Shown here: positions 1 through 61,565 of the stretch, one piece after another
How positions within the stretch are numbered: position 1 is the stretch's first letter
Layout: each line of letters opens with the position of its first letter
Origin: Candidatus Caccoplasma merdipullorum
GTDB taxonomy: Bacteria > Bacteroidota > Bacteroidia > Bacteroidales > G3-4614
NCBI GenBank assembly: GCA_017694415.1
Contig: JADIMW010000068.1
Coordinates: 1 to 61,565 of the forward strand
Reading direction: 5' to 3'
DNA length: 61,565 nt
Program-made: the position numbers and the translations under genes
The notes under the pieces: generated by a model
What the model saw: the letters and a program-made list of their open reading frames with translations, nothing else
Told to the model about the DNA's origin: nothing
Database searches by the model: none

Positions 1-1003
1 GTTCGTCTATCTGTTTGCGGGAATATGCCGCACACCCTTCGGCAACTATTCCGCCTACATATTCGGCCGAATCGAATACCGCAAAGTTCTTCCCTTCGGT
101 AAGGGGCTTTATCTCTACAAAACGCATCCCGAATCGGATGTCGGGCTTGTCGCTCCCGTAATATTTCATCGCATCGTGCCATGTCATGCGCGGGAATTCT
201 CCGTCGAACTCTATCCCTTTTATCTCTTTGAATACATGTTTTACCATGCCTTCGAATATGGAGAGTACGTCCTCCTGCTCGACAAACGACATTTCGCAAT
301 CTATTTGAGTAAATTCGGGCTGACGGTCGGCACGCAGATCTTCGTCGCGGAAACACTTGGCTATTTGGAAGTAACGGTCGAAACCGGATACCATAAGCAA
401 CTGTTTGAATGTTTGGGGCGACTGCGGAAGGGCGTAAAATTCGCCGGGGTTCATTCGCGACGGTACGACAAAGTCGCGGGCTCCTTCGGGCGTGGATTTT
501 ATCAGTATGGGGGTCTCGATCTCCAAGAAATTCTGCGAGTCGAGGTATCGCCTTACTTCAAATGCGAGTTTGTGCCGCAATTCAAGATTTTTGCGTACGC
601 AGTCGCGACGCAGGTCGAGGTACCGATACTGCATGCGGAGGTCGTCTCCTCCGTCGCTTTCGTCTTCGATTGTAAAAGGCGGGGTATCGGATGTGCTTAG
701 TATATTCAGACTGTTTACTTCTATCTCTATATCGCCGGTAGGGATATTGCGGTTTTTATTATATCGTTCTTTTACCGTTCCCGTTACCTGTATTACATAT
801 TCGCGTCCCAATTTATTGGCGGCATCGCAAAGGGCTGCATCCACATCGTTGTTGAACACCAACTGCGTTATTCCGTAACGGTCGCGTAAATCGACAAACG
901 TCATCCCCCCCATTTTGCGGATACGCTGTACCCATCCTGCCAATATTGCACTGCTGTTTACATCGGCCATACGCAACTGGCCGCAAGTTACACTTCTATA
1001 CAT
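1..1003 (-). CDS. aspS: Aspartate--tRNA ligase, 5' part (runs off the left edge)
   Basis: My translation from ATG 1003 gives [15 protein letters not shown]...[27 protein letters not shown], then [51 protein letters not shown] and [11 protein letters not shown]. Absent from the ORF track because it has no stop in the window. Confidence 0.97.
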
Positions 1004-1050
1004 AATATAAATATTTCTTGCCGTATTGCTTACTGCATATTTAAGGCATA

Positions 1051-1058
1051 CAAAAGTA
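1051..1058 (-). promoter_or_regulatory. Bacteroidetes -7 promoter element for aspS
   Basis: TACTTTTG on the minus strand, ~50 nt upstream of the aspS ATG; matches TAnnTTTG. Confidence 0.65.
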
Positions 1059-1098
1059 CTATAAAAACAGGTTATTTCAAACTTACCGGACAATTAAT

Positions 1099-1129
1099 AT
1101 TGTAATAAAAATAAATATGATTATCTTTG
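1099..1129 (+). promoter_or_regulatory. Promoter of tRNA-Pro (-33 ATTG, -7 TATCTTTG)
   Basis: ATTG 1099-1102, 19 nt spacer, TATCTTTG 1122-1129, 25 nt before the tRNA. Serves as an internal control for the promoter consensus. Confidence 0.8.
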
Positions 1130-1153
1130 CAGGCGTTTTTAAATATGACGGAA

Positions 1154-1227
1154 CGGGGCGTAGCGCAGTCCGGTAGCGCGCCTGCTTTGGGAGCAGGTGG
1201 TCGCAGGTTCGAATCCTGTCGCCCCGA
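1154..1227 (+). tRNA. tRNA-Pro (TGG)
   Basis: CGGGGCG/CGCCCCG acceptor stem, anticodon arm CCTGC-TTTGGGA-GCAGG, T-loop GGTTCGAATCC; CCA not encoded. Confidence 0.98.
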
Positions 1228-1240
1228 CAAAAGCAATAAA

Positions 1241-1284
1241 CACCGATTATCAAATATATGGGTTTGATAATCGGTGCTTATTTT
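1241..1284 (+). terminator. Intrinsic terminator after tRNA-Pro
   Basis: 14 bp inverted repeat CACCGATTATCAAA (1241-1254) / TTTGATAATCGGTG (1263-1276) followed by CTTATTTT. Confidence 0.75.
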
Positions 1285-1448
1285 ATGCAATTTTCAGCCG
1301 TTCCAAAAAAGGGAAAAAGGGCGCACGTCATACTGCAAATTGCGCAGTTTTGGCACGTTCCAGTTAAATTTGTTTGCGGATTGTTTGTTGCATGATTCTA
1401 ATGCCTCAAAGATTATATCGGATTACTTTTTTACACGGCTTCTTCTTA

Positions 1449-1646
1449 CTAAAGCTGCGCTCTCCAGAAACGTAGTATTTCGCTGCCGAGATAAAATCTT
1501 CGTGCTGATTCTCTGCGGAAGCCACATTTTATATAGCCCGCGTTCGTATATCGCCGTAATGTACTTCGGTTAATACCTAAGATCGCCGATGCCTCGCCTA
1601 TGGAATATCGTCCCGTCAGGCTTACTTGTGGTTCTATTGCCGTCAT
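1449..1646 (-). CDS. Excisionase-like / MerR-type HTH DNA-binding protein
   Basis: 65 aa, YSIGEASAILGINRSTLRRY...G...RRFYLGSEI, the HTH_17/MerR winged-helix pattern typical of mobile elements. Confidence 0.85.
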   Translation of the reverse strand: MTAIEPQVSLTGRYSIGEASAILGINRSTLRRYTNAGYIKCGFRRESARRFYLGSEILRFWRAQL

Positions 1647-2045
1647 TATGCTATGCGTTTAATTGTTATCTCGTTGTAGGTGGATGATACAGCGTATCGT
1701 TTGCCGGTATCGCCTGTTATGCAAAATGTCATGAAATATGGCAGACGTTGGGGGAAGCCATAGTGTCTGTCGAACTTGCAAATTGTTTATTTCAACTCGC
1801 ACATTTATTTTGCTCATATTTTTCAATTATATCTGTAGAATATAGGGTGCAACACGATATAGTTTAAACTTAATGACTAACATCAGCATATAGGTTACGG
1901 TTCAGTTTTCATAGTTAAAAATTTTATTTCGTCTGTATATTCTATCCCCTTTCACATATATGTGTAGTGTGTATCGAACTTTGCATTCGGCAAAATGGAC
2001 TTGAAAAAGTTTATTTTTTCTTTCAACTTTCACTATATTTGCAAT

Positions 2046-2120
2046 GGAATCCAAATCCAAATAGGCCACCTCAGCGAGATTCGTTCGCTGTTGGTCTATG
2101 TCGGTTTGGATTTTTTCTTT
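2046..2120 (+). ncRNA. Candidate orphan structured sRNA A1
   Basis: -7 TATATTTG 2034-2041 (no clear -33). Stems AATCCAAA 2048-55/TTTGGATT 2105-12, ATAGGCCA/TGGTCTAT, CAGCGA/TCGCTG; U-tract to 2120. Confidence 0.55.
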
Positions 2121-2189
2121 GTCAGCATATTACTGCGTTTTTCCTGTTTCAGAATTTGGATTCTCAAAGTTTTTGCTTATATTTGTAGA

Positions 2190-2262
2190 ATATAGGATGC
2201 GGCTCGGCATAATCAAATTTGAAAACTCTGTTTTCATTTGTTTCTGCTCTCGCCTTTCGCTA
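2190..2262 (+). ncRNA. Candidate orphan structured sRNA B
   Basis: TTTG 2155-58, 19 nt, TATATTTG 2178-85. Hairpin with TGAAAAC/GTTTTCA and CAAA/TTTG stems; runs into the next promoter. Confidence 0.4.
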
Positions 2263-2272
2263 TATTTGCAAC

Positions 2273-2347
2273 GGAATCCAAATCCAAATAGGCCACCTCA
2301 GCGAGATTGGTTCGCTGTTGGTCTATGTCGGTTTGGATTTTTTCTTT
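2273..2347 (+). ncRNA. Candidate orphan structured sRNA A2
   Basis: TTTG 2237-40, 20 nt, TATATTTG 2261-68. Same hairpin as A1 (2275-2339) plus U-tract. Confidence 0.6.
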
Positions 2348-2410
2348 GTCAGCATATTACTGCGTTTTTTCAGCTTCGGGATTCTCAAAGTTTTTTATTA
2401 TATTTGCGAC

Positions 2411-2485
2411 ATACTCCAAGTCGAGATATTCAACCTCAGCGAGAGTCTTTTGCTGTTTGTTTATCAAACCTTGGAGTTTTTCTTT
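2411..2485 (+). ncRNA. Candidate orphan structured sRNA A3
   Basis: TTCG 2375-78, 20 nt, TATATTTG 2399-2406. ACTCCAAG 2413-20/CTTGGAGT 2470-77, CAGCGAGA/TTTTGCTG; U-tract. Compensatory changes relative to A1 and A4. Confidence 0.6.
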
Positions 2486-2536
2486 GTCGGCATAGAGTAG
2501 TTCATATTTGAGCACCACTCCTTTGGAGATTATTTA

Positions 2537-4738
2537 CTATCTTTGATGTTGAAAGTTCTGTTCAAATCCGAAATATGCGTCGTTTTTGTATGATTTGCGT
2601 CGGTGAGAATAGGACTTTTTATTTTCCAGATTGTTAATGCGGCCATTCTTTCTGCCGTCCGCTTTTTGACTGTCTCGAATACGTTCGGGAAAAAACTTTT
2701 GCCAAATATTTCTTCCAATTCGGCCCGGTCTTTCGCAAGTGTTTCGGGAGATACCGGCTTTATTCCTGTCAAATGAGAGAAAGGACTCATTTGTTCCATG
2801 GTAAACCACCCTCGGCTCGCCGTTCTCGTCCACCACTTTCGACGCATCAGCTTGCAGGATTGAAACTAAACGCCTATCTTTGTACTCGGCAGAAGACGGT
2901 ACAGGTGCGCCCCCCGTTGATGTAAAGCCATTGGCAATCTCATAGAGATTGCCTTTTTCTATTTCAGTAAGGCTATGGTCATAATACCTCTTGCCTTGCT
3001 TTACCCCAATTGTTACTTTGACTGTGTAATCGACACCACCTATTTTCAGTCCACACACATAGTATCGGTAGCTGTCATACTTGCCGTTACCTTTCTCATT
3101 AGGGAGTTCATCTATAAATATGGCGTTCTCTATGAGCTGTGGCGTAACCGCAAGCGATTTCAGGTGTGCTTCGTTATCCATGCGGGAACGGATGTCTTCT
3201 GTGTTTTTTTCGGTTTCCGGGTTTGGATTCTCAAAGTTTTTTATTATATTTGATGCAGTTTTAAGTTCTTGAGAGGTTATTTCCTGCTGAACATTGGGTG
3301 ATGCTGAGGAGAACCACTCAAGAGCTTTCTTTTTATCAACCCACTGTAAACTATTGTTCTCATTTATGGGGCGAATTATGTTCTCTATACGCCGACCATG
3401 AACGGTAGTTACATCGTTGACCTCAATATAACGTCCTCCATCTTGTATTTCCGATGATAAATCAAACGCAACAAACACATTTCTTCCAATCTTGTCTTTC
3501 ATTTCTGACAGGATCGACAGCGATTTGTCATCCTTTTTAAACACGAATATAGGCTCTGAAATTTTTTGCGGCATATTGATTATTGAAGAAACTTCTACAT
3601 TGTGTTTTTTGTTTGCGCCCTTATTTACAACTCTTTGTCGCATCACTATCGGCAAATTTGGCAAGAATATGCTCATAACTCCATTTGGTAGGCCAAGGTG
3701 AAACATCTCGTTTTTACTCATTTTTCCTTGCTGATAACGTTCCAACTCCTCGTTAAATCGCCTATTGACCTCTTCGAGGTCGTTATCCATGCGGAAGCGT
3801 ATGTCTGCATTCTCCGACGAAAACGAGCCTGTGTTGTCCGTAGCAGACTTGATTATATTACCTAAATTTTCTACTAACCCCAATTTCGTAGCTGGAGTTA
3901 AAAGTATTTCTCCGTCAGCACCTCTATTTCCAGAATATACACCAACAACAATATTATAAGGCTGTTCTCCATAGAACAATTCGTAGTATTTGTCAATATT
4001 TGTATTTAGTTCAGATACTCTACCTACTACAGAAATACCCTGTTCAAATATCTGGTCTCTATAATTATAAGACCTTCCCCTTTCGTTTATGTCGCCATAT
4101 CTATATGCAACAACAATAGAAGGTATTATTCCTTTTCTAATTGAATTTATAAGTATTTCAATATAATCTTTTTGAGAAACTATACTTTCAAGTAAGTTGT
4201 ATGCTTTTTCTTCTTGATAGAATATAGATTCATTATCCCATTCCATCCCAGTTTCATTCTCAATTTCTGAAATCTTATTTACATAATTATTAGCCTTATT
4301 TATTGAAATATCAAGTCTTGTTATGGGATTTCTTTCTTTTATGTTTAAGTATAATCCATCTATCACCCTCGGCTCGCCGTTCTCATCCACAACTTTTGAT
4401 GAATTTGTTTGCAGAAGAGAAAGCAAACGCTTATCTTTGACAGCAGAAACAGCATCTTCCTTGTTGGCAAACCCCGTATTTATGGGGTCAATACTTTCAA
4501 GGAGGCTGTTTTTTTCTATCTCGGTCAGTGCATGGTCGTAATATGCTTCACCGTCTTTCACGCCAACAACCAGCTTGGCGGTATAGTCCACACTGCCCAT
4601 GCGCAATCCCAACACGTAGTAGCGGTAGCTGTCGAAGCCCGTCTTTTCCTTGGTGTTGGCCTCTTCGGTGATGAACACGGCATTTCCTATCATTTGCGGG
4701 ATGTAGGCCGCAGATTTGAGGTGCGCTTCGCTATCCAT
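2537..4738 (-). CDS. Large polyvalent protein fragment (2x LPD3-like C-terminal module, MuF-C-like domain, ART-PolyVal-like remnants)
   Basis: 733 aa. Duplicated YRYYV.GL..G.VDYT.K...GVK.G..YYDH.LTEIEK and KVVDENGEPRV(VYHGT); IKSATDNTGSF; HNVEVSSI.NMP..I.EPIFVF. Recognised from motifs, not from a search. Confidence 0.7.
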   Translation of the reverse strand: MDSEAHLKSAAYIPQMIGNAVFITEEANTKEKTGFDSYRYYVLGLRMGSVDYTAKLVVGVKDGEAYYDHALTEIEKNSLLESIDPINTGFANKEDAVSAVKDKRLLSLLQTNSSKVVDENGEPRVIDGLYLNIKERNPITRLDISINKANNYVNKISEIENETGMEWDNESIFYQEEKAYNLLESIVSQKDYIEILINSIRKGIIPSIVVAYRYGDINERGRSYNYRDQIFEQGISVVGRVSELNTNIDKYYELFYGEQPYNIVVGVYSGNRGADGEILLTPATKLGLVENLGNIIKSATDNTGSFSSENADIRFRMDNDLEEVNRRFNEELERYQQGKMSKNEMFHLGLPNGVMSIFLPNLPIVMRQRVVNKGANKKHNVEVSSIINMPQKISEPIFVFKKDDKSLSILSEMKDKIGRNVFVAFDLSSEIQDGGRYIEVNDVTTVHGRRIENIIRPINENNSLQWVDKKKALEWFSSASPNVQQEITSQELKTASNIIKNFENPNPETEKNTEDIRSRMDNEAHLKSLAVTPQLIENAIFIDELPNEKGNGKYDSYRYYVCGLKIGGVDYTVKVTIGVKQGKRYYDHSLTEIEKGNLYEIANGFTSTGGAPVPSSAEYKDRRLVSILQADASKVVDENGEPRVVYHGTNESFLSFDRNKAGISRNTCERPGRIGRNIWQKFFPERIRDSQKADGRKNGRINNLENKKSYSHRRKSYKNDAYFGFEQNFQHQR
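2550..2625 (+). ncRNA. Candidate structured sRNA C, antisense to the tail of the 733 aa ORF
   Basis: TATCTTTG 2538-45 (no -33 at canonical spacing). AAAGTTCTGTTC 2552-63/GAATAGGACTTT 2607-18, CCGA/TCGG; U-tract. Confidence 0.5.
2887..2958 (+). ncRNA. Candidate antisense sRNA at the end of the second LPD3-like module
   Basis: CTTG 2851-54, 20 nt, TATCTTTG 2875-82. Perfect terminator GGCAATCTC-ATA-GAGATTGCC-TTTTT at 2933-2958 inside the coding sequence. Confidence 0.6.
3257..3334 (+). ncRNA. Candidate antisense sRNA at the end of a MuF-C-like module
   Basis: TTTG 3222-25, 19 nt, TATATTTG 3245-52. AAGTTCTTGAG 3263-73/CTCAAGAGCTT 3317-27, GGTT/AACC, TCCT/AGGA; U-tract. Confidence 0.6.
4444..4515 (+). 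ncRNA. Candidate antisense sRNA at the end of the first LPD3-like module
   Basis: TTTG 4408-11, 20 nt, TATCTTTG 4432-39. AAACAGC 4447-53/GCTGTTT 4505-11, TCCTTG/CAAGGA, ACCCCGTA/TATGGGGT; U-tract. Confidence 0.62.
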
Positions 4739-4859
4739 GCGGAAACGGATGTCTTCTGTGTTTTTTTCGGTTTCAAAATTTGGATTCTCAAAAGTTTTTG
4801 CTTATATATTGTAGAATATAGGATGCGGCTCGGCATAATCAAATTTGAAAACTCTGTTT

Positions 4860-7800
4860 TCATTTGTTTCTGCTCTCGCCTTTCGCTATATTTGCAATGG
4901 AATCCAAGTCAAGATATTCAACCTCAGCGAGAGTCTTTCGCTGTTTGTTTATCAACTCTTGGATTTTTTCTTTGTCGGCATACAATAATTTATCTTGGTT
5001 AATCCAGTTCAACCATTCTGCATTATTCTTTGGAAATATACCTCGTATATCGGAAACTATTAACTCTTTACGTTTTTGATTAAAATGTACTCCAACAAGA
5101 TAATTTTTTCCGTTTTGTTCTATTCCCAATATTAGATTTTGAGATTTTTGAGGATTTCCATACTTAAATATGGCAATAGGTTTTTGTATTGTATAAATAA
5201 GGTTTCTTAAATCCGAAATATTAAACGGGTGTTTTGCTGCTTCCGAATGTTCTTTTAGCATCTTTGAGGACATTTCTATCGGCAGGTCGGGAATGCCTGT
5301 ACTGCGCAATATTTTTCCCGGCCGTCCCAACTTGTATATGTGCCCTTGTGGCAGGGTTCCGCTTATCTGCTGCTCCAACTCCTCGTTGAATCTTCTATTG
5401 ACCTCTTCGAGGTCGTTATCCATGCGGAAACGGATGTCGATCTCGCGTGAGGCATCGAGTACTTTTTTCCATTTTTCGTAGGATTTTGTTTCTTTTTCTA
5501 TTACCTTTGCAAGCGGAAGGGCATCCTCTCTTGAAGATGTGAGGCCTCCCAGATCATTAGAACGGCTTAATGCGTCAGCATTGAGCCGTTCTACGTTTGT
5601 AACCTCGTAGGAGTATTGTTTATTACCCTCTACTGCAGACCTGCTTTCTTTCATTGTGGTTTTAACTCTATACACAATGCCGTCTATTTTAATAGCACCA
5701 TAAAAACGATGAATTAATGTATTGGCATTATAACCGTTCTCTGGTCTGCGTTCTTCATCTGTTCCTTTCTTGTAATCAGGATGTTCTTCTACTTCTATGC
5801 TATTGGCGATAACCTCGTCTAATCGGTTAAGAACTGCAATATGTATGCCTATATTGGTGCTTTTATCTGTTGCTTTTTTGCTAACAGACTTTTCTATACT
5901 TTCTCCACTAATAGTATAGTCAAACGCTGTTCCATAGTTGTCATAATACAAAGTCTTGCCTTGATATTTCTTTCTTGCATCTTCTTCGGCTTGTTTTATG
6001 GCCTCTACGACAGAACCTTTATACTTGTGTTTTGGTATGTTTATCACTTTTAGATTTTCTTCGGCAAGGTTAGGCATTACTGTGCCTTTGTTTTCTACGG
6101 CCCTGTTTACTCTTTCCGAAAATGTTTTGTTGTTGTCGCCGAGCCGGTACAACGATTCGGCCTCGGATTTTATGTGTGTTTCCTCGGCGGCTTTGCGTAA
6201 CCTGGCCAGCAGTGCGCTATTGTCTAACACCTTAACGGCATCGGCTTCCTGCATGTTTTTGTAAGATTGAGCCAGCAGGTGGCGTATGTCGGCATCGTTT
6301 ATGTCGAGGTCTATGCCGATACTGCGCAGAAACTCCCTTATTGCCGATATTATCCGCTGCGGGATGCTCTGCCGTACTCCTCCCTCGGCAAGGCGGGCCA
6401 TATATTCGTCCGCTATTATGCGACGCAGTTCTGCCTCTGCGGTATTCGGATATATCTTTTTGTATGTATCTTCATATGCTTTCTGCCGTTTTTTCGGCAT
6501 GGACCGGTAAACGGCATCGCAGAGTGCCCCGAAAGATTCCTCCCCGAGCAGGGCCCGCAACCCTTTGTGTGCAACTGCCTCGTGCAGGATTGTGGCTTTT
6601 ACGTCCTCCGCCGTTGAATGCATGGAGAGGTTTATGTATACTTTTCCGTTGCCGGGTGTATACCAGCCTTTTGCCCGCATGCGCCGAATGGCTTCCTGCG
6701 GGGTCTTGCCTTGCAGGTCCTCTTCGGGTATGTCTTTCAGGTCGGAGACAAGCACAATGTCCGGAGAGGCGGCAAGTTCTGACCGCAGCTCTCTTGCTGC
6801 CTTGCTTACCACGGCCTTTCTCTCTGCCTTTCGCTTTTCTACTGCCTTGGCTACGTTGTCGAGATACTCCTTGCCGAATATCCTGTCTATCTTCTCCCGC
6901 TCCTTTGCCCGGATTTCGGCAAGTTCTTCTTCCGTCATGTCGATAATATCCCTGCTCCCTGCTTCCTCTCCTGTACGATGCACGGGCGGCTCTTGTACGT
7001 TTGAGGATTCTTTGCTATATTTGACTGTTAAATTAGGAGCAGGGCTGTTTGGGGAACTCACCTCATAGGAATTCCGCTTTGACGGTAGATACAGTTCTGC
7101 TCCGTTTCTTATCTTATTTAAAAGATTATTATTCGTTTTTATGTGGACAGAACTGATATAGTTTTCTAATTCTCCGTCTTTATTTACCACTGTTACATTA
7201 TAAGTCTCTGTTCCATCGTACTTTTTGTACAGTTTTACGTACAAGCGAGAAGCATCGGTGTCTTTTATAACAAAGTCGGGATTTTCCAATGTAGCCCGTA
7301 TTGTTCCCGATACATTTTTTCTACTGTTCTTTATTATCTTGTTGTACGTCTCGCGTCTTATCTGAACAAATTCCCCTAATATGGTTCTGACAGGTGAACG
7401 ATATTCTACAATGAATTCCGATATATTTTCTATTTTTGGGGGCAAAGTTTCTTCTGTGCCTTTATTTAATATTTTCCGAAGCACTTTTTCAGCTTCTTTG
7501 CCCGACAACCATTGTCTGTCTTTTTCCGGTATATGTTCTTTTAATTGTTTGTCCGAATACTCCAAAAAAGCATCTCTGTACAATGCAATGTTGCCTGTCT
7601 CTTCATCGACACGTTCCTGTATAACATCAAAAAGATTATCCAAATCTTTTCCGAAAGTTTCCAATTCTTCCTTTGTCGGATATACAAAACCTCTCAATGC
7701 TTGAGGTGTTTTTTTAAACTCCTCGTATGTCATAAGTCCTTTCTGTTCTTTTCCTTTGTGCAGGTTAAATTCGGAGTCAAAAAGTTGATATATTTCGTAT

Positions 7801-14886: not shown

Positions 14887-15094
14887 CTAATTCGTTAGAT
14901 TGTCGATAGGGTATTCCCGTTTGCTTTTGTTTGGATTCGTGAATTGACAAATTTTGCTTTCGGAATAGTTGGTTTGGGTGCATCCGTGCAAACCTCGGGA
15001 TCGACCCTGCTGTCGGGGATTATAAGGATTGGCCGCCAATTACGCGCATGCACTGTGGCTTGAACAATGGCGATTGCGGAATCTGAACAGGATG

Positions 15095-15277
15095 TTAGTC
15101 GCGATGTTCAGTGGTTGTAAAAACGGATGATCTTTTGTCCTTTCTGAAAAGGGACAGGAAACCTTTTACTACACCATGGTAAACGAAGTAAAGCAACATG
15201 ATCGGTAATCCCACGACGAGGGCGAACCATGTTATAACCGTGAAGGCGGATGCCAAGAATGTAAGAAATGTTTCCAT
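15095..15277 (-). CDS. Small membrane protein
   Basis: 60 aa, hydrophobic N-terminal two thirds then a basic tail; minus-strand TACATTTG promoter element at ~15299-15306. Confidence 0.65.
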   Translation of the reverse strand: METFLTFLASAFTVITWFALVVGLPIMLLYFVYHGVVKGFLSLFRKDKRSSVFTTTEHRD

Positions 15278-15397
15278 ACTGTTATTTATAACCTGTTACA
15301 AATGTAGCGATTTTTTTTAAGATTGGCATGTATATTTGATTATTAATATTTTGTTCCGATCTATATCGTCATATCTGCTTTATCGTGTTTTTTGCCG

Positions 15398-15946
15398 CTA
15401 CACAAAGTCGCACAGGTACAGGTGCGTATCGTCGTCTATCATTTCGGGTGTTATTTTCGGGTATCGCCGGTTGTGGCGTTTCGGCCACGGCAGTAACCCG
15501 TCTTTGGGATATACGGGATAATTTTCTACTACGGTGTACTTCGACATGTCTGCCGTACCCCGGCGATATATGTTCCATGTTTTCTTGTTATCGACCGTAT
15601 AATGGATATGTTCTGCTACTGTAGGCAACGACAGCAGGGTATCGATATATTCGCGGAAAGTATCGACATCGCCTTTTTCCAATATTATGCGCCCTACTGC
15701 TCCGGGTTTCAACAGTACTTCCTGCAACAACTGGCAATCGCCTTTTTCATATTTTATTTTCCCGTGTCCGTAATATGACGGCAATATGGCGTTTTTTTCC
15801 ATACAGACTCGTATGTCGAAGTACCTTACTCCTGCGGCATATTGTTCTTCGGGGGTTTTATCTTGACACTTGCTTGTAAAGTTTATCAGTTTCATCCACC
15901 ATTTATGCGGTTTCAGATACGTCATCGTGTTATGGCTTCCTGTCAT
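15398..15946 (-). CDS. PI-PLC X-domain-like phosphodiesterase (phage-type)
   Basis: GSHNTMTY...CQDKT.EEQY.AGVRYFDIRV...HG matches the PI-PLC catalytic His motifs. Confidence 0.75.
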   Translation of the reverse strand: MTGSHNTMTYLKPHKWWMKLINFTSKCQDKTPEEQYAAGVRYFDIRVCMEKNAILPSYYGHGKIKYEKGDCQLLQEVLLKPGAVGRIILEKGDVDTFREYIDTLLSLPTVAEHIHYTVDNKKTWNIYRRGTADMSKYTVVENYPVYPKDGLLPWPKRHNRRYPKITPEMIDDDTHLYLCDFV

Positions 15947-16122
15947 AATCCTGTTTTTGGTTCGTGGTTATCTTATGTTGTTATGCGTCTGCGAATTTAC
16001 ATGTGGACGATATGGATGTTTTGTTATTTTTATAAAAACAGAAAGGGGTAACGCCGATTTATTCTCGACATCACCCCTTTGGGTTTTTATTTATGAGATA
16101 CTGCTTATTCCTGCCTGCGCTG

Positions 16123-16779
16123 TTATTCGATATATTTTATCTTGTCGGCTTTACGGGGTTTTGCAGCGGGTGCTTCGTCGGGATACCCGAACCCTATGCA
16201 ATAGAGCAACTGATACCCTTCGGAGAAAGAGAGTTTTTTAAGGTATTCGGCTGCGGCATCGGACTTCATAAAGGCTGCCGGCCCGCCGAGGCAACATGAG
16301 CCTATTCCCATCGACCATGCTGATAGTATCATGTTTTCGCCGAGCAGACCGCAATCTATCTGCGACATGCCGTACGAGGGATCGTTGGCTATGAATACTA
16401 CCGTCGGGGCATTGCGGAACATGTTTACGAAAGTCGTGTCTTCTGCAACTTTCGGGTTCTGCTTTTTGTACAGTTCGGTTACTCCGTTTATAAATTCGGC
16501 GTTATCTACCACTCGTATTTCCCACGACTGCTTGTTTTGTCCGTTAGGTGCGTTTATGCCGCACGTCAGAATCAAATCCATCGTATCGCGGTTTACCGGT
16601 ACGGGTTTATACTTTCTTACGCTGCGACGGGACATTATGGTTTCTATGACTTCGTTTTTGTCGGCTGCCGCCTTATCGGCATCGGTTCCGCACCCTTCTG
16701 TTCCCGAACATCCTGTTATTATACTTGCAATAAGGACTGCAGCAATCATGGAAATTTTGCATGATACTCTTTTTTTCAT
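16123..16779 (-). CDS. Nitroreductase family protein with lipoprotein-like N-terminus
   Basis: IMSRRSVRKY, APNGQNKQSW, DCGLLGENMILSAWSMGIGSC; start placed at MKKRV. Confidence 0.92.
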   Translation of the reverse strand: MKKRVSCKISMIAAVLIASIITGCSGTEGCGTDADKAAADKNEVIETIMSRRSVRKYKPVPVNRDTMDLILTCGINAPNGQNKQSWEIRVVDNAEFINGVTELYKKQNPKVAEDTTFVNMFRNAPTVVFIANDPSYGMSQIDCGLLGENMILSAWSMGIGSCCLGGPAAFMKSDAAAEYLKKLSFSEGYQLLYCIGFGYPDEAPAAKPRKADKIKYIE

Positions 16780-17128
16780 ATTCAATGTGTTTTCTGTTTT
16801 TATATATTTCGGTTGCGAATATAGCAATTTATTCAGTACGTATAAATAAAGCGGCTATTGTATAATCGTTTCATATATGTTTGTCTTTTTTTATAAAGGC
16901 ATCATGTTGTTTAGGTTTTTATACTCCGGTGCTTGTCGGTATGTGCGATTTAATTTGTAAATTGACGTCGATTTGATGGCTATGGTGTAATATTGGTAGG
17001 CTTTTCTGTAATTTGGATAATGGGTGCGGATATTTTACCGAATATATTTGCATTGTGGGAGGATATTGGAATAATGGCTTGCCGTTTTTACTTCCTTTTA
17101 TTTTTTAATTTTAAACCTCAAAGCAACC

Positions 17129-18619
17129 GTGTTACGGAAATTTAGATTAGTTGTTGCCGGCGTGTTTTTTATTGCTATCACGCTGCTGTTTCTTGATTTT
17201 ACCGGATGTATTCACAAGTGGCTGGGCTGGATGGCGAGGATACAGTTTGTTCCGGCGGTTCTCGGTGTCAATGTGGCGATAATAGTTGGTCTTGTCATTT
17301 TGACATTGGTCTTCGGGCGCATATACTGTTCGGTTATATGCCCGCTGGGGGTAATGCAGGATATTATAGCATGGATAGGGAAAAAGGGACGCCGCCTGCC
17401 TTATTCGTATTCAAAGGCATTGTCCTGGTTGCGGTACTCTTTTCTGGCACTGTTTATTGTTGTGTTGGTTGCAGGGACTTGCTCTCTTGTAACGTTGCTG
17501 GAACCTTACTCTACATACGGAAACATAGCCTCCAACCTGTTGCAACCGATATGGAAACTCGGCAACAATCTGCTTGCTTTTTTCGCGGAGAGGATAAACA
17601 GTTATGCTTTTTACGAGACAACGGTATGGATAAAGAGCGGCGTTGCGTTTGGCGTTTCGCTCGGGCTGCTGGTAATAATAGGGATTATGGCTTGGCGCAA
17701 CGGGCGGACTTATTGTAATACGGTATGTCCTGTGGGAACACTTCTCGGCCTGTTGTCGCGTTATTCTTTGCTGCGCCCGGTTATCGATACGGATAAATGT
17801 AACGGTTGTTCTCTCTGCTCGCGCAACTGCAAGGCTGCATGTATCGACTATAAGGAACACAAAATAGATTATTCGCGATGTGTTGTCTGTATGGACTGCA
17901 TGGAGAACTGCAAGCAGCATGCCATAAGTTACAGGCTGAGGACGGCTAAAAAAGGGACGGAAGTGCCTCCTGTTAAAGGGAATGATAATATCGACGGGAC
18001 TCGTCGCGGGGTTATTTCCGGACTTGGATTGTTGGCTTCGACGGCTACATTTGCCGCCGGCATGAAGAAGGTGGATGGCGGGCTGGCCGTCATTCTCGAC
18101 AAGAAAGCTCCCGACCGCCATACGCGAATCGTTCCGCCTGGTGCGTTGTCGCTGCGCAATCTGGACAAGCATTGCGTAGGTTGCCAGTTGTGCATATCGG
18201 TATGTCCTAACGATGTGCTGCGTCCGTCCGACAAACTCGATAATTTCATGCATCCTGTCATGAGTTATGAACGGGGGTATTGCCGTCCGGAGTGTACTAA
18301 ATGTTCGGAGGTCTGCCCCACCCTGTCGATAAGGAAAATTGATGTTGCCGGAAAATCGTCTGTTCAGATTGGCCATGCGGTATGGATAAAGGGGAATTGT
18401 CTGGCGGCCTCGGAAGGGGTTGAATGCGACAACTGCCATGTTCACTGTCCTGTCGGTGCAATATCGATGGTTGAAAATGTGGACAATAGCTCAGGGCCCA
18501 AAATACCGGTAGTCAATACTGCTCGGTGTATCGGGTGCGGAGCTTGCGAATATTTGTGTCCTGCAAGGCCGTTCAGTGCATTGTATGTTGAGGGACACGA
18601 GAATCACAGAACTATTTAA
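17129..18619 (+). CDS. Membrane 4Fe-4S dicluster protein (NapH/MauN-like)
   Basis: TM segments, CSVICPLG and CNTVCPVG motifs, several CxxCxxCxxxCP motifs. Confidence 0.9.
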   Translation: MLRKFRLVVAGVFFIAITLLFLDFTGCIHKWLGWMARIQFVPAVLGVNVAIIVGLVILTLVFGRIYCSVICPLGVMQDIIAWIGKKGRRLPYSYSKALSWLRYSFLALFIVVLVAGTCSLVTLLEPYSTYGNIASNLLQPIWKLGNNLLAFFAERINSYAFYETTVWIKSGVAFGVSLGLLVIIGIMAWRNGRTYCNTVCPVGTLLGLLSRYSLLRPVIDTDKCNGCSLCSRNCKAACIDYKEHKIDYSRCVVCMDCMENCKQHAISYRLRTAKKGTEVPPVKGNDNIDGTRRGVISGLGLLASTATFAAGMKKVDGGLAVILDKKAPDRHTRIVPPGALSLRNLDKHCVGCQLCISVCPNDVLRPSDKLDNFMHPVMSYERGYCRPECTKCSEVCPTLSIRKIDVAGKSSVQIGHAVWIKGNCLAASEGVECDNCHVHCPVGAISMVENVDNSSGPKIPVVNTARCIGCGACEYLCPARPFSALYVEGHENHRTI

Positions 18620-18632
18620 TTTATTTCCGACT

Positions 18633-20051
18633 ATGGAGAGGGATAATAAAGATAACGGTAAAAGGATAGACCGCCGCGAGTTCCTGAAACGTTTCGGAGG
18701 GGGTGCGGCATTGACGGCTGCGGCTCTTGCCGGATGTAAAACCGATGATGGTACGTCGGATTCGGAGGGTAACGGGGAGATTGTCCCGGGCAAGATGACT
18801 TACCGTACAAATCCGAAAACCGGAGAAAAAGTTTCTATTCTGGGTTACGGGTGCATGCGTTGGCCGACTGTGGATAATGACAGCGCCAGAGATTCGGACG
18901 GTGAGATAGATCAGGAAATGGTGAACCGTCTGGTGGATTATGCCATTGAGCATGGCGTCAATTATTTCGATACGTCGCCTGTTTATTGCAAAGGGAAATC
19001 GGAACATGCCACGGGTATTGCACTAAGCCGACACCCGCGCGATAAATATTTCATAGCGACTAAACTTTCAAATTCTTCGCCTGCGGTATGGAGCCGCGAG
19101 GCATCGATGGTGATGTACAATAATTCGTTCAAGGAGTTGCAGGTGGAGTATATCGACTATATGCTGTTGCACTCCGTAGGTATGGGGAATGGGATGGACA
19201 CCCTTTTTGCCCGGTACTTCGATAACGGTATGCTCGATTTCCTTATCTCGGAAAGGGAAAAGGGGAAAATACGCAACCTCGGTTTTTCGTATCACGGGGA
19301 TATAAGGGTTTTTGATTATCTGTTGTCGCGGCATGATGAAATTAAATGGGATTTTGTACAGATTCAGTTGAACTATGTGGACTGGAAACATGCCAAAGAG
19401 GTTAATGAACGGAATACCGACGCTGAATATCTTTACGGGGAGTTGCAGAAGCGAGGGATACCTGCGATAATTATGGAACCTCTTTTGGGGGGACGGCTGT
19501 CGTCGGTCCACGACCATATCGCGGCAAAGCTGAAACAGAAAAAGCCTGATGAGAGCGTTGCTTCCTGGGCATTCCGCTTTGCCGGAACGTTTCCGGGCGT
19601 CCTTACGGTATTGAGCGGCATGACTTATATGGAACATCTTCAGGACAACATAAAGACTTATTCGCCTCTGAAACCGCTTACCGACGACGATATGGCGTTT
19701 CTCGAAGAGATTGCCCGCCAAATGCTGCGCTACCCTACCATACCGTGCAACGACTGCCAGTACTGTATGCCGTGCCCTTACGGATTGGATATTCCGGGTG
19801 TTCTGCTGCATTTCAACAAGTGCATTAATGAGGGAAACATGCCGTCTTCTTCGCAGGATGCCAATTACCGAAAGGCACGCAGGGCTTTTCTCGTAGGGTA
19901 TGACCGTTCTGTCCCGCGATTGCGGCAGGCCGACCACTGTACCGGCTGCCGCGAATGTGTCGCTCACTGTCCGCAAGGAATTGATATTCCTGCCGAGATG
20001 CGACGTATAGATAAATTCGTGGAGGACATGAAACAGGGACGTCCGTTTTAA
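18633..20051 (+). CDS. Aldo/keto reductase with Tat signal and C-terminal Fe-S domain
   Basis: DRREFLK, SILGYGCMRWP, GVNYFDTSPVY, CNDCQYCMPCP, CTGCRECVAHCP. Confidence 0.92.
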   Translation: MERDNKDNGKRIDRREFLKRFGGGAALTAAALAGCKTDDGTSDSEGNGEIVPGKMTYRTNPKTGEKVSILGYGCMRWPTVDNDSARDSDGEIDQEMVNRLVDYAIEHGVNYFDTSPVYCKGKSEHATGIALSRHPRDKYFIATKLSNSSPAVWSREASMVMYNNSFKELQVEYIDYMLLHSVGMGNGMDTLFARYFDNGMLDFLISEREKGKIRNLGFSYHGDIRVFDYLLSRHDEIKWDFVQIQLNYVDWKHAKEVNERNTDAEYLYGELQKRGIPAIIMEPLLGGRLSSVHDHIAAKLKQKKPDESVASWAFRFAGTFPGVLTVLSGMTYMEHLQDNIKTYSPLKPLTDDDMAFLEEIARQMLRYPTIPCNDCQYCMPCPYGLDIPGVLLHFNKCINEGNMPSSSQDANYRKARRAFLVGYDRSVPRLRQADHCTGCRECVAHCPQGIDIPAEMRRIDKFVEDMKQGRPF

Positions 20052-20184
20052 TTCCAAATGATATACCGGATTGCCGGGGTCGGATAAGTGTCCCGCCCAA
20101 AAAACTGCTAAATACTGCAATTTGTATTGTACGGCAGGAGAAACTGCAAATTTTATAAAACAAAAACAAACGGAGATTGTTAAT

Positions 20185-20619
20185 ATGCCACCGAAAGGGA
20201 ACAGGGAGGATGCAATTGAGTATCTCAAAACTGAAAGTTGTTCGTGTGTAATATGCAATAACGGTAATTTATACCCATATTTTGGAAGGGGTGTTGCCGA
20301 CCTGCTGTACGTATTGGAGAAGGAACCGGAAATAATGGCCGGGGCTTTTATCGCCGACAAGGTTGTTGGCAAGGCGGCGGCTGCATTGATGATTACAGGC
20401 AAGGCAAAGGAAATCTATGCTGTTACTGTAAGCGAACCTGCTTTGGATTTGTTGAACAGATTTAATGTAAAGATTGTGTATGAGGTTTTGACCGGACATA
20501 TCATAAACAGGACGGGGACTGATTGGTGTCCTTTGGAAAGGTTATGTTCCGGCGCAAGCGATGTTGCCGATTGCGTATCGCTTATTAAGGGTTTTGTAAA
20601 CAGCAACAAAAGGGCATGA
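20185..20619 (+). CDS. DUF1893 family protein
   Basis: GRGVADL, ADKVVGKAAAALM, IINRTGTDWCPLE; start uncertain. Confidence 0.85.
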   Translation: MPPKGNREDAIEYLKTESCSCVICNNGNLYPYFGRGVADLLYVLEKEPEIMAGAFIADKVVGKAAAALMITGKAKEIYAVTVSEPALDLLNRFNVKIVYEVLTGHIINRTGTDWCPLERLCSGASDVADCVSLIKGFVNSNKRA

Positions 20620-22520
20620 TGAAAAGAGGGGGTCTGTTATTATTGTTTTTAGAGGTGTTTTTTTCATTGCGTACCTATGCGGAAGGAACGCTTACCGTCG
20701 ATTCCGACAGTGTATCGGTACAACATTCGCTGAACGAGGTTGTGGTTACCGGCACTCGCAACAGAACTGATATAAGGCATCTGCCTATGACTATCTCCAT
20801 AATTAACAGTGATGTGGTGGAGGAACGGCACGCCCCGTATTTGCTGCCTGTTATTACAAGCGAAGTCCCCGGCTTTTTCAGCACTTCGAGGGGTATTATG
20901 GGTTATGGCGTGTCGGGCGGCTCTGCCGGCAGCATGAGCATACGCGGTATCAGCAGCAGTTCGGGAGGATTGATGGTTCTTATTGACGGTCATCCGCAAT
21001 ATATGGGGATTATGGGACATCCTGTTGCCGATGCCTATCAAAGTCCTATGGCCGAAAGGGTTGAAGTGCTGCGCGGACCGGCTTCTGCTCTTTACGGCTC
21101 TAACGCAATGGGCGGCGTGGTCAATATCGTTACGAAACAGTTGAAAGATGACGGTGTAGAGACGGACATTGATGCCGGATACGGATCGTTCAATACGTTC
21201 CAGAGCGGAATTTCCAACAGCGTCCGCAAAGGGAGGTTTTCAAGTACTGTAAACGGCACATACAACAGGACGGACGGCCACCGTCGGGATATGGGTTTTG
21301 AGCAGTACGGCGGCTATGTGAAGCTGGGCTGCGACATTTCGGATAAATGGGGGTTGGGCGGCGATACCAATGTTACGCATTTCAACGCTTCGAACCCGGG
21401 TGAGATTGACGACCCGCTTATTGATGCGAAACAGCATATAACCCGCGGCATGGCATCGCTGTTTTTAAAAAACGAATATAAACGGAGTTCGGGCAACATC
21501 AGCGTTTTCTACAATTGGGGGCATCACAAGATAAACGACGGCTATACGACCGACCCGAATGATGATGATGAAGCGAAGGATTATCTGTATTATTCGAACG
21601 ATAACATGTTTGGTGTGTCGGCGTTTCAGAACTTGCGTTTTTTCGAGGGGAACAACATTACTTTGGGAGTGGATTATTTCAGATTCGGAGGCAAGGCGTG
21701 GAATGCTTATTTTAACGGAACGGAAAGAAGCCTTACCGACAAGACGGAGAATGAGATTGCCGGATATGTAGGGGTTCGCCAGACGTTGCTGCGTTTTATG
21801 ACTATTGATGCGGCTGTCCGTATCGACCACCACTCTTCGGCCGGGACGGAATGGATTCCTCAGGCCGGCGTGTCTTTTAACATGAGAAGGGATATGCTGC
21901 TTAAATTTATGGCGAGCCGCGGTTTCAGGTTTCCCACCATAAAGGAAATGTACATGTTCGCATCGGCTAATCCCGACTTGAAGGCCGAGAGTTTGTGGAA
22001 TTACGAGATTTCTTTTTCGCAGGCACTGCCCGAAACGGGCATTTCATACGGAGTGAACCTGTTTTATATCGACGGCCGTAACATGATTTATACCAATATG
22101 ATTAACGGCAGGCCGAAGAATGTAAATTCGGGTGCGATTGATAATGCGGGGGTTGAATCGCAGATTAAATATTTAATAAACCGCAACTGGAGCGTAAACG
22201 CCAATTACAGCTTCCTGCACATGGAGAATCCGGTTCTTGCCGCACCGCAGCACAAACTTCATGTGGGAGCATCTTTTAACATGGGTCGCTGGTCGGCGAG
22301 CTCAACAATAGACTACATAAACGGGTTATATACTCAAACGGGAACTAACGCGATGACCGAGAGTTTCGTTTTGTGGAATATATACGGCAGCTTCAAAGCG
22401 GCCAAATGGATAGACATCTGGGTTAAAGGGGAAAATCTGCTGGCTCAACGGTATGAAATCATCGCCGGTTTTCCGATGCCTAAGGCTACATTTATGGGTG
22501 GATTTAATATAAACATATAA
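20616..22520 (+). CDS. TonB-dependent receptor
   Basis: LNEVVVTGTR TonB box, ERVEVLRGPASALYGSNAMGGVVNIVT plug, beta-barrel C-terminus. Confidence 0.95.
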   Translation: MMKRGGLLLLFLEVFFSLRTYAEGTLTVDSDSVSVQHSLNEVVVTGTRNRTDIRHLPMTISIINSDVVEERHAPYLLPVITSEVPGFFSTSRGIMGYGVSGGSAGSMSIRGISSSSGGLMVLIDGHPQYMGIMGHPVADAYQSPMAERVEVLRGPASALYGSNAMGGVVNIVTKQLKDDGVETDIDAGYGSFNTFQSGISNSVRKGRFSSTVNGTYNRTDGHRRDMGFEQYGGYVKLGCDISDKWGLGGDTNVTHFNASNPGEIDDPLIDAKQHITRGMASLFLKNEYKRSSGNISVFYNWGHHKINDGYTTDPNDDDEAKDYLYYSNDNMFGVSAFQNLRFFEGNNITLGVDYFRFGGKAWNAYFNGTERSLTDKTENEIAGYVGVRQTLLRFMTIDAAVRIDHHSSAGTEWIPQAGVSFNMRRDMLLKFMASRGFRFPTIKEMYMFASANPDLKAESLWNYEISFSQALPETGISYGVNLFYIDGRNMIYTNMINGRPKNVNSGAIDNAGVESQIKYLINRNWSVNANYSFLHMENPVLAAPQHKLHVGASFNMGRWSASSTIDYINGLYTQTGTNAMTESFVLWNIYGSFKAAKWIDIWVKGENLLAQRYEIIAGFPMPKATFMGGFNINI

Positions 22521-22537
22521 TAAAAACAAGAGCTATT

Positions 22538-23536
22538 ATGGAAAAGAGAGGTGCCATATCGATATTGCCGATGCTTATGCTCCTGCCGCTGCTGTGTGGA
22601 TGCGGCAAATTGAGCGCATCGAGGAGTGTAGCCGATATTAAACGTCAAGATGAAATGAATATTCCCAAGGTCTATTTTATAAGGGAGATTACTCCGGAGA
22701 ATCTGCAAAAGGTTTATGATGCGCTCGGCCGTAAGGCGTCGGGCAAAGTTGCTGTAAAACTATCGACTGGTGAACCGGGAAACGACAATCACTTGTCGCC
22801 TGCTCTTATTTCGGATTTTGTAAAGGGATTGAACGGTACGATTATTGAGTGCAATACTGCATACGGCGGAGGCAGGGCTGATACGGAGAATCATCTGAAG
22901 GCTGCAAAGGAGCATGGTTTTACCGATATTGCCACCGTGGACATAATGGACGCCGAGGGTGAAGCGACATTGCCTGTTACGGGCGGAAAACACCTTAAGG
23001 AGAATTTCATCGGCAAGAACTTTTTAAATTATGATTTTACTGTCGTACTGTCGCATTTTAAAGGACACCCCATGGCCGGTTTCGGCGGCGCGATAAAGAA
23101 TATATCTATCGGAATTGCTTCTTCGTCGGGTAAGGCGTGGATTCATTCGGCCGGTGCGACAAGGGACTGTGTGGCGGTATGGGGCGAATTGCCGGAACAG
23201 GATGCTTTTCTTGAAGCGATGGCTGAAGCGGCTAAAGCTGTCATCGATCATTGCGGTAATAATATTTTGTATATAAGTGTCGCCAACAACTTGTCGGTGG
23301 ACTGCGACTGCGTGGCTACGCCTGAGGCTCCCGAAATGGGTGATATAGGTATTCTGGCTTCGCTCGACCCTGTTGCTCTTGACAAGGCTTGCATTGACCT
23401 CGTCCGTTCGTCGTCCGATGAAGGGAAAGAGGCTCTTATCGAACGTATCGACTCGCGGAACGGAATGCATACGCTGGAGTATGCCGAGAGTCTCGGACTC
23501 GGCAACTTGCAGTATGAACTTGTAAATCTCGATTAA
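22538..23536 (+). CDS. DUF362 Fe-S domain lipoprotein
   Basis: VAVKLSTGEPG, ECNTAYGGGR, SHFKGH..AGFGGAIKN, DCDC, SLDPVALDKAC. Confidence 0.88.
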   Translation: MEKRGAISILPMLMLLPLLCGCGKLSASRSVADIKRQDEMNIPKVYFIREITPENLQKVYDALGRKASGKVAVKLSTGEPGNDNHLSPALISDFVKGLNGTIIECNTAYGGGRADTENHLKAAKEHGFTDIATVDIMDAEGEATLPVTGGKHLKENFIGKNFLNYDFTVVLSHFKGHPMAGFGGAIKNISIGIASSSGKAWIHSAGATRDCVAVWGELPEQDAFLEAMAEAAKAVIDHCGNNILYISVANNLSVDCDCVATPEAPEMGDIGILASLDPVALDKACIDLVRSSSDEGKEALIERIDSRNGMHTLEYAESLGLGNLQYELVNLD

Positions 23537-23548
23537 ATTATTTATATC

Positions 23549-24067
23549 ATGCAAACTAAATCTGTAAACTTTTATTCGTTGAGATATTCCGATGTGCGGA
23601 CTTATCTGTTTGCTGCTGCTTTTATTGCCGGGAACATGGTGCTTCCCCAACTGTTTCATCTCGTCCCGAACGGGGGTATAATATGGCTCCCTATCTACTT
23701 CTTTACTCTGGTCGGGGCGTATAAATACGGTTGGCGTGTGGGATTGCTTACGGCTGTATTGTCGCCGCTGGCAAATTCGCTTTTGTTCGGTATGCCGGCA
23801 ATGGGTTCTCTGCCTGCGATATTGATAAAATCGGTATTGCTTGCAACGGCTGCCTGGATTGCCGCCGGCAGATTCCGTAAGGCTTCTCTACCGTTGCTCG
23901 CCGCAGTAATCTTGTTTTATCAGTGTTTCGGGACTCTGGCGGAGTGGGCATTATGCGGTTCGCTGTATGATGCTCTTCAGGATTTCAGAATGGGTATTCC
24001 GGGCATGTTGCTGCAGCTTGTCGGAGGGTACTTTTTTATCAACTTGTTAATCCGGAAACAGTTATGA
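23549..24067 (+). CDS. ECF transporter S-component-like membrane protein
   Basis: Multi-TM; LPQLFH...[15 protein letters not shown]...LSPL. Confidence 0.75.
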
Positions 24068-24276
24068 TTACTCTTTTTATCGGCGGTATCGGTATGCAGG
24101 AGATTCTGGTTATAGGTCTTATTGTTTTGCTCCTTTTCGGCGGGAAAAAGATTCCCGAACTTATGAAAGGGCTCGGTAAGGGGGTACGCAGTTTTAAAGA
24201 CGGGATGAGCAGCATAGAGAAGGAGTGCGACGTTACGGATAACAAGACCGATAGGGAGAACTCGCAACAGCAATAA
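24064..24276 (+). CDS. tatA: Twin-arginine translocase TatA/TatE
   Basis: [36 protein letters not shown]. Confidence 0.96.
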
Positions 24277-24394
24277 ACGCTCCCTTACTCTTTGTATTGT
24301 TGCCGTACAGTTTACGGCAGGAAAAAGCCATATCGACTTTTGTATAAATGTATCGATATGGCTTTTTTACTTGCAACTGTTATTGTACCGACGG

Positions 24395-25567
24395 CTACAA
24401 TGCGGCTTTTAGTATTGCCAATATGTCCTGTTCGTTCAACGGGACGTATGCATCGGTATCGAGTCCTTCGTTTATGGCTATGTGGTGCGCCATTTCTTCG
24501 AGACGTTCGTCGTTTATGCCTACTTCGCGCAGAGTCATGGGCATACCGAGGCTCTTGTAAAAATCGTACATTCCTTTTATTGCTTTTTCTGCTATCTCGT
24601 ACGGTTCTTCATCGGGGGATATTCCCAATATGTTTACTCCGAATTTTACGAACCGTTCTACTGTACGGTCGCTCAGTATATAGCGCATCCAGTGCGGTGT
24701 TATTATTGCCAGGCCTTCGCCGTGTGTTATGTCGTAATATGCCGACAGGGCATGTTCTATCCCGTGCATCTGCCATACGGTGTTGCCTGTCCCGAGTGCG
24801 AGCAATCCGTTGCAACCGAATGTGCAGGCATACATTATTTCGGCGCGGGCTTCGTAGTCGTCGGGAACGGCTATTGCTTTCGGTGCATATTTCATCAGCG
24901 TTTTTACAATAGTCTCGCAAAAACCGTCCGCTACGGAATTGGTGGGAGCGGTAAAGTATTGCTCCATTACATGGTTTATCGCATCGGCTACTCCTGCCGC
25001 GGTGTGTTTGGCGTTTACGGTAAATGTGTATGTCGGGTCGAGGAACGAACATACGGGGAACAGATGCCTGTCGATATATGCGACTTTGTCGTTTGTTTCG
25101 GTACGGGAGATTACTCCGCCGCAATCGTACTCGCTGCCTGTTGCGGCCAGCGTTATTATATCGACTATGGGAAGTGCGCCGCGCGTGGGGACTTTCCCGC
25201 TTATCAAATCCCACGGCTCGCCGTCATATACGGCGCCTGCGGCTATCGCCTTCGAGCAGTCGAGAACCGAGCCTCCTCCTACCGAAAGGATTACTTCTAT
25301 GTTCTGCTCCTTGCATATCCGCACTCCGTCGAGTACGCTCGTTGTATATTTAGGGTTCGGTTCTATTCCTGAAAGTTCGAATATTTCGAACTCTTTCATC
25401 AGTTCTTTTACCTTGTCGTAAAGCCCTATCCGTTTTATACTTCCGCCGCCATAGGTCAGCAATACTCTATGTCCAATAGGCTTCATTACTTTCGGAAGTT
25501 TGTTTACTGAATCGCGACCGAATATCAGGCGCGTCGGCGTTTGATAATCGAAATTATTCATACTCAT
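24395..25567 (-). CDS. Iron-containing alcohol (butanol-type) dehydrogenase
   Basis: PTRLIFG, YGGGSIK, GGGSVLDCSKA, TLAATGSE, HGIEH...HGEGLA. Confidence 0.93.
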   Translation of the reverse strand: MSMNNFDYQTPTRLIFGRDSVNKLPKVMKPIGHRVLLTYGGGSIKRIGLYDKVKELMKEFEIFELSGIEPNPKYTTSVLDGVRICKEQNIEVILSVGGGSVLDCSKAIAAGAVYDGEPWDLISGKVPTRGALPIVDIITLAATGSEYDCGGVISRTETNDKVAYIDRHLFPVCSFLDPTYTFTVNAKHTAAGVADAINHVMEQYFTAPTNSVADGFCETIVKTLMKYAPKAIAVPDDYEARAEIMYACTFGCNGLLALGTGNTVWQMHGIEHALSAYYDITHGEGLAIITPHWMRYILSDRTVERFVKFGVNILGISPDEEPYEIAEKAIKGMYDFYKSLGMPMTLREVGINDERLEEMAHHIAINEGLDTDAYVPLNEQDILAILKAAL

Positions 25568-25785
25568 ATATCTCTTTTTTTAGTGGTTGCTTTATCTGTT
25601 AAATACAAAACTACAAATTATATTGCAGATATGTCGTCTGACGCAAAATTATACTGTTTCCTCTCGGCCGGGGATATATATTTTACCTTTATTCATACCG
25701 CTTTTACTGTATTTTGTTGATTGTCGGATTTCGGGTTTGTACCTTTTTCGGTTATCTGCTTTGTGCCCGCCACAGCTTGCAACGG

Positions 25786-27189
25786 TTATAATATTTTATT
25801 CAGTGTGTCTGTAAGATAATTCATGTCGTCTAATGTAAGTGAGGCATATCCTATCCGCGCTCCTATGCCGCAAGAGGTCGTATAGAGGGGCATTTTTATT
25901 CGGGCTTCTTTTAGTTTGTTTTCGAGTTTCCGGGTATCGGTCTGACCGGTAAATACGACCCATATCGCCAACCCTCCTTGCGGTATGTCGAAGGTTATTT
26001 TACCGGAGAGCTTTTTAGCAAGATTTTCCACAAAGTATTTTTGTTTTTCCTTGTAATGTCTTGTTGCTCTTTTTATATGTCTTTTTATATCTCCCGTATT
26101 AATCAACTCGAGTATCGCATGTTCCATTATATTGTCGCCCTGTATGTCTATCATGCTGCGGAGAGACCCTATTTTTGCGGCATTTTCGGATGATGATGCT
26201 ATATAGCCTACTCTTACCGACGGGGCTATCACTTTACTGAATGTTCCTATGTAAAATGTCCTTTCTTTTGGGGTGAATGCCGATACGGGAAATGCGGGCT
26301 TGTGCTGTAAACTGAAATCGTAATCGTAGTCGTCTTCGATAAGGTATATCTGATGCGCCGAGATGAGCGACACGAGTTTCCGTTTTCTTTCGGGAGACAA
26401 CGGGACCATGGTGGGATAATGGTGTCGGGGCGTTATGTATATTGCTTTTATCTGTTTTTCTGTACCGGAGAGTTCTTTTTCTATCTGCTCGACCTTTATC
26501 CCGAATTTATCTACTGCGACAGGGATGATATTCAGACCTAAGCGGGTGAATGTTTCGGCGGCTTTTGGATAACAGGGCTCTTCTACCACAACTGCATCTC
26601 CTTTTTTAAGTATTGCTCCGGCTATAAGGTATAATGCCATCTGGCTGCCGCGCGTTATGCATATATCGTCGGGTTGTGTTTCGAGTCCGCGGCTTTGGTT
26701 CAGCATGGAGGAGACTGCCGTACGGAATTTCATGTCGCCGACAGGTGTGCTGTATCCTAACAGGCGATGTCGGGCGGCTTGATTGAACAACTGCCGATAG
26801 GCTCTGGACAATTCTTTTACGGGTGCTATCTTGGTATCGGGAATGCCGTCGTCGATAGCTAATATATATGGGGAAACGGATTCTGTACGGGGGGCGCTGT
26901 CGCTCTTATTCTTAGCGTGCGCGGGTACGGTATATTCGGCAACGAATACCCCGACTCTCTCCCGATTTATCAACAGTCCCGAATGTTCGAGTTGCTCTAT
27001 TGCATTTACTACGCTTTTTCTGCTGATATTCATCTGAAGTGCCATACTGCGGCTGCCGGGTAATGCCTCGCCGGGTTTTAATGCTCCTGTCTGTATCAGC
27101 TTTTTTATTTTATCGGCCACCTGCCGATATATGGGGACTTTGTTGTCGGTTCTGTCTATTTCGATATTGAACTGCCACGGCCTTATCAT
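25786..27189 (-). CDS. MocR/GabR family PLP-dependent transcriptional regulator
   Basis: GntR HTH (LKPGEALPGSR) plus aminotransferase domain (IEDDYD, GTFSKVIAP). Confidence 0.93.
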   Translation of the reverse strand: MIRPWQFNIEIDRTDNKVPIYRQVADKIKKLIQTGALKPGEALPGSRSMALQMNISRKSVVNAIEQLEHSGLLINRERVGVFVAEYTVPAHAKNKSDSAPRTESVSPYILAIDDGIPDTKIAPVKELSRAYRQLFNQAARHRLLGYSTPVGDMKFRTAVSSMLNQSRGLETQPDDICITRGSQMALYLIAGAILKKGDAVVVEEPCYPKAAETFTRLGLNIIPVAVDKFGIKVEQIEKELSGTEKQIKAIYITPRHHYPTMVPLSPERKRKLVSLISAHQIYLIEDDYDYDFSLQHKPAFPVSAFTPKERTFYIGTFSKVIAPSVRVGYIASSSENAAKIGSLRSMIDIQGDNIMEHAILELINTGDIKRHIKRATRHYKEKQKYFVENLAKKLSGKITFDIPQGGLAIWVVFTGQTDTRKLENKLKEARIKMPLYTTSCGIGARIGYASLTLDDMNYLTDTLNKIL

Positions 27190-27297
27190 CTGGTATCCTT
27201 GTTTATTTGATTTCTGGATATATTACAGAGTCCAAATATATAATAATTTTGCCGATGTGTTAAATGAACGGATTTATATTTTAATGTTGTACGGGTC

Positions 27298-28422
27298 ATG
27301 AAGTTGTTCGATGTTTATTCGCTGTTCGATGTCAATATCGTAAGGGGTAAGGGGTGTTTCGTTTATGACAGGAATAACATGGAGTATCTCGATTTATATG
27401 GAGGTCATGCCGTTATCTCCATAGGTCATGCTCATCCTTATTATATCGAAAAGGTTGCCGAACAGCTGAACAGACTGGTTTTTTATTCAAACAGCGTAAT
27501 TAACGACCGCCAAAGGGAGTTGGCGGTCAAACTCGGGAAATTATCGGGATACGATAATTATTCGCTGTTTTTGAGTAATTCGGGTGCTGAGGCCAATGAA
27601 AATGCCATAAAACTTGCTTCGTTTTTCACCGGGCGTAAAAGGGTGCTGAGTTTCAACGGGGCTTTTCACGGACGTACGGAGGCTGCGGTTATGGCATCGG
27701 ATAATGGCAGGATTGTTTCGCCTGCGAATTTCAATCCTAATTATATAAAGGTTCCGCTTAACGATATGGAGAGTGTCGCTGCGGAGTTGCGGACGAATGA
27801 TTATTGTGCGGTTATAATTGAAGGGATTCAGGGTGTCGGCGGAATAAGGATTCCCGACGGAGGGTTCATGAAGGCTCTGCGTAAGGAGTGTTCTTCGACC
27901 GGCACGATTCTGATTTTGGATGAGATTCAATCGGGATGTGGACGTACGGGGAAGTTCTTTGCTCATCAGAATTGGGATATTTCGGCCGATATTGTTACCT
28001 TGGCCAAAGGTATCGGCAACGGGTTTCCTGCTGCTGCTACGGTAATAAGCGACATGTTCGTCCCTGTTGTTGGACAACTTGGCACTACGTTCGGAGGGAA
28101 TCATCTTGCATGTGCGGCCGCTTGCGCCGTCATGGATGTTATCGAGCGGGAAAACTTGATGTCGAATGCTGAAAATACCGGAAAATATCTTATTGAAAGA
28201 CTTGGGGAGATTCCGCAGATTTGCGCGATTAGGGGAATGGGGTTGATGATTGGCATCGATTTTGACTGTAATGTAAAAAGGATAAGGGAGAGACTCTTGT
28301 ATGACGAACACGTTTTTACTGGTGTTGCGGGAGACAGGACTTTGCGCCTGCTGCCGCCTCTTTGCCTCTCCGTGGGGGAAGCGGATTTGTTTATGGAAAA
28401 ACTTGTAAAATGTATTAACTGA
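27298..28422 (+). CDS. Class III aminotransferase (acetylornithine aminotransferase-like)
   Basis: YLDLYGGHAV, NSGAEANENA, FHGRT, DEIQSGCGRTG, LAKGIGNG. Confidence 0.92.
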   Translation: MKLFDVYSLFDVNIVRGKGCFVYDRNNMEYLDLYGGHAVISIGHAHPYYIEKVAEQLNRLVFYSNSVINDRQRELAVKLGKLSGYDNYSLFLSNSGAEANENAIKLASFFTGRKRVLSFNGAFHGRTEAAVMASDNGRIVSPANFNPNYIKVPLNDMESVAAELRTNDYCAVIIEGIQGVGGIRIPDGGFMKALRKECSSTGTILILDEIQSGCGRTGKFFAHQNWDISADIVTLAKGIGNGFPAAATVISDMFVPVVGQLGTTFGGNHLACAAACAVMDVIERENLMSNAENTGKYLIERLGEIPQICAIRGMGLMIGIDFDCNVKRIRERLLYDEHVFTGVAGDRTLRLLPPLCLSVGEADLFMEKLVKCIN

Positions 28423-28440
28423 AATAATATTCTGGTTTTT

Positions 28441-28926
28441 ATGATTTATAATAATGATAATGTGAGGCGTCAGGACAGACTGCTTGGCGAGAAGGAGGCT
28501 TTTGAGTTGTTGAGAAACGGGGAATTCGGCATTTTATCGCTGGCTGCGCCGGACGGCTCTCCTTATGGTATTCCGGTAAGTTATGTGTGGGACGGCGTTG
28601 AAAGTATTTATTTTCACTGCGCTAAAGAGGGTAAGAAATTGTCGTGTATCGATTTCTCATCGAAAGCGTCTTTCTGCATTGTAGGCAAAACAAACGTGGT
28701 GCCGAACAAATTTACCACGGGATATGAAAGTATTGTGCTGCAATGCGAAATTAAGAGGGGAATTGGCGAGGATGAAAGGATGCACGCATTGAGACTTCTG
28801 TTGGAGAAATATTCTCCTGATGATATGGTTGTGGGGATGAAGTATGCGGAAAAGTCGTTCGGGCGTACGGAGATAGTCCGCATGACTGTTGTGGAGTTCA
28901 GCGGCAAGTGCAAGAGGGTTAATTGA
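28441..28926 (+). CDS. Pyridoxamine 5'-phosphate oxidase / Nim-like flavin-binding protein
   Basis: VRRQDR, PYGIPVSY, IYFHCAKEGKK, FSGK. Confidence 0.88.
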   Translation: MIYNNDNVRRQDRLLGEKEAFELLRNGEFGILSLAAPDGSPYGIPVSYVWDGVESIYFHCAKEGKKLSCIDFSSKASFCIVGKTNVVPNKFTTGYESIVLQCEIKRGIGEDERMHALRLLLEKYSPDDMVVGMKYAEKSFGRTEIVRMTVVEFSGKCKRVN

Positions 28927-28944
28927 TTTTATTGTTCTGGTATT

Positions 28945-29451
28945 ATGACTGATTTGGTTCTTGGCAGGCTCGTTTGCGCAATGACCGACTATTATGCGGG
29001 GGATGCGAAACGGATTCAACATTTTATTAAGGTTCGCGGATTTGCTGCTACTATCGGCAGACTGGAGGGTTTGGACAAAGAGGAGTTGTTTGTTTTGGAG
29101 ACCGCAGCTTTAGTGCATGATATAGGGATTAAGGTTTGTGAGAGGAAGTACGGTTCGTGCAACGGAAAATTACAGGAGTTGGAGGGGCCGGCCGAAGCTG
29201 AAAAGCTGCTTGTTTCTCTGGGGGATTTTTCTACGGAAACGATAGAGCGTGTCTGCTGGCTGGTTGCTCATCATCATACGTATAATGATATTGCGGATAT
29301 TGATTATCAGATTCTTGTTGAAGCGGATTTTTTGGTAAACGTATTTGAAGACGGGATTTTGCCGGATGCTATATCGCAATTCAAAAAGAATGTTTTCAAG
29401 ACGAAAACCGGGATATATCTTTTGGAGAGAATGTATGCGAACTCCGATTAG
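28945..29451 (+). CDS. HD domain phosphohydrolase
   Basis: RIQHF...ALVHDIG...AHHH...EAD. Confidence 0.88.
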   Translation: MTDLVLGRLVCAMTDYYAGDAKRIQHFIKVRGFAATIGRLEGLDKEELFVLETAALVHDIGIKVCERKYGSCNGKLQELEGPAEAEKLLVSLGDFSTETIERVCWLVAHHHTYNDIADIDYQILVEADFLVNVFEDGILPDAISQFKKNVFKTKTGIYLLERMYANSD

Positions 29452-29577
29452 CTGTTTACGCTGCTAAGGCAGGAATAAGGGTTTTGCGGCGTGTTCATAT
29501 ATTTTTACGTGCCGTTATGTGCTGCAGTCGCTCCGGGATGTTATATTTGCGTATTATTGACCTTTTAATTTTCATTT

Positions 29578-30084
29578 ATGGATTGCAGCGATTCTATCCG
29601 ATTGAGAAGGAGTGTCAGGAAATTCAAGACTGATACTCTTGTTCCCGACAGAGATATTAAATTAATCCTCGAAGCGGCAATGATGGCTCCGAGTGCTGTA
29701 AACAGCAGGCCGTGGGAATTTATCGTAGTTACGGACAGAGAGACTAAAGAGGGGATTATGAAGGTGCATGAATACAGTAAAATGTTGAAAAGTGCTCCTC
29801 TGGCTATTGTCGTCTGCGGGAAACCGGAGTGCCAGGCTGAACTCGGCGAACCGTTCTGGCCTCAAGACTGCGCCGCCGCAACCGAGAATATCTTGCTTCA
29901 GGCGACGGCTTTGGGTTACGGGTCGTGCTGGTGCGGCTGCTACCCTGTAGAGAGCAGGGTGAAAGGCTTGCAGGAATTGTTCGGCATAAAGAGTATTCCG
30001 GTGGCTGTGGTGGCTATCGGCGTTGCCGATGAATCGCCGAAAGCTAAAGGTTTCTTCGATGAGGGGGCTGTAAAGTATTTCTGA
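29578..30084 (+). CDS. Nitroreductase family protein
   Basis: RRSVRKF, APSAVNSRPWEF, QDCAAATENILL, LGYGSCWCG. Confidence 0.93.
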   Translation: MDCSDSIRLRRSVRKFKTDTLVPDRDIKLILEAAMMAPSAVNSRPWEFIVVTDRETKEGIMKVHEYSKMLKSAPLAIVVCGKPECQAELGEPFWPQDCAAATENILLQATALGYGSCWCGCYPVESRVKGLQELFGIKSIPVAVVAIGVADESPKAKGFFDEGAVKYF

Positions 30085-30172
30085 TTGGCAGCGTGCTTTG
30101 CTTTTACAAGAATCCCCGGCGAGAGTTTATGTTTCTCGTCGGGGATTGTCATATTTGCATTGTCTGTCCGTT

Positions 30173-32392
30173 TTATTTCTTCACGACAAGATTCCACTTT
30201 CTGAGGAATACTTCAAGATCACGGCCTGATATGTTGGTCAGACGTGCGCCTTTTATCTCCCGGTCGATTTTGGCTGTCATTTCGCCGTTCTCGGTCGTCA
30301 AAGGTAGCGACATCCATTCGCCGTTTCCTGCAAGTACTTCGAATTTCCATATTTCGGGGGTGGTCTTTTCGAGATTTATCTGGACATTTACTGCCTCCAG
30401 CGGTTCTGCAAGGTCGATTTGTACATAACAGCCTGCACCCCACCGTATTACTTCCAGTTGCGGGGGTATTTGTATGTTCTCGCCTTTTACGCGTACGGGT
30501 GCTCCTTTAAGCTGCTCTATGGTGGTGTCGAATTTATGCGGCGAGTATTCGGACATTATTTCCAATGTTGTTCCGTATTTTGCATTGTAGGATTTTGTTA
30601 TCCCGGAGAAGACTTCGTTTATGAACGGTTGTAGTACTCGCGTCCCTACAAGTATTCCGGGATGGTATTCGTTCTGGTTGTTGGTCTGATCGAGGACGAA
30701 ACTCTGTTGCTGCAACGCGCGCACATGTTTGTACTTGGCCATGAACATTGCGGAATCGGCTTTGTTGTATGCTTTTACCATGGCCAAAACTTCACGTCCG
30801 GTTTCTCCTTGGAGTTTGAACTGCCGTACCCATGTGCCTATCTCTTTTACTAATGCTTCGTTTTCGTCGTTTGCCAACAGACGGTCGGATGAGGAGACTA
30901 TTTTTTCGAATTCGCATTTCATTCGTGCATAGTCTTCGTCCGAGGGTTTTTCTCCTTTTTTAACTGCTTCGGCAAAGCGCGCGGCATACGGGGCTATCTC
31001 TTTTGATTCTTCTCTGCGCCAGTTGAACCAGCCGTCGCCGGGATCGGAATTGTTCCGGGCAAAACATTCGAGGGCGTCTGCATCTTTCGGCATCAGCATT
31101 GCTATGGCGTCTTTCCACGATTTTTCGCCGTTGAATGTGGCCGGATTCCATGAATAGTCGGCTATCGAATATATGGCTATCTTGGAGGCTTCGGCATGTT
31201 CCATGGGGTTGGACAGGAATCCTGTTATGTCGGCGGATGTGAATGTCGTGTCGTTTCCATATACGGGCCCCATAAGTAATCGGTTGCGTACATAATCGGT
31301 AACAGGGAAGTTCCACCAGATATATACGGGGCGTTTTATCTGCGAGTTTACCCAATCGACGCTTTCGCGCGTTATGGATACTATTACTTCTTCGCCGGTG
31401 TACATTATGTTTATGTCGGGATTCAGCATGTCGCCCATGGTCTTGAGGTAATCGTTCTGTTTTCCCCATGACCCGGTATAGACGGTCGGACACATCAGCA
31501 ACGGTTTTAGGTCGGGTTTGCTTTTGTTGAAGTTGTCGTCGATATAGTTCAACAGATTGGCCTGCCGTACGGGATCTGTTCCTTCGCCTGTTATGTCATC
31601 GAAGAATACGGCAAATGACCGTACGCCCAAATCGTACAGTTGTTCGAATTTGTGTATCAGGAAATCTCTGTCTTCGTCGTTCCACCTTATGTCTTGTCCC
31701 GGATGTATTGCCCATACGAAATCGACACCGTTGGCATTTGCCGTTTCTACAAGTGCTTTCAACTCGGCTGCTTTTTCTGCCGGATACGGGTCGCGCCAGT
31801 TGGGCGAACGGTGATACGGGTCGTCCTTGGGTGCGTATATATAGGTGTTCATCTTATAATCGCCGTAGAAACTCATTTGCTCCGCTCTGGCTTTCATGCT
31901 CCACGGTGTACCGTAAAAGCCTTCTACTACTCCGCGGTATGCGGCTACGGGATAGTCGGTTATCTCTACCTCGGGGAGCTGCCCGTTTTCTATAAGTTGG
32001 CCGAGGGTTTTTACTCCGTAGTATGTTCCCCGTTCGTCGTTTCCTGCTATTATTACCGTATTGTCCGATATTTTAAGATAGTATCCGTCGGCTTTTTGCG
32101 GGATATTGCGGGTATATTTTTTTACCGATTTATCGCCGCGCTCGCCTATTATGATACTGAATCGGGAAGTGCCAGCTGTTGCTTCCGGTTTGTCTTTAAA
32201 AAGTGCCTCGATACTTGCCAATGCTATCGGGGAGGCTTCTTCTTGTCCGATTATCCGGGGTTGGCTTGTTATCGATACTGTTCCCTGCGAAATTTGCATG
32301 CTGCGCGGTTGGGGATATACGGAAATCTCGCCTGCCGTTATGCTTCCGGAGAAGAGCATCGCTCCGAATAGCAGATAATTGAAATACTTCAT
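30173..32392 (-). CDS. GH84 beta-N-acetylglucosaminidase (O-GlcNAcase/hyaluronidase-like)
   Basis: RGVVEGFYG.PW, YIYAPKDDPYHR, FAVFFDDI catalytic pair, WWNFPVTDY; signal peptide. Confidence 0.95.
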   Translation of the reverse strand: MKYFNYLLFGAMLFSGSITAGEISVYPQPRSMQISQGTVSITSQPRIIGQEEASPIALASIEALFKDKPEATAGTSRFSIIIGERGDKSVKKYTRNIPQKADGYYLKISDNTVIIAGNDERGTYYGVKTLGQLIENGQLPEVEITDYPVAAYRGVVEGFYGTPWSMKARAEQMSFYGDYKMNTYIYAPKDDPYHRSPNWRDPYPAEKAAELKALVETANANGVDFVWAIHPGQDIRWNDEDRDFLIHKFEQLYDLGVRSFAVFFDDITGEGTDPVRQANLLNYIDDNFNKSKPDLKPLLMCPTVYTGSWGKQNDYLKTMGDMLNPDINIMYTGEEVIVSITRESVDWVNSQIKRPVYIWWNFPVTDYVRNRLLMGPVYGNDTTFTSADITGFLSNPMEHAEASKIAIYSIADYSWNPATFNGEKSWKDAIAMLMPKDADALECFARNNSDPGDGWFNWRREESKEIAPYAARFAEAVKKGEKPSDEDYARMKCEFEKIVSSSDRLLANDENEALVKEIGTWVRQFKLQGETGREVLAMVKAYNKADSAMFMAKYKHVRALQQQSFVLDQTNNQNEYHPGILVGTRVLQPFINEVFSGITKSYNAKYGTTLEIMSEYSPHKFDTTIEQLKGAPVRVKGENIQIPPQLEVIRWGAGCYVQIDLAEPLEAVNVQINLEKTTPEIWKFEVLAGNGEWMSLPLTTENGEMTAKIDREIKGARLTNISGRDLEVFLRKWNLVVKK

Positions 32393-32495
32393 AGCCTTTT
32401 TGTGTTATTGTTTGGTTTTTTATTCTGTTTCTTGTTTTGTGTAATGTTACGCGCTGTTTTTATTGCAAACGACACTGCTTGCCGTCGTTCGCCGA

Positions 32496-33011
32496 CTACA
32501 GTTCCAACAACCCTTCTGGAAGTTTCATCTCTATCGTTTTTGCTTCGTCGTCTATTCCTGTAACGAAATCCTCGGTTGCCGGAATCAAATATTCTTTTGT
32601 TTCGCCTTCGACTACGAACAGGGGATTTTCGGGTGTTCCGTCTATTGCCACGATTGTTCCTATTTTATCGCCGGATATTGTTATGCTGTATCCGCTCAAC
32701 GTATCGGATATGACGGCGGATTCGGATGTCCCGGCACTCTTTTCTTTCGGGATATAGAGCTTGCGGTTTATCATTGTTGCTGTTTCCGCTATATTGTCTA
32801 TATCATCGAATTTAAGTATCACGGAATTGACTCCTTTGTACCGGTACGACGCCAAAAAGAATGGGACGTATATTCCGTCTATATCGCATACAAGATATTC
32901 GGATGCGTCGAAATCGGTATCTTCGCGGGAGATGACTGCAACGAGCTCGCCTCCTACTCCATGTGTCTTGACTATTTTCCCTATTTCTGTCAGTTCGGCT
33001 CTGTCAATCAT
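32496..33011 (-). CDS. rimM: Ribosome maturation factor RimM
   Basis: IGKIVKTHGVGGE...LIPA..DFV...LPEGLLEL. Confidence 0.95.
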   Translation of the reverse strand: MIDRAELTEIGKIVKTHGVGGELVAVISREDTDFDASEYLVCDIDGIYVPFFLASYRYKGVNSVILKFDDIDNIAETATMINRKLYIPKEKSAGTSESAVISDTLSGYSITISGDKIGTIVAIDGTPENPLFVVEGETKEYLIPATEDFVTGIDDEAKTIEMKLPEGLLEL

Positions 33012-34320
33012 TGTTTCCTACTCGTTTTATCGATGCTCCTATGGCATTCAGGCGGACATCTATTTCTTCGTACCCGCGGTCTATCTGGTCTATGTTGTGT
33101 ATCGTGCTTGTCCCTTTTGCCGACATTGCGGCTATGAGTAATGCTATTCCTGCACGTATGTCGGGCGAGACCATTGTGGTTGCTCTGAGGGGTATTTCTT
33201 TTGCCTGCCCTATTACCACGGCTCTGTGCGGATCGCATAATATTATTTGAGCACCCATGTCTATCAGCTTATCGACAAAGAAGAGTCGGCTTTCGAACAT
33301 TTTCTGATGTATCAGCACGCTTCCTTTCGCCTGTGTGGCGACTACGAGTATTACACTCAGCAGGTCGGGTGTCAGACCGGGCCACGGTGCATCGGCAAAG
33401 GTCATTATGGAGCCGTCGATAAAGGTTTCTATTTCGTAACGGTCGTGCTGGGGTATATATATGTTGTCTTCTTCTTTCAACAGTTTTATACCCATGCGGC
33501 GAAATACTTCGGGTATTATTCCCAAATCCTTGAACGAGACATCTTTTATTCTTATGTCGGAACCTGTCATGGCTGCCATTCCTATAAAACTGCCTACTTC
33601 TATCATGTCGGGCAACAGGCGATGTGTACATCCGCCGAGTGAACGTACTCCTTGTATGGTGAGGAGATTGGATCCTATGCCTTCTATTTTTGCGCCCATA
33701 GAGTTCAGCATCTTGGATAACTGCTGCAGGTATGGTTCGCATGCTGCATTGTATATTGTCGTGGTGCCTTCGGCCAATACCGCAGCCATAAGGATATTGG
33801 CTGTACCGGTTACGGAGGCTTCGTCGAGAAGCATGTAGCACCCTTTCAGTTTGTCGGCGTATATTTCGTATATGTGTTTTTCGGGGTTGTATGTGAATCT
33901 TGCTCCTAATTTCTGTATTCCGAGGAAATGGGTGTCTAATCTGCGACGTCCGATTTTATCGCCTCCGGGTTGGGGGACGAGGGCGCGTCCGAATCGGGCT
34001 ACGAGTGGGCCGACTATCATGACGGAGCCTCTGAGCGAGGAGCATTTGTCGATAAATTCTGGGCTGTTCAGGTAATCCATGTCTATACTGTCGGCCTTGA
34101 AACTGTATGAGCCTTTTCCCGTACGGGTTACTTTTACCCCCATATCGGACAGTAACTGTATAAGGTTGTTCACGTCTCGGATATTGGGGATATTGCTTAT
34201 CTGTACTTCTTCGTCGGTAAGCAATACTGCGCACAACACTTCCAATGCTTCATTTTTCGCTCCTTTGGGAACGAGGTCGCCGTTTAGCTTGCGTCCTCCC
34301 TCTATTATAAATGATGACAT
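33004..34320 (-). CDS. murA: UDP-N-acetylglucosamine 1-carboxyvinyltransferase
   Basis: KGAKNEAL, PGGDKIGRR (Asp at the position of the fosfomycin-reactive Cys, usual in Bacteroidetes), PDIRAG, IDRGYE. Confidence 0.97.
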   Translation of the reverse strand: MSSFIIEGGRKLNGDLVPKGAKNEALEVLCAVLLTDEEVQISNIPNIRDVNNLIQLLSDMGVKVTRTGKGSYSFKADSIDMDYLNSPEFIDKCSSLRGSVMIVGPLVARFGRALVPQPGGDKIGRRRLDTHFLGIQKLGARFTYNPEKHIYEIYADKLKGCYMLLDEASVTGTANILMAAVLAEGTTTIYNAACEPYLQQLSKMLNSMGAKIEGIGSNLLTIQGVRSLGGCTHRLLPDMIEVGSFIGMAAMTGSDIRIKDVSFKDLGIIPEVFRRMGIKLLKEEDNIYIPQHDRYEIETFIDGSIMTFADAPWPGLTPDLLSVILVVATQAKGSVLIHQKMFESRLFFVDKLIDMGAQIILCDPHRAVVIGQAKEIPLRATTMVSPDIRAGIALLIAAMSAKGTSTIHNIDQIDRGYEEIDVRLNAIGASIKRVGNND

Positions 34321-34367
34321 GGGGTTCGATTTTGTGATTATTGGGGGTTGTTTATCGTTTTCGTTTA

Positions 34368-34961
34368 TTATTGGTTGCGTTTGCGCATTCCGCCTTTTTT
34401 ATTGGGCATATAGTCTCTGGCTGAACGGAGTTTCAAGTCGGCAACCGATATGTCTATTTTTCCTTCGGTGTATTCCATAAGGTCTTTTAATATCTTGTCG
34501 TCTTCTATTACATCCTTGTTCCATGTGTATAGGGACTTTTTCATGTGATTGGCCAGTAGCGAAATGAGCGCATCGCGTTCGGGACCTTCGGGATACTCGC
34601 AACATTTCTTCAGCATCTCTTCTACGATTTTTCCGTAATGCCGGTATTTTATGGGCTCGAGTTTGTACGGTACCGGTTCGGGACGTGTTCGCAGATTTTC
34701 TCTTTTTACAATTTCGCACGGATAGTCTATGTCGAGTTTAAAATCGGACATTATTGCGAGGTGATCCCACAACTTGTGTTTGAACTCGTCTATGTCGCGC
34801 AGATGCGGAAACAGATTTCCCATGGTGGCTACTATGGCGTATGCGCATCGGGTTCTTTCGTCGCGGTCTTTTATGGTAAGGCAATAATCCACCATGCGCT
34901 GTACGTTGCGGCCGTACTCGGGAAGTACCATTTTTTTCATCTGTGTATTGTATTCGAACAT
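34368..34961 (-). CDS. DUF4290 family protein
   Basis: EYNTQ...LPEYGRNVQ, KLWDHL, YRHYGK; usual neighbour of murA in Bacteroidetes. Confidence 0.88.
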   Translation of the reverse strand: MFEYNTQMKKMVLPEYGRNVQRMVDYCLTIKDRDERTRCAYAIVATMGNLFPHLRDIDEFKHKLWDHLAIMSDFKLDIDYPCEIVKRENLRTRPEPVPYKLEPIKYRHYGKIVEEMLKKCCEYPEGPERDALISLLANHMKKSLYTWNKDVIEDDKILKDLMEYTEGKIDISVADLKLRSARDYMPNKKGGMRKRNQ

Positions 34962-35006
34962 TTTGCTTTGGTATTTATGTGTTTGTCCTTCTTTGCCCGA
35001 ACTTTT

Positions 35007-35711
35007 TTAGAGACCGGGGTTTATAACTTTGTTTTTGGGTATTGTTGCCTGAAATTCTTTTATGTATTCGGGTTGAAAGTATGCTACGTCCTGGAATGTT
35101 CCGCTCCTGAATGCGCGTTCGGACAGGGGCAGCATATTCGATGCCAGCGGTACTATATCGGGCAGGAACATGGCGTTGGGATGCTTTATCACGTTTTTGC
35201 ACTTTTCCGAACCGTCGCCGAAAAATACCACCTTGTGCTTTTCGAGAATTTCTTTGAAACTTTCTTCGCCGATTATATATGCGCCCAATGGGAGTATTTC
35301 GTTTAACGCCCTGTCATATATTGAGGTATATACTTCCATGCGTCGGGCATCTATCATGGGACACAGCAACGCTTCTTCGGGTACGGTATCGTCGAACATT
35401 ACGCCGACGGTCATCAGTTCGGTTGTGGTTACGGATATTAACGGTATCTCCATCCCGAAACAGAGCCCTTTTGCCATCGATACGCCGATTCGCAAGCCCG
35501 TGTATGACCCCGGGCCTGAACTTACGGCTACAGCTTCGGGGGTTATATGGTTGTCTTTAAGGAACTGCATCAAGTCCTTAACGTATCCGCCCAACAGCGA
35601 TGCATGGGACGGCCCTTCGTAACTGACTTTTTGCAGGGCTACCGTTCCGTCTATCGTTACGGCTGCCGAACAGACCTTTGTCGAGGTTTCTATATTTATT
35701 ATGCAAGGCAT
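35007..35711 (-). CDS. tsaB: t6A biosynthesis protein TsaB
   Basis: IETSTKVCS, GPGSYTGLRIG, MIDARRMEVY; start placed at MPCII. Confidence 0.96.
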   Translation of the reverse strand: MPCIINIETSTKVCSAAVTIDGTVALQKVSYEGPSHASLLGGYVKDLMQFLKDNHITPEAVAVSSGPGSYTGLRIGVSMAKGLCFGMEIPLISVTTTELMTVGVMFDDTVPEEALLCPMIDARRMEVYTSIYDRALNEILPLGAYIIGEESFKEILEKHKVVFFGDGSEKCKNVIKHPNAMFLPDIVPLASNMLPLSERAFRSGTFQDVAYFQPEYIKEFQATIPKNKVINPGL

Positions 35712-36008
35712 CTTCTTTTTCTGTTTTTTTATTCTGCGGAAAACCTGTTTTACTCTTATTCGGCTATCGCGACACGGTATAGGTGGGTTTCCGCATAGTA
35801 TGTTACAACCTTTTACAAAGATAGTGCATGAATGATGTATAAACAAATTTTTTATTGTTTTACGCGGTCTTGTGCGATGTGTTGTTAAACAGTTTTCCGA
35901 TTATTGCAGGTGTTGTAGGTGCAAGTCTTGTAATTGGCGGATTTTTATGGCGGAATAAAAAGGATAAAATATATTATCTTTGCTTTTGGAATTTTTCAAC
36001 GGATTATT

Positions 36009-36881
36009 ATGATATATTCAATGACAGGTTACGGGAAGGCTTCGGTAAAACTCCCGTCGCGTGATATTACAATTGAGATTAAATCGCTAAACAGTAAACA
36101 GCTCGATTTGTACACAAGGATTCCTTCGGCTTACTCCGGCATGGAGGGGCGCATCAGAAACGAAATTTCCAAATCGCTCGAACGGGGAAAAATCGACCTG
36201 ACTATATCGATAGAGAATCAGAAAGGAGATAAAACTCCGACTATAAACCGTACCGTAATAAAGGGGTACAAGACACAGATTGAGAATGCGGCTGCGGAAC
36301 TGGGCATAAATACGCCTGCCGACTGGTTTCCTCTGCTTCTGAAACTTCCTGATGCGATAATTTCGGAGACTCCTGTTGTAGATGAAGATGAGGAGAGCGC
36401 CATAATGAAAGGTTTGCAGGAGGCTCTTGAACATATTAACGCTTTCAGGAAACAGGAGGGCGAAATGTTGCAGAGGTTGTTTGCTCAAAAGATTGACAAT
36501 ATTGCAGCTTTACTTAAAGAGGTGGAGCCGTATGAAAAGGAGAGGATTGAAAAGACCCGGACTCGTATTATGGAGGGGCTGGAAAAGTTGCGTGGTGCTG
36601 AATACGACAAGAACCGGTTGGAGCAGGAAATAATCTATTATATAGAGAAACTGGATATAAATGAAGAGAAACACCGTCTGGACAATCATTTGAAATATTT
36701 CATGGAGACGATGGACGGTAAACAGGGTCAGGGCAAGAAACTTGGCTTTATTGCGCAGGAAATGGGGCGCGAGATAAATACGCTCGGTTCTAAAGCCAAC
36801 CATGCCGAAATGCAACGTATAGTGGTAAGGATGAAGGATGAGCTGGAACAGATTAAGGAGCAAATACTAAATGCGCTTTGA
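36009..36881 (+). CDS. YicC/YloC family endoribonuclease
   Basis: SMTGYG, EIKSLNSK, GKKLGFIAQEMGREINTLGSK. Confidence 0.95.
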   Translation: MIYSMTGYGKASVKLPSRDITIEIKSLNSKQLDLYTRIPSAYSGMEGRIRNEISKSLERGKIDLTISIENQKGDKTPTINRTVIKGYKTQIENAAAELGINTPADWFPLLLKLPDAIISETPVVDEDEESAIMKGLQEALEHINAFRKQEGEMLQRLFAQKIDNIAALLKEVEPYEKERIEKTRTRIMEGLEKLRGAEYDKNRLEQEIIYYIEKLDINEEKHRLDNHLKYFMETMDGKQGQGKKLGFIAQEMGREINTLGSKANHAEMQRIVVRMKDELEQIKEQILNAL

Positions 36882-36883
36882 CA

Positions 36884-37453
36884 ATGGGAAAGGGTAAGTT
36901 AATAATATTTTCCGCCCCATCGGGTTCGGGGAAATCGACTATCGTAAATTATTTGCTGGGGTGCGGCCTTAATCTTGCTTTTTCCGTTTCGGCCACTTCG
37001 AGAGCTCCGAGGGGCAGCGAGGTAAACGGCAGGGAGTATTATTTTCTGTCGCCTGACGAATTCAGGAAGAGAATCGCAAATGATGAATTTCTTGAATACG
37101 AGGAGGTATATAAGGATAATTTTTACGGCACTTTGAAAAGTGAAGTGGAACGTTTGAGAAACGACGGGAAGAATGTGGTTTTCGATATTGATGTGGCCGG
37201 TGGTGTTAATTTGAAAAACGTGTTCGGCAATGATGCATTGTCGGTTTTCATAATGCCTCCGAGCATAGAGGCTCTGAGAACGCGTCTTATCGGCAGGAAT
37301 ACCGATTCGGCTGAAACTATTGAGAAACGTCTTGCAAAGGCTGAATTTGAGATTTCGTATGCTCCTAAATTCGACAAGGTGATTTTGAATGATAATCTGG
37401 AGATTGCAAAGGCCGAAACGCTGAATGCCATAACTGAGTTTTTGGATAAATAA
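36884..37453 (+). CDS. gmk: Guanylate kinase
   Basis: SAPSGSGKST, SATSRAPR..EVNGREYYF, YGT. Confidence 0.97.
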   Translation: MGKGKLIIFSAPSGSGKSTIVNYLLGCGLNLAFSVSATSRAPRGSEVNGREYYFLSPDEFRKRIANDEFLEYEEVYKDNFYGTLKSEVERLRNDGKNVVFDIDVAGGVNLKNVFGNDALSVFIMPPSIEALRTRLIGRNTDSAETIEKRLAKAEFEISYAPKFDKVILNDNLEIAKAETLNAITEFLDK

Positions 37454-38025
37454 TGAATATAGGGATTTTTTCCGGTTCTTTCGACCCGATTCATGTCGGG
37501 CACATGATAATTGCCGAGCATATATGCGAATTTGCCGGAATGGACGAGATATGGTTTTCGGTATCTCCTCGGAATCCTCTTAAATCGGCTGAAGGGTTAT
37601 CGGATATAAAGCATCGCGTGGCAATGCTTAAAATGGCCATAGGGAACGATACCCGCATGAAATATTGCGACGTTGAGACAAAACTTCCGGTTCCGTCATA
37701 TACAGCCGATATGCTGGATGTTTTGAAAGCGGAATATCCGCAACATTCTTTTTCGCTGATTATCGGCGGAGACAACTGGAACATATTCGACAAATGGTAC
37801 AGGCACGAGTATATTGCAGAGAACTTCGGGCTTCTTGTTTTCCCGCGTCCGGGATGTAAAACAAACACTATTCCGGAAAACGGAAAGGTTACTTTTTGCG
37901 ATGCTCCCGAAATGGAAATATCTTCGACTTATATCAGGAAATACGCTGGAATGGGCAGGAGATTGAACTATTGTGTTCCGCCGGGTGTAATGGACTATAT
38001 TATTGATAACGGATTATACAGATAG
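37453..38025 (+). CDS. nadD: Nicotinate-nucleotide adenylyltransferase
   Basis: GSFDPIHVGH, IIGGDN, ISSTYIR. Confidence 0.96.
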   Translation: MNIGIFSGSFDPIHVGHMIIAEHICEFAGMDEIWFSVSPRNPLKSAEGLSDIKHRVAMLKMAIGNDTRMKYCDVETKLPVPSYTADMLDVLKAEYPQHSFSLIIGGDNWNIFDKWYRHEYIAENFGLLVFPRPGCKTNTIPENGKVTFCDAPEMEISSTYIRKYAGMGRRLNYCVPPGVMDYIIDNGLYR

Positions 38026-38028
38026 GAT

Positions 38029-38664
38029 ATGGACGGTTATGTTTATGGTAAGAATAGCGTGGAATTTGTAACGGTCGGTGCGGAATTTTGCGCTTTTGTC
38101 GAAAGGGCGCGGAGCATGTCGAGGGATGAGTTTACCGACAAATTGACGAAACTGCTCCCGCTGCTGTATCTTAAGGCTTCGCTTATAACCCCGGAGGAGT
38201 ATTATGTCGATTATCCGGAAAGATTCGTAACTGAAGAGATTTATAATGATATAAGGTGTGCTATCGAGAATCTGCTCGGCATCCATGATGCATATCTGGA
38301 GGTCTTCGTTGAGGATATGCAGTACAGCGACACTCCGATAACGGCATTCATATCGGAAGATATTGCCGATATTTATCAGGATATAAAGGACTTCTTGTCG
38401 ATTTATCGCCTTGGGGACGATGATTTGTCGAGAGCGGCTCTTACCGAGTGCATTGAGAGTTTTAAAGAGTATTGGGGGCAAAAAATCGCTAACGTAATGC
38501 GGCCGCTGCATTCTCTTTGCTATTCGGAGAGTGATGATGATGAAAACTATGATGAAAGAAACGATACTGAAACTCTTTACCAGGAAGATGATGATGAAGA
38601 ATGTGATTGCGGAGACGGAAAACACGGACACGAATGTCATTGCCGACACGAACACGAGCGATAA
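38029..38664 (+). CDS. DUF5063 family protein with acidic, Cys/His-rich tail
   Basis: EFVTVGAEFC, LPLLYLKAS, ISEDIADIYQD, WGQ. Confidence 0.85.
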   Translation: MDGYVYGKNSVEFVTVGAEFCAFVERARSMSRDEFTDKLTKLLPLLYLKASLITPEEYYVDYPERFVTEEIYNDIRCAIENLLGIHDAYLEVFVEDMQYSDTPITAFISEDIADIYQDIKDFLSIYRLGDDDLSRAALTECIESFKEYWGQKIANVMRPLHSLCYSESDDDENYDERNDTETLYQEDDDEECDCGDGKHGHECHCRHEHER

Positions 38665-39313
38665 AAAAACAACAAACGCTGAAGGAAAACCGGCAAACGA
38701 TAAAATAAAAATATCGAAAGAGGAGGTCGCAGCCTTGGAAACAGAGTGTTTTCCGGGACGGATAATCGTTGCACAGACTCCTGCGGATGTAAAAAAGGGT
38801 ATCGAATATCTTTCAATGTTCGATATGGTGGGTATTGATACCGAAAGCAAGCCGTCCTTTAAAAAAGGGAAAAGCAATAAAATATCGCTCTTGCAAATAG
38901 CGACCGACGAGTGCTGCATCCTTTTCAGGATAAATCTTACCGGCATTACTGACGAAATAAAGAACTTTTTCGAGAATAGAAGCATAATCAAGATAGGGGT
39001 TTCTCTGAAAGACGATTTTTTAATGCTGCATAAGGCGGCAACATTCTCGCCTTACGGATTCGTCGAGATTCAGGAACTGGTCGAAAAGTTCAATATCGGA
39101 GAGAAAAGCCTTCAAAAAATATATGCCATATTGTTCGACAAGAAAATATCCAAATCGCAACGATTATCCAATTGGGACGCGGAAATATTGAGCGATGCTC
39201 AAAAGCGCTATGCGGCTACCGATGCATGGGCATCGCTTAAAATATACAGGGCATTGTGCAACAAAGATATTACTGAGTGCTATCGAAGACGCGCCGAACT
39301 GACAAAAGAATAA
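38531..39313 (+). CDS. 3'-5' exonuclease (RNase D / DEDDy-like)
   Basis: GIDTESKP, LLQIA, SNWD...YAATDAW; start uncertain. Confidence 0.9.
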   Translation: MMMMKTMMKETILKLFTRKMMMKNVIAETENTDTNVIADTNTSDKKTTNAEGKPANDKIKISKEEVAALETECFPGRIIVAQTPADVKKGIEYLSMFDMVGIDTESKPSFKKGKSNKISLLQIATDECCILFRINLTGITDEIKNFFENRSIIKIGVSLKDDFLMLHKAATFSPYGFVEIQELVEKFNIGEKSLQKIYAILFDKKISKSQRLSNWDAEILSDAQKRYAATDAWASLKIYRALCNKDITECYRRRAELTKE

Positions 39314-39520
39314 AGTTTGTTTAACCGGTTACAGCATTATTGTGTCTCTTGTCGTCCAATTATTGTTTTCCGACAGGATTCTATTTATTATAAAGACTAC
39401 AGTCATATATTCAATAAAACCAAAAAATAGTATATTTGCATTATCATACGGACAGGTATTCGGATAAATCCGACGGGGACTGACTTGTAACAAATTAATA
39501 ACTATTATTTTTGTACTATC

Positions 39521-40426
39521 ATGAAAGGTATCGTATTGGCCGGTGGAAGCGGCACAAGATTGTATCCTATTACAAAAGGCGTCAGCAAACAGTTGTTGCC
39601 AATCTACGACAAGCCGATGATATACTATCCGATATCGGTGCTGATGTTGGCCGGTATTCGTGAAATTCTGATTATCTCTACACCTGACGATTTGCCGGCT
39701 TTTAGAAGGTTACTGGGAGACGGTTCTAATTTTGGCGTCCGCTTCGAATATGCCGAACAGCCTTCGCCCGACGGTCTGGCTCAGGCGTTCATTATAGGCG
39801 ACAAGTTTATCGGCAATGATTCTGTCTGTCTTGTCCTCGGAGACAATATATTCCACGGGAACGGTCTGTCAAAGTTGCTTAAGGAGGCTGTAAGGAATGC
39901 CGAAGTGGACAAAAAAGCCACTGTGTTCGGCTATTGGGTGGATGACCCCGAAAGATATGGTGTGGCGGAATTCGATTCGAACGGAAACTGTCTTTCCATA
40001 GAGGAGAAACCTGAAAAGCCGAAATCGAATTATGCCGTAGTGGGGCTCTATTTTTACCCGAACAAGGTTGTGGATATTGCAAAAACCATAAAACCGTCTC
40101 CGAGAGGGGAACTGGAAATAACCACGGTAAACCAGACTTTCTTGTCGGAAGGGGAATTAAAGGTTCAGACTCTGGGTCGAGGATTTGCTTGGTTGGATAC
40201 GGGGACGCACGACTCTTTATCGGAAGCGTCGATATTCATTGAAGTAATAGAGAAACGTCAGGGATTGAAGATTGCATGTCTGGAGGGTATAGCATTCCGT
40301 AAAGGGTGGATTTCTGCCGATAAGATGCGCGAACTTGCAGCCCCGATGCTGAAAAACCAATACGGCAAGTATTTGCTTAAAGTAATAACCGAGGTAGAGA
40401 AAACCGGGGAAAGCAACTTGGAGTAA
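39521..40426 (+). CDS. rfbA: Glucose-1-phosphate thymidylyltransferase
   Basis: [30 protein letters not shown]. Confidence 0.98.
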
Positions 40427-40427
40427 T

Positions 40428-41003
40428 ATGGAAATTATCGAAACCGAGATAAAGGGAGTTCTTGTTGTTAAACCGCGGATATTCCACGACAAGCGCGGAT
40501 ACTTTTTTGAATCGTTCTCGGAAAGGGAATTTTGCGAAAAAGTGATGCCGATAAAATTTGTTCAGGACAACGAGAGCATGTCGTCATACGGGGTAATACG
40601 CGGACTGCATTTCCAAAGGCCGCCGTTTACTCAAAGTAAATTAGTCAGATGTGTAAAAGGGGCAGTATTGGACGTTGTAGTGGATATACGCAAGGGGTCT
40701 CCTACGTTCGGCAAATATGTTGCAGTGGAACTTAACGAAGAGAATCATCTGCAATTTTTTATCCCGAGAGGTTTTGCGCACGGTTTTGCCGTATTGAGCG
40801 ATACTGCCATATTCCAATATAAATGCGACAACTATTATGCGCCTCAATCGGAGGGTGGTATTCTGTTGCAGGACAAAAGCCTCGGTATAGACTGGAGAAT
40901 ACCGCAGGAAAAAGCCATACTCAGCGACAAGGATATAACGAATCCTTTATTGGCGGATCTCGACAACCCGTTCGATATTAACGTGAATCTGTACTCGGAA
41001 TGA
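40428..41003 (+). CDS. rfbC: dTDP-4-dehydrorhamnose 3,5-epimerase
   Basis: D.RGYFFE, FVQDNES, RGLHFQ, GFAHGF. Confidence 0.98.
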   Translation: MEIIETEIKGVLVVKPRIFHDKRGYFFESFSEREFCEKVMPIKFVQDNESMSSYGVIRGLHFQRPPFTQSKLVRCVKGAVLDVVVDIRKGSPTFGKYVAVELNEENHLQFFIPRGFAHGFAVLSDTAIFQYKCDNYYAPQSEGGILLQDKSLGIDWRIPQEKAILSDKDITNPLLADLDNPFDINVNLYSE

Positions 41004-41875
41004 ATGTATTGGTAACAGGGGCAAACGGACAATTGGGCAACGAAATGCGCATTGTCTCAGAAATGAGTAAGGATAATTACATCTTTACGGATGTAGCCGA
41101 ACTCGACATAACCGATACTGCCGCCGTAAGGAACTTCATTTGCGATAATGATATAAAAATAGTGGTAAATTGTGCGGCATATACAAATGTTGATAAAGCT
41201 GAAGACGACCGCGAATTTGCAGAATTGCTAAACGCTACGGCAGTGGGGAATATTGCGGCTGTCATGGCTGATAATGGAGGATGGCTGTTCCATGTTTCTA
41301 CCGATTATGTTTTTGGCGGGACAAGAAACAATACCCCGTGCAGGGAGAATGAACCGGCCAATCCTACGGGCGTTTACGGCGTTACGAAACTTCACGGGGA
41401 AGAGGCGGTCATCTCTTCGGGATGCAAATATGTAATAATCCGTACGGCATGGCTTTATAGCGAGTTCGGGAAGAATTTCCTGAAAACGATGCTTGCTTTT
41501 ACCGCTACCAAACCGCAACTGAAAGTCGTATTCGACCAAGTGGGAACGCCTACTTATGCATACGATTTGGCTTCCGCGATTTTCGATATTATCGAAAATC
41601 GCAAGTTTGAGGGGAAGGCGGGTATATACCACTATTCAAATGAAGGGGTCTGCTCGTGGTTCGATTTTACGAAAATGATTGCCGAATATGCGGGTAACGC
41701 CGGATGCGACATTCAGCCGTGCCACAGCAGTGAATTCCCGTCGAAAGTAGTGCGTCCGAGTTATTCTGTTCTCGACAAGACGAAAATAAAAGAAACCTTC
41801 GGCATAGCAATCCCTTATTGGGTCGATTCTTTAAAAAGATGCATGGCAAATATTAAAAACGGGGCTTCTCTGTAA
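41000..41875 (+). CDS. rfbD: dTDP-4-dehydrorhamnose reductase
   Basis: TGANGQLG, NCAAYTNVD, STDYVF, YGVTK. Confidence 0.98.
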   Translation: MNVLVTGANGQLGNEMRIVSEMSKDNYIFTDVAELDITDTAAVRNFICDNDIKIVVNCAAYTNVDKAEDDREFAELLNATAVGNIAAVMADNGGWLFHVSTDYVFGGTRNNTPCRENEPANPTGVYGVTKLHGEEAVISSGCKYVIIRTAWLYSEFGKNFLKTMLAFTATKPQLKVVFDQVGTPTYAYDLASAIFDIIENRKFEGKAGIYHYSNEGVCSWFDFTKMIAEYAGNAGCDIQPCHSSEFPSKVVRPSYSVLDKTKIKETFGIAIPYWVDSLKRCMANIKNGASL

Positions 41876-41916
41876 CATTATATTTTTAATCACAGCAAAA
41901 ATTTCAATTCAATAAT

Positions 41917-43059
41917 ATGGAGTTTAAAAGGAATATAGTCATTACCGGTGGCGCCGGATTTATAGGCTCGCATGTAGTACGCCTTTTCGTAAATAAATAT
42001 CCCGATTACCGTATCATAAATCTGGACAAACTGACTTATGCAGGTAATCTTGCAAACCTGAAGGATATTGAAAAGAAGGACAACTATACATTCGTAAAAG
42101 CCGATATCTGCGACTTCGACTCTATAATGTCGCTTATGAAACAGTATAGTGTGGACGGCATAATTCATCTTGCGGCAGAGAGCCATGTGGACCGCTCGAT
42201 AAAAGACCCTTTTACTTTTGCCCGCACAAACGTAATGGGAACGCTGAGTTTGCTGCAAGCGGCCAAACTATATTGGGAATCTCTTCCTGAAAAATATGAA
42301 GGGAAACGCTTTTATCATATCTCAACCGACGAGGTTTACGGAGCTCTGGAACTAACCAACCCGGAAGGTGTAAAACCGCCGTTCTCGACAACGGCATCAT
42401 CGGCGGAACATCACCTTGCTTACGGTACTGAATTTTTCCGCGAAGATACGAAATACAATCCGCACAGTCCTTATTCGGCGTCGAAAGCAAGCAGCGACCA
42501 TTTTGTCCGCGCCTTTCACGATACGTACGGTATGCCGACAATAGTTACGAACTGCTCGAACAACTACGGGCCTTACCAGTTCCCCGAGAAACTGATTCCT
42601 CTGTTCATAAACAATATCAGGCATAAAAAACCTCTTCCGGTATATGGTAAGGGCGAAAATGTCCGCGACTGGCTCTTTGTGGAGGACCATGCCCGCGCCA
42701 TAGATTTGATATTCCACGAAGGCAAAGTTGCCGAGACTTACAATATCGGGGGATTTAACGAATGGAAAAACATAGATATTATAAAGGTGGTTATCAATAC
42801 CGTGGATAGGTTATTGGGGCGCAAAGAGGACGAAGACATGAACCTCATCACTTTCGTAACCGACCGCGCCGGCCACGATATGCGCTATGCCATAGATTCT
42901 TCCAAACTGCAAAAGGAATTGGGCTGGGAACCGAGTCTGCAGTTTGAGGAAGGAATCGAAAAGACCGTCCGCTGGTATCTCGATAATCAGGAGTGGATGG
43001 ACAACATCACTTCGGGCGAGTATGAAAAATACTACGACGACATGTATAAGAACAGATAA
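41917..43059 (+). CDS. rfbB: dTDP-glucose 4,6-dehydratase
   Basis: TGGAGFIGS, AAESHVDRSI, STDEVYG, YSASK. Confidence 0.98.
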   Translation: MEFKRNIVITGGAGFIGSHVVRLFVNKYPDYRIINLDKLTYAGNLANLKDIEKKDNYTFVKADICDFDSIMSLMKQYSVDGIIHLAAESHVDRSIKDPFTFARTNVMGTLSLLQAAKLYWESLPEKYEGKRFYHISTDEVYGALELTNPEGVKPPFSTTASSAEHHLAYGTEFFREDTKYNPHSPYSASKASSDHFVRAFHDTYGMPTIVTNCSNNYGPYQFPEKLIPLFINNIRHKKPLPVYGKGENVRDWLFVEDHARAIDLIFHEGKVAETYNIGGFNEWKNIDIIKVVINTVDRLLGRKEDEDMNLITFVTDRAGHDMRYAIDSSKLQKELGWEPSLQFEEGIEKTVRWYLDNQEWMDNITSGEYEKYYDDMYKNR

Positions 43060-43080
43060 CTGATATCTTTTCCATAATAA

Positions 43081-43123
43081 GCGAGGAGGCGGGATTGTTG
43101 TACTTAGAATCCCGCCTCCTCGC
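43081..43123. terminator. Hairpin between convergent genes
   Basis: 16 bp perfect inverted repeat GCGAGGAGGCGGGATT/AATCCCGCCTCCTCGC. Confidence 0.8.
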
Positions 43124-43144
43124 TTGTTCGGGGAAAGGTGCTTG

Positions 43145-44311
43145 TCAGTTATTCAACAACTGATTCAGTTTTATATCTACCTCTTCAAGAGTTCCGTCGA
43201 AAACTATTATGGTACCGTCGGGGTTTATCAGGGTATAACTCGGTATAGAGTTTATTTGATACCGCAATGTTACATTACTGTCCCACCCTTTCAAATCGGC
43301 AAGATTGGTCCAATACATTCTGTTCTTTTTTATCGCTTTGACCCACTCGTCGGATATGGTATCTATTGATATGGAGAGCAGCTCTACTCCTCTACTGCCG
43401 TATTTTTTCGCCACAGACTTTAAGTCGTAAATTTCCACAACCGACGGAACTGACCACGATGCCCATACGTTTATAATCGAGAAGTTTCCTTTTCCGATAT
43501 ATTCGGACAAGTTGTGCATTTCACCGTCATTATTGTCAAGTAATTTTACATCTGGAATTTTTTGTCCTGCACTGATATTGTTGCGGCGTTTTAACGACTC
43601 GTCGATAGATGCTATCCCGTCCAACAAGAAAAATTCGTCCTTGGCATCGGACAATACCGTTTTCTTCTGCTCGTTCGACAATATATATCTGTTTTCAAGC
43701 AGTATATATCCGCCCAATACGTTATCGTTGTTTTTATCGACTACATCGACTATATATTCTGATTCGGCTTTTTCTATCGACTTGTACTGTTCAAGAAAAG
43801 AGTTCTCCTTCTCTTTTGTCATTTTTTGTAACGAATCTCTATATGTGGCGTGTAGTGCTGCTTTTTTTGAATCGAATTCGATTTTTTTCTGCCGATATTT
43901 ATTGAGTTCGTCATTCAGCGGAGTACCTGATACATACATTCCGCTGTCGCTAATTGTCGCTCCTATGCGTCCGTTCTCGAGTATGAACGGCCGGGGCACA
44001 TACGTCGGATGTACACCGCGCAACGGTATCAGGAATTTTATCTGCGGTTTGTCCTGTATGCCGGTAAATACGAACGTACTGTCGGATATAACCGTACTGT
44101 CGGCATATACCAACGTGTTGCCTTCCAGTCCTGCGAGGTATATCAGACTCCCTTCCATATCTGCTCCTGTTACCTTTCCGTATATCTCGAATTCCTGCTT
44201 GTCGCCGCGATTGCAGGCGACTGTCATGAATATCACGAGCATACAGGAAATTGTTTTCGCCATACCGGACATGATGTTCTTTTGCAATATCGTTTTTTTT
44301 TCTTTTGCCAT
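43145..44311 (-). CDS. DUF4369 + TlpA/AhpC thioredoxin-fold lipoprotein lacking CxxC
   Basis: Lipobox VAC, SGTPLND, NVWASWSVPS, ISID, YQINSIP..LINPDG. Confidence 0.88.
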   Translation of the reverse strand: MAKEKKTILQKNIMSGMAKTISCMLVIFMTVACNRGDKQEFEIYGKVTGADMEGSLIYLAGLEGNTLVYADSTVISDSTFVFTGIQDKPQIKFLIPLRGVHPTYVPRPFILENGRIGATISDSGMYVSGTPLNDELNKYRQKKIEFDSKKAALHATYRDSLQKMTKEKENSFLEQYKSIEKAESEYIVDVVDKNNDNVLGGYILLENRYILSNEQKKTVLSDAKDEFFLLDGIASIDESLKRRNNISAGQKIPDVKLLDNNDGEMHNLSEYIGKGNFSIINVWASWSVPSVVEIYDLKSVAKKYGSRGVELLSISIDTISDEWVKAIKKNRMYWTNLADLKGWDSNVTLRYQINSIPSYTLINPDGTIIVFDGTLEEVDIKLNQLLNN

Positions 44312-44330
44312 ACTCCGATATATCTTTTTC

Positions 44331-44825
44331 TCACTTCCTGTTCAATTCTATTACTTCCATATCTTTGAATGATTCTCCGTCGATTGTGAAACAGAGTATC
44401 GTCCTTACGCACTGGGCTCCGTAGATGCCGGCCGCCCCGGGGTTTATATGCAGCAAGTCCAGCGATTCGTCGTACATCACTTTCAGGATATGCGAGTGGC
44501 CCGAAACGAAAAGACGCGGGGGATTCCTGAATATCTCCGGTTTTACTTCCGGAGCATACCGTCCGGGATAGCCACCAATATGCGTCATCCATACCGATAC
44601 GTTCTCTATCTCGAAACGCTGATGTTTGGGGCATATACCTCTTATATCTTGTCCGTCTATATTTCCATATACCGCACGCAACGGTTTTATCTCCTGCAAC
44701 CGCCGTATTATCTCCATAGACCCTATATCGCCGCTATGCCATATCTCATCGCATTGAGAAAAGTATTTTGCATAGCGGTCGTCCCAATATCCGTGGGTAT
44801 CGGATAGAACTCCTATTCTGACCAT
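44331..44825 (-). CDS. YfcE-like metallophosphoesterase
   Basis: SDTHG, HSGDIG, YGNID, SGHSH, NPGAAG; start placed at MVRIG. Confidence 0.92.
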   Translation of the reverse strand: MVRIGVLSDTHGYWDDRYAKYFSQCDEIWHSGDIGSMEIIRRLQEIKPLRAVYGNIDGQDIRGICPKHQRFEIENVSVWMTHIGGYPGRYAPEVKPEIFRNPPRLFVSGHSHILKVMYDESLDLLHINPGAAGIYGAQCVRTILCFTIDGESFKDMEVIELNRK

Positions 44826-44836
44826 ATTCAGGGTTG

Positions 44837-45394
44837 TTAGAATGACAATTGTTTTATTGCGCGTGCCGGATTTCCGACAGCGACACAATTGTCGGGTATA
44901 TCTTTTACTACGACACTGCCCGCTCCTATCGTTACATTGTTGCCTATGGTTACACCGGGGCATATCGTTACACTGCCGCCTATCCATACGTTGTCGCCTA
45001 TGGTTACTCCCCTGCTCCATTCTATTGCGCGGTTACGTTCTACGGGATTGAGGGGATGGCACGCGGTATATATGCTTACGTTCGGACCGATAAAGGCATT
45101 TTTTCCTATCTTTACGACACCTTCGTCGAGAACGGTAAATCCGAAGTTTGCAAAGAAATCTTCTCCTACAATTATATTTTTTCCGTAATCGCAATAAAAC
45201 GGCTGCAATATGGTAAAGCGTTCGCCATGCGCCCCCAACAGTTCGTCCAACATCCGACGCATCGTTTCTTTGTCGGACGGGAGCAGCATGTTGTATTTGT
45301 GCAGGAGCATCTTTACGTTTGTCAGTTCTTCTACCAGTTCGGGTGAAGAAGCTGTATATGGGAGTCCTGCCAGCATTTTTTCTCGTTCTGTCAT
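44837..45394 (-). CDS. Maltose/sugar O-acetyltransferase
   Basis: MTEREKMLAG, PFYCDYG, hexapeptide repeats, GNPAR. Confidence 0.94.
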   Translation of the reverse strand: MTEREKMLAGLPYTASSPELVEELTNVKMLLHKYNMLLPSDKETMRRMLDELLGAHGERFTILQPFYCDYGKNIIVGEDFFANFGFTVLDEGVVKIGKNAFIGPNVSIYTACHPLNPVERNRAIEWSRGVTIGDNVWIGGSVTICPGVTIGNNVTIGAGSVVVKDIPDNCVAVGNPARAIKQLSF

Positions 45395-45537
45395 ATATGG
45401 ATGATTTGTGCCGCTAATTTACAAAACCGACGGTAGAGAGACAAAAAAATAGCCCGACCTCTTTTACCTGTCCGGTATAAAAAAGTCGGGTATTTTTCAG
45501 GCTCTGCCTTATAGAGCCGTCTGGTGTGGAACCGGTA

Positions 45538-47187
<1,650 letters not shown>

Positions 47188-47209
47188 TTATTTTATTATT
47201 CCAAATTTA

Positions 47210-47482
47210 TTATTTCAATACAGCCAATATGTCAGACTGACGCATGATAAGATATTTTACTCCGTCGAATTCGACTTCCGTTCCGGAATATTTGCCGTAA
47301 AGTACGGTATCTCCCTCCTTTACAACCATTTCTTCGTCTTTAGTTCCGTTTCCGGTTGCGATAACTTCGCCCTGCAACGGTTTCTCTTTAGCCGAGTCGG
47401 GGATTATAATGCCACCTACTGTCTTCTCTTCTGCAGGTGCGGGTTTTACCAGCACTCTGTCTGCTGACGGTTTGATATTCAT
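47210..47482 (-). CDS. groS: Co-chaperonin GroES
   Basis: [21 protein letters not shown]. Confidence 0.99.
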
Positions 47483-47719
47483 TTTGTTTCTATTTTAAAG
47501 TTAGTAATTTTAATTTCCTTTTGCCGTACTTCTTTTGTACGGCTGCTTTTTGTATTGCCAATTTTGTGCCAAACATTAAAGGGGGCTCAAATATGACAAA
47601 ACGACAGACTTATTTGATACGGAGACTGACAAGTTTGCAAGTCCGATATCGGAAGTCGGTTGTGTTTTATCTCATTATTTAGACTTCATGTCGAGGATTG
47701 TGCTAAATTTGCATTCGTT

Positions 47720-49627
47720 ATGCTTGAATCAGATATTTATTCCATATTGAAGCGTTACTGGGGGTATGATTCTTTCAGACCTTTGCAGGAGGATATTATC
47801 AAATCTGTCCTTTCGGGAAAGGATACTTTGGCTCTGATGCCCACAGGCGGCGGAAAGTCCATTACCTTTCAGGTTCCGGCTCTTGCTCTGGAGGGGACAT
47901 GTATCGTCATTACTCCGCTTATTGCTCTTATGGAGGACCAAGTAGCCAATCTCAGAAGGATAGATGTAAAGGCGGCGCACATACACTCGGGCATGACGCG
48001 CAATGAAATTGCAACGACTCTCGAAAACTGCATATACGGAAACTACAAATTGCTTTATGTCTCACCGGAGAGACTTGCAAGCGAAATTTTCATCGAGAAA
48101 CTTAAATTGATGCGGGTATCGATGATTGTTGTGGATGAGGCTCACTGTATATCGCAATGGGGGTATGATTTTCGCCCGGCATATCTTAATATAGGAGAAC
48201 TCCGCAAGTTGCTTCCCGACAAGCCTGTTCTGGCTCTTACTGCCACTGCGACGCCTGAAGTGGCTACAGATATTCAAAAAAATCTGTTTTTCAGAGAAGA
48301 GCTCCTTTTTAAAACAAGTTTTGCTCGTCCCAACATAGCTTATGTGGTTAGAAAGACTGATGACAAAATTGCCGAACTGGTCGGAATTTTAAAGAAAGTT
48401 CCGGGAAGCGCCATTGTTTATGTCCGCAACAGGCGGAGATGCAAAGAGATTGCCTCCGAACTGCAAGAACGCGATATTAGTGCAGATTTTTTCCATGCGG
48501 GACTCGATTCGCGTATTAAAAGGAAAAAACAACAACTGTGGAAAGACGGGGCATGTCGGGTAATTGTTGCAACCAACGCTTTCGGCATGGGGATAGACAA
48601 ACCCGATGTAAGGGTGGTGGTTCATATAGATTTGCCTAATTCGCCTGAAGAGTATTTTCAGGAAGCCGGCAGATGCGGTCGCGACGGAAAAAAATCGTAC
48701 GCCGTTGCCTTGTACTCCGATAAGGATAAACAGGTACTTAAAAAGAGAATTATCGATACTTTTCCCGAAAAGGAGTTTATCCTGCAAGTATATGAATCAT
48801 TGTGCAATTATCTGCAGGTTGCCGTCGGCTTTGGAGAAGGGGGAATGCACGATTTTGAAATAAACAGTTTCAGGGAGCGGTACGGCTACCCTCTCCTGCC
48901 GTTATATAATGCCTTGAAGATATTGGAACTGTGCGGATATATTGAATATGTGGAGAATGTCGATACGTCGGCAAGACTGATGATTATCGTGGACAGAGAG
49001 GAGCTTTACAGGTGGTCGCCGGTAAACCCGACAGATGAAACTGTTCTGGAATGTGTAATGCGTTCGTACAGCGGTCTTTTTACCGAATATTCACCTGTTC
49101 AGGCCGATGTTATTGCAAGACGCACCGGCTTGTCGGCTGATGAAGTTTATAAGTCGTTAGTATCCATATCGAAACAGAAAATAATACATTACATCCCCCG
49201 CAAACAAACACCATATATCTATTTTTCTGCTCCGCGCGAGGAGCAGAAATATGTATCTATTCCCAAAGCCGTTTATGAAGAGAGGAAAGAACGGTTTGTC
49301 AAAAGGATAGAAATGATGATTAAGTATGTTACGCACGATAAAAAATGCCGGCAACTGATGTTGTTGGAATATTTCGGAGAGAAAGGCGGCAGACCTTGCG
49401 GAATGTGCGATAATTGTCTGAAACGTGAAAGTGATGAAATATCCGAAAAGGAATTTGCCGAGATAATGCATGCAATAAAAATATTGCTTGCAAAAAAGAA
49501 TATGTCTGCAAGAGAGATTGCCGAGGAACTGCCGTACAGGAAGGAAAACGTAATAGAGGTTTTGCGCTTTCTGTCGGACGAAGGATATATCGGCAACGAT
49601 GATGGTTTATATTTTCAGTGGAACTAA
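47720..49627 (+). CDS. RecQ family ATP-dependent DNA helicase
   Basis: MPTGGGKS, DEAHCISQWGYDFRP, QEAGRCGRDG, CR..CG.CDNC; start placed at MLESD. Confidence 0.96.
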   Translation: MLESDIYSILKRYWGYDSFRPLQEDIIKSVLSGKDTLALMPTGGGKSITFQVPALALEGTCIVITPLIALMEDQVANLRRIDVKAAHIHSGMTRNEIATTLENCIYGNYKLLYVSPERLASEIFIEKLKLMRVSMIVVDEAHCISQWGYDFRPAYLNIGELRKLLPDKPVLALTATATPEVATDIQKNLFFREELLFKTSFARPNIAYVVRKTDDKIAELVGILKKVPGSAIVYVRNRRRCKEIASELQERDISADFFHAGLDSRIKRKKQQLWKDGACRVIVATNAFGMGIDKPDVRVVVHIDLPNSPEEYFQEAGRCGRDGKKSYAVALYSDKDKQVLKKRIIDTFPEKEFILQVYESLCNYLQVAVGFGEGGMHDFEINSFRERYGYPLLPLYNALKILELCGYIEYVENVDTSARLMIIVDREELYRWSPVNPTDETVLECVMRSYSGLFTEYSPVQADVIARRTGLSADEVYKSLVSISKQKIIHYIPRKQTPYIYFSAPREEQKYVSIPKAVYEERKERFVKRIEMMIKYVTHDKKCRQLMLLEYFGEKGGRPCGMCDNCLKRESDEISEKEFAEIMHAIKILLAKKNMSAREIAEELPYRKENVIEVLRFLSDEGYIGNDDGLYFQWN

Positions 49628-49813
49628 CTCGGATATAACTTCAATATGTCGGGATTAGAAACTGCTTGCGGATTGCCCTGTGGCCATTTTTATAATCGGA
49701 CGCATAAATACCTAAAGCAATGTTTTCGGATTTTCAGTCAATCATAGAAATTTATTATAATTGAAACAGATAAACCTCTTGTAAATAAACTTACACTATC
49801 GTCCCGTAATAAA

Positions 49814-49845
49814 AACGGAGAGGAACCGACAGGTCTCTCTCCGTT
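49814..49845 (-). terminator. Intrinsic terminator for the DUF4878-like gene
   Basis: AACGGAGAG/CTCTCCGTT inverted repeat with an A-run on its left. Confidence 0.65.
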
Positions 49846-49866
49846 CTTCTGTTTCATGAACGATTG

Positions 49867-50274
49867 TTATTTACCGACATCCATAAGCCATTCGTCGCCG
49901 ACCTTAACCATCTTCTGGTCGTCTTCAGTTTCACTGCCGTCGCCGAATACTTGTTTGAATTTAACTACTGCCGTGTTACCGTCTTCTGATATTTCTTCGG
50001 AAAGAACTACAATTTCTTTCAATCCTCCTTTTTTATCAAGAGACGATTTTCCTTTGCTTTCAATCATCTCTTTGTAACTCTCGCGTATGGCATCGGCTTT
50101 TTCCTTGTTTTCGTCGGAAATATATATTCCGCTTGTAAGTTTGTCATAATCTCCGCTTACCATACCTGAGGAATAGTTTTCAAATGCTGCCGACGGGGTT
50201 GAATTTGATCCGGAACACGATACCATAAGCAACATGGCGGCAAATACTGCGCTTAAATAAATAAATCTTTTCAT
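49867..50274 (-). CDS. DUF4878-like (NTF2-fold) lipoprotein
   Basis: Lipobox VSC; KGGLKEI..LSEEI.EDGNTAVV...MVKVGDEW. Confidence 0.8.
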   Translation of the reverse strand: MKRFIYLSAVFAAMLLMVSCSGSNSTPSAAFENYSSGMVSGDYDKLTSGIYISDENKEKADAIRESYKEMIESKGKSSLDKKGGLKEIVVLSEEISEDGNTAVVKFKQVFGDGSETEDDQKMVKVGDEWLMDVGK

Positions 50275-50321
50275 CGTACTAAATAATTTAATTAATGAAT
50301 AATATTGGGGTCTTGTATATG

Positions 50322-50972
50322 CTATCTTATAAACTGGTATATCAATTCAAGTTTTTTATTCCCGGATATATCTCCGGGCATTATGTATATTCCTCCCAAT
50401 GCGGGAATGTGCGCTACCGTCCTTCTCCCTTCGGAAAGATCAATTCCGCTTTCGGCATACACGAAATTTACCATTTCCGTACAATACATCTTCGTCGTAT
50501 CGTCCAGATTGTAGTCATGGTCGAAGAGCGTTCCCCGTTTTGCTATCTCCACGGCATGTTCTGCGGCACGATGCACTGAGGCTGTATCGCCGTCATATCT
50601 CATTATTGCCCCGCGTGATGCCTTGTCGAATGCGTAAAACTTCGATAGAGGTTCTATTTTTACCCTGTCAACGTCTCCTTCAAACTCCAATTCATCCGGA
50701 ACGGCGTGGACGACATACCACTTTCCGTCTATCTGTTTTAAAATACCAACATGTGAGAAAACACCTTTTTCATCTGCCGCAAGTACCACCCTGCTCAATA
50801 TTCCCATTCCGCGTCTGAATGCCAAATCGCCATCGGAAAATTCATCTTCCGGAAAAACCGCTTCATCTTTTGTGTCTTTTCGGGAACATGAGATTACAGT
50901 TCCAGATATCATCAGAAATATTATAATGATATATTTTTTCATTTTCCATAGTATGGCAAAAGTCTTAATCAA
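50322..50972 (-). CDS. Permuted papain-like NlpC/P60 (YiiX/YebB-like) lipoprotein
   Basis: DGDLAFRRG, FSHVGI, FDHDY...MYCTEMV (His before Cys); the true start may be MKKYII. Confidence 0.88.
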   Translation of the reverse strand: MIKTFAILWKMKKYIIIIFLMISGTVISCSRKDTKDEAVFPEDEFSDGDLAFRRGMGILSRVVLAADEKGVFSHVGILKQIDGKWYVVHAVPDELEFEGDVDRVKIEPLSKFYAFDKASRGAIMRYDGDTASVHRAAEHAVEIAKRGTLFDHDYNLDDTTKMYCTEMVNFVYAESGIDLSEGRRTVAHIPALGGIYIMPGDISGNKKLELIYQFIR

Positions 50973-51388
50973 ATATTTCGTATCCGACCAATGTCAAAAA
51001 CAGGATGTAACCGGCATTTTCCAACTTGAAAATTTCCTTTTTCAGTCCTCCCCTGCTCTCATCTTTCGCTGTCTTCAACCAAACGAACTTTGTCAAACAT
51101 CATTCTATATTTTACAAATATATATATTTATATTCTTTTAGACAAGGGATGTGTTTTTTTACTATATAAATATATGCTTTTTTATATTAAACAAATTTAT
51201 ACAATATAATCGCGAATGGAAGTTTAACTGGTATGAGACATTTTAATTATAAAATTCTTTTGTCCGAATACTGTTTGATGAATAGCATATGTTGGGCTTG
51301 CATAATGGATTCAGGAACATTTAAGGAGATTAACAGCTTTCCTGCTCACGACCGCCGTATGTTGTTTTATTTTCGTTTTTGTTAAACT

Positions 51389-51425
51389 AAACGGGCTGTG
51401 CCGATGTATCTGGCACAGCCCGTTT
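51389..51425 (-). terminator. Intrinsic terminator after the T9SS protein gene
   Basis: AAACGGGCTGTGCC/GGCACAGCCCGTTT inverted repeat. Confidence 0.8.
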
Positions 51426-51457
51426 CCCGGATTTGTTAATGTTATTTTTTAAATGAT

Positions 51458-54400
51458 TTATCTTACTATCACCTTCTTTACTTCCGATGAATCGCTTGTT
51501 TCAACTTTTACGAGATAGACTCCGGCAGGGAGTTGTATTTCGGCATTTCCTATAACATTATACCCTTTCTTGTAGATAAGTCCCGATTTTGCATCTATTA
51601 CATCGACTGTTGCATTTGTTGATGATGCCAGATATATTTTACCGCTTCCTCCTATTACCGAGAACGGCATATCGGTTATCTCTTCTACTCCCGATGTCGG
51701 ATTGTCTACATCGAGTATGAAATCGACTATTCCTCCTGCGTTATTCAATATAGAGTTCCCGCTATCGAAACGTCCGCACGGATCTGTGCTGTCCCAGTCG
51801 AGTTTGAAACGTATTCTGTATTCTCCCGACGCGTCCTCCGGAACGACAAATGTACCCATTCCTGCCGACCCGTCTTGTGCAGCAGTTGCTCCTGCCGAGT
51901 TTACTCCGTCGATATAGTTAAACGATACCAGCTCTTTCCAATCGGCCGAAGTACCTACATCGAAAGTATAGTTGCGATCCCAATCGACATATACATATTT
52001 ATGCATCCATGCTCCGTTAAAGGTCAATGTCGGGGTAAGCACATCGCCCGGCGAGCATTTAAGCACCTGATCGGTGTGGTCTTCATACACGCACCTGTGG
52101 GCATCTTGCGACAAACCGTTTATACTGATGGTTTGTGCCTCTCCGTTATAGGTAGCTCCTGTTATCTTCACTGCTGTCAGATACCTGTTGTCATTCCCTT
52201 CGGATGCCGGACGATCGGTTCTCGTAATTGTTGCAGTGGAGGTACAATATGCTTTTTCTCTTGTTGTTACTACCACGTTGGCGCCTGATGATGACGCGCT
52301 GACTGTTGCCGTATATACATTATCGCCCGATTCGGTATATGCTACGGGAACTCCATTTACACGTATCTTGTCGAGGAGATAATTTTCATCCGTTATGGAA
52401 ACCTCGATATTCAACGACTCGCCTGCTTCTACTTCATCACCGCTCGACATGGGGTTTCCTTCGGAATCTGTTATTGCAACAGTACAACCTTCGCCTTGGG
52501 ACAATGTCAATTTCGGTACTGATGTCGGCGGAACGGATGAGTTTATTCGGAATGTAAACAGTGTCCCGCGACGGCGTGCCTGACACGGACCGCCTCCGAG
52601 AGTATTATATGCAGGTGCTTCACCGGAGCATAATCTCATTCCGAAACACCCTATTGCAACATCGTCGGGAACGGTTATTTCCGTAAGTTTGTTTTTAACT
52701 ACTGCTCCGGGGTTGTTAAACAACTCGTATGCTTCTGTTGTAGTATTCCATTCTCCGTCCATGTTCCAATCGACATATGCGATTCCTTGCGCCCATGAAG
52801 AGTGAGGATCGCCTCCCGATACATATAGTTGAATGACATCTCCCGGACAAACTTCTGCTATACATGAGCCGGAAAGGTCGGTTATGGCACTGCTTCCTTT
52901 GGAGAATGTAAATGCTTGTACTCCGTTTACGCTCAATGATCCGCCTGAAATTCCATAGTGGTCGCCATCACCGTTATTGGGGGTTGTTCCTGCACAATAT
53001 TCGGGGAATTTGGCTTCAACTTTCATGGTAAGATTAAGATCTTCGTCAAGTCCGGTTAATGGAAGAGGATTGTTCGAGGTCATGGTTGCACCATAAGGCA
53101 TACCGTCCTTGAGCCACTGTACGAACTGGAATCCTTCTCCGGGAACGCAGGTTATTTCGACATTTGTTCCTGCGGCATATTTTCCGTCTGTTCCGGGTTC
53201 AGGCGACAGTGTAAATGTTGCGGCTCCGCTTATGCTCGGAACTGCATTGATGGAGAATCGTTCGTCATCGCCCGGGGTTACCGTTACCATAAAGTCATAT
53301 ACGGCACCTGTTCCTACGGCATCACAAGATGATGTTTCGGTAAGTTCGTTGTCTGTCATTATCAGACGCAGATATACGTCTCCTTTTACAGCATCGTCCG
53401 GCACTGTTACGTTGAACGTATTGGAGCTTGATGTTATGTTGTATGACCCGATATATTCGTCTGAATCGAACGAATGGCTCTTATCCCAGTCGGCCCATAA
53501 AGCTACATTGGCAGATGAAAGTGCGGCTGACGAATTTGCTTTTTCTATATAAAGCGAGAATGTTGTTCCACGTTTTACGTTTACGCCGCCCAATATCGAC
53601 AATCTCTGGATATTGGAGGATATTCCGTCTTCTGATGACGTGCTGCTTCCTACATAGTACAAAGCGGATTGCGATGCCGGGGTTATTGAGGCCTTACCCA
53701 GATAATATTTCGCCGGTGTCTGATATTCCGGCATGCAGAACGGTATTTCTTCGAACCTTGCTACCAGAATGATATTGTAGTCGGGACTGAACCGATATTC
53801 TGTATCGACGCTAACCAGACCTCCGGTTTCCTGATTGTACCAGCCTTTAAACCTGTATCCGGCATTAGGGGTGGCCGTAACTGTTATTGCGGTTTCTTTT
53901 TCAATCATAAGTTCCGTTACACCGCTTTCATATCCTTTGAATTTTACAGCACCCCAATCGCTTTGGTCGCTCTGACCGGTTATCTTTATTATCGGTCTTT
54001 CGGCATATTCCGATATTTCCATAGGAATATTTATTGCGTATCCATCTACTACGGAACTGCAACTTGAATATGCACCTCCTGCGACAGCATCATCGGAAGA
54101 GTCGGTCAATTTTATTCTTATCATGCAAGATGATACTGCCGTAGTTTCGGGAACGGTAATATCGGCAGTATATACTACCTCATCTCCTGAGGCAACGCCT
54201 GATATGCGTCCTATATATTCGCCTTCGGATACAAATTCCTTATCCGCATTGAAGTCGGCATATACATCGGCCACCCATGCTTCGTTTGTTCCGGAATTGC
54301 TCTTTTGTACGAATTCGACGGTGAACTCCCCGCCGGGAATAGCAACTATCGAACCTGATGCGTATTTTTCATATACGGCAGTTCTGGCATCGGATGTTAT

Positions 54401-55084
54401 CGATATATCGGTTGATGCACCTGTGGTTGTTATGCTTGATATGTAACGGTCGGACGTGATTGTTCCTCCAACATTGCAGTAATCGCTAACCGAGCGGGAT
54501 TCGCTCGACGAATTTATTACTATTTCATCGATGTATATATCTATATCGGACGACAGTCGGTTTACCGACGACTCGAGGTCGGGATAAAGCACCAGTCGAT
54601 CTATCGTATAGTTGCTGCCTTTTACTGCAAATACGGCATCGCTCCATGCTCCTGCCCGGGATTCGGATGAGGATAATGCTTGGAACTGGAACGTATTGTT
54701 CTCGGTATCCAAACCTCTCAACAGTATCCGGCTCGATACGGGTTTGTATATAAATATATGTACGTATTGTGTTTCGGTTGTGAGATTGAACGGGGTCTCG
54801 AGTTTTATTTCAACGCCGTTTCTGTCTCCTGCGTAATACGGACGAATATAATGCAACACTTTTGATGTCGGGTTCATATTGTCGGCATACGGGTTGTCTA
54901 TAACTTCGGGAGCATTGCTGCATTGTCCGGTATTGAATGGAGATGCCTCCCATGTATCCACGAACTTGGTTCCGGATGTCATTCCGTTCTCAAATGTTGC
55001 AAGAACGGTCTCTTGTGCTACTGCTTGAGATGTCAAAACAGATATGGCCAGCAGTAATACACTTATATTAAATATTTTTCTCAT
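51458..55084 (-). CDS. T9SS-secreted multidomain protein with four GEVED-like domains
   Basis: Signal peptide; repeated (A/V)D(W/F)[ND].D..F...E and R.R..L motifs; PxxGY.F..W repeats; C-terminal LPAGVYLVKV...KKVIVR sorting domain. Confidence 0.85.
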   Translation of the reverse strand: MRKIFNISVLLLAISVLTSQAVAQETVLATFENGMTSGTKFVDTWEASPFNTGQCSNAPEVIDNPYADNMNPTSKVLHYIRPYYAGDRNGVEIKLETPFNLTTETQYVHIFIYKPVSSRILLRGLDTENNTFQFQALSSSESRAGAWSDAVFAVKGSNYTIDRLVLYPDLESSVNRLSSDIDIYIDEIVINSSSESRSVSDYCNVGGTITSDRYISSITTTGASTDISITSDARTAVYEKYASGSIVAIPGGEFTVEFVQKSNSGTNEAWVADVYADFNADKEFVSEGEYIGRISGVASGDEVVYTADITVPETTAVSSCMIRIKLTDSSDDAVAGGAYSSCSSVVDGYAINIPMEISEYAERPIIKITGQSDQSDWGAVKFKGYESGVTELMIEKETAITVTATPNAGYRFKGWYNQETGGLVSVDTEYRFSPDYNIILVARFEEIPFCMPEYQTPAKYYLGKASITPASQSALYYVGSSTSSEDGISSNIQRLSILGGVNVKRGTTFSLYIEKANSSAALSSANVALWADWDKSHSFDSDEYIGSYNITSSSNTFNVTVPDDAVKGDVYLRLIMTDNELTETSSCDAVGTGAVYDFMVTVTPGDDERFSINAVPSISGAATFTLSPEPGTDGKYAAGTNVEITCVPGEGFQFVQWLKDGMPYGATMTSNNPLPLTGLDEDLNLTMKVEAKFPEYCAGTTPNNGDGDHYGISGGSLSVNGVQAFTFSKGSSAITDLSGSCIAEVCPGDVIQLYVSGGDPHSSWAQGIAYVDWNMDGEWNTTTEAYELFNNPGAVVKNKLTEITVPDDVAIGCFGMRLCSGEAPAYNTLGGGPCQARRRGTLFTFRINSSVPPTSVPKLTLSQGEGCTVAITDSEGNPMSSGDEVEAGESLNIEVSITDENYLLDKIRVNGVPVAYTESGDNVYTATVSASSSGANVVVTTREKAYCTSTATITRTDRPASEGNDNRYLTAVKITGATYNGEAQTISINGLSQDAHRCVYEDHTDQVLKCSPGDVLTPTLTFNGAWMHKYVYVDWDRNYTFDVGTSADWKELVSFNYIDGVNSAGATAAQDGSAGMGTFVVPEDASGEYRIRFKLDWDSTDPCGRFDSGNSILNNAGGIVDFILDVDNPTSGVEEITDMPFSVIGGSGKIYLASSTNATVDVIDAKSGLIYKKGYNVIGNAEIQLPAGVYLVKVETSDSSEVKKVIVR

Positions 55085-55105
55085 ATTAGTCTTGTATTTT
55101 CAAAA

Positions 55106-56581
55106 TTAATAAACCGATATTCTGCTTATAAGCGGGCAAACTTTGCTGTCTGTTATTGATACTCGCACTTTCGATGTAGATACGGGAGAGGAGAGTTTTA
55201 TTATACGTTTGTGGCCTATCGTTGTTGTCTCCTCCGTGGTGGATGCTTTTTGCCATGCGCTTCCAGACCATGTATATATTTCGAAACTTTTTACTCGTTG
55301 TCCCAAACGGATATATTCTCCCAAACGTATATAGTTTACGGTTTGTGTGGAACCTAAGTCTATATCGACCGTTCCGGATGTCTGCCCGTCTTCAAGAGCC
55401 CAGTATGTATCGTCATTGCCGTCAGTAACATTGGAGGCTGCGAATTTCCCTGAAACGGAACTCGAACGTTCGGCAGATGCTGTTGCCGATTTTCCGGATG
55501 CGAGATCTGTGCCAAATGCCCGATCCAACAGAGTCTTGAATTCTCTCATCCTCGTTACAGTTGCATCGGACAACCTGCCGTCTCTTCCCGGAGGGAAATT
55601 CAGTATCAGGTTGGAATTTCGTCCTACTGAAGTCATATATATATTGAACAACTGTTGTGCTGTTTTCAAGTTGGAATCGGATGTCGTGCTTGCAAACCAT
55701 CCGGGACCGTTTTTGGCATCGCATTCCGAGGGGAGCCAGCGCCATCCGTCTTCGTCGCCGTATTCGTTTCCGTTAGCTCCGTTGTTATATATGCTCCACG
55801 AGGTCTCTCCGGCCCATCCTTCTTCGTTGCCGACCCACTGACAATCTTGTTGCCAACCCCATATTGCACAATCGGGCTGCAACTCCTTTATCATTTTGAA
55901 AGTAGTATTGAAATCGTAGTATGTATTGGCATCTATACTGCGGGTTTCACGGGCACCGCCGTAATATCCGTCACCACCGTTGGCTCCGTCGAACCACATT
56001 TCGAAAATATCACCGTAATTGGTACACAATTCGCGTATCTGATTGCGGAATGTCTGAACATATCCTGCACGTCCGTATTCGGCATGGTTTCTGTCCCACG
56101 GTGATATGTAAGCACCGAATTTCAGCCCCTGCCTGCGGCATTCAGCAGAAAGAAGTGCAGGTATATCCACATGACCATAGGTTGTCGTGTTGTTCTTTGT
56201 GGAATGTTCGGTAGTTTCGGTAAACCATGTACAAAATCCGTCGTGATGTTTACAGGTGATAATTATTCCTTTGCATCCGATGTTTTTTATTTCTGTTACC
56301 CATTGCTCTACATCCAGTTCGGCTGTAGGATTGAACGTGTTTATACTCTCGTCTCCATATCCCCACTCCTTGTTGGTATATGTATTTATCCCGTAATGGA
56401 TAAATGCATAAAATTCCATGTTGTGCCAAGCTATCTGCACCTCGCTTGGGACAGGGAATACCGGCTGCGGTATATTCTCTGACGATGATACATCGCATAA
56501 TTGCGAACTTTGTGCTTTTCCTCCCATGGCAAATATCATGAAAGCAGCACAGGCTAAAAAGACTCTTCGTTTCATGCTCAT
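55106..56581 (-). CDS. GH29 alpha-L-fucosidase with F5/8 type C domain
   Basis: FIHYGINTY..EWGYG, KHHDGFC, YISPWDR, WFDGANGG, SVGRNSNL.LN.PP. Confidence 0.95.
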   Translation of the reverse strand: MSMKRRVFLACAAFMIFAMGGKAQSSQLCDVSSSENIPQPVFPVPSEVQIAWHNMEFYAFIHYGINTYTNKEWGYGDESINTFNPTAELDVEQWVTEIKNIGCKGIIITCKHHDGFCTWFTETTEHSTKNNTTTYGHVDIPALLSAECRRQGLKFGAYISPWDRNHAEYGRAGYVQTFRNQIRELCTNYGDIFEMWFDGANGGDGYYGGARETRSIDANTYYDFNTTFKMIKELQPDCAIWGWQQDCQWVGNEEGWAGETSWSIYNNGANGNEYGDEDGWRWLPSECDAKNGPGWFASTTSDSNLKTAQQLFNIYMTSVGRNSNLILNFPPGRDGRLSDATVTRMREFKTLLDRAFGTDLASGKSATASAERSSSVSGKFAASNVTDGNDDTYWALEDGQTSGTVDIDLGSTQTVNYIRLGEYIRLGQRVKSFEIYTWSGSAWQKASTTEETTTIGHKRIIKLSSPVSTSKVRVSITDSKVCPLISRISVY

Positions 56582-57407
56582 TATAAAATTTTAATGGTAA
56601 TTATTTTATTGTTTGCATTATGCTTTTTTAATCACTACTGTATTACACCAACAGGCACATTTTGCATTCTACGCTTTAAACGTTGCAAATATTTTATCCT
56701 AATAAAGTGCGTCCGACGGGTACTGCCCGGGACTTTATTTAAGGATAACCGTTTCGCAATTTTGCGATGCGACTTCTCTGCTATTGCGGCAATATATTAT
56801 AATTGCCGCGATTTTATCTGCAGTATTATCGCAAAATTGCACATATACCCAGTTACAAAGATATATTATTTTGCGTTTTTTTCAAAAAATTATTCTTTGC
56901 TGTTTTTTGTTTTACTTAATATGCAAAAATAAGGAATATTCATTTATCTTCAGCATCATATACTGTTTTTTAATGGTATTTTGTATGATTGTATTCCGGC
57001 ATCTCTTTGCGAGCAACCCGATACTATAGGGAATTGCCGAAAGAATATGTCCGTAGTTTGCCGGCAGATATAATACGTCGGACTCAATTAACCATCGGAT
57101 ACTGGACGTGTTTTTTATATGGGCAGGATTAATCGTTAACGGCAACCCTCAGGCAAAGGGGTTATAAAGTTCTTAGATAGAACAATACACTTAATTATTG
57201 TAATACTCGCAACATTTACGATTTTACAGGAAAAGAAAAAACTCCTTTTTTTTGCGGCTGCTTCCTTTCTCTGTTTTAAGGCTTAACATGTGCCCGCAAT
57301 AATTTAATTGCGTTATTATTCTGTTTTTATTCGTAAATCACTGCGTTTTTACTAATTTTGTAACGGTCTTGCGCAACGGGAATTGTAACTGCACGTTATT
57401 TTGAGAT

Positions 57408-57938
57408 ATGCACGAAGATAAATCTAAAGAGGGTTTCCGACTGAAACTGACGCAATATTTGGAAAGTAATAAATGCAGGAAAACTCCCGAGCGTTATGCC
57501 ATAGCTGACATTGTATATGATACCGTCAAAAATTTCGATGCGGAATACATATTGGGGGAGGTGCGTAAAAAGGGGGTATTCATAAGCCTTGCCACGGTTT
57601 ATAATACGCTTTCTCTCATGGCATCGGCCGGTATGGTGAGACGTATCAACGTGAACGGCAAATATTGCTATGGGAAAGGAACCGATGCTCCTTCGTACAT
57701 ACATCTTTATTGTACGGAATGCGGCAAGATAAAAGATGTAAAGGATACTCAATTGCCGGAAATAACGATGACGAAGCGTTTTGGGAAATTTTCCGCTTCA
57801 TATGCCGTCGTTACGATATACGGATTGTGCAGTTCTTGTTCGAGGGCAAAGAGAAAAGCTGAATTGAAAGCCAATATTCTGGCGCGTGAAAGGAAGATTC
57901 AGGAGAACAAAAAGAAAAAGAACAATATTGGAAAATAA
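57408..57938 (+). CDS. Fur family transcriptional regulator
   Basis: RKTPERYAI, SLATVYNTL, HLYCTECG, GLCSSC. Confidence 0.93.
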   Translation: MHEDKSKEGFRLKLTQYLESNKCRKTPERYAIADIVYDTVKNFDAEYILGEVRKKGVFISLATVYNTLSLMASAGMVRRINVNGKYCYGKGTDAPSYIHLYCTECGKIKDVKDTQLPEITMTKRFGKFSASYAVVTIYGLCSSCSRAKRKAELKANILARERKIQENKKKKNNIGK

Positions 57939-57958
57939 TATTTTAAACTGATAAAAAC

Positions 57959-59227
57959 ATGAAAGCAGATGTCTTGTTAGGACTGCAATGGGGCGACGAA
58001 GGAAAGGGGAAGGTAGTGGATGTTCTTACCCCCAACTACAACGTAATAACCAGATTTCAGGGCGGGCCTAATGCCGGTCATACCTTAGTGTTCAACGGCC
58101 AGAAATATGTATTGAGATCGATTCCTTCCGGAATATTCCAAGGGGGGAAAATCAACATCATCGGCAACGGTGTTGTTCTTGACCCTGTCCTTTTCAAACA
58201 GGAGGCCGAAGCTCTTGCCGCAAGCGGACACGATTTGAGAGAGAGATTGTACATATCGAAAAAAGCACATATCATACTTCCCACTCACAGGCTTTTGGAT
58301 GCAGCTTACGAAGCAGCCAAAGGGGATGCGAAGATAGGGACTACCGGTAAGGGTATAGGTCCTACATATACCGACAAGATTAGCCGCAACGGACTTAGAA
58401 TCGGAGATATTCTTTGTGATTTTGACAAAAAGTATGCTGCCGCGAAGGCAAAACATGAAAGGATTCTCAAATCGCTCGACTTCAAATATAATATAGAAGA
58501 GGCCGAAAAGGAATTTTTCGAAGCTCTCGATTACATAAAAGAGTTCCGGCTTATCGACAGCGAGCATGTTATAAACCGTCTGCTGAACGAAGGTCAGAGC
58601 ATACTGGCCGAGGGGGCACAGGGGACGATGCTGGATGTCGATTTCGGGTCGTATCCTTTTGTAACCTCTTCCAATACAATCTGCGCGGGAGCATGCACGG
58701 GTCTTGGCATTGCTCCGACCAAAATAGGTAAAGTATATGGAATTTTCAAAGCATATTGTACTCGCGTGGGTAGCGGGCCGTTCCCTACCGAACTGTTCGA
58801 TGAAACGGGAGAGACAATCTGCAAAAGGGGATTCGAGTTCGGTGCTGTAACAGGACGCAAGCGTCGTTGCGGATGGATTGACCTCGTAGCTCTCAAATAT
58901 GCAATAATGATAAACGGCGTAACCGACCTTATAATGATGAAGAGCGACGTTCTCGACGGATTCGAGACCGTAAAGGCATGTGTGGCATATAAGACCAAAG
59001 ACGGCATAACGGAGGAATTCCCGTTCGACATCAAAGAGGAAGTTGAACCTGTATATACCGAAATGCCGGGATGGAACTGCGATATGACGAAAGTCAAAAG
59101 CGAGAATGAATTTCCGGAAGAGTTCAACGCATATATTGCATTCCTTGAATCGGAGCTTAAAGTGCCTATAAAAATTGTATCCGTCGGGCCGGACAGGGAA
59201 CAGACAATAATAAGGCACAACGACTAA
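57959..59227 (+). CDS. purA: Adenylosuccinate synthetase
   Basis: GLQWGDEGKGK, GGPNAGHT, EGAQG, TGRKRRCGW. Confidence 0.99.
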   Translation: MKADVLLGLQWGDEGKGKVVDVLTPNYNVITRFQGGPNAGHTLVFNGQKYVLRSIPSGIFQGGKINIIGNGVVLDPVLFKQEAEALAASGHDLRERLYISKKAHIILPTHRLLDAAYEAAKGDAKIGTTGKGIGPTYTDKISRNGLRIGDILCDFDKKYAAAKAKHERILKSLDFKYNIEEAEKEFFEALDYIKEFRLIDSEHVINRLLNEGQSILAEGAQGTMLDVDFGSYPFVTSSNTICAGACTGLGIAPTKIGKVYGIFKAYCTRVGSGPFPTELFDETGETICKRGFEFGAVTGRKRRCGWIDLVALKYAIMINGVTDLIMMKSDVLDGFETVKACVAYKTKDGITEEFPFDIKEEVEPVYTEMPGWNCDMTKVKSENEFPEEFNAYIAFLESELKVPIKIVSVGPDREQTIIRHND

Positions 59228-59269
59228 GGTAAATGATTGCTTTACTGAAAGTTTCTAAATAACAAAATA

Positions 59270-59313
59270 CAAAGAGACGTGTTGGGATTTTTCTCCGCGT
59301 CTCTTTGCTTTTT
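59270..59313 (+). terminator. Intrinsic terminator after purA
   Basis: CAAAGAGACG/CGTCTCTTTG inverted repeat followed by CTTTTT. Confidence 0.7.
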
Positions 59314-59598
59314 ATTTGATGATCGGCGGTGTGGTACGTTTTTTCGAATGCGGCTATTTTAAAAAAAAGGCGCTCCTGCCTTTATGCAAAGACTGGAGCG
59401 TCGGGATGTATTGTTTAAAACTTGCGGTCATCGTCTGCCGAACTCGTGTTTATGGTGAGAACGGGGAGATTTCGGGTCGGTTATGAGGGGCATCAACCTC
59501 TTATTAATAAGGGGTAAATGGGTTATTCTTTCTTGTAATGTTTCAAAAGCGAGGAATTCTTCTATCTTTGTAATCTATACGATTTAAAGATAGTTGTT

Positions 59599-60009
59599 AT
59601 GAAGAAGGATTTTATTTTCCTGCTGCTTTTCATATTCTTTTCTTTGACAGGAATAGCGCAAAACCGAAATTATCAGTTGTCCAGCCATATACTGGACATT
59701 CACACCGGGAAACCGGCTTCGGGTGTAAACATTATCTTGAGCAAACAAGATACTTCCGGACAGTGGAGCATAGTAGAGGAACGTATGACCGATGTGAACG
59801 GACGTGTAAAAGATTTTTTGGAGGAGACGCCCGACGGACACCGAGGAATCTATAAGCTGACGTATATGGTTGGACCTTACTTTGAATTGCAGGGACAGGA
59901 CTCTTTTTATCCGTTCATCGAGGTTGTTTTTCAAATAAAGGACAATGCTCATTATCATGTTCCCATCACGCTTTCGCCCTACGGTTATTCCACTTATCGG
60001 GGGAATTGA
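59599..60009 (+). CDS. uraH: Hydroxyisourate hydrolase (transthyretin-like), with signal peptide
   Basis: LSSHILD...GKPA, HYHVPITLSPYGYSTYRGN. Confidence 0.95.
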   Translation: MKKDFIFLLLFIFFSLTGIAQNRNYQLSSHILDIHTGKPASGVNIILSKQDTSGQWSIVEERMTDVNGRVKDFLEETPDGHRGIYKLTYMVGPYFELQGQDSFYPFIEVVFQIKDNAHYHVPITLSPYGYSTYRGN

Positions 60010-60164
60010 CGGGATTTTTCTACGACATGTATGTTTGAGGGAACTTTGATTTTATTTATTATGAAATTATACTTCGGTTATTTTCCGGTTGTTCTGTAAT
60101 AAAACCGGAACACCCCTGTCTCCATAAAAACAGGTGCGTTCCGGTATCATATTGCATATCAGAC

Positions 60165-60845
60165 TTATCGTCTGCCGTATCCGTGATGATGGTGCGGACG
60201 TGGTCTGTCGCAATCTGCCGGCGGCATGGGGCAATGTCCGGGACGCTGTCCGGGACGTGAAATCAAAAGATACTTCTCTGTTTGTTCGGCATTTAACACC
60301 CCTATCAGCTTGGCGTTATATTCGCTCTTTATGCTGTCCATTCCCATACGGAATTCTCTCATCCGGGGATTGTCGCATGCAGGGCTGCCTTTTACTCCGG
60401 CTCCTTTACCGTGTTTCTTATGGGGATGTTCGGGAGCATTCCCCCTATTCCACGGGCAACATGGCCTTCCGTAATAATCGCAATCGGGTCCGTATGCATA
60501 GGGACACCGTGTCGGCGGCAGCGGTTTTTCTTTATCGGCAACGGCATCACGGGAATCGGGTACATTCTTCGGTTCTGCTACAGGTTTAGCCGGTGTTGTT
60601 TGTGGTTGTGCCGCCCGTTTGTTTTCAATATAATCCTTGCGGGCATTTTCTTCGGCAAGTATTATATCATATACCTTTTTATACTGTTTATCGGAAAGTG
60701 CCAATGCATCTTTCAGGTGATTACTGCGCCTTTCTGCAATTTTTTCTACTGATGGTAATGTTTCTTGAGAAAAGGACTTCTGTGCAGGCACTAATAAAAG
60801 TGCTCCTGCAAACATCATTGCGATTTTAATTTTACTGTGTTTCAT
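60165..60845 (-). CDS. Secreted hypothetical protein (Spy/DUF4890-like helical repeats, Pro/His/Cys-rich)
   Basis: Signal peptide; L.LSDKQY.KV and L..VLNAEQ..KY. Confidence 0.7.
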   Translation of the reverse strand: MKHSKIKIAMMFAGALLLVPAQKSFSQETLPSVEKIAERRSNHLKDALALSDKQYKKVYDIILAEENARKDYIENKRAAQPQTTPAKPVAEPKNVPDSRDAVADKEKPLPPTRCPYAYGPDCDYYGRPCCPWNRGNAPEHPHKKHGKGAGVKGSPACDNPRMREFRMGMDSIKSEYNAKLIGVLNAEQTEKYLLISRPGQRPGHCPMPPADCDRPRPHHHHGYGRR

Positions 60846-60932
60846 ATGACTAATTTTTTGTTCTGTACTTTTTTGACCGTACTGTATGGGAAAAGTTTAA
60901 TCGGTTATGAAAAACAGTATTTTTTAACATTT

Positions 60933-61400
60933 CTATTGCGCAGTTCCTCGATATTGTCCTGCTCTGGATTCCTTTAATTTTGCAGCAAGACGTTCTGCTA
61001 TTTCGGGATATTCGTCTATTATGTTGTTTCTTTCGGATGGGTCGTTACCGATATTGAACAACGCTCCCGTTTTATAACTTCCCAACTCTATACCTGTATT
61101 TTTCTGTATCTCTGGAGCATCGCTCGGCTCGATATATTTCCACTCTCCTTCTATGATTGCCAATGTTCCACGGAGAGACTGTTGTATTATATATTCGCAA
61201 CCGGGAACGTCTTTTCCCATTAAAACATCGACATAGGAACGTCCGTCGGGTACGGCTTCTGCAGGTAATTCCGAATTTATTACGGATGCCATTGTCGGGA
61301 AGAAATCGACTTGCGAGAACATGTTCTGCTGCCGTATGCCGCCTTTTATCTTGTCAGGCCAACGAACGATGAACGGGATTCGCGTCCCTGCTTCGTATAT
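60933..61400 (-). pseudogene. C-terminal fragment of an arylsulfatase
   Basis: The frame extends upstream of the listed ORF to IYEAGTRIPFIVRWP...SQVDFFPT...WKYI...LFNI.NDP.E..N. An in-frame TAG lies at 61425-27 and no N-terminal catalytic domain follows. Confidence 0.75.
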
Positions 61401-61565
61401 GCCCTCAAATCCGCAACTACGCGCCTATATGATACAGAAGCGAAAATAATCTGCATCGTTAGTAAAAAGGGGGCACAGTGCATCGAATGTCACCATAAAG
61501 ACATATAAACGCCCCTTACCCCACCATGCGACTTGAGGCAATACGCAAAGTCACGACCATAAGTT

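Follow-up and report, generated by a model that had tools for sequence, protein, structure and literature searches.

Antisense hairpin modules of MuF_C domain tails and a dispersed promoter-like repeat at a broken polyvalent-protein gene of Candidatus Caccoplasma merdipullorum

Lambda OOP RNA (~77 nt, antisense to the 3' end of cII), IS10 RNA-OUT and P22 sar are short cis-antisense RNAs found in phages and mobile elements. Type III antitoxins are same-strand tandem repeats located upstream of the toxin, and REP/BIME and the Neisseria Correia elements are dispersed intergenic repeats with promoters. The module analysed here resembles OOP, RNA-OUT and sar in that it is, as predicted from its sequence, a small unit that brings both a promoter and an intrinsic terminator of its own and consists mainly of one long imperfect hairpin; as OOP faces the end of cII, it lies opposite a coding region of an element, namely the end of the MuF_C domain. 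Unlike these RNAs, it is embedded in, and travels with, one domain cassette (the MuF_C tail) across phyla, resides inside giant multi-domain genes, doubles as a conserved peptide, and also exists as orphan copies without a gene.

As for Bacteroides, the relevant part of PMC7366714 reports 78 cis-antisense RNAs in B. thetaiotaomicron and a DonS family of 78-128 nt, and ties the sigma-ABfr promoter, with TAnnTTTG at -7, to 52% of the cis-antisense RNA candidates. The module has a similar predicted size and a -7 box of the sigma-ABfr type, but DonS-type RNAs are divergent to host susC genes, whereas the module is found inside a mobile-element gene. Concerning the protein, the sections of PMC5512222 on polyvalent proteins class MuF-C as a PBECR domain (Barnase-EndoU-ColicinE5/D-RelE-like), a predicted RNase, and raise the idea of cassette recombination. 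No published description of a MuF_C-tail module was found in a literature search.

The locus, its units and its repeats

The window, i.e. the whole stretch of 61,565 nt analysed (GCA_017694415.1, JADIMW010000068.1:1-61565), belongs to an 88-contig assembly of Candidatus Caccoplasma merdipullorum. In the region under study, a polyvalent-protein gene is broken at its 3' end, close to the tRNA gene, and two kinds of repeat are interleaved there; host genes start about 16 kb into the window. The genes of the region, with their Pfam domains, are:

1154-1228, plus strand: tRNA-Pro (TGG), at the left edge of a low-GC island
1449-1646, minus strand: helix-turn-helix ORF of 65 aa (HTH_17/MerR-like, excisionase-like), lacking at the sister locus L016
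2537-4738, minus strand: polyvalent-protein ORF of 733 aa, with LPD3, MuF_C, LPD3 and a truncated ART-PolyVal
4860-13586, minus strand: polyvalent-protein ORF of 2908 aa, with PBECR2, ddrB-ParB, LPD5, LPD1, LPD3 and MuF_C

MuF_C (PF18819) occupies residues 2778-2877 of the 2908-aa ORF (E 1.5e-19) and is present as a second copy in the 733-aa ORF (E 9.7e-15), where ART-PolyVal covers only profile positions 1-42 of 140. No Pfam-matching ORF was found in 1995-2640.

Four units, A1 to A4, are minus-strand coding DNA of the MuF_C C-terminal tail, A4 being located on the intact gene. Read on the plus strand, each of them consists of a promoter box at -7, then a hairpin of three helices and 24 pairs, then a U-tract. 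The sense strand of this ~100-nt module encodes the conserved MuF_C tail (consensus Y-x-D-K-E-K-I-Q ... Y-L-D-L-D-S-x-A-K/N-I/V) plus the start of the F-E-N-P linker: the antisense -7 box is built from A/T, K/N and I/V/L codons, and the U-tract from K-E-K codons. The second kind of repeat is a promoter-like repeat, hereafter PLR. The elements, with the hairpin and U-tract limits of A1-A4 read from a 36-row alignment and scores from a covariance model, are:

1813-1861, plus strand: decayed linker end and first bases of a PLR, 76% identical to 2163-2211
2013-2141, plus strand: orphan unit A1 (type I); -7 box 2034-2041, hairpin 2049-2111, U-tract 2112-2120; 120.1 bits
2130-2185, plus strand: antisense of a truncated inter-domain linker (ISKNFENPNSETGKTQ, then stop), ending in a native -7 box (2178-2185)
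2180-2273, plus strand: PLR copy (TTTG-N20-TATATTTG) inserted right after that native box; its own box (2261-2268) is now 5' of A2
2240-2368, plus strand: orphan unit A2 (type I); -7 box 2261-2268, hairpin 2276-2338, U-tract 2339-2347; 113.3 bits
2378-2506, plus strand: orphan unit A3 (type II), native linker kept; -7 box 2399-2406, hairpin 2414-2476, U-tract 2477-2485; 121.1 bits
2538-2625, plus strand: unit C, with a TATCTTTG box, a weaker hairpin and a T-run; outside the conserved family
3224-3355, plus strand: weak model match (35.6 bits) in the divergent tail of the second MuF_C domain; -7 box at 3245, TTTG 19 nt upstream
4807-4899, plus strand: second PLR copy, between linker and tail, 99% identical to 2183-2275
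4866-4994, plus strand: unit A4 (type II), on a full MuF_C domain; -7 box 4887-4894, hairpin 4902-4964, U-tract 4965-4973; 114.1 bits

The five -7 boxes listed in an earlier note on this DNA (2034, 2178, 2261, 2399 and 2538) were all recovered by a TAnnTTTG search of the plus strand, as was the one at 4887; the whole window has 50 such matches on the plus and 24 on the minus strand. The hairpin and U-tract units of that note also proved real for A1-A4. Folded as plus-strand RNA, A1 (2041-2140) reaches -35.1 kcal/mol (z -4.8), A2 -35.0 (z -4.2), A3 -27.8 (z -3.2) and A4 -26.3 (z -3.6), and a T-rich run directly 3' of each hairpin gives it the makeup of an intrinsic (Rho-independent) terminator. 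A simple terminator scan reports only inner stems, at 2437-2455 and 4925-4943. Against Rfam 15 (window 1-16000, E up to 1), no family matched the module, the only hits being tRNA-Pro and a sub-threshold skipping-rope at 14060-14135.

Three-frame translation reproduced the minus-strand peptides quoted previously, and stops and unrelated sequence lie directly before Y-A-D-K-E-K in A1-A3, which are thus tail fragments only; A1 has no MuF_C body. The orphan fragments span 32-45 codons and carry stops, and the similarity between A3 and A4 ends near 2494 and 4982, as had been stated. A1 and A2 differ at two of 96 positions (2045 and 2082), both outside paired columns, and form one type, while A3 and A4 form a second. 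A1/A2 and A3 had been described as differing from the attached copy A4; A3 is of the same type as A4. A1 shares 81% identity with A4 over model columns 20-113, and both A1 and A2 are closer to foreign units from viral records (88-89%) than to this resident copy. A TTTG at -33 stands 20 nt 5' of the box in A2 and A4, where it comes from the PLR, and 19 nt from the box of the former unit B; it is absent from A1, A3 and C.

Unit C no longer counts as a family member: the covariance model gives no match on it, and its fold (-23.0 kcal/mol, z -2.2) was equalled by 7 of 200 shuffles. As for unit B, whose box at 2178 is the native box of the truncated linker, it had been regarded as the RNA partner of a missing domain but is a copy of an 85-nt dispersed PLR of the host genome. 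Its peptide "ERREQKQMKTEF...", formerly read as a domain tail, is the antisense of this repeat and of the inter-domain linker; the decayed B-like start reported with it does exist, at 1813-1861.

Genome-wide, the PLR gave 62 profile matches in 33 arrays (loci). Outside the island, 26 arrays were assessable, and 19 of these are followed within 150 nt by the start of a co-oriented ORF of 100 aa or more. TTTG-N18-22-TAnnTTTG occurs in 16 of 52 near-full copies; over the genome, this motif has a density of 0.046 per kb per strand. The PLR terminates at its 3' side in a -7 box, and its consensus matches, over the final 11 nt, the commonest native sequence at the module's box. Because the PLR inserted right after a native box, A2 and A4 stand behind a complete -33/-7 promoter sequence and the gene is split, the second copy (4807-4899) dividing it into the 2908-aa and 733-aa ORFs. 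Like REP/BIME and Correia elements, the PLR is short, multi-copy, often tandem, mostly located just 5' of co-oriented genes, and combines promoter boxes with a variable hairpin; unlike them, it is patchy (2 of 41 related genomes) and here inserted in a coding region. The intergenic repeats of halovirus HF2 offer another comparison. No published description of the PLR was found in a literature search. It is a second uncharted element, apparently the source of promoters for many of the genome's housekeeping genes and able to split genes into which it inserts.

Conservation of the module

The module was found in every MuF_C tail examined, whether from Bacteroidales, Oscillospiraceae, spirochaetes, phage records or metagenomes, and the hairpin is present in 30 of 30 unique tails (13 genome loci, 42 viral loci). 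The antisense fold is more stable than the sense fold in 27 of these 30, with means of -36.2 vs. -30.5 kcal/mol. In the 36-row alignment, 92.2% of the 864 cells pair (shuffles: 85.2 +/- 0.5, 0 of 500 as high) and both sides change in 14 of the 24 pairs (shuffles: 6.8, 0 of 500 as high), whereas slid controls pair at 30-46%; as the compared sequences share descent, these counts overstate independence. The strand test gave 797 of 864 paired cells for the antisense vs. 703 for the sense strand, and 103 vs. 9 wobble-only pairs.

The -7 box is found at fixed columns in 26 of the 36 aligned units and in 55 of 70 unique metagenome units. Its codons depart from the background of the same ORFs: Ile is ATA in 16 of 16 cases (background 32%), Val is GTA in 8 of 9 (22%), Ala is GCA in 18 of 19 (30%), Thr is ACA in 9 of 9 (28%) and Leu is TTA in 2 of 2, while a Pro codon near the box is free to vary (16 CCA, 8 CCC, 2 CCT and 1 CCG). 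Of the 70 unique metagenome units, 66 have a U-tract, defined as at least 8 T among the 12 nt that follow the hairpin; all 70 were chosen by an exact 28-nt hairpin core, a selection that favours intact hairpins. Synonymous sites are fixed such that box and U-tract are kept, while neighbouring synonymous sites vary. These comparisons between aligned units show that hairpin, box and U-tract are each under nucleotide-level selection, and the previous proposal of a nucleic-acid module rather than mere leftover codons is borne out by the covarying hairpin, the wobble bias and the fixed synonymous sites.

TTTG at -33 (17-23 nt away) accompanies 16 of the 55 native boxes of the metagenome units, and the box itself is absent from 10 of the 36 aligned units, including all three spirochaete copies, the Oscillospiraceae copy and that of L016; unlike the hairpin, a promoter is thus not a universal part of the module. 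Of 85 metagenome units, 69 are tied to the MuF_C domain. Concerning copy number, the covariance model detects four strong units in the genome of the window vs. one in each of 10 other genomes and phage records that carry the module.

Origin of the array and alternative readings

The module would most likely yield an antisense RNA of ~80 nt, starting a few bases after the box and stopping at its own terminator; the RNA-library data consist of assembled contigs, which carry neither strand nor ends. By analogy with known cis-antisense RNAs, this product may pair with the MuF_C-tail part of the polyvalent mRNA and lower or cut it. If transcribed, the module would be a widespread undescribed small RNA, hidden opposite a MuF_C cassette that moves from one giant polyvalent gene to another in the phages and mobile elements of gut bacteria. 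About 100 nt would then serve together as peptide, promoter, structured RNA and terminator. It would also explain why the MuF_C tail is far more conserved than the rest of the domain and indicate where polyvalent genes get regulated or cut into parts.

As a whole, the explanation that we regard as reasonably probable is a decaying polyvalent gene with antisense modules in its MuF_C tails, PLR insertions, and an array resulting from recombination. The array most likely arose in this gene by exchanges between copies of its linkers, its tails and the PLR, which would have removed domain bodies and left modules behind; this origin is proposed because of mosaic identity, strain variants and an intact sister locus. 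A2 and A4 hardly differ between the linker and the first 14 nt of the tail, a stretch that includes the PLR (99% identical in this part); the remainder of the tail diverges visibly. One strain-variant contig joins 2294 to 2433, thereby losing 138 nt (one unit) and creating an A2/A3 chimera, and another has the modules in a different order. At the locus of the sister genome L016 (96% aa identity), next to the same tRNA-Pro, a single continuous ORF crosses the same junction and ends 50 nt from the tRNA gene, with neither PLR insert nor array at this place. The array is thus not a conserved feature of the locus, and all 10 other genomes and phage records with the module are single-copy.

Elsewhere, nine independent metagenome orphans retain roughly the promoter-to-terminator stretch: all nine end within ~10 nt of the U-tract and four begin just 5' of the box, in agreement with the earlier idea that what is kept is the RNA unit. 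Orphan units were found near tRNA genes, as would be expected of decayed integrated elements. Like the orphan C-terminal cassettes of polymorphic-toxin loci of the Rhs/CDI type, the fragments are located 3' of the main gene, start from a conserved junction, come in variants that differ from the resident copy, and vary between strains. Unlike them, they comprise 32-45 codons with stops and no immunity ORF, the retained part being a nucleic-acid module rather than a protein domain.

We give a minor chance to an RNA-based immunity array of the kind proposed in the earlier note: selection would keep the variant orphan RNAs, which would act in trans on related incoming phages or elements, with the PLR recruited as driver. 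This reading would account for the proximity of A1 and A2 to foreign viral units, for their only two differences falling outside paired columns, for the ends shared by the metagenome orphans, for the complete PLR-derived -33/-7 promoter before A2 and A4, and for four strong units here vs. one per record elsewhere. Yet the array is absent from L016, an A2/A3 chimera such as that seen in another sample is expected of any tandem repeat, and tRNA genes are the expected place of decayed integrated elements. Moreover, since the end of the PLR matches the commonest native box, its insertion site is explicable by microhomology without selection. The fuller version, in which the hairpin RNA is the partner of the predicted RNase MuF_C (as antisense brake or direct inhibitor) and orphan variants boosted by the host promoter repeat form an RNA-only array for immunity to, or exclusion of, related phages and mobile elements, seems rather unlikely. 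The orphan copies provide a concrete test case for RNA-based exclusion between related elements.

It is improbable that the hairpin RNA acts by binding the MuF_C protein directly (as an inhibitor or substrate mimic of the type III antitoxin kind) instead of as an antisense regulator. As in ToxIN, a predicted structured RNA repeat is linked to a predicted RNase (MuF-C being classed among the PBECR domains in the cited part of PMC5512222), the 69 of 85 metagenome units are tied to MuF_C alone, and the module is structured rather than open, as is often the case for protein-bound RNAs. However, the units are not same-strand repeats as in ToxIN: they are antisense, internal to the 3' end of the domain within the gene, and present once per phage record; a cis-antisense RNA moreover already has a perfect target in the mRNA.

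A low probability is likewise given to a role of the DNA itself, as a one-strand hairpin or cruciform acting as recombination hot spot, domain-shuffling boundary or single-strand signal, with box and T-run incidental. Break points at the foot of the hairpin are seen in the orphans, in an internal deletion (L143) and in a domain swap (L155), strain variants recombine within or next to units, and strand-biased G-T pairs would stabilise single-stranded DNA too. Against this, codon choice keeps TAnnTTTG and the T-run, which a DNA hairpin would not need, phage records rated 98-100% complete have one module per genome, and no recombinase is linked to the module in the window.

An assembly artefact, i.e. 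near-identical repeats mis-joined by a short-read assembler, is very improbable. A1/A2 and the two PLR copies are repeats that such an assembler could misplace, contigs of the 88-contig assembly often end in PLR copies, and no bridge over 2144-2198 was found among the contigs listed for four other runs; but contigs of other studies reproduce, with 0-9 differences, both 1699-2144 (A1 and its left flank) and 2198-2502 (PLR end, A2, linker and A3), and the units are present in many independent records.

Finally, a programmed ribosomal frameshift or pausing site at the MuF_C end, formed on the sense strand by the A-run of the K-E-K codons and the hairpin, is hardly credible: an A-run of 5-7 does lie directly 5' of the hairpin in 32 of 36 units and the sense strand also folds stably (-30.5 kcal/mol on average), but this leaves the conserved -7 box unexplained, the sense strand has 94 paired cells fewer and 9 wobble pairs against 103 on the antisense, and the four units without an A5 run keep the T-rich tract.

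Units of the array and their setting in the island

A low-GC island extends from tRNA-Pro to about 16 kb, beyond which ordinary host genes are found. The polyvalent-protein gene lies in pieces on its minus strand, and the array is flanked by the tRNA on one side and by the 3' end of the 733-aa open reading frame (ORF) on the other. No sensible second copy (at least 12 nt) of the tRNA 3' end, as an att repeat, is present within the window, which leaves the island without a defined right border.

Features of the island, and copies in the window of PLR, an 85-nt promoter-like repeat of the host genome
1154-1228: tRNA-Pro, following a host gene at the left start of the window
1995-2625: array of units with plus-strand boxes
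2180-2273: PLR copy
4807-4899: PLR copy
50987-51077: PLR copy
733-aa ORF, minus strand: LPD3, MuF_C, LPD3 and ART-PolyVal (profile positions 1-42 of 140)
2908-aa ORF, minus strand: PBECR2, ddrB-ParB, LPD5, LPD1, LPD3 and MuF_C
532-aa ORF, minus strand: LPD13

At 13288-13586, the 532-aa and 2908-aa ORFs use different frames of a common stretch of about 300 nt, and a peptide repeat of the former recurs, frame-shifted, at the start of the latter, so that the gene seems broken or frameshifted here too. In the 532-aa ORF region, a sub-threshold Rfam match to skipping-rope RNA was seen at 14060-14135 (24.7 bits for a gathering score of 36.7; E 0.056). Tandem Repeats Finder returned micro-repeats of 6 and 9 nt only, and a sigma-70 promoter scan, uninformative for a Bacteroidetes genome, gave 11 sites for 11.3 expected.

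As the earlier note had observed, TAnnTTTG (-7) boxes start at 2034, 2178, 2261, 2399 and 2538. Long hairpins of -35.1, -35.0, -27.8 and -26.3 kcal/mol (z -4.8 to -3.2) follow boxes 2034, 2261 and 2399 (orphan units A1 to A3) and box 4887 (unit A4, on the intact gene), respectively, each with a T-run directly 3' of it. The minus-strand peptides had also been read correctly: they run from Y-A-D-K-E-K to A-N-I, the end of the MuF_C domain, and continue into the linker I-K-N-F-E-N-P. Two positions alone separate A1 from A2, and A3 is similar to A4. Concerning the other two proposed units, the supposed domain tail of unit B (box 2178) is an antisense reading of the dispersed PLR, since matches in the genome fall on the repeat at 2184-2271, and unit C does have its box at 2538 but is weak as a unit.

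Hairpin, box and U-tract are conserved opposite the MuF_C tail

Tails were folded from all the MuF_C relatives fetched, which comprise 13 genome loci (Bacteroidales, Oscillospiraceae, Treponema, Spirochaetia and Christensenella) and 42 viral records. The hairpin is common to all 30 unique tails, the antisense strand giving the more stable fold in 27 of them. A gapless alignment of 36 units yields a three-helix structure of 24 pairs, in which 92.2% of 864 cells pair and both sides change in 14 pairs; none of 500 column shuffles reached any of the five measures, and slid controls paired at 30-46%. RNAalifold alone recovered 17 of the 24 pairs, nine with compensatory change. Two spirochaete copies have a different peptide after A-E-V, yet they retain an outer stem, formed with another partner. 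Over the 24 pairs of the alignment, 797 cells are paired when the antisense strand is read and 703 when the sense strand is read, and wobble-only pairs, which can form on one strand only, number 103 (antisense) vs. 9 (sense); a frameshift signal on the sense strand is disfavoured by this test and is unlikely.

The -7 box stands at fixed columns in 26 of the 36 aligned units and in 55 of 70 unique metagenome units. It is made of three codons whose synonymous sites are nearly frozen (Ile ATA 16/16, Val GTA 8/9, Leu TTA 2/2, Ala GCA 18/19 and Thr ACA 9/9), while background use of these codons in the same ORFs is 15-32% and a Pro codon a few positions off the box uses all four synonyms. The single Val other than GTA belongs to the Oscillospiraceae copy, and the three spirochaete copies are also without the box, which fits a promoter type special to Bacteroidetes, whose -7 consensus is quoted as TAnnTTTG in PMC7366714. 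As for the U-tract, it derives from the K-E-K codons and is present in 66 of the 70 metagenome units. Among all the MuF_C relatives (Bacteroidales, Oscillospiraceae and viral records), the linker motif F-E-N-P is kept after the tail; where K or N follows it and Pro is encoded by CCA, the opposite strand has TTTG at a distance of 19 nt before the -7 box.

Judged from these alignments, hairpin, box and U-tract are each under nucleotide-level selection on the strand opposite the gene. The comparison with other sequences supports well the earlier idea of an RNA unit, rather than a mere protein remnant. Most simply, the module is read as encoding a short cis-antisense RNA that carries its own terminator. 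The box (in A2 and A4, a full promoter supplied by PLR) would direct its transcription, the U-tract would end it, and the RNA would base-pair with that part of the polyvalent mRNA, in its own or a related element, which encodes the MuF_C tail. Alternatively, the hairpin RNA may bind the MuF_C domain itself, classed by its describers as a predicted RNase (PMC5512222), or the hairpin may act as DNA. The RNA-library data are assembled contigs without strand; in the libraries X14 and X15, depth is higher across 2104-2639 than in the adjoining sequence, but these are contig depths to which PLR copies from elsewhere add, and they support no conclusion.

An Rfam scan of positions 1-16000 with E up to 1 gave nothing in the array region, and none of the literature titles retrieved pointed to a description of antisense RNA in MuF or polyvalent genes. 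The module appears to represent a new cis-antisense family, linked to a cassette that encodes a protein domain.

Distribution of the module and orphan units elsewhere

A covariance model of the unit gave four strong matches (A1 to A4) and a weak one at 3224-3355 in the genome of the window. Among 150 other genomes of the order, five were matched, with one match apiece, as were five phage records, three of which are rated 98-100% complete. Neither Phage_Mu_F nor a T4SS coupling protein was found in five viral records examined, and searches of GenBank phages and PLSDB plasmids with the DNA of a viral unit and with the protein sequence of its MuF_C gave no match, hence no cultured phage or plasmid with the module to name.

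A metagenome scan for the exact hairpin core, a choice that favours intact hairpins, retrieved 85 units at 80 loci. By tblastn, the MuF_C body adjoins 69 of these units and is absent beside 16, of which one abuts a contig edge, four are next to a broken or altered body and one (L084) has part of the body in another frame. The remaining ten are located at L082, L097, L117, L123, L134, L141, L155 (second unit), L157, L158 and L161, and amount to nine independent orphans because L117 and L141 are near-identical. Counted from the start of the core, their similarity to attached units stops between +30 and +50 (the U-tract ends at +48), and in four of the nine it starts between -50 and -43, a short way before the box, which is at -38. 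The promoter-to-terminator stretch therefore acts as a module able to outlive the domain. The core claim of the earlier note, that the RNA unit was kept and not the protein, is supported by these nine orphans, which retain about that stretch, with the caveat that an intact hairpin core was the basis on which they were picked. The further suggestion that the array would serve as an RNA counterpart of immunity arrays is retained as a hypothesis.

Two of the orphans are close to tRNA genes, one at about 350 nt from a tRNA cluster and the other at about 770 nt from a tRNA-Ser. At L097:5190-5259, the hairpin and U-tract alone lie between the gene of a carbohydrate-binding protein, which ends 24 nt before them, and that of an ATP-synthase subunit, in the orientation of both genes, and seem, from this position, to have been reused as an ordinary terminator of the upstream host gene. 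Several contigs carry two units each, 200-900 nt apart. The pairs at L123:918-1041 and 1809-1934 and at L077:1501-1625 and 1971-2093, in contigs of other organisms, are 470-890 nt apart within longer direct repeats and display no obvious MuF_C context.

The promoter-like repeat, the split gene and the probable origin of the array

When positions 1780-2640 were compared with the window's own genome, 49 matches were obtained, nearly all to 2184-2271. A PLR profile built from them gave 62 matches, grouped into 33 arrays that hold one to four copies each and are often located at contig ends (e.g. C39:1-294, C20:16-374, C17:6840-7198 and C86:17539-17878 of the same assembly, G000). The ends of the repeat are conserved and its central hairpin is variable, the pairing being kept by different sequences. 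The repeat terminates on its 3' side in a -7 box, which in the window copies is preceded by TTTG at 20 nt (-33/-7 pattern); the complete two-box pattern occurs in 16 of 52 near-full copies, its genome-wide density being 0.046 per kb per strand. Two arrays are in the island and five abut contig ends; downstream of 19 of the 26 others, an ORF of 100 aa or more begins within 150 nt in the same orientation. These downstream genes are unrelated housekeeping genes.

By BLAST, PLR has a patchy distribution (2 of 41 related genomes). Against GenBank phages and PLSDB plasmids, the array DNA matched through PLR-like pieces only, in six phage-collection records and one Phocaeicola record; a seventh phage-collection record has a separate 45-nt match. 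Among the literature titles retrieved, none pointed to a described Bacteroidales promoter repeat of this kind. Positions 1956-2033, considered as a degenerate PLR, were rejected (33% ungapped identity and no profile match), the likeness being limited to the last bases before the box.

The copies at 2180-2273 and 4807-4899 are 99% identical over 93 nt, and both begin right after a native TATATTTG box and end in their own box. The sister locus L016 belongs to the genome of an uncultured member of the Bacteroidales; its tRNA-Pro and flanking host gene are those of the window, and its MuF_C domain is 96% identical. Its polyvalent gene is one continuous ORF, in which the first MuF_C tail runs directly into the linker without PLR, followed by further domains, a second MuF_C, a last domain and a stop 50 nt before the tRNA. 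As the gene is intact there, PLR at 4807-4899 is an insertion that split it. The earlier note had looked to strain comparison at this tRNA-Pro; the array is not found in L016, and by this comparison neither it nor the ART remnant nor the excisionase-like ORF at 1449-1646 is common to the locus.

Single bases at 4790 and 4808, which shift the frame just after the PLR insert, are missing from contigs of two other samples. Inside the insert, the stop of the 2908-aa ORF overlaps an ATG (ATGA, 4860-4863), from which, in the absence of these extra bases, the 733-aa ORF would be extended in frame at its N-terminus. PLR may therefore have left two coupled ORFs, instead of inactivating the downstream part of the gene.

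A2 and A4 are near-identical from the linker through PLR to the first 14 nt of the tail, the remainder of which visibly diverges. A1 and A2 have a common junction to a truncated linker, that of A3 being different, and A1 and A2 are nearer to viral units than to A4. Contigs from other samples were matched at 90% likeness, and the repeats call for caution in reading them: one joins 2294 to 2433, with the loss of one 138-nt unit, another has the linker, MuF_C and LPD3 modules in a different order, and a third carries 357 other letters at 4732-4739. Given this mosaic identity, the strain-variant contigs and the cassette-like recombination raised for polyvalent loci by Iyer et al. (PMC5512222), we consider that the array probably arose at the decaying end of a gene, by recombination between its repeats (linkers, tails and PLR copies). 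A misassembly of the module order between 2144 and 2198 is possible. For strain comparison, a 22-nt exact junction pattern matched no stretch of the metagenome collection.

Between two conserved linkers, L016:6624-7339 and the window at 4399-4739 hold different domains, of about 715 nt (LPD3-type) and about 340 nt, respectively. The flanks are 95-100% identical, which corresponds to a clean domain swap at the linker boundaries.

Follow-up and report, generated by a model that had tools for sequence, protein, structure and literature searches.

Four related hairpins lie in a 61,565-nt stretch of Candidatus Caccoplasma merdipullorum DNA, the whole of which is called the window here, and one of them sits opposite the coding sequence of a giant polyvalent protein. 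The locus raises the question of whether such a hairpin is conserved for the peptide encoded by its complement or for a nucleic acid structure, and, in the latter case, on which strand and by what mechanism it acts. An earlier note had proposed that selection acts on structure and had favored an RNA recognized by shape, type III-like or decoy, over plain antisense pairing. The features of the locus are as follows.

2034–2120, + strand: A1 unit, with a −7 box TATATTTG at 2034–2041, a 6-nt spacer, the hairpin at 2048–2112 and a U-rich tail TTTTCTTT at 2113–2120.
2237–2347, + strand: A2 unit, with a −33 TTTG at 2237–2240, the −7 box TATATTTG at 2261–2268, the hairpin at 2275–2339 and the tail at 2340–2347.
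2399–2485, + strand: A3 unit, with the −7 box TATATTTG at 2399–2406, the hairpin at 2413–2477 and the tail at 2478–2485.
2537–4738, − strand: 733-aa ORF with two LPD3 stretches, a second MuF_C and the start of an ART-PolyVal domain (Pfam).
4800–4886, strand unassigned: host repeat of ~87 nt, whose insertion point coincides with the −7 box; another copy lies at ~2176–2260.
4860–13586, − strand: polyvalent protein gene, 2908 aa, with MuF_C (PBECR RNase-fold) at residues 2778–2877, corresponding to nucleotides 4956–5255.
4863–4973, + strand: A4 unit, with a −33 TTTG at 4863–4866, the −7 box TATATTTG at 4887–4894, the hairpin at 4901–4965 and the tail at 4966–4973.

Each hairpin is 65 nt long, and the coordinates agree with those of the earlier note. 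The outer arms are AATCCAAA/TTTGGATT in A1 and A2, ACTCCAAG/CTTGGAGT in A3, and AATCCAAG/CTTGGATT in A4. As had been described, the inner stem CAGCGA/TCGCTG is kept, with TTGCTG in A3 giving a G-U pair on the + strand, and the 65-mers of A1 and A2 differ by a single loop base (C at 2082 versus G at 2309). Folding of the + strand with RNAfold gives −30.8, −30.8, −23.4, and −23.8 kcal/mol for A1 to A4, with z-scores of −7.4, −6.4, −4.7, and −5.9, and none of 200 shuffles folds equally well. The − strand folds are weaker (−25.9, −25.9, −19.1, and −20.2 kcal/mol). A model of the family, R1, scores 94.5, 95.2, 87.6, and 91.9 bits on the + strand, versus just 30 bits for A1 on the − strand. The tail TTTTCTTT is common to all four copies, the U-tract is missing on the − strand, and TATATTTG is placed 6 nt 5′ of the stem in every copy. 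Successive units are spaced by 227, 138, and 2488 nt, and they are the sole copies of the hairpin in their own genome.

Only A4 faces a long ORF. It is antisense to codons ~2874–2895 of the 2908-aa protein, where the peptide DKEKIQELINKQRKTLAEVEYLDLDSIANI is the complement of the unit. Pfam assigns this protein a MuF_C domain (1.5e-19) as well as PBECR2, ddrB-ParB, LPD1, LPD3, and LPD5. A3 falls within a 53-aa remnant ORF (2357–2518, − strand). When A1 and A2 are read on the − strand, an in-frame stop precedes both, in A2 before YADKEK; A1 is therefore a non-coding remnant. Both the stop codon of the 2908-aa ORF and the −33 TTTG elements of A4 and A2 lie in sequence brought in by the host repeat. 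The repeat has 50 matches across its own genome, often in arrays, and is missing from the relative G027, where one ORF continues through the same linker into another downstream module (comparison with L016). A1 to A3 stand in a row at the edge of the island and adjoin a + strand tRNA gene (1154–1227), the only Rfam 15 match at gathering scores in the whole window. The domain encoded directly upstream of the unit has an RNase fold (PBECR/MuF_C), which is a lead toward the reading of the earlier note.

To compare the unit with its relatives, 62 distinct homologous units were collected from Bacteroidales genomes, IMG/VR phage contigs, and metagenomes, using two peptide patterns, one of which lies inside a hairpin arm. 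L080 and L096 contain indels and were excluded from fixed-register counts and from the alignments named A3 and A4. A second model to which the divergent members had been added, R2, recovered the 6 of 151 order-level genomes that R1 had found, no others, and two extra copies in G141. When the 136-aa tail was compared by tblastn with 50,697 deposited phage genome records, no match was obtained. In the main family the hairpin directly follows MuF_C, antisense to the coding sequence. In most loci the overlapped ORF exceeds 800 codons, and the unit lies >400 codons from both ends of a single long ORF, with no + strand gene nearby. In one complete phage record, the polyvalent gene is followed by the portal gene. 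The 62.5-kb record G408 carries portal, terminase, integrase, and DnaB by PHROGs; a Terminase_6N search in five viral records gave no match.

Pairing holds in 92.8% of the 1550 stem cells of the 62 units, and two-sided change is seen in 9 of the 25 pairs. Two-sided changes occupy 85 cells, compared with 33.8 ± 6.0 in shuffled alignments, and none of 500 shuffles reaches the observed score. When the register is slid, pairing drops to just 30–46%. Alignment pair 65–91 is CG in 33 units, AU in 28, and UG in 1, and pair 53–103 is GC in 30 and AU in 24; all four combinations were found. When the two pairs are mapped on a tree of the upstream 360 nt, 9–12 switches are counted for each of their sides, and recombination can inflate such counts. 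Four positions of the stem, the outermost and three in the middle, do not pair in 15–25 of the 62 units. The compensatory changes proposed from the window are thus solid in this larger, metagenome-including alignment; within the window they amount to two events among paralogs and are anecdotal, and the earlier caveat that they were not statistically established holds for those copies. Judged from the aligned sequences, the comparison demonstrates a fold that is conserved and covarying across the family.

A second line of evidence comes from the overlapping codons. The codon table left out beforehand A1–A3, L073b, L080, L096, L030, L100, L099, L097, L095, L029, and L018, because their upstream part is short or non-coding, and L098 and L088 were removed for in-frame stops, giving n = 56. 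The 102 flanking codon columns have a mean synonymous diversity of 0.549 and include no frozen column; over the 32 columns that begin with the U-tract and end with the −7 box, the mean falls to 0.206 and 12 columns are frozen (Mann-Whitney p = 6e-10). The collapse is limited to these 32 codons, which correspond to the U-tract, the hairpin, and the TAnnTTTG −7 box. In this stretch, arginine is CGA in 50/50, leucine CTC in 56/56, and alanine GCT in 56/56, and the codons of the internal loop vary freely. In the box region, GCA (40/40), ATA (27/28), and AAA (33/33) are frozen. Some unpaired bases are likewise frozen, so that the fold alone is not a sufficient explanation. At the level of these alignments, promoter box, stem, and U-tract are all frozen at synonymous sites.

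Two other causes of the freezing were considered and rejected. No frame of the RNA strand is open in all units, with stops in 45, 25, and 44 of the 62 for the three frames, which rejects an overlapping antisense ORF. Codon bias is rejected because lysine, glutamate, leucine, arginine, and alanine codons are mixed in all 102 flanking columns. The protein does contribute to the conservation: the peptide opposite the unit is predicted to form a helix-loop-helix (pLDDT of the block 67–88), and the complement of the unit encodes this conserved tail just after MuF_C. The same bases therefore encode a peptide tail and carry the RNA unit, placing the stretch under double constraint.

The unit also persists where it does not encode this protein. 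Second, non-coding or divergent copies with box, hairpin, and U-tract were found as L073b, L030b, L070b, L111, L112, and two intergenic copies in L117, and L080 keeps the stem with a shifted reading frame. The units of L112 and L117 lie away from a recognizable MuF_C tail. In the non-coding second copies and the divergent members, TATATTTG or TATCTTTG occurs at the same distance of 4–7 nt, with a weaker box, TATACTTG, in one of the two L117 copies. From these copies it is evident that the three-part unit survives loss of the coding frame. Because of the covariation, the stem-specific synonymous freezing, and the retention of hairpins in non-coding and frame-shifted copies, the fold appears to be under selection. 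On this point the earlier note is borne out: the data support selection on the nucleic acid fold, beyond the overlapping codons.

Every hairpin also exists on the complementary strand, where 83.4% of cells pair, and the linkers recombine. One could therefore propose that the structure acts in the sense mRNA, as a ribosome pause or processing site, or that it has no function and reflects recent spread or gene conversion. We consider this extremely improbable. The antisense fold is the more stable in 52 of 53 cases (mean −26.8 versus −21.3 kcal/mol for sense). Wobble cells valid only on the antisense strand number 160, versus 14 valid only on the sense strand (50 versus 14 without two fixed pairs). 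Counted over 54 distinct units, the numbers are 44 versus 11, with nearly as many synonymous routes open to the one as to the other (421 versus 379); sense-only wobble is thus 4–5 times rarer despite equal opportunity. Changes from CTC to CTT (0/56) and from CGA to CGG (0/50) are absent, though harmless for a sense fold. As for recent spread, the flanks are synonymously saturated while the stems covary, which would not be expected. By these comparisons the window hairpins fold better on the + strand.

On that strand, TAnnTTTG occurs at a fixed place in 42 of 61 distinct units, TTTG without the TA in 13, and neither in 6; in the largest clade the box region reads TTTCTTTG. TAnnTTTG is the −7 consensus of Bacteroidetes quoted in PMC7366714, and the box, at about −7, agrees with a Bacteroidetes primary-sigma promoter. 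A −33 TTTG, 20 nt upstream of the box, is present in A2 and A4 only by way of the inserted host repeat, and the corresponding codons of the family vary freely. At the other end, at least 5 of the first 6 bases 3′ of the stem are T in 52 of the 62 units, and the stem-loop running directly into a U-tract on the + strand has the form of a Rho-independent terminator.

This textbook shape would also fit a bare antisense-oriented intrinsic terminator, an insulator that stops stray + strand transcription against the late genes, in which case the box would not be a working promoter. The chromosomal relic copies L103–L105 follow a host gene immediately after its stop codon, share its orientation, and have no box in the ≤40 nt upstream; they look like plain terminators. 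In the family, 19 of 61 units have an imperfect box or none. The row of three units beside the + strand tRNA gene would suit such a role as well. An insulator does not account for the frozen synonymous sites of the box region or for the box kept at its distance in the non-coding and divergent copies, and at most loci there is nothing nearby on the + strand to terminate. We regard it as rather unlikely.

The hairpins are instead best read as copies of a cis-antisense small RNA gene of ~75 nt, with promoter, hairpin, and terminator, located opposite a phage polyvalent gene; we assign this reading a probability of about 0.55. The order on the + strand would be the −7 box TAnnTTTG, a 6-nt spacer, the 65-nt imperfect hairpin, and the U-tract. 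Transcription from the unit's own promoter would yield an RNA of ~75 nt that is almost wholly terminator hairpin. Such an RNA may act as a cis-antisense regulator, pairing with the complementary hairpin of the giant mRNA, probably loop to loop, with the result that the polyvalent gene and what follows it would have their expression reduced or cut. The units thus probably form a new family of antisense RNAs in gut Bacteroidales phages, and the complement of the RNA also encodes part of the polyvalent protein.

Of the 23 runs listed, 6 are recorded as RNA and contain part of the stretch; the four best are assembled contigs that give neither strand, ends, nor level. Summed contig depth is higher over the bins of A2 and A4, and one contig of 121 nt covers 4868–4982; since repeats and other strains contribute to such sums, neither observation is a measure of expression. 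Rfam 15 gave no match at E ≤ 5 for bases 1250–5300, and the hairpin units fit no curated family among its covariance models. The literature searched does not describe an RNA of this kind, and the main text of PMC5512222 has 0 occurrences of "antisense," "linker," and "RNA structure."

Recognition by shape would make the RNA a partner, inhibitor, or substrate of the MuF_C/PBECR domain, in the manner of a type III antitoxin, or a decoy. The unit directly follows MuF_C in the main family, and section 19 of PMC5512222 describes MuF-C as a BECR-fold RNase or RNA-binding domain. A search of PDB folds with a model of MuF_C gave no match at E ≤ 0.001; the best sensible matches were the RNase toxin BrnT, a chain of a HigBA complex, and a chain of a Salmonella toxin-antitoxin complex, at a non-significant E of 0.06–0.4. 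The inner stem and some loop bases are invariant, but the invariance of the inner stem is accounted for by pairing together with fixed amino acid positions. No hairpin tail accompanies the second MuF_C of the 733-aa ORF, and in L112 and L117 the unit lies away from a recognizable MuF_C tail. Pfam scans of three neighboring ORFs contain no ToxN family, and the units lie on the opposite strand, 138–227 nt apart in the window, and form no short tandem array. A CRISPR-repeat mimic finds no counterpart either: a crude k-mer scan of the own genome revealed no spacer-bearing array, only arrays of the ~85-nt host repeat, and no further match to the hairpin. The preference for shape over antisense pairing is therefore not upheld. 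From promoter box to terminator the unit is built like a cis-antisense RNA, and we judge shape recognition decidedly unlikely.

A role at the DNA level, as a single-strand hairpin or a conserved junction cassette that promotes module exchange between polyvalent genes, would explain why the linker shared by G027 and the window leads into different modules. Repeats are linked to one another in assembled contigs (2294 to 2433, 4964 to 2477, and 4778 to 3222), the ends of ORFs in the window, L073, L030, and L070 carry second copies in tandem, and single-stranded DNA tolerates G-T wobble too. Homology-driven exchange, however, needs identity and not complementarity, and the compensatory changes, the frozen U-tract, and the frozen promoter box would be left unexplained. 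We find such a role very unlikely.

The antisense reading leads to a further, more speculative proposal. The island of the window is a decayed remnant that retains four units; its virion genes are all lost, and the four kept units bear promoter boxes, three of them outside any long ORF. It is conceivable, though distinctly improbable, that the host has kept this phage remnant as an RNA immunity array. By analogy with plasmid incompatibility RNAs, the loop sequence would set the specificity. The window hairpins have the loops ATTCG, ATTGG, and AGTCT, and both major stem types are represented; ATTGG (16 of 62 units) and ATTCG (11) are among the commonest loops in circulating phages. The target stretch is locked by protein and RNA constraints together and permits no silent change, so that antisense RNAs from the array could shut down incoming phages. 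If so, the polyvalent and portal genes of related phages would be silenced on entry, and a corollary would be that the junction piece portable between polyvalent genes is the RNA unit rather than the peptide.

With the antisense RNA proposed here, gut Bacteroidales phages and conjugative elements would gain a well supported family of structured RNAs; to our knowledge, very few regulatory RNAs are known from them. The 96-nt stretch would be a clean natural case of a sequence serving two strands, as a protein segment on one and as promoter, hairpin, and terminator on the other. The unit marks the places where modules of polyvalent effector proteins join; how these proteins are regulated and shuffled is, as far as we know, not understood. 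Its position beside an RNase-fold domain opens RNA-based control or immunity of that domain to direct testing. For metagenomes, the frozen stretch also provides a convenient marker by which such genes can be found.

Phage cis-antisense RNAs include OOP and paQ of phage λ and sar of P22. Like λ OOP, the unit would give a short RNA from its own promoter, mostly terminator hairpin, opposite the 3′ part of a phage coding region. It has no sequence or Rfam relation to OOP, includes the promoter inside the conserved coding stretch, usually lies in the middle of a giant ORF, and occurs in many Bacteroidales phages; its transcription and effect are predicted. RNA antitoxins are either antisense to their toxin (type I) or, in the ToxI-like type III, carried on a 36-nt tandem array. 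The likeness is a small structured RNA that adjoins or overlaps the gene part for an RNase-fold domain. The overlapped gene here encodes a 2908-aa virion-type protein and not a small hydrophobic toxin, there is no small toxin ORF, and ToxN-family gene and 36-nt array are both missing, so that the unit belongs to neither type. It shares the stem-loop and the + strand U-tract with Rho-independent terminators but differs in its 65-nt stem with internal loops, its location inside an opposite-strand gene, its conserved upstream box, and its family-wide covariation. The recombination junctions of polymorphic toxin and polyvalent genes, for which PMC5512222 presents a cassette idea, resemble it in lying at module boundaries with differing modules afterwards in relatives; those junctions are conserved as sequence, whereas the present unit is conserved as a fold with compensatory changes. 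Of the same phylum and size class are the DonS-type cis-antisense RNAs of Bacteroides, reported in PMC7366714 to be 78–128 nt long and to have a TAnnTTTG promoter in about half of the cases. The predicted RNA shares their antisense location, but the DonS-type RNAs oppose susC genes of polysaccharide loci, whereas the present unit resides in polyvalent genes of mobile elements and doubles as coding sequence.

The positions and outer arms of the four hairpins in the window (A1–A4), which an earlier note had described, were confirmed on the sequence. They fold on the + strand with energies of -30.8, -30.8, -23.4, and -23.8 kcal/mol (z -7.4 to -4.7), and in each case the - strand fold is weaker. 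A TAnnTTTG box ends 6 nt upstream of the stem on the + strand in all four, and no hairpin copy beyond A1–A4 was found in the own genome. The hairpins are not intergenic. A4 complements codons ~2874–2895 of a 2908-aa polyvalent-protein ORF on the - strand, and the peptide encoded opposite it is DKEKIQELINKQRKTLAEVEYLDLDSIANI. A3, A2, and A1 all lie downstream of a 733-aa ORF, A3 inside a 53-aa remnant ORF, and in-frame stops precede A2 and A1.

Features of the mobile part of the window
1154–1227, tRNA gene at the island edge
1449–1646, HTH gene (MerR/excisionase-like)
~2176–2260, host repeat
2537–4738, - strand, 733-aa ORF with LPD3, MuF_C, and the start of ART-PolyVal
4800–4886, host repeat
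4860–13586, - strand, 2908-aa ORF with Pfam domains PBECR2, ddrB-ParB, LPD5, LPD1, LPD3, and MuF_C (residues 2778–2877)
13288–14886, LPD13 gene at the far end of the island, with ordinary chromosomal genes beyond

The mobile part is only ~14 kb (1154–15946), adjoins the tRNA gene, and contains the HTH gene, polyvalent ORFs of 733, 2908, and 532 aa, and one 182-aa ORF; virion and integrase genes were not seen in it. Because ordinary chromosomal genes follow the LPD13 gene, the island is a remnant without virion genes rather than a prophage. At the end of the 733-aa ORF (2537–2830, - strand), ART-PolyVal is matched only over profile positions 1–42 of 140, with 28.1 bits against a cut-off of 31.2, and the ADP-ribosyltransferase module appears to be truncated where the A3 remnant starts. 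The same ORF contains an internal duplication (2807–3242 versus 4364–4799, 1557 nt apart; repeats D4/D6, 82–89% identical) that corresponds to two modules of LPD3 type, both with the linker IRFRMD in front.

Homologous loci were collected with the 136-aa protein tail, or its alignment, as query and with two patterns, of which [AH]EWLNWI lies outside the hairpin and K[EQ]KIQxLI within one of its arms. Genomes contributed 7 loci to these searches, viral records 7 and later 22, and metagenomes 41; tblastn returned 81 rows, and extraction yielded 85 copies with 55 distinct 65-mers. In most loci, more than 400 codons separate the element from both ends of one long ORF. Counting the own genome, the unit of box, spacer, hairpin, and U-rich tail is present in 9 of 401 genomes of the order by BLAST and in 6 of 151 sampled genomes by model search. 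One viral record is a temperate phage of 62.5 kb (99% complete by CheckV), where a 3989-aa ORF carries one antisense hairpin and is itself neighboured by the portal gene; terminase, integrase, and DnaB genes are also present. The 136-aa tail was not found in deposited phage genomes, no Rfam family matches the element, and a literature search that included the available text of the polyvalent-protein paper (PMC5512222) found no description of it.

The conserved fold with compensatory changes proposed earlier from the four copies holds in a gap-free alignment of 62 distinct 125-nt units, from which loci L080 and L096 were excluded for indels. Scored against a 25-pair structure, 92.8% of the 1550 stem cells are paired, compared with 30–46% when registers are slid along. 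Two-sided changes occur at 9 of the 25 pairs and in 85 cells, versus 33.8 ± 6.0 in column shuffles, and the covariation score is 0.188 versus 0.117; neither value was reached in 500 shuffles. The clearest pairs are 65-91 (CG 33, AU 28, UG 1), 53-103 (GC 30, AU 24, GU 4, other 4), 64-92, 52-104, and 49-107. Pair 65-91 ties a K/Q amino acid change to a silent third position in a Val codon, which rules out protein selection as the source of its covariation. All four combinations of pairs 65-91 and 53-103 occur, and in a tree built from the upstream 360 nt of 56 rows each side switches 9–12 times, a count that recombination may inflate; even so, the four combinations need selection against mismatched recombinants. 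In 25 of 62 units the outermost bases do not pair, and pairs 55-101, 58-98, and 62-94 are open in 15–25.

Synonymous sites were compared in a codon alignment of 56 sequences, at columns with degenerate majority residues. All 102 flanking columns have mixed codons (mean diversity 0.549, none frozen), whereas the 32 columns from the K of DKEK to the KD past the hairpin have a mean diversity of 0.206 with 12 frozen (p = 6e-10). Frozen codons include Arg CGA (50/50), Leu CTC (56/56), and Ala GCT (56/56), while internal-loop positions still use 4–6 codons. The frozen zone complements the U-tract (AAA GAA AAA), the hairpin, and the box region, where GCA (40/40), AAG (45/48), ATA (27/28), AAA (33/33), and GAT (23/24) dominate; just past it, at FENP, codons are free again.

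A function of the sense strand, or a neutral explanation, is the alternative on which the strand comparison bears. The sense strand does fold (mean -21.3 kcal/mol), but the antisense, window + strand folds more strongly in 52 of 53 distinct hairpins (mean -26.8 kcal/mol). Wobble pairs possible on one strand only number 160 for the antisense strand versus 14; omitting two near-fixed pairs, which were chosen with the antisense strand in mind, leaves 50 versus 14. The same bias is found over 54 distinct units (44 versus 11), for which silent single changes giving either kind are about equally available (421 versus 379). The sense fold would tolerate CTC to CTT and CGA to CGG, yet neither change was ever observed; a non-silent R-to-Q change that gives G-U on the antisense strand was seen in 9 of 62.

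Of 61 distinct units, 42 have TAnnTTTG ending 6 nt before the stem, 13 have TTTG alone, and 6 have neither. PMC7366714 quotes this motif as the -7 consensus for the primary sigma factor of Bacteroidetes. After the stem, 52 of 62 units have at least five T in six bases. Box, hairpin, and U-tract persist where the reading frame is lost. Second copies past the ORF ends in L073, L030, and L070 carry TATCTTTG or TATATTTG at the same distance, and in L080 stem pairing is kept despite a frameshift across the stem. New stem sequences with the same architecture occur in L111 (900–980) and in two L117 copies between ORFs, 470 nt apart (1501–1581, 1971–2051); their RNA strands fold at -26.4, -31.7, and -26.0 kcal/mol versus -15.0, -26.0, and -20.6 for the other strand. 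In L112 (1501–1581), the unit lies within a different polyvalent ORF ending in a P-loop ATPase region, with a wholly new outer stem and a compensated inner stem (CAGCGG/CCGCTG). These three loci form a divergent subfamily, placed between ORFs or within them, in polyvalent genes that have an SMS/RadA-like P-loop region, and for this reason they probably belong to conjugative elements.

An antisense terminator without a promoter is a further reading, on which relic hairpins in three genomes of the host's genus bear (L103:1501–1581, L104:1501–1574, L105:1501–1574). The chromosomal spacer that holds them is flanked by lpxA-like and ndk genes, and the hairpins follow, in sense orientation, immediately on the stop codon of a gene for an acidic protein. 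The outer stem shows a compensated change from C-G to G-C, and in the up to 40 nt upstream no box was seen. Such copies right behind a host gene argue for terminator activity of the hairpin as such. The frozen box region in the coding copies is the evidence on the other side.

The unit could also be a junction cassette acting at the DNA level. In a close relative (G027; L016:1470–1760 versus window 4640–5010), the ORF reads on across the same linker (NPNFETEKNTEDIRFR), and the module that follows downstream is a different one. Contigs assembled from RNA libraries connect one repeat with another (2294 to 2433, 4964 to 2477, 4778 to 3222), and the linkers seem to be sites of module exchange. The compensatory changes and the frozen U-tract and promoter box have to be set against this. 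A host repeat of ~85–97 nt, without a match in Rfam, is inserted exactly at the -7 box, one copy each in A4 and A2, and its stop codon splits the polyvalent ORF. It gives 50 BLAST matches across the 2.1-Mb genome, often in head-to-tail arrays (C39:1–290, C52:62590–62860, C77:6600–6817, C45:14506–14670, and others), and folds as a long imperfect hairpin; the ends of the repeat are the complement of a TAnnTTTG box.

Alternatively, the RNA may be the partner of the adjacent RNase-fold domain. PMC5512222 describes MuF-C as a PBECR (BECR-fold) RNase or RNA-binding domain. Our model of the domain (mean pLDDT 80.5) predicts a helix-loop-helix for the hairpin-encoded peptide, and its only sensible PDB neighbours, at non-significant E-values, are BrnT, a HigBA-complex chain, and a chain of a Salmonella toxin-antitoxin complex. 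The invariant inner stem needs no sequence-specific reader, because each inner pair joins a silent position to one fixed by the amino acid.

A promoter box and a U-tract that are both frozen, together with a covarying hairpin that favours one strand, would be most simply explained if the unit were a small gene on the window + strand for a cis-antisense RNA of ~75 nt. We infer that it is transcribed and that its RNA would pair with the complementary hairpin in the polyvalent mRNA, lowering or cutting that mRNA. The element is filed among the cis-antisense small RNAs of phages and mobile elements, and it is unusual in two respects: it is wholly nested in conserved coding sequence, and it is placed at module junctions.
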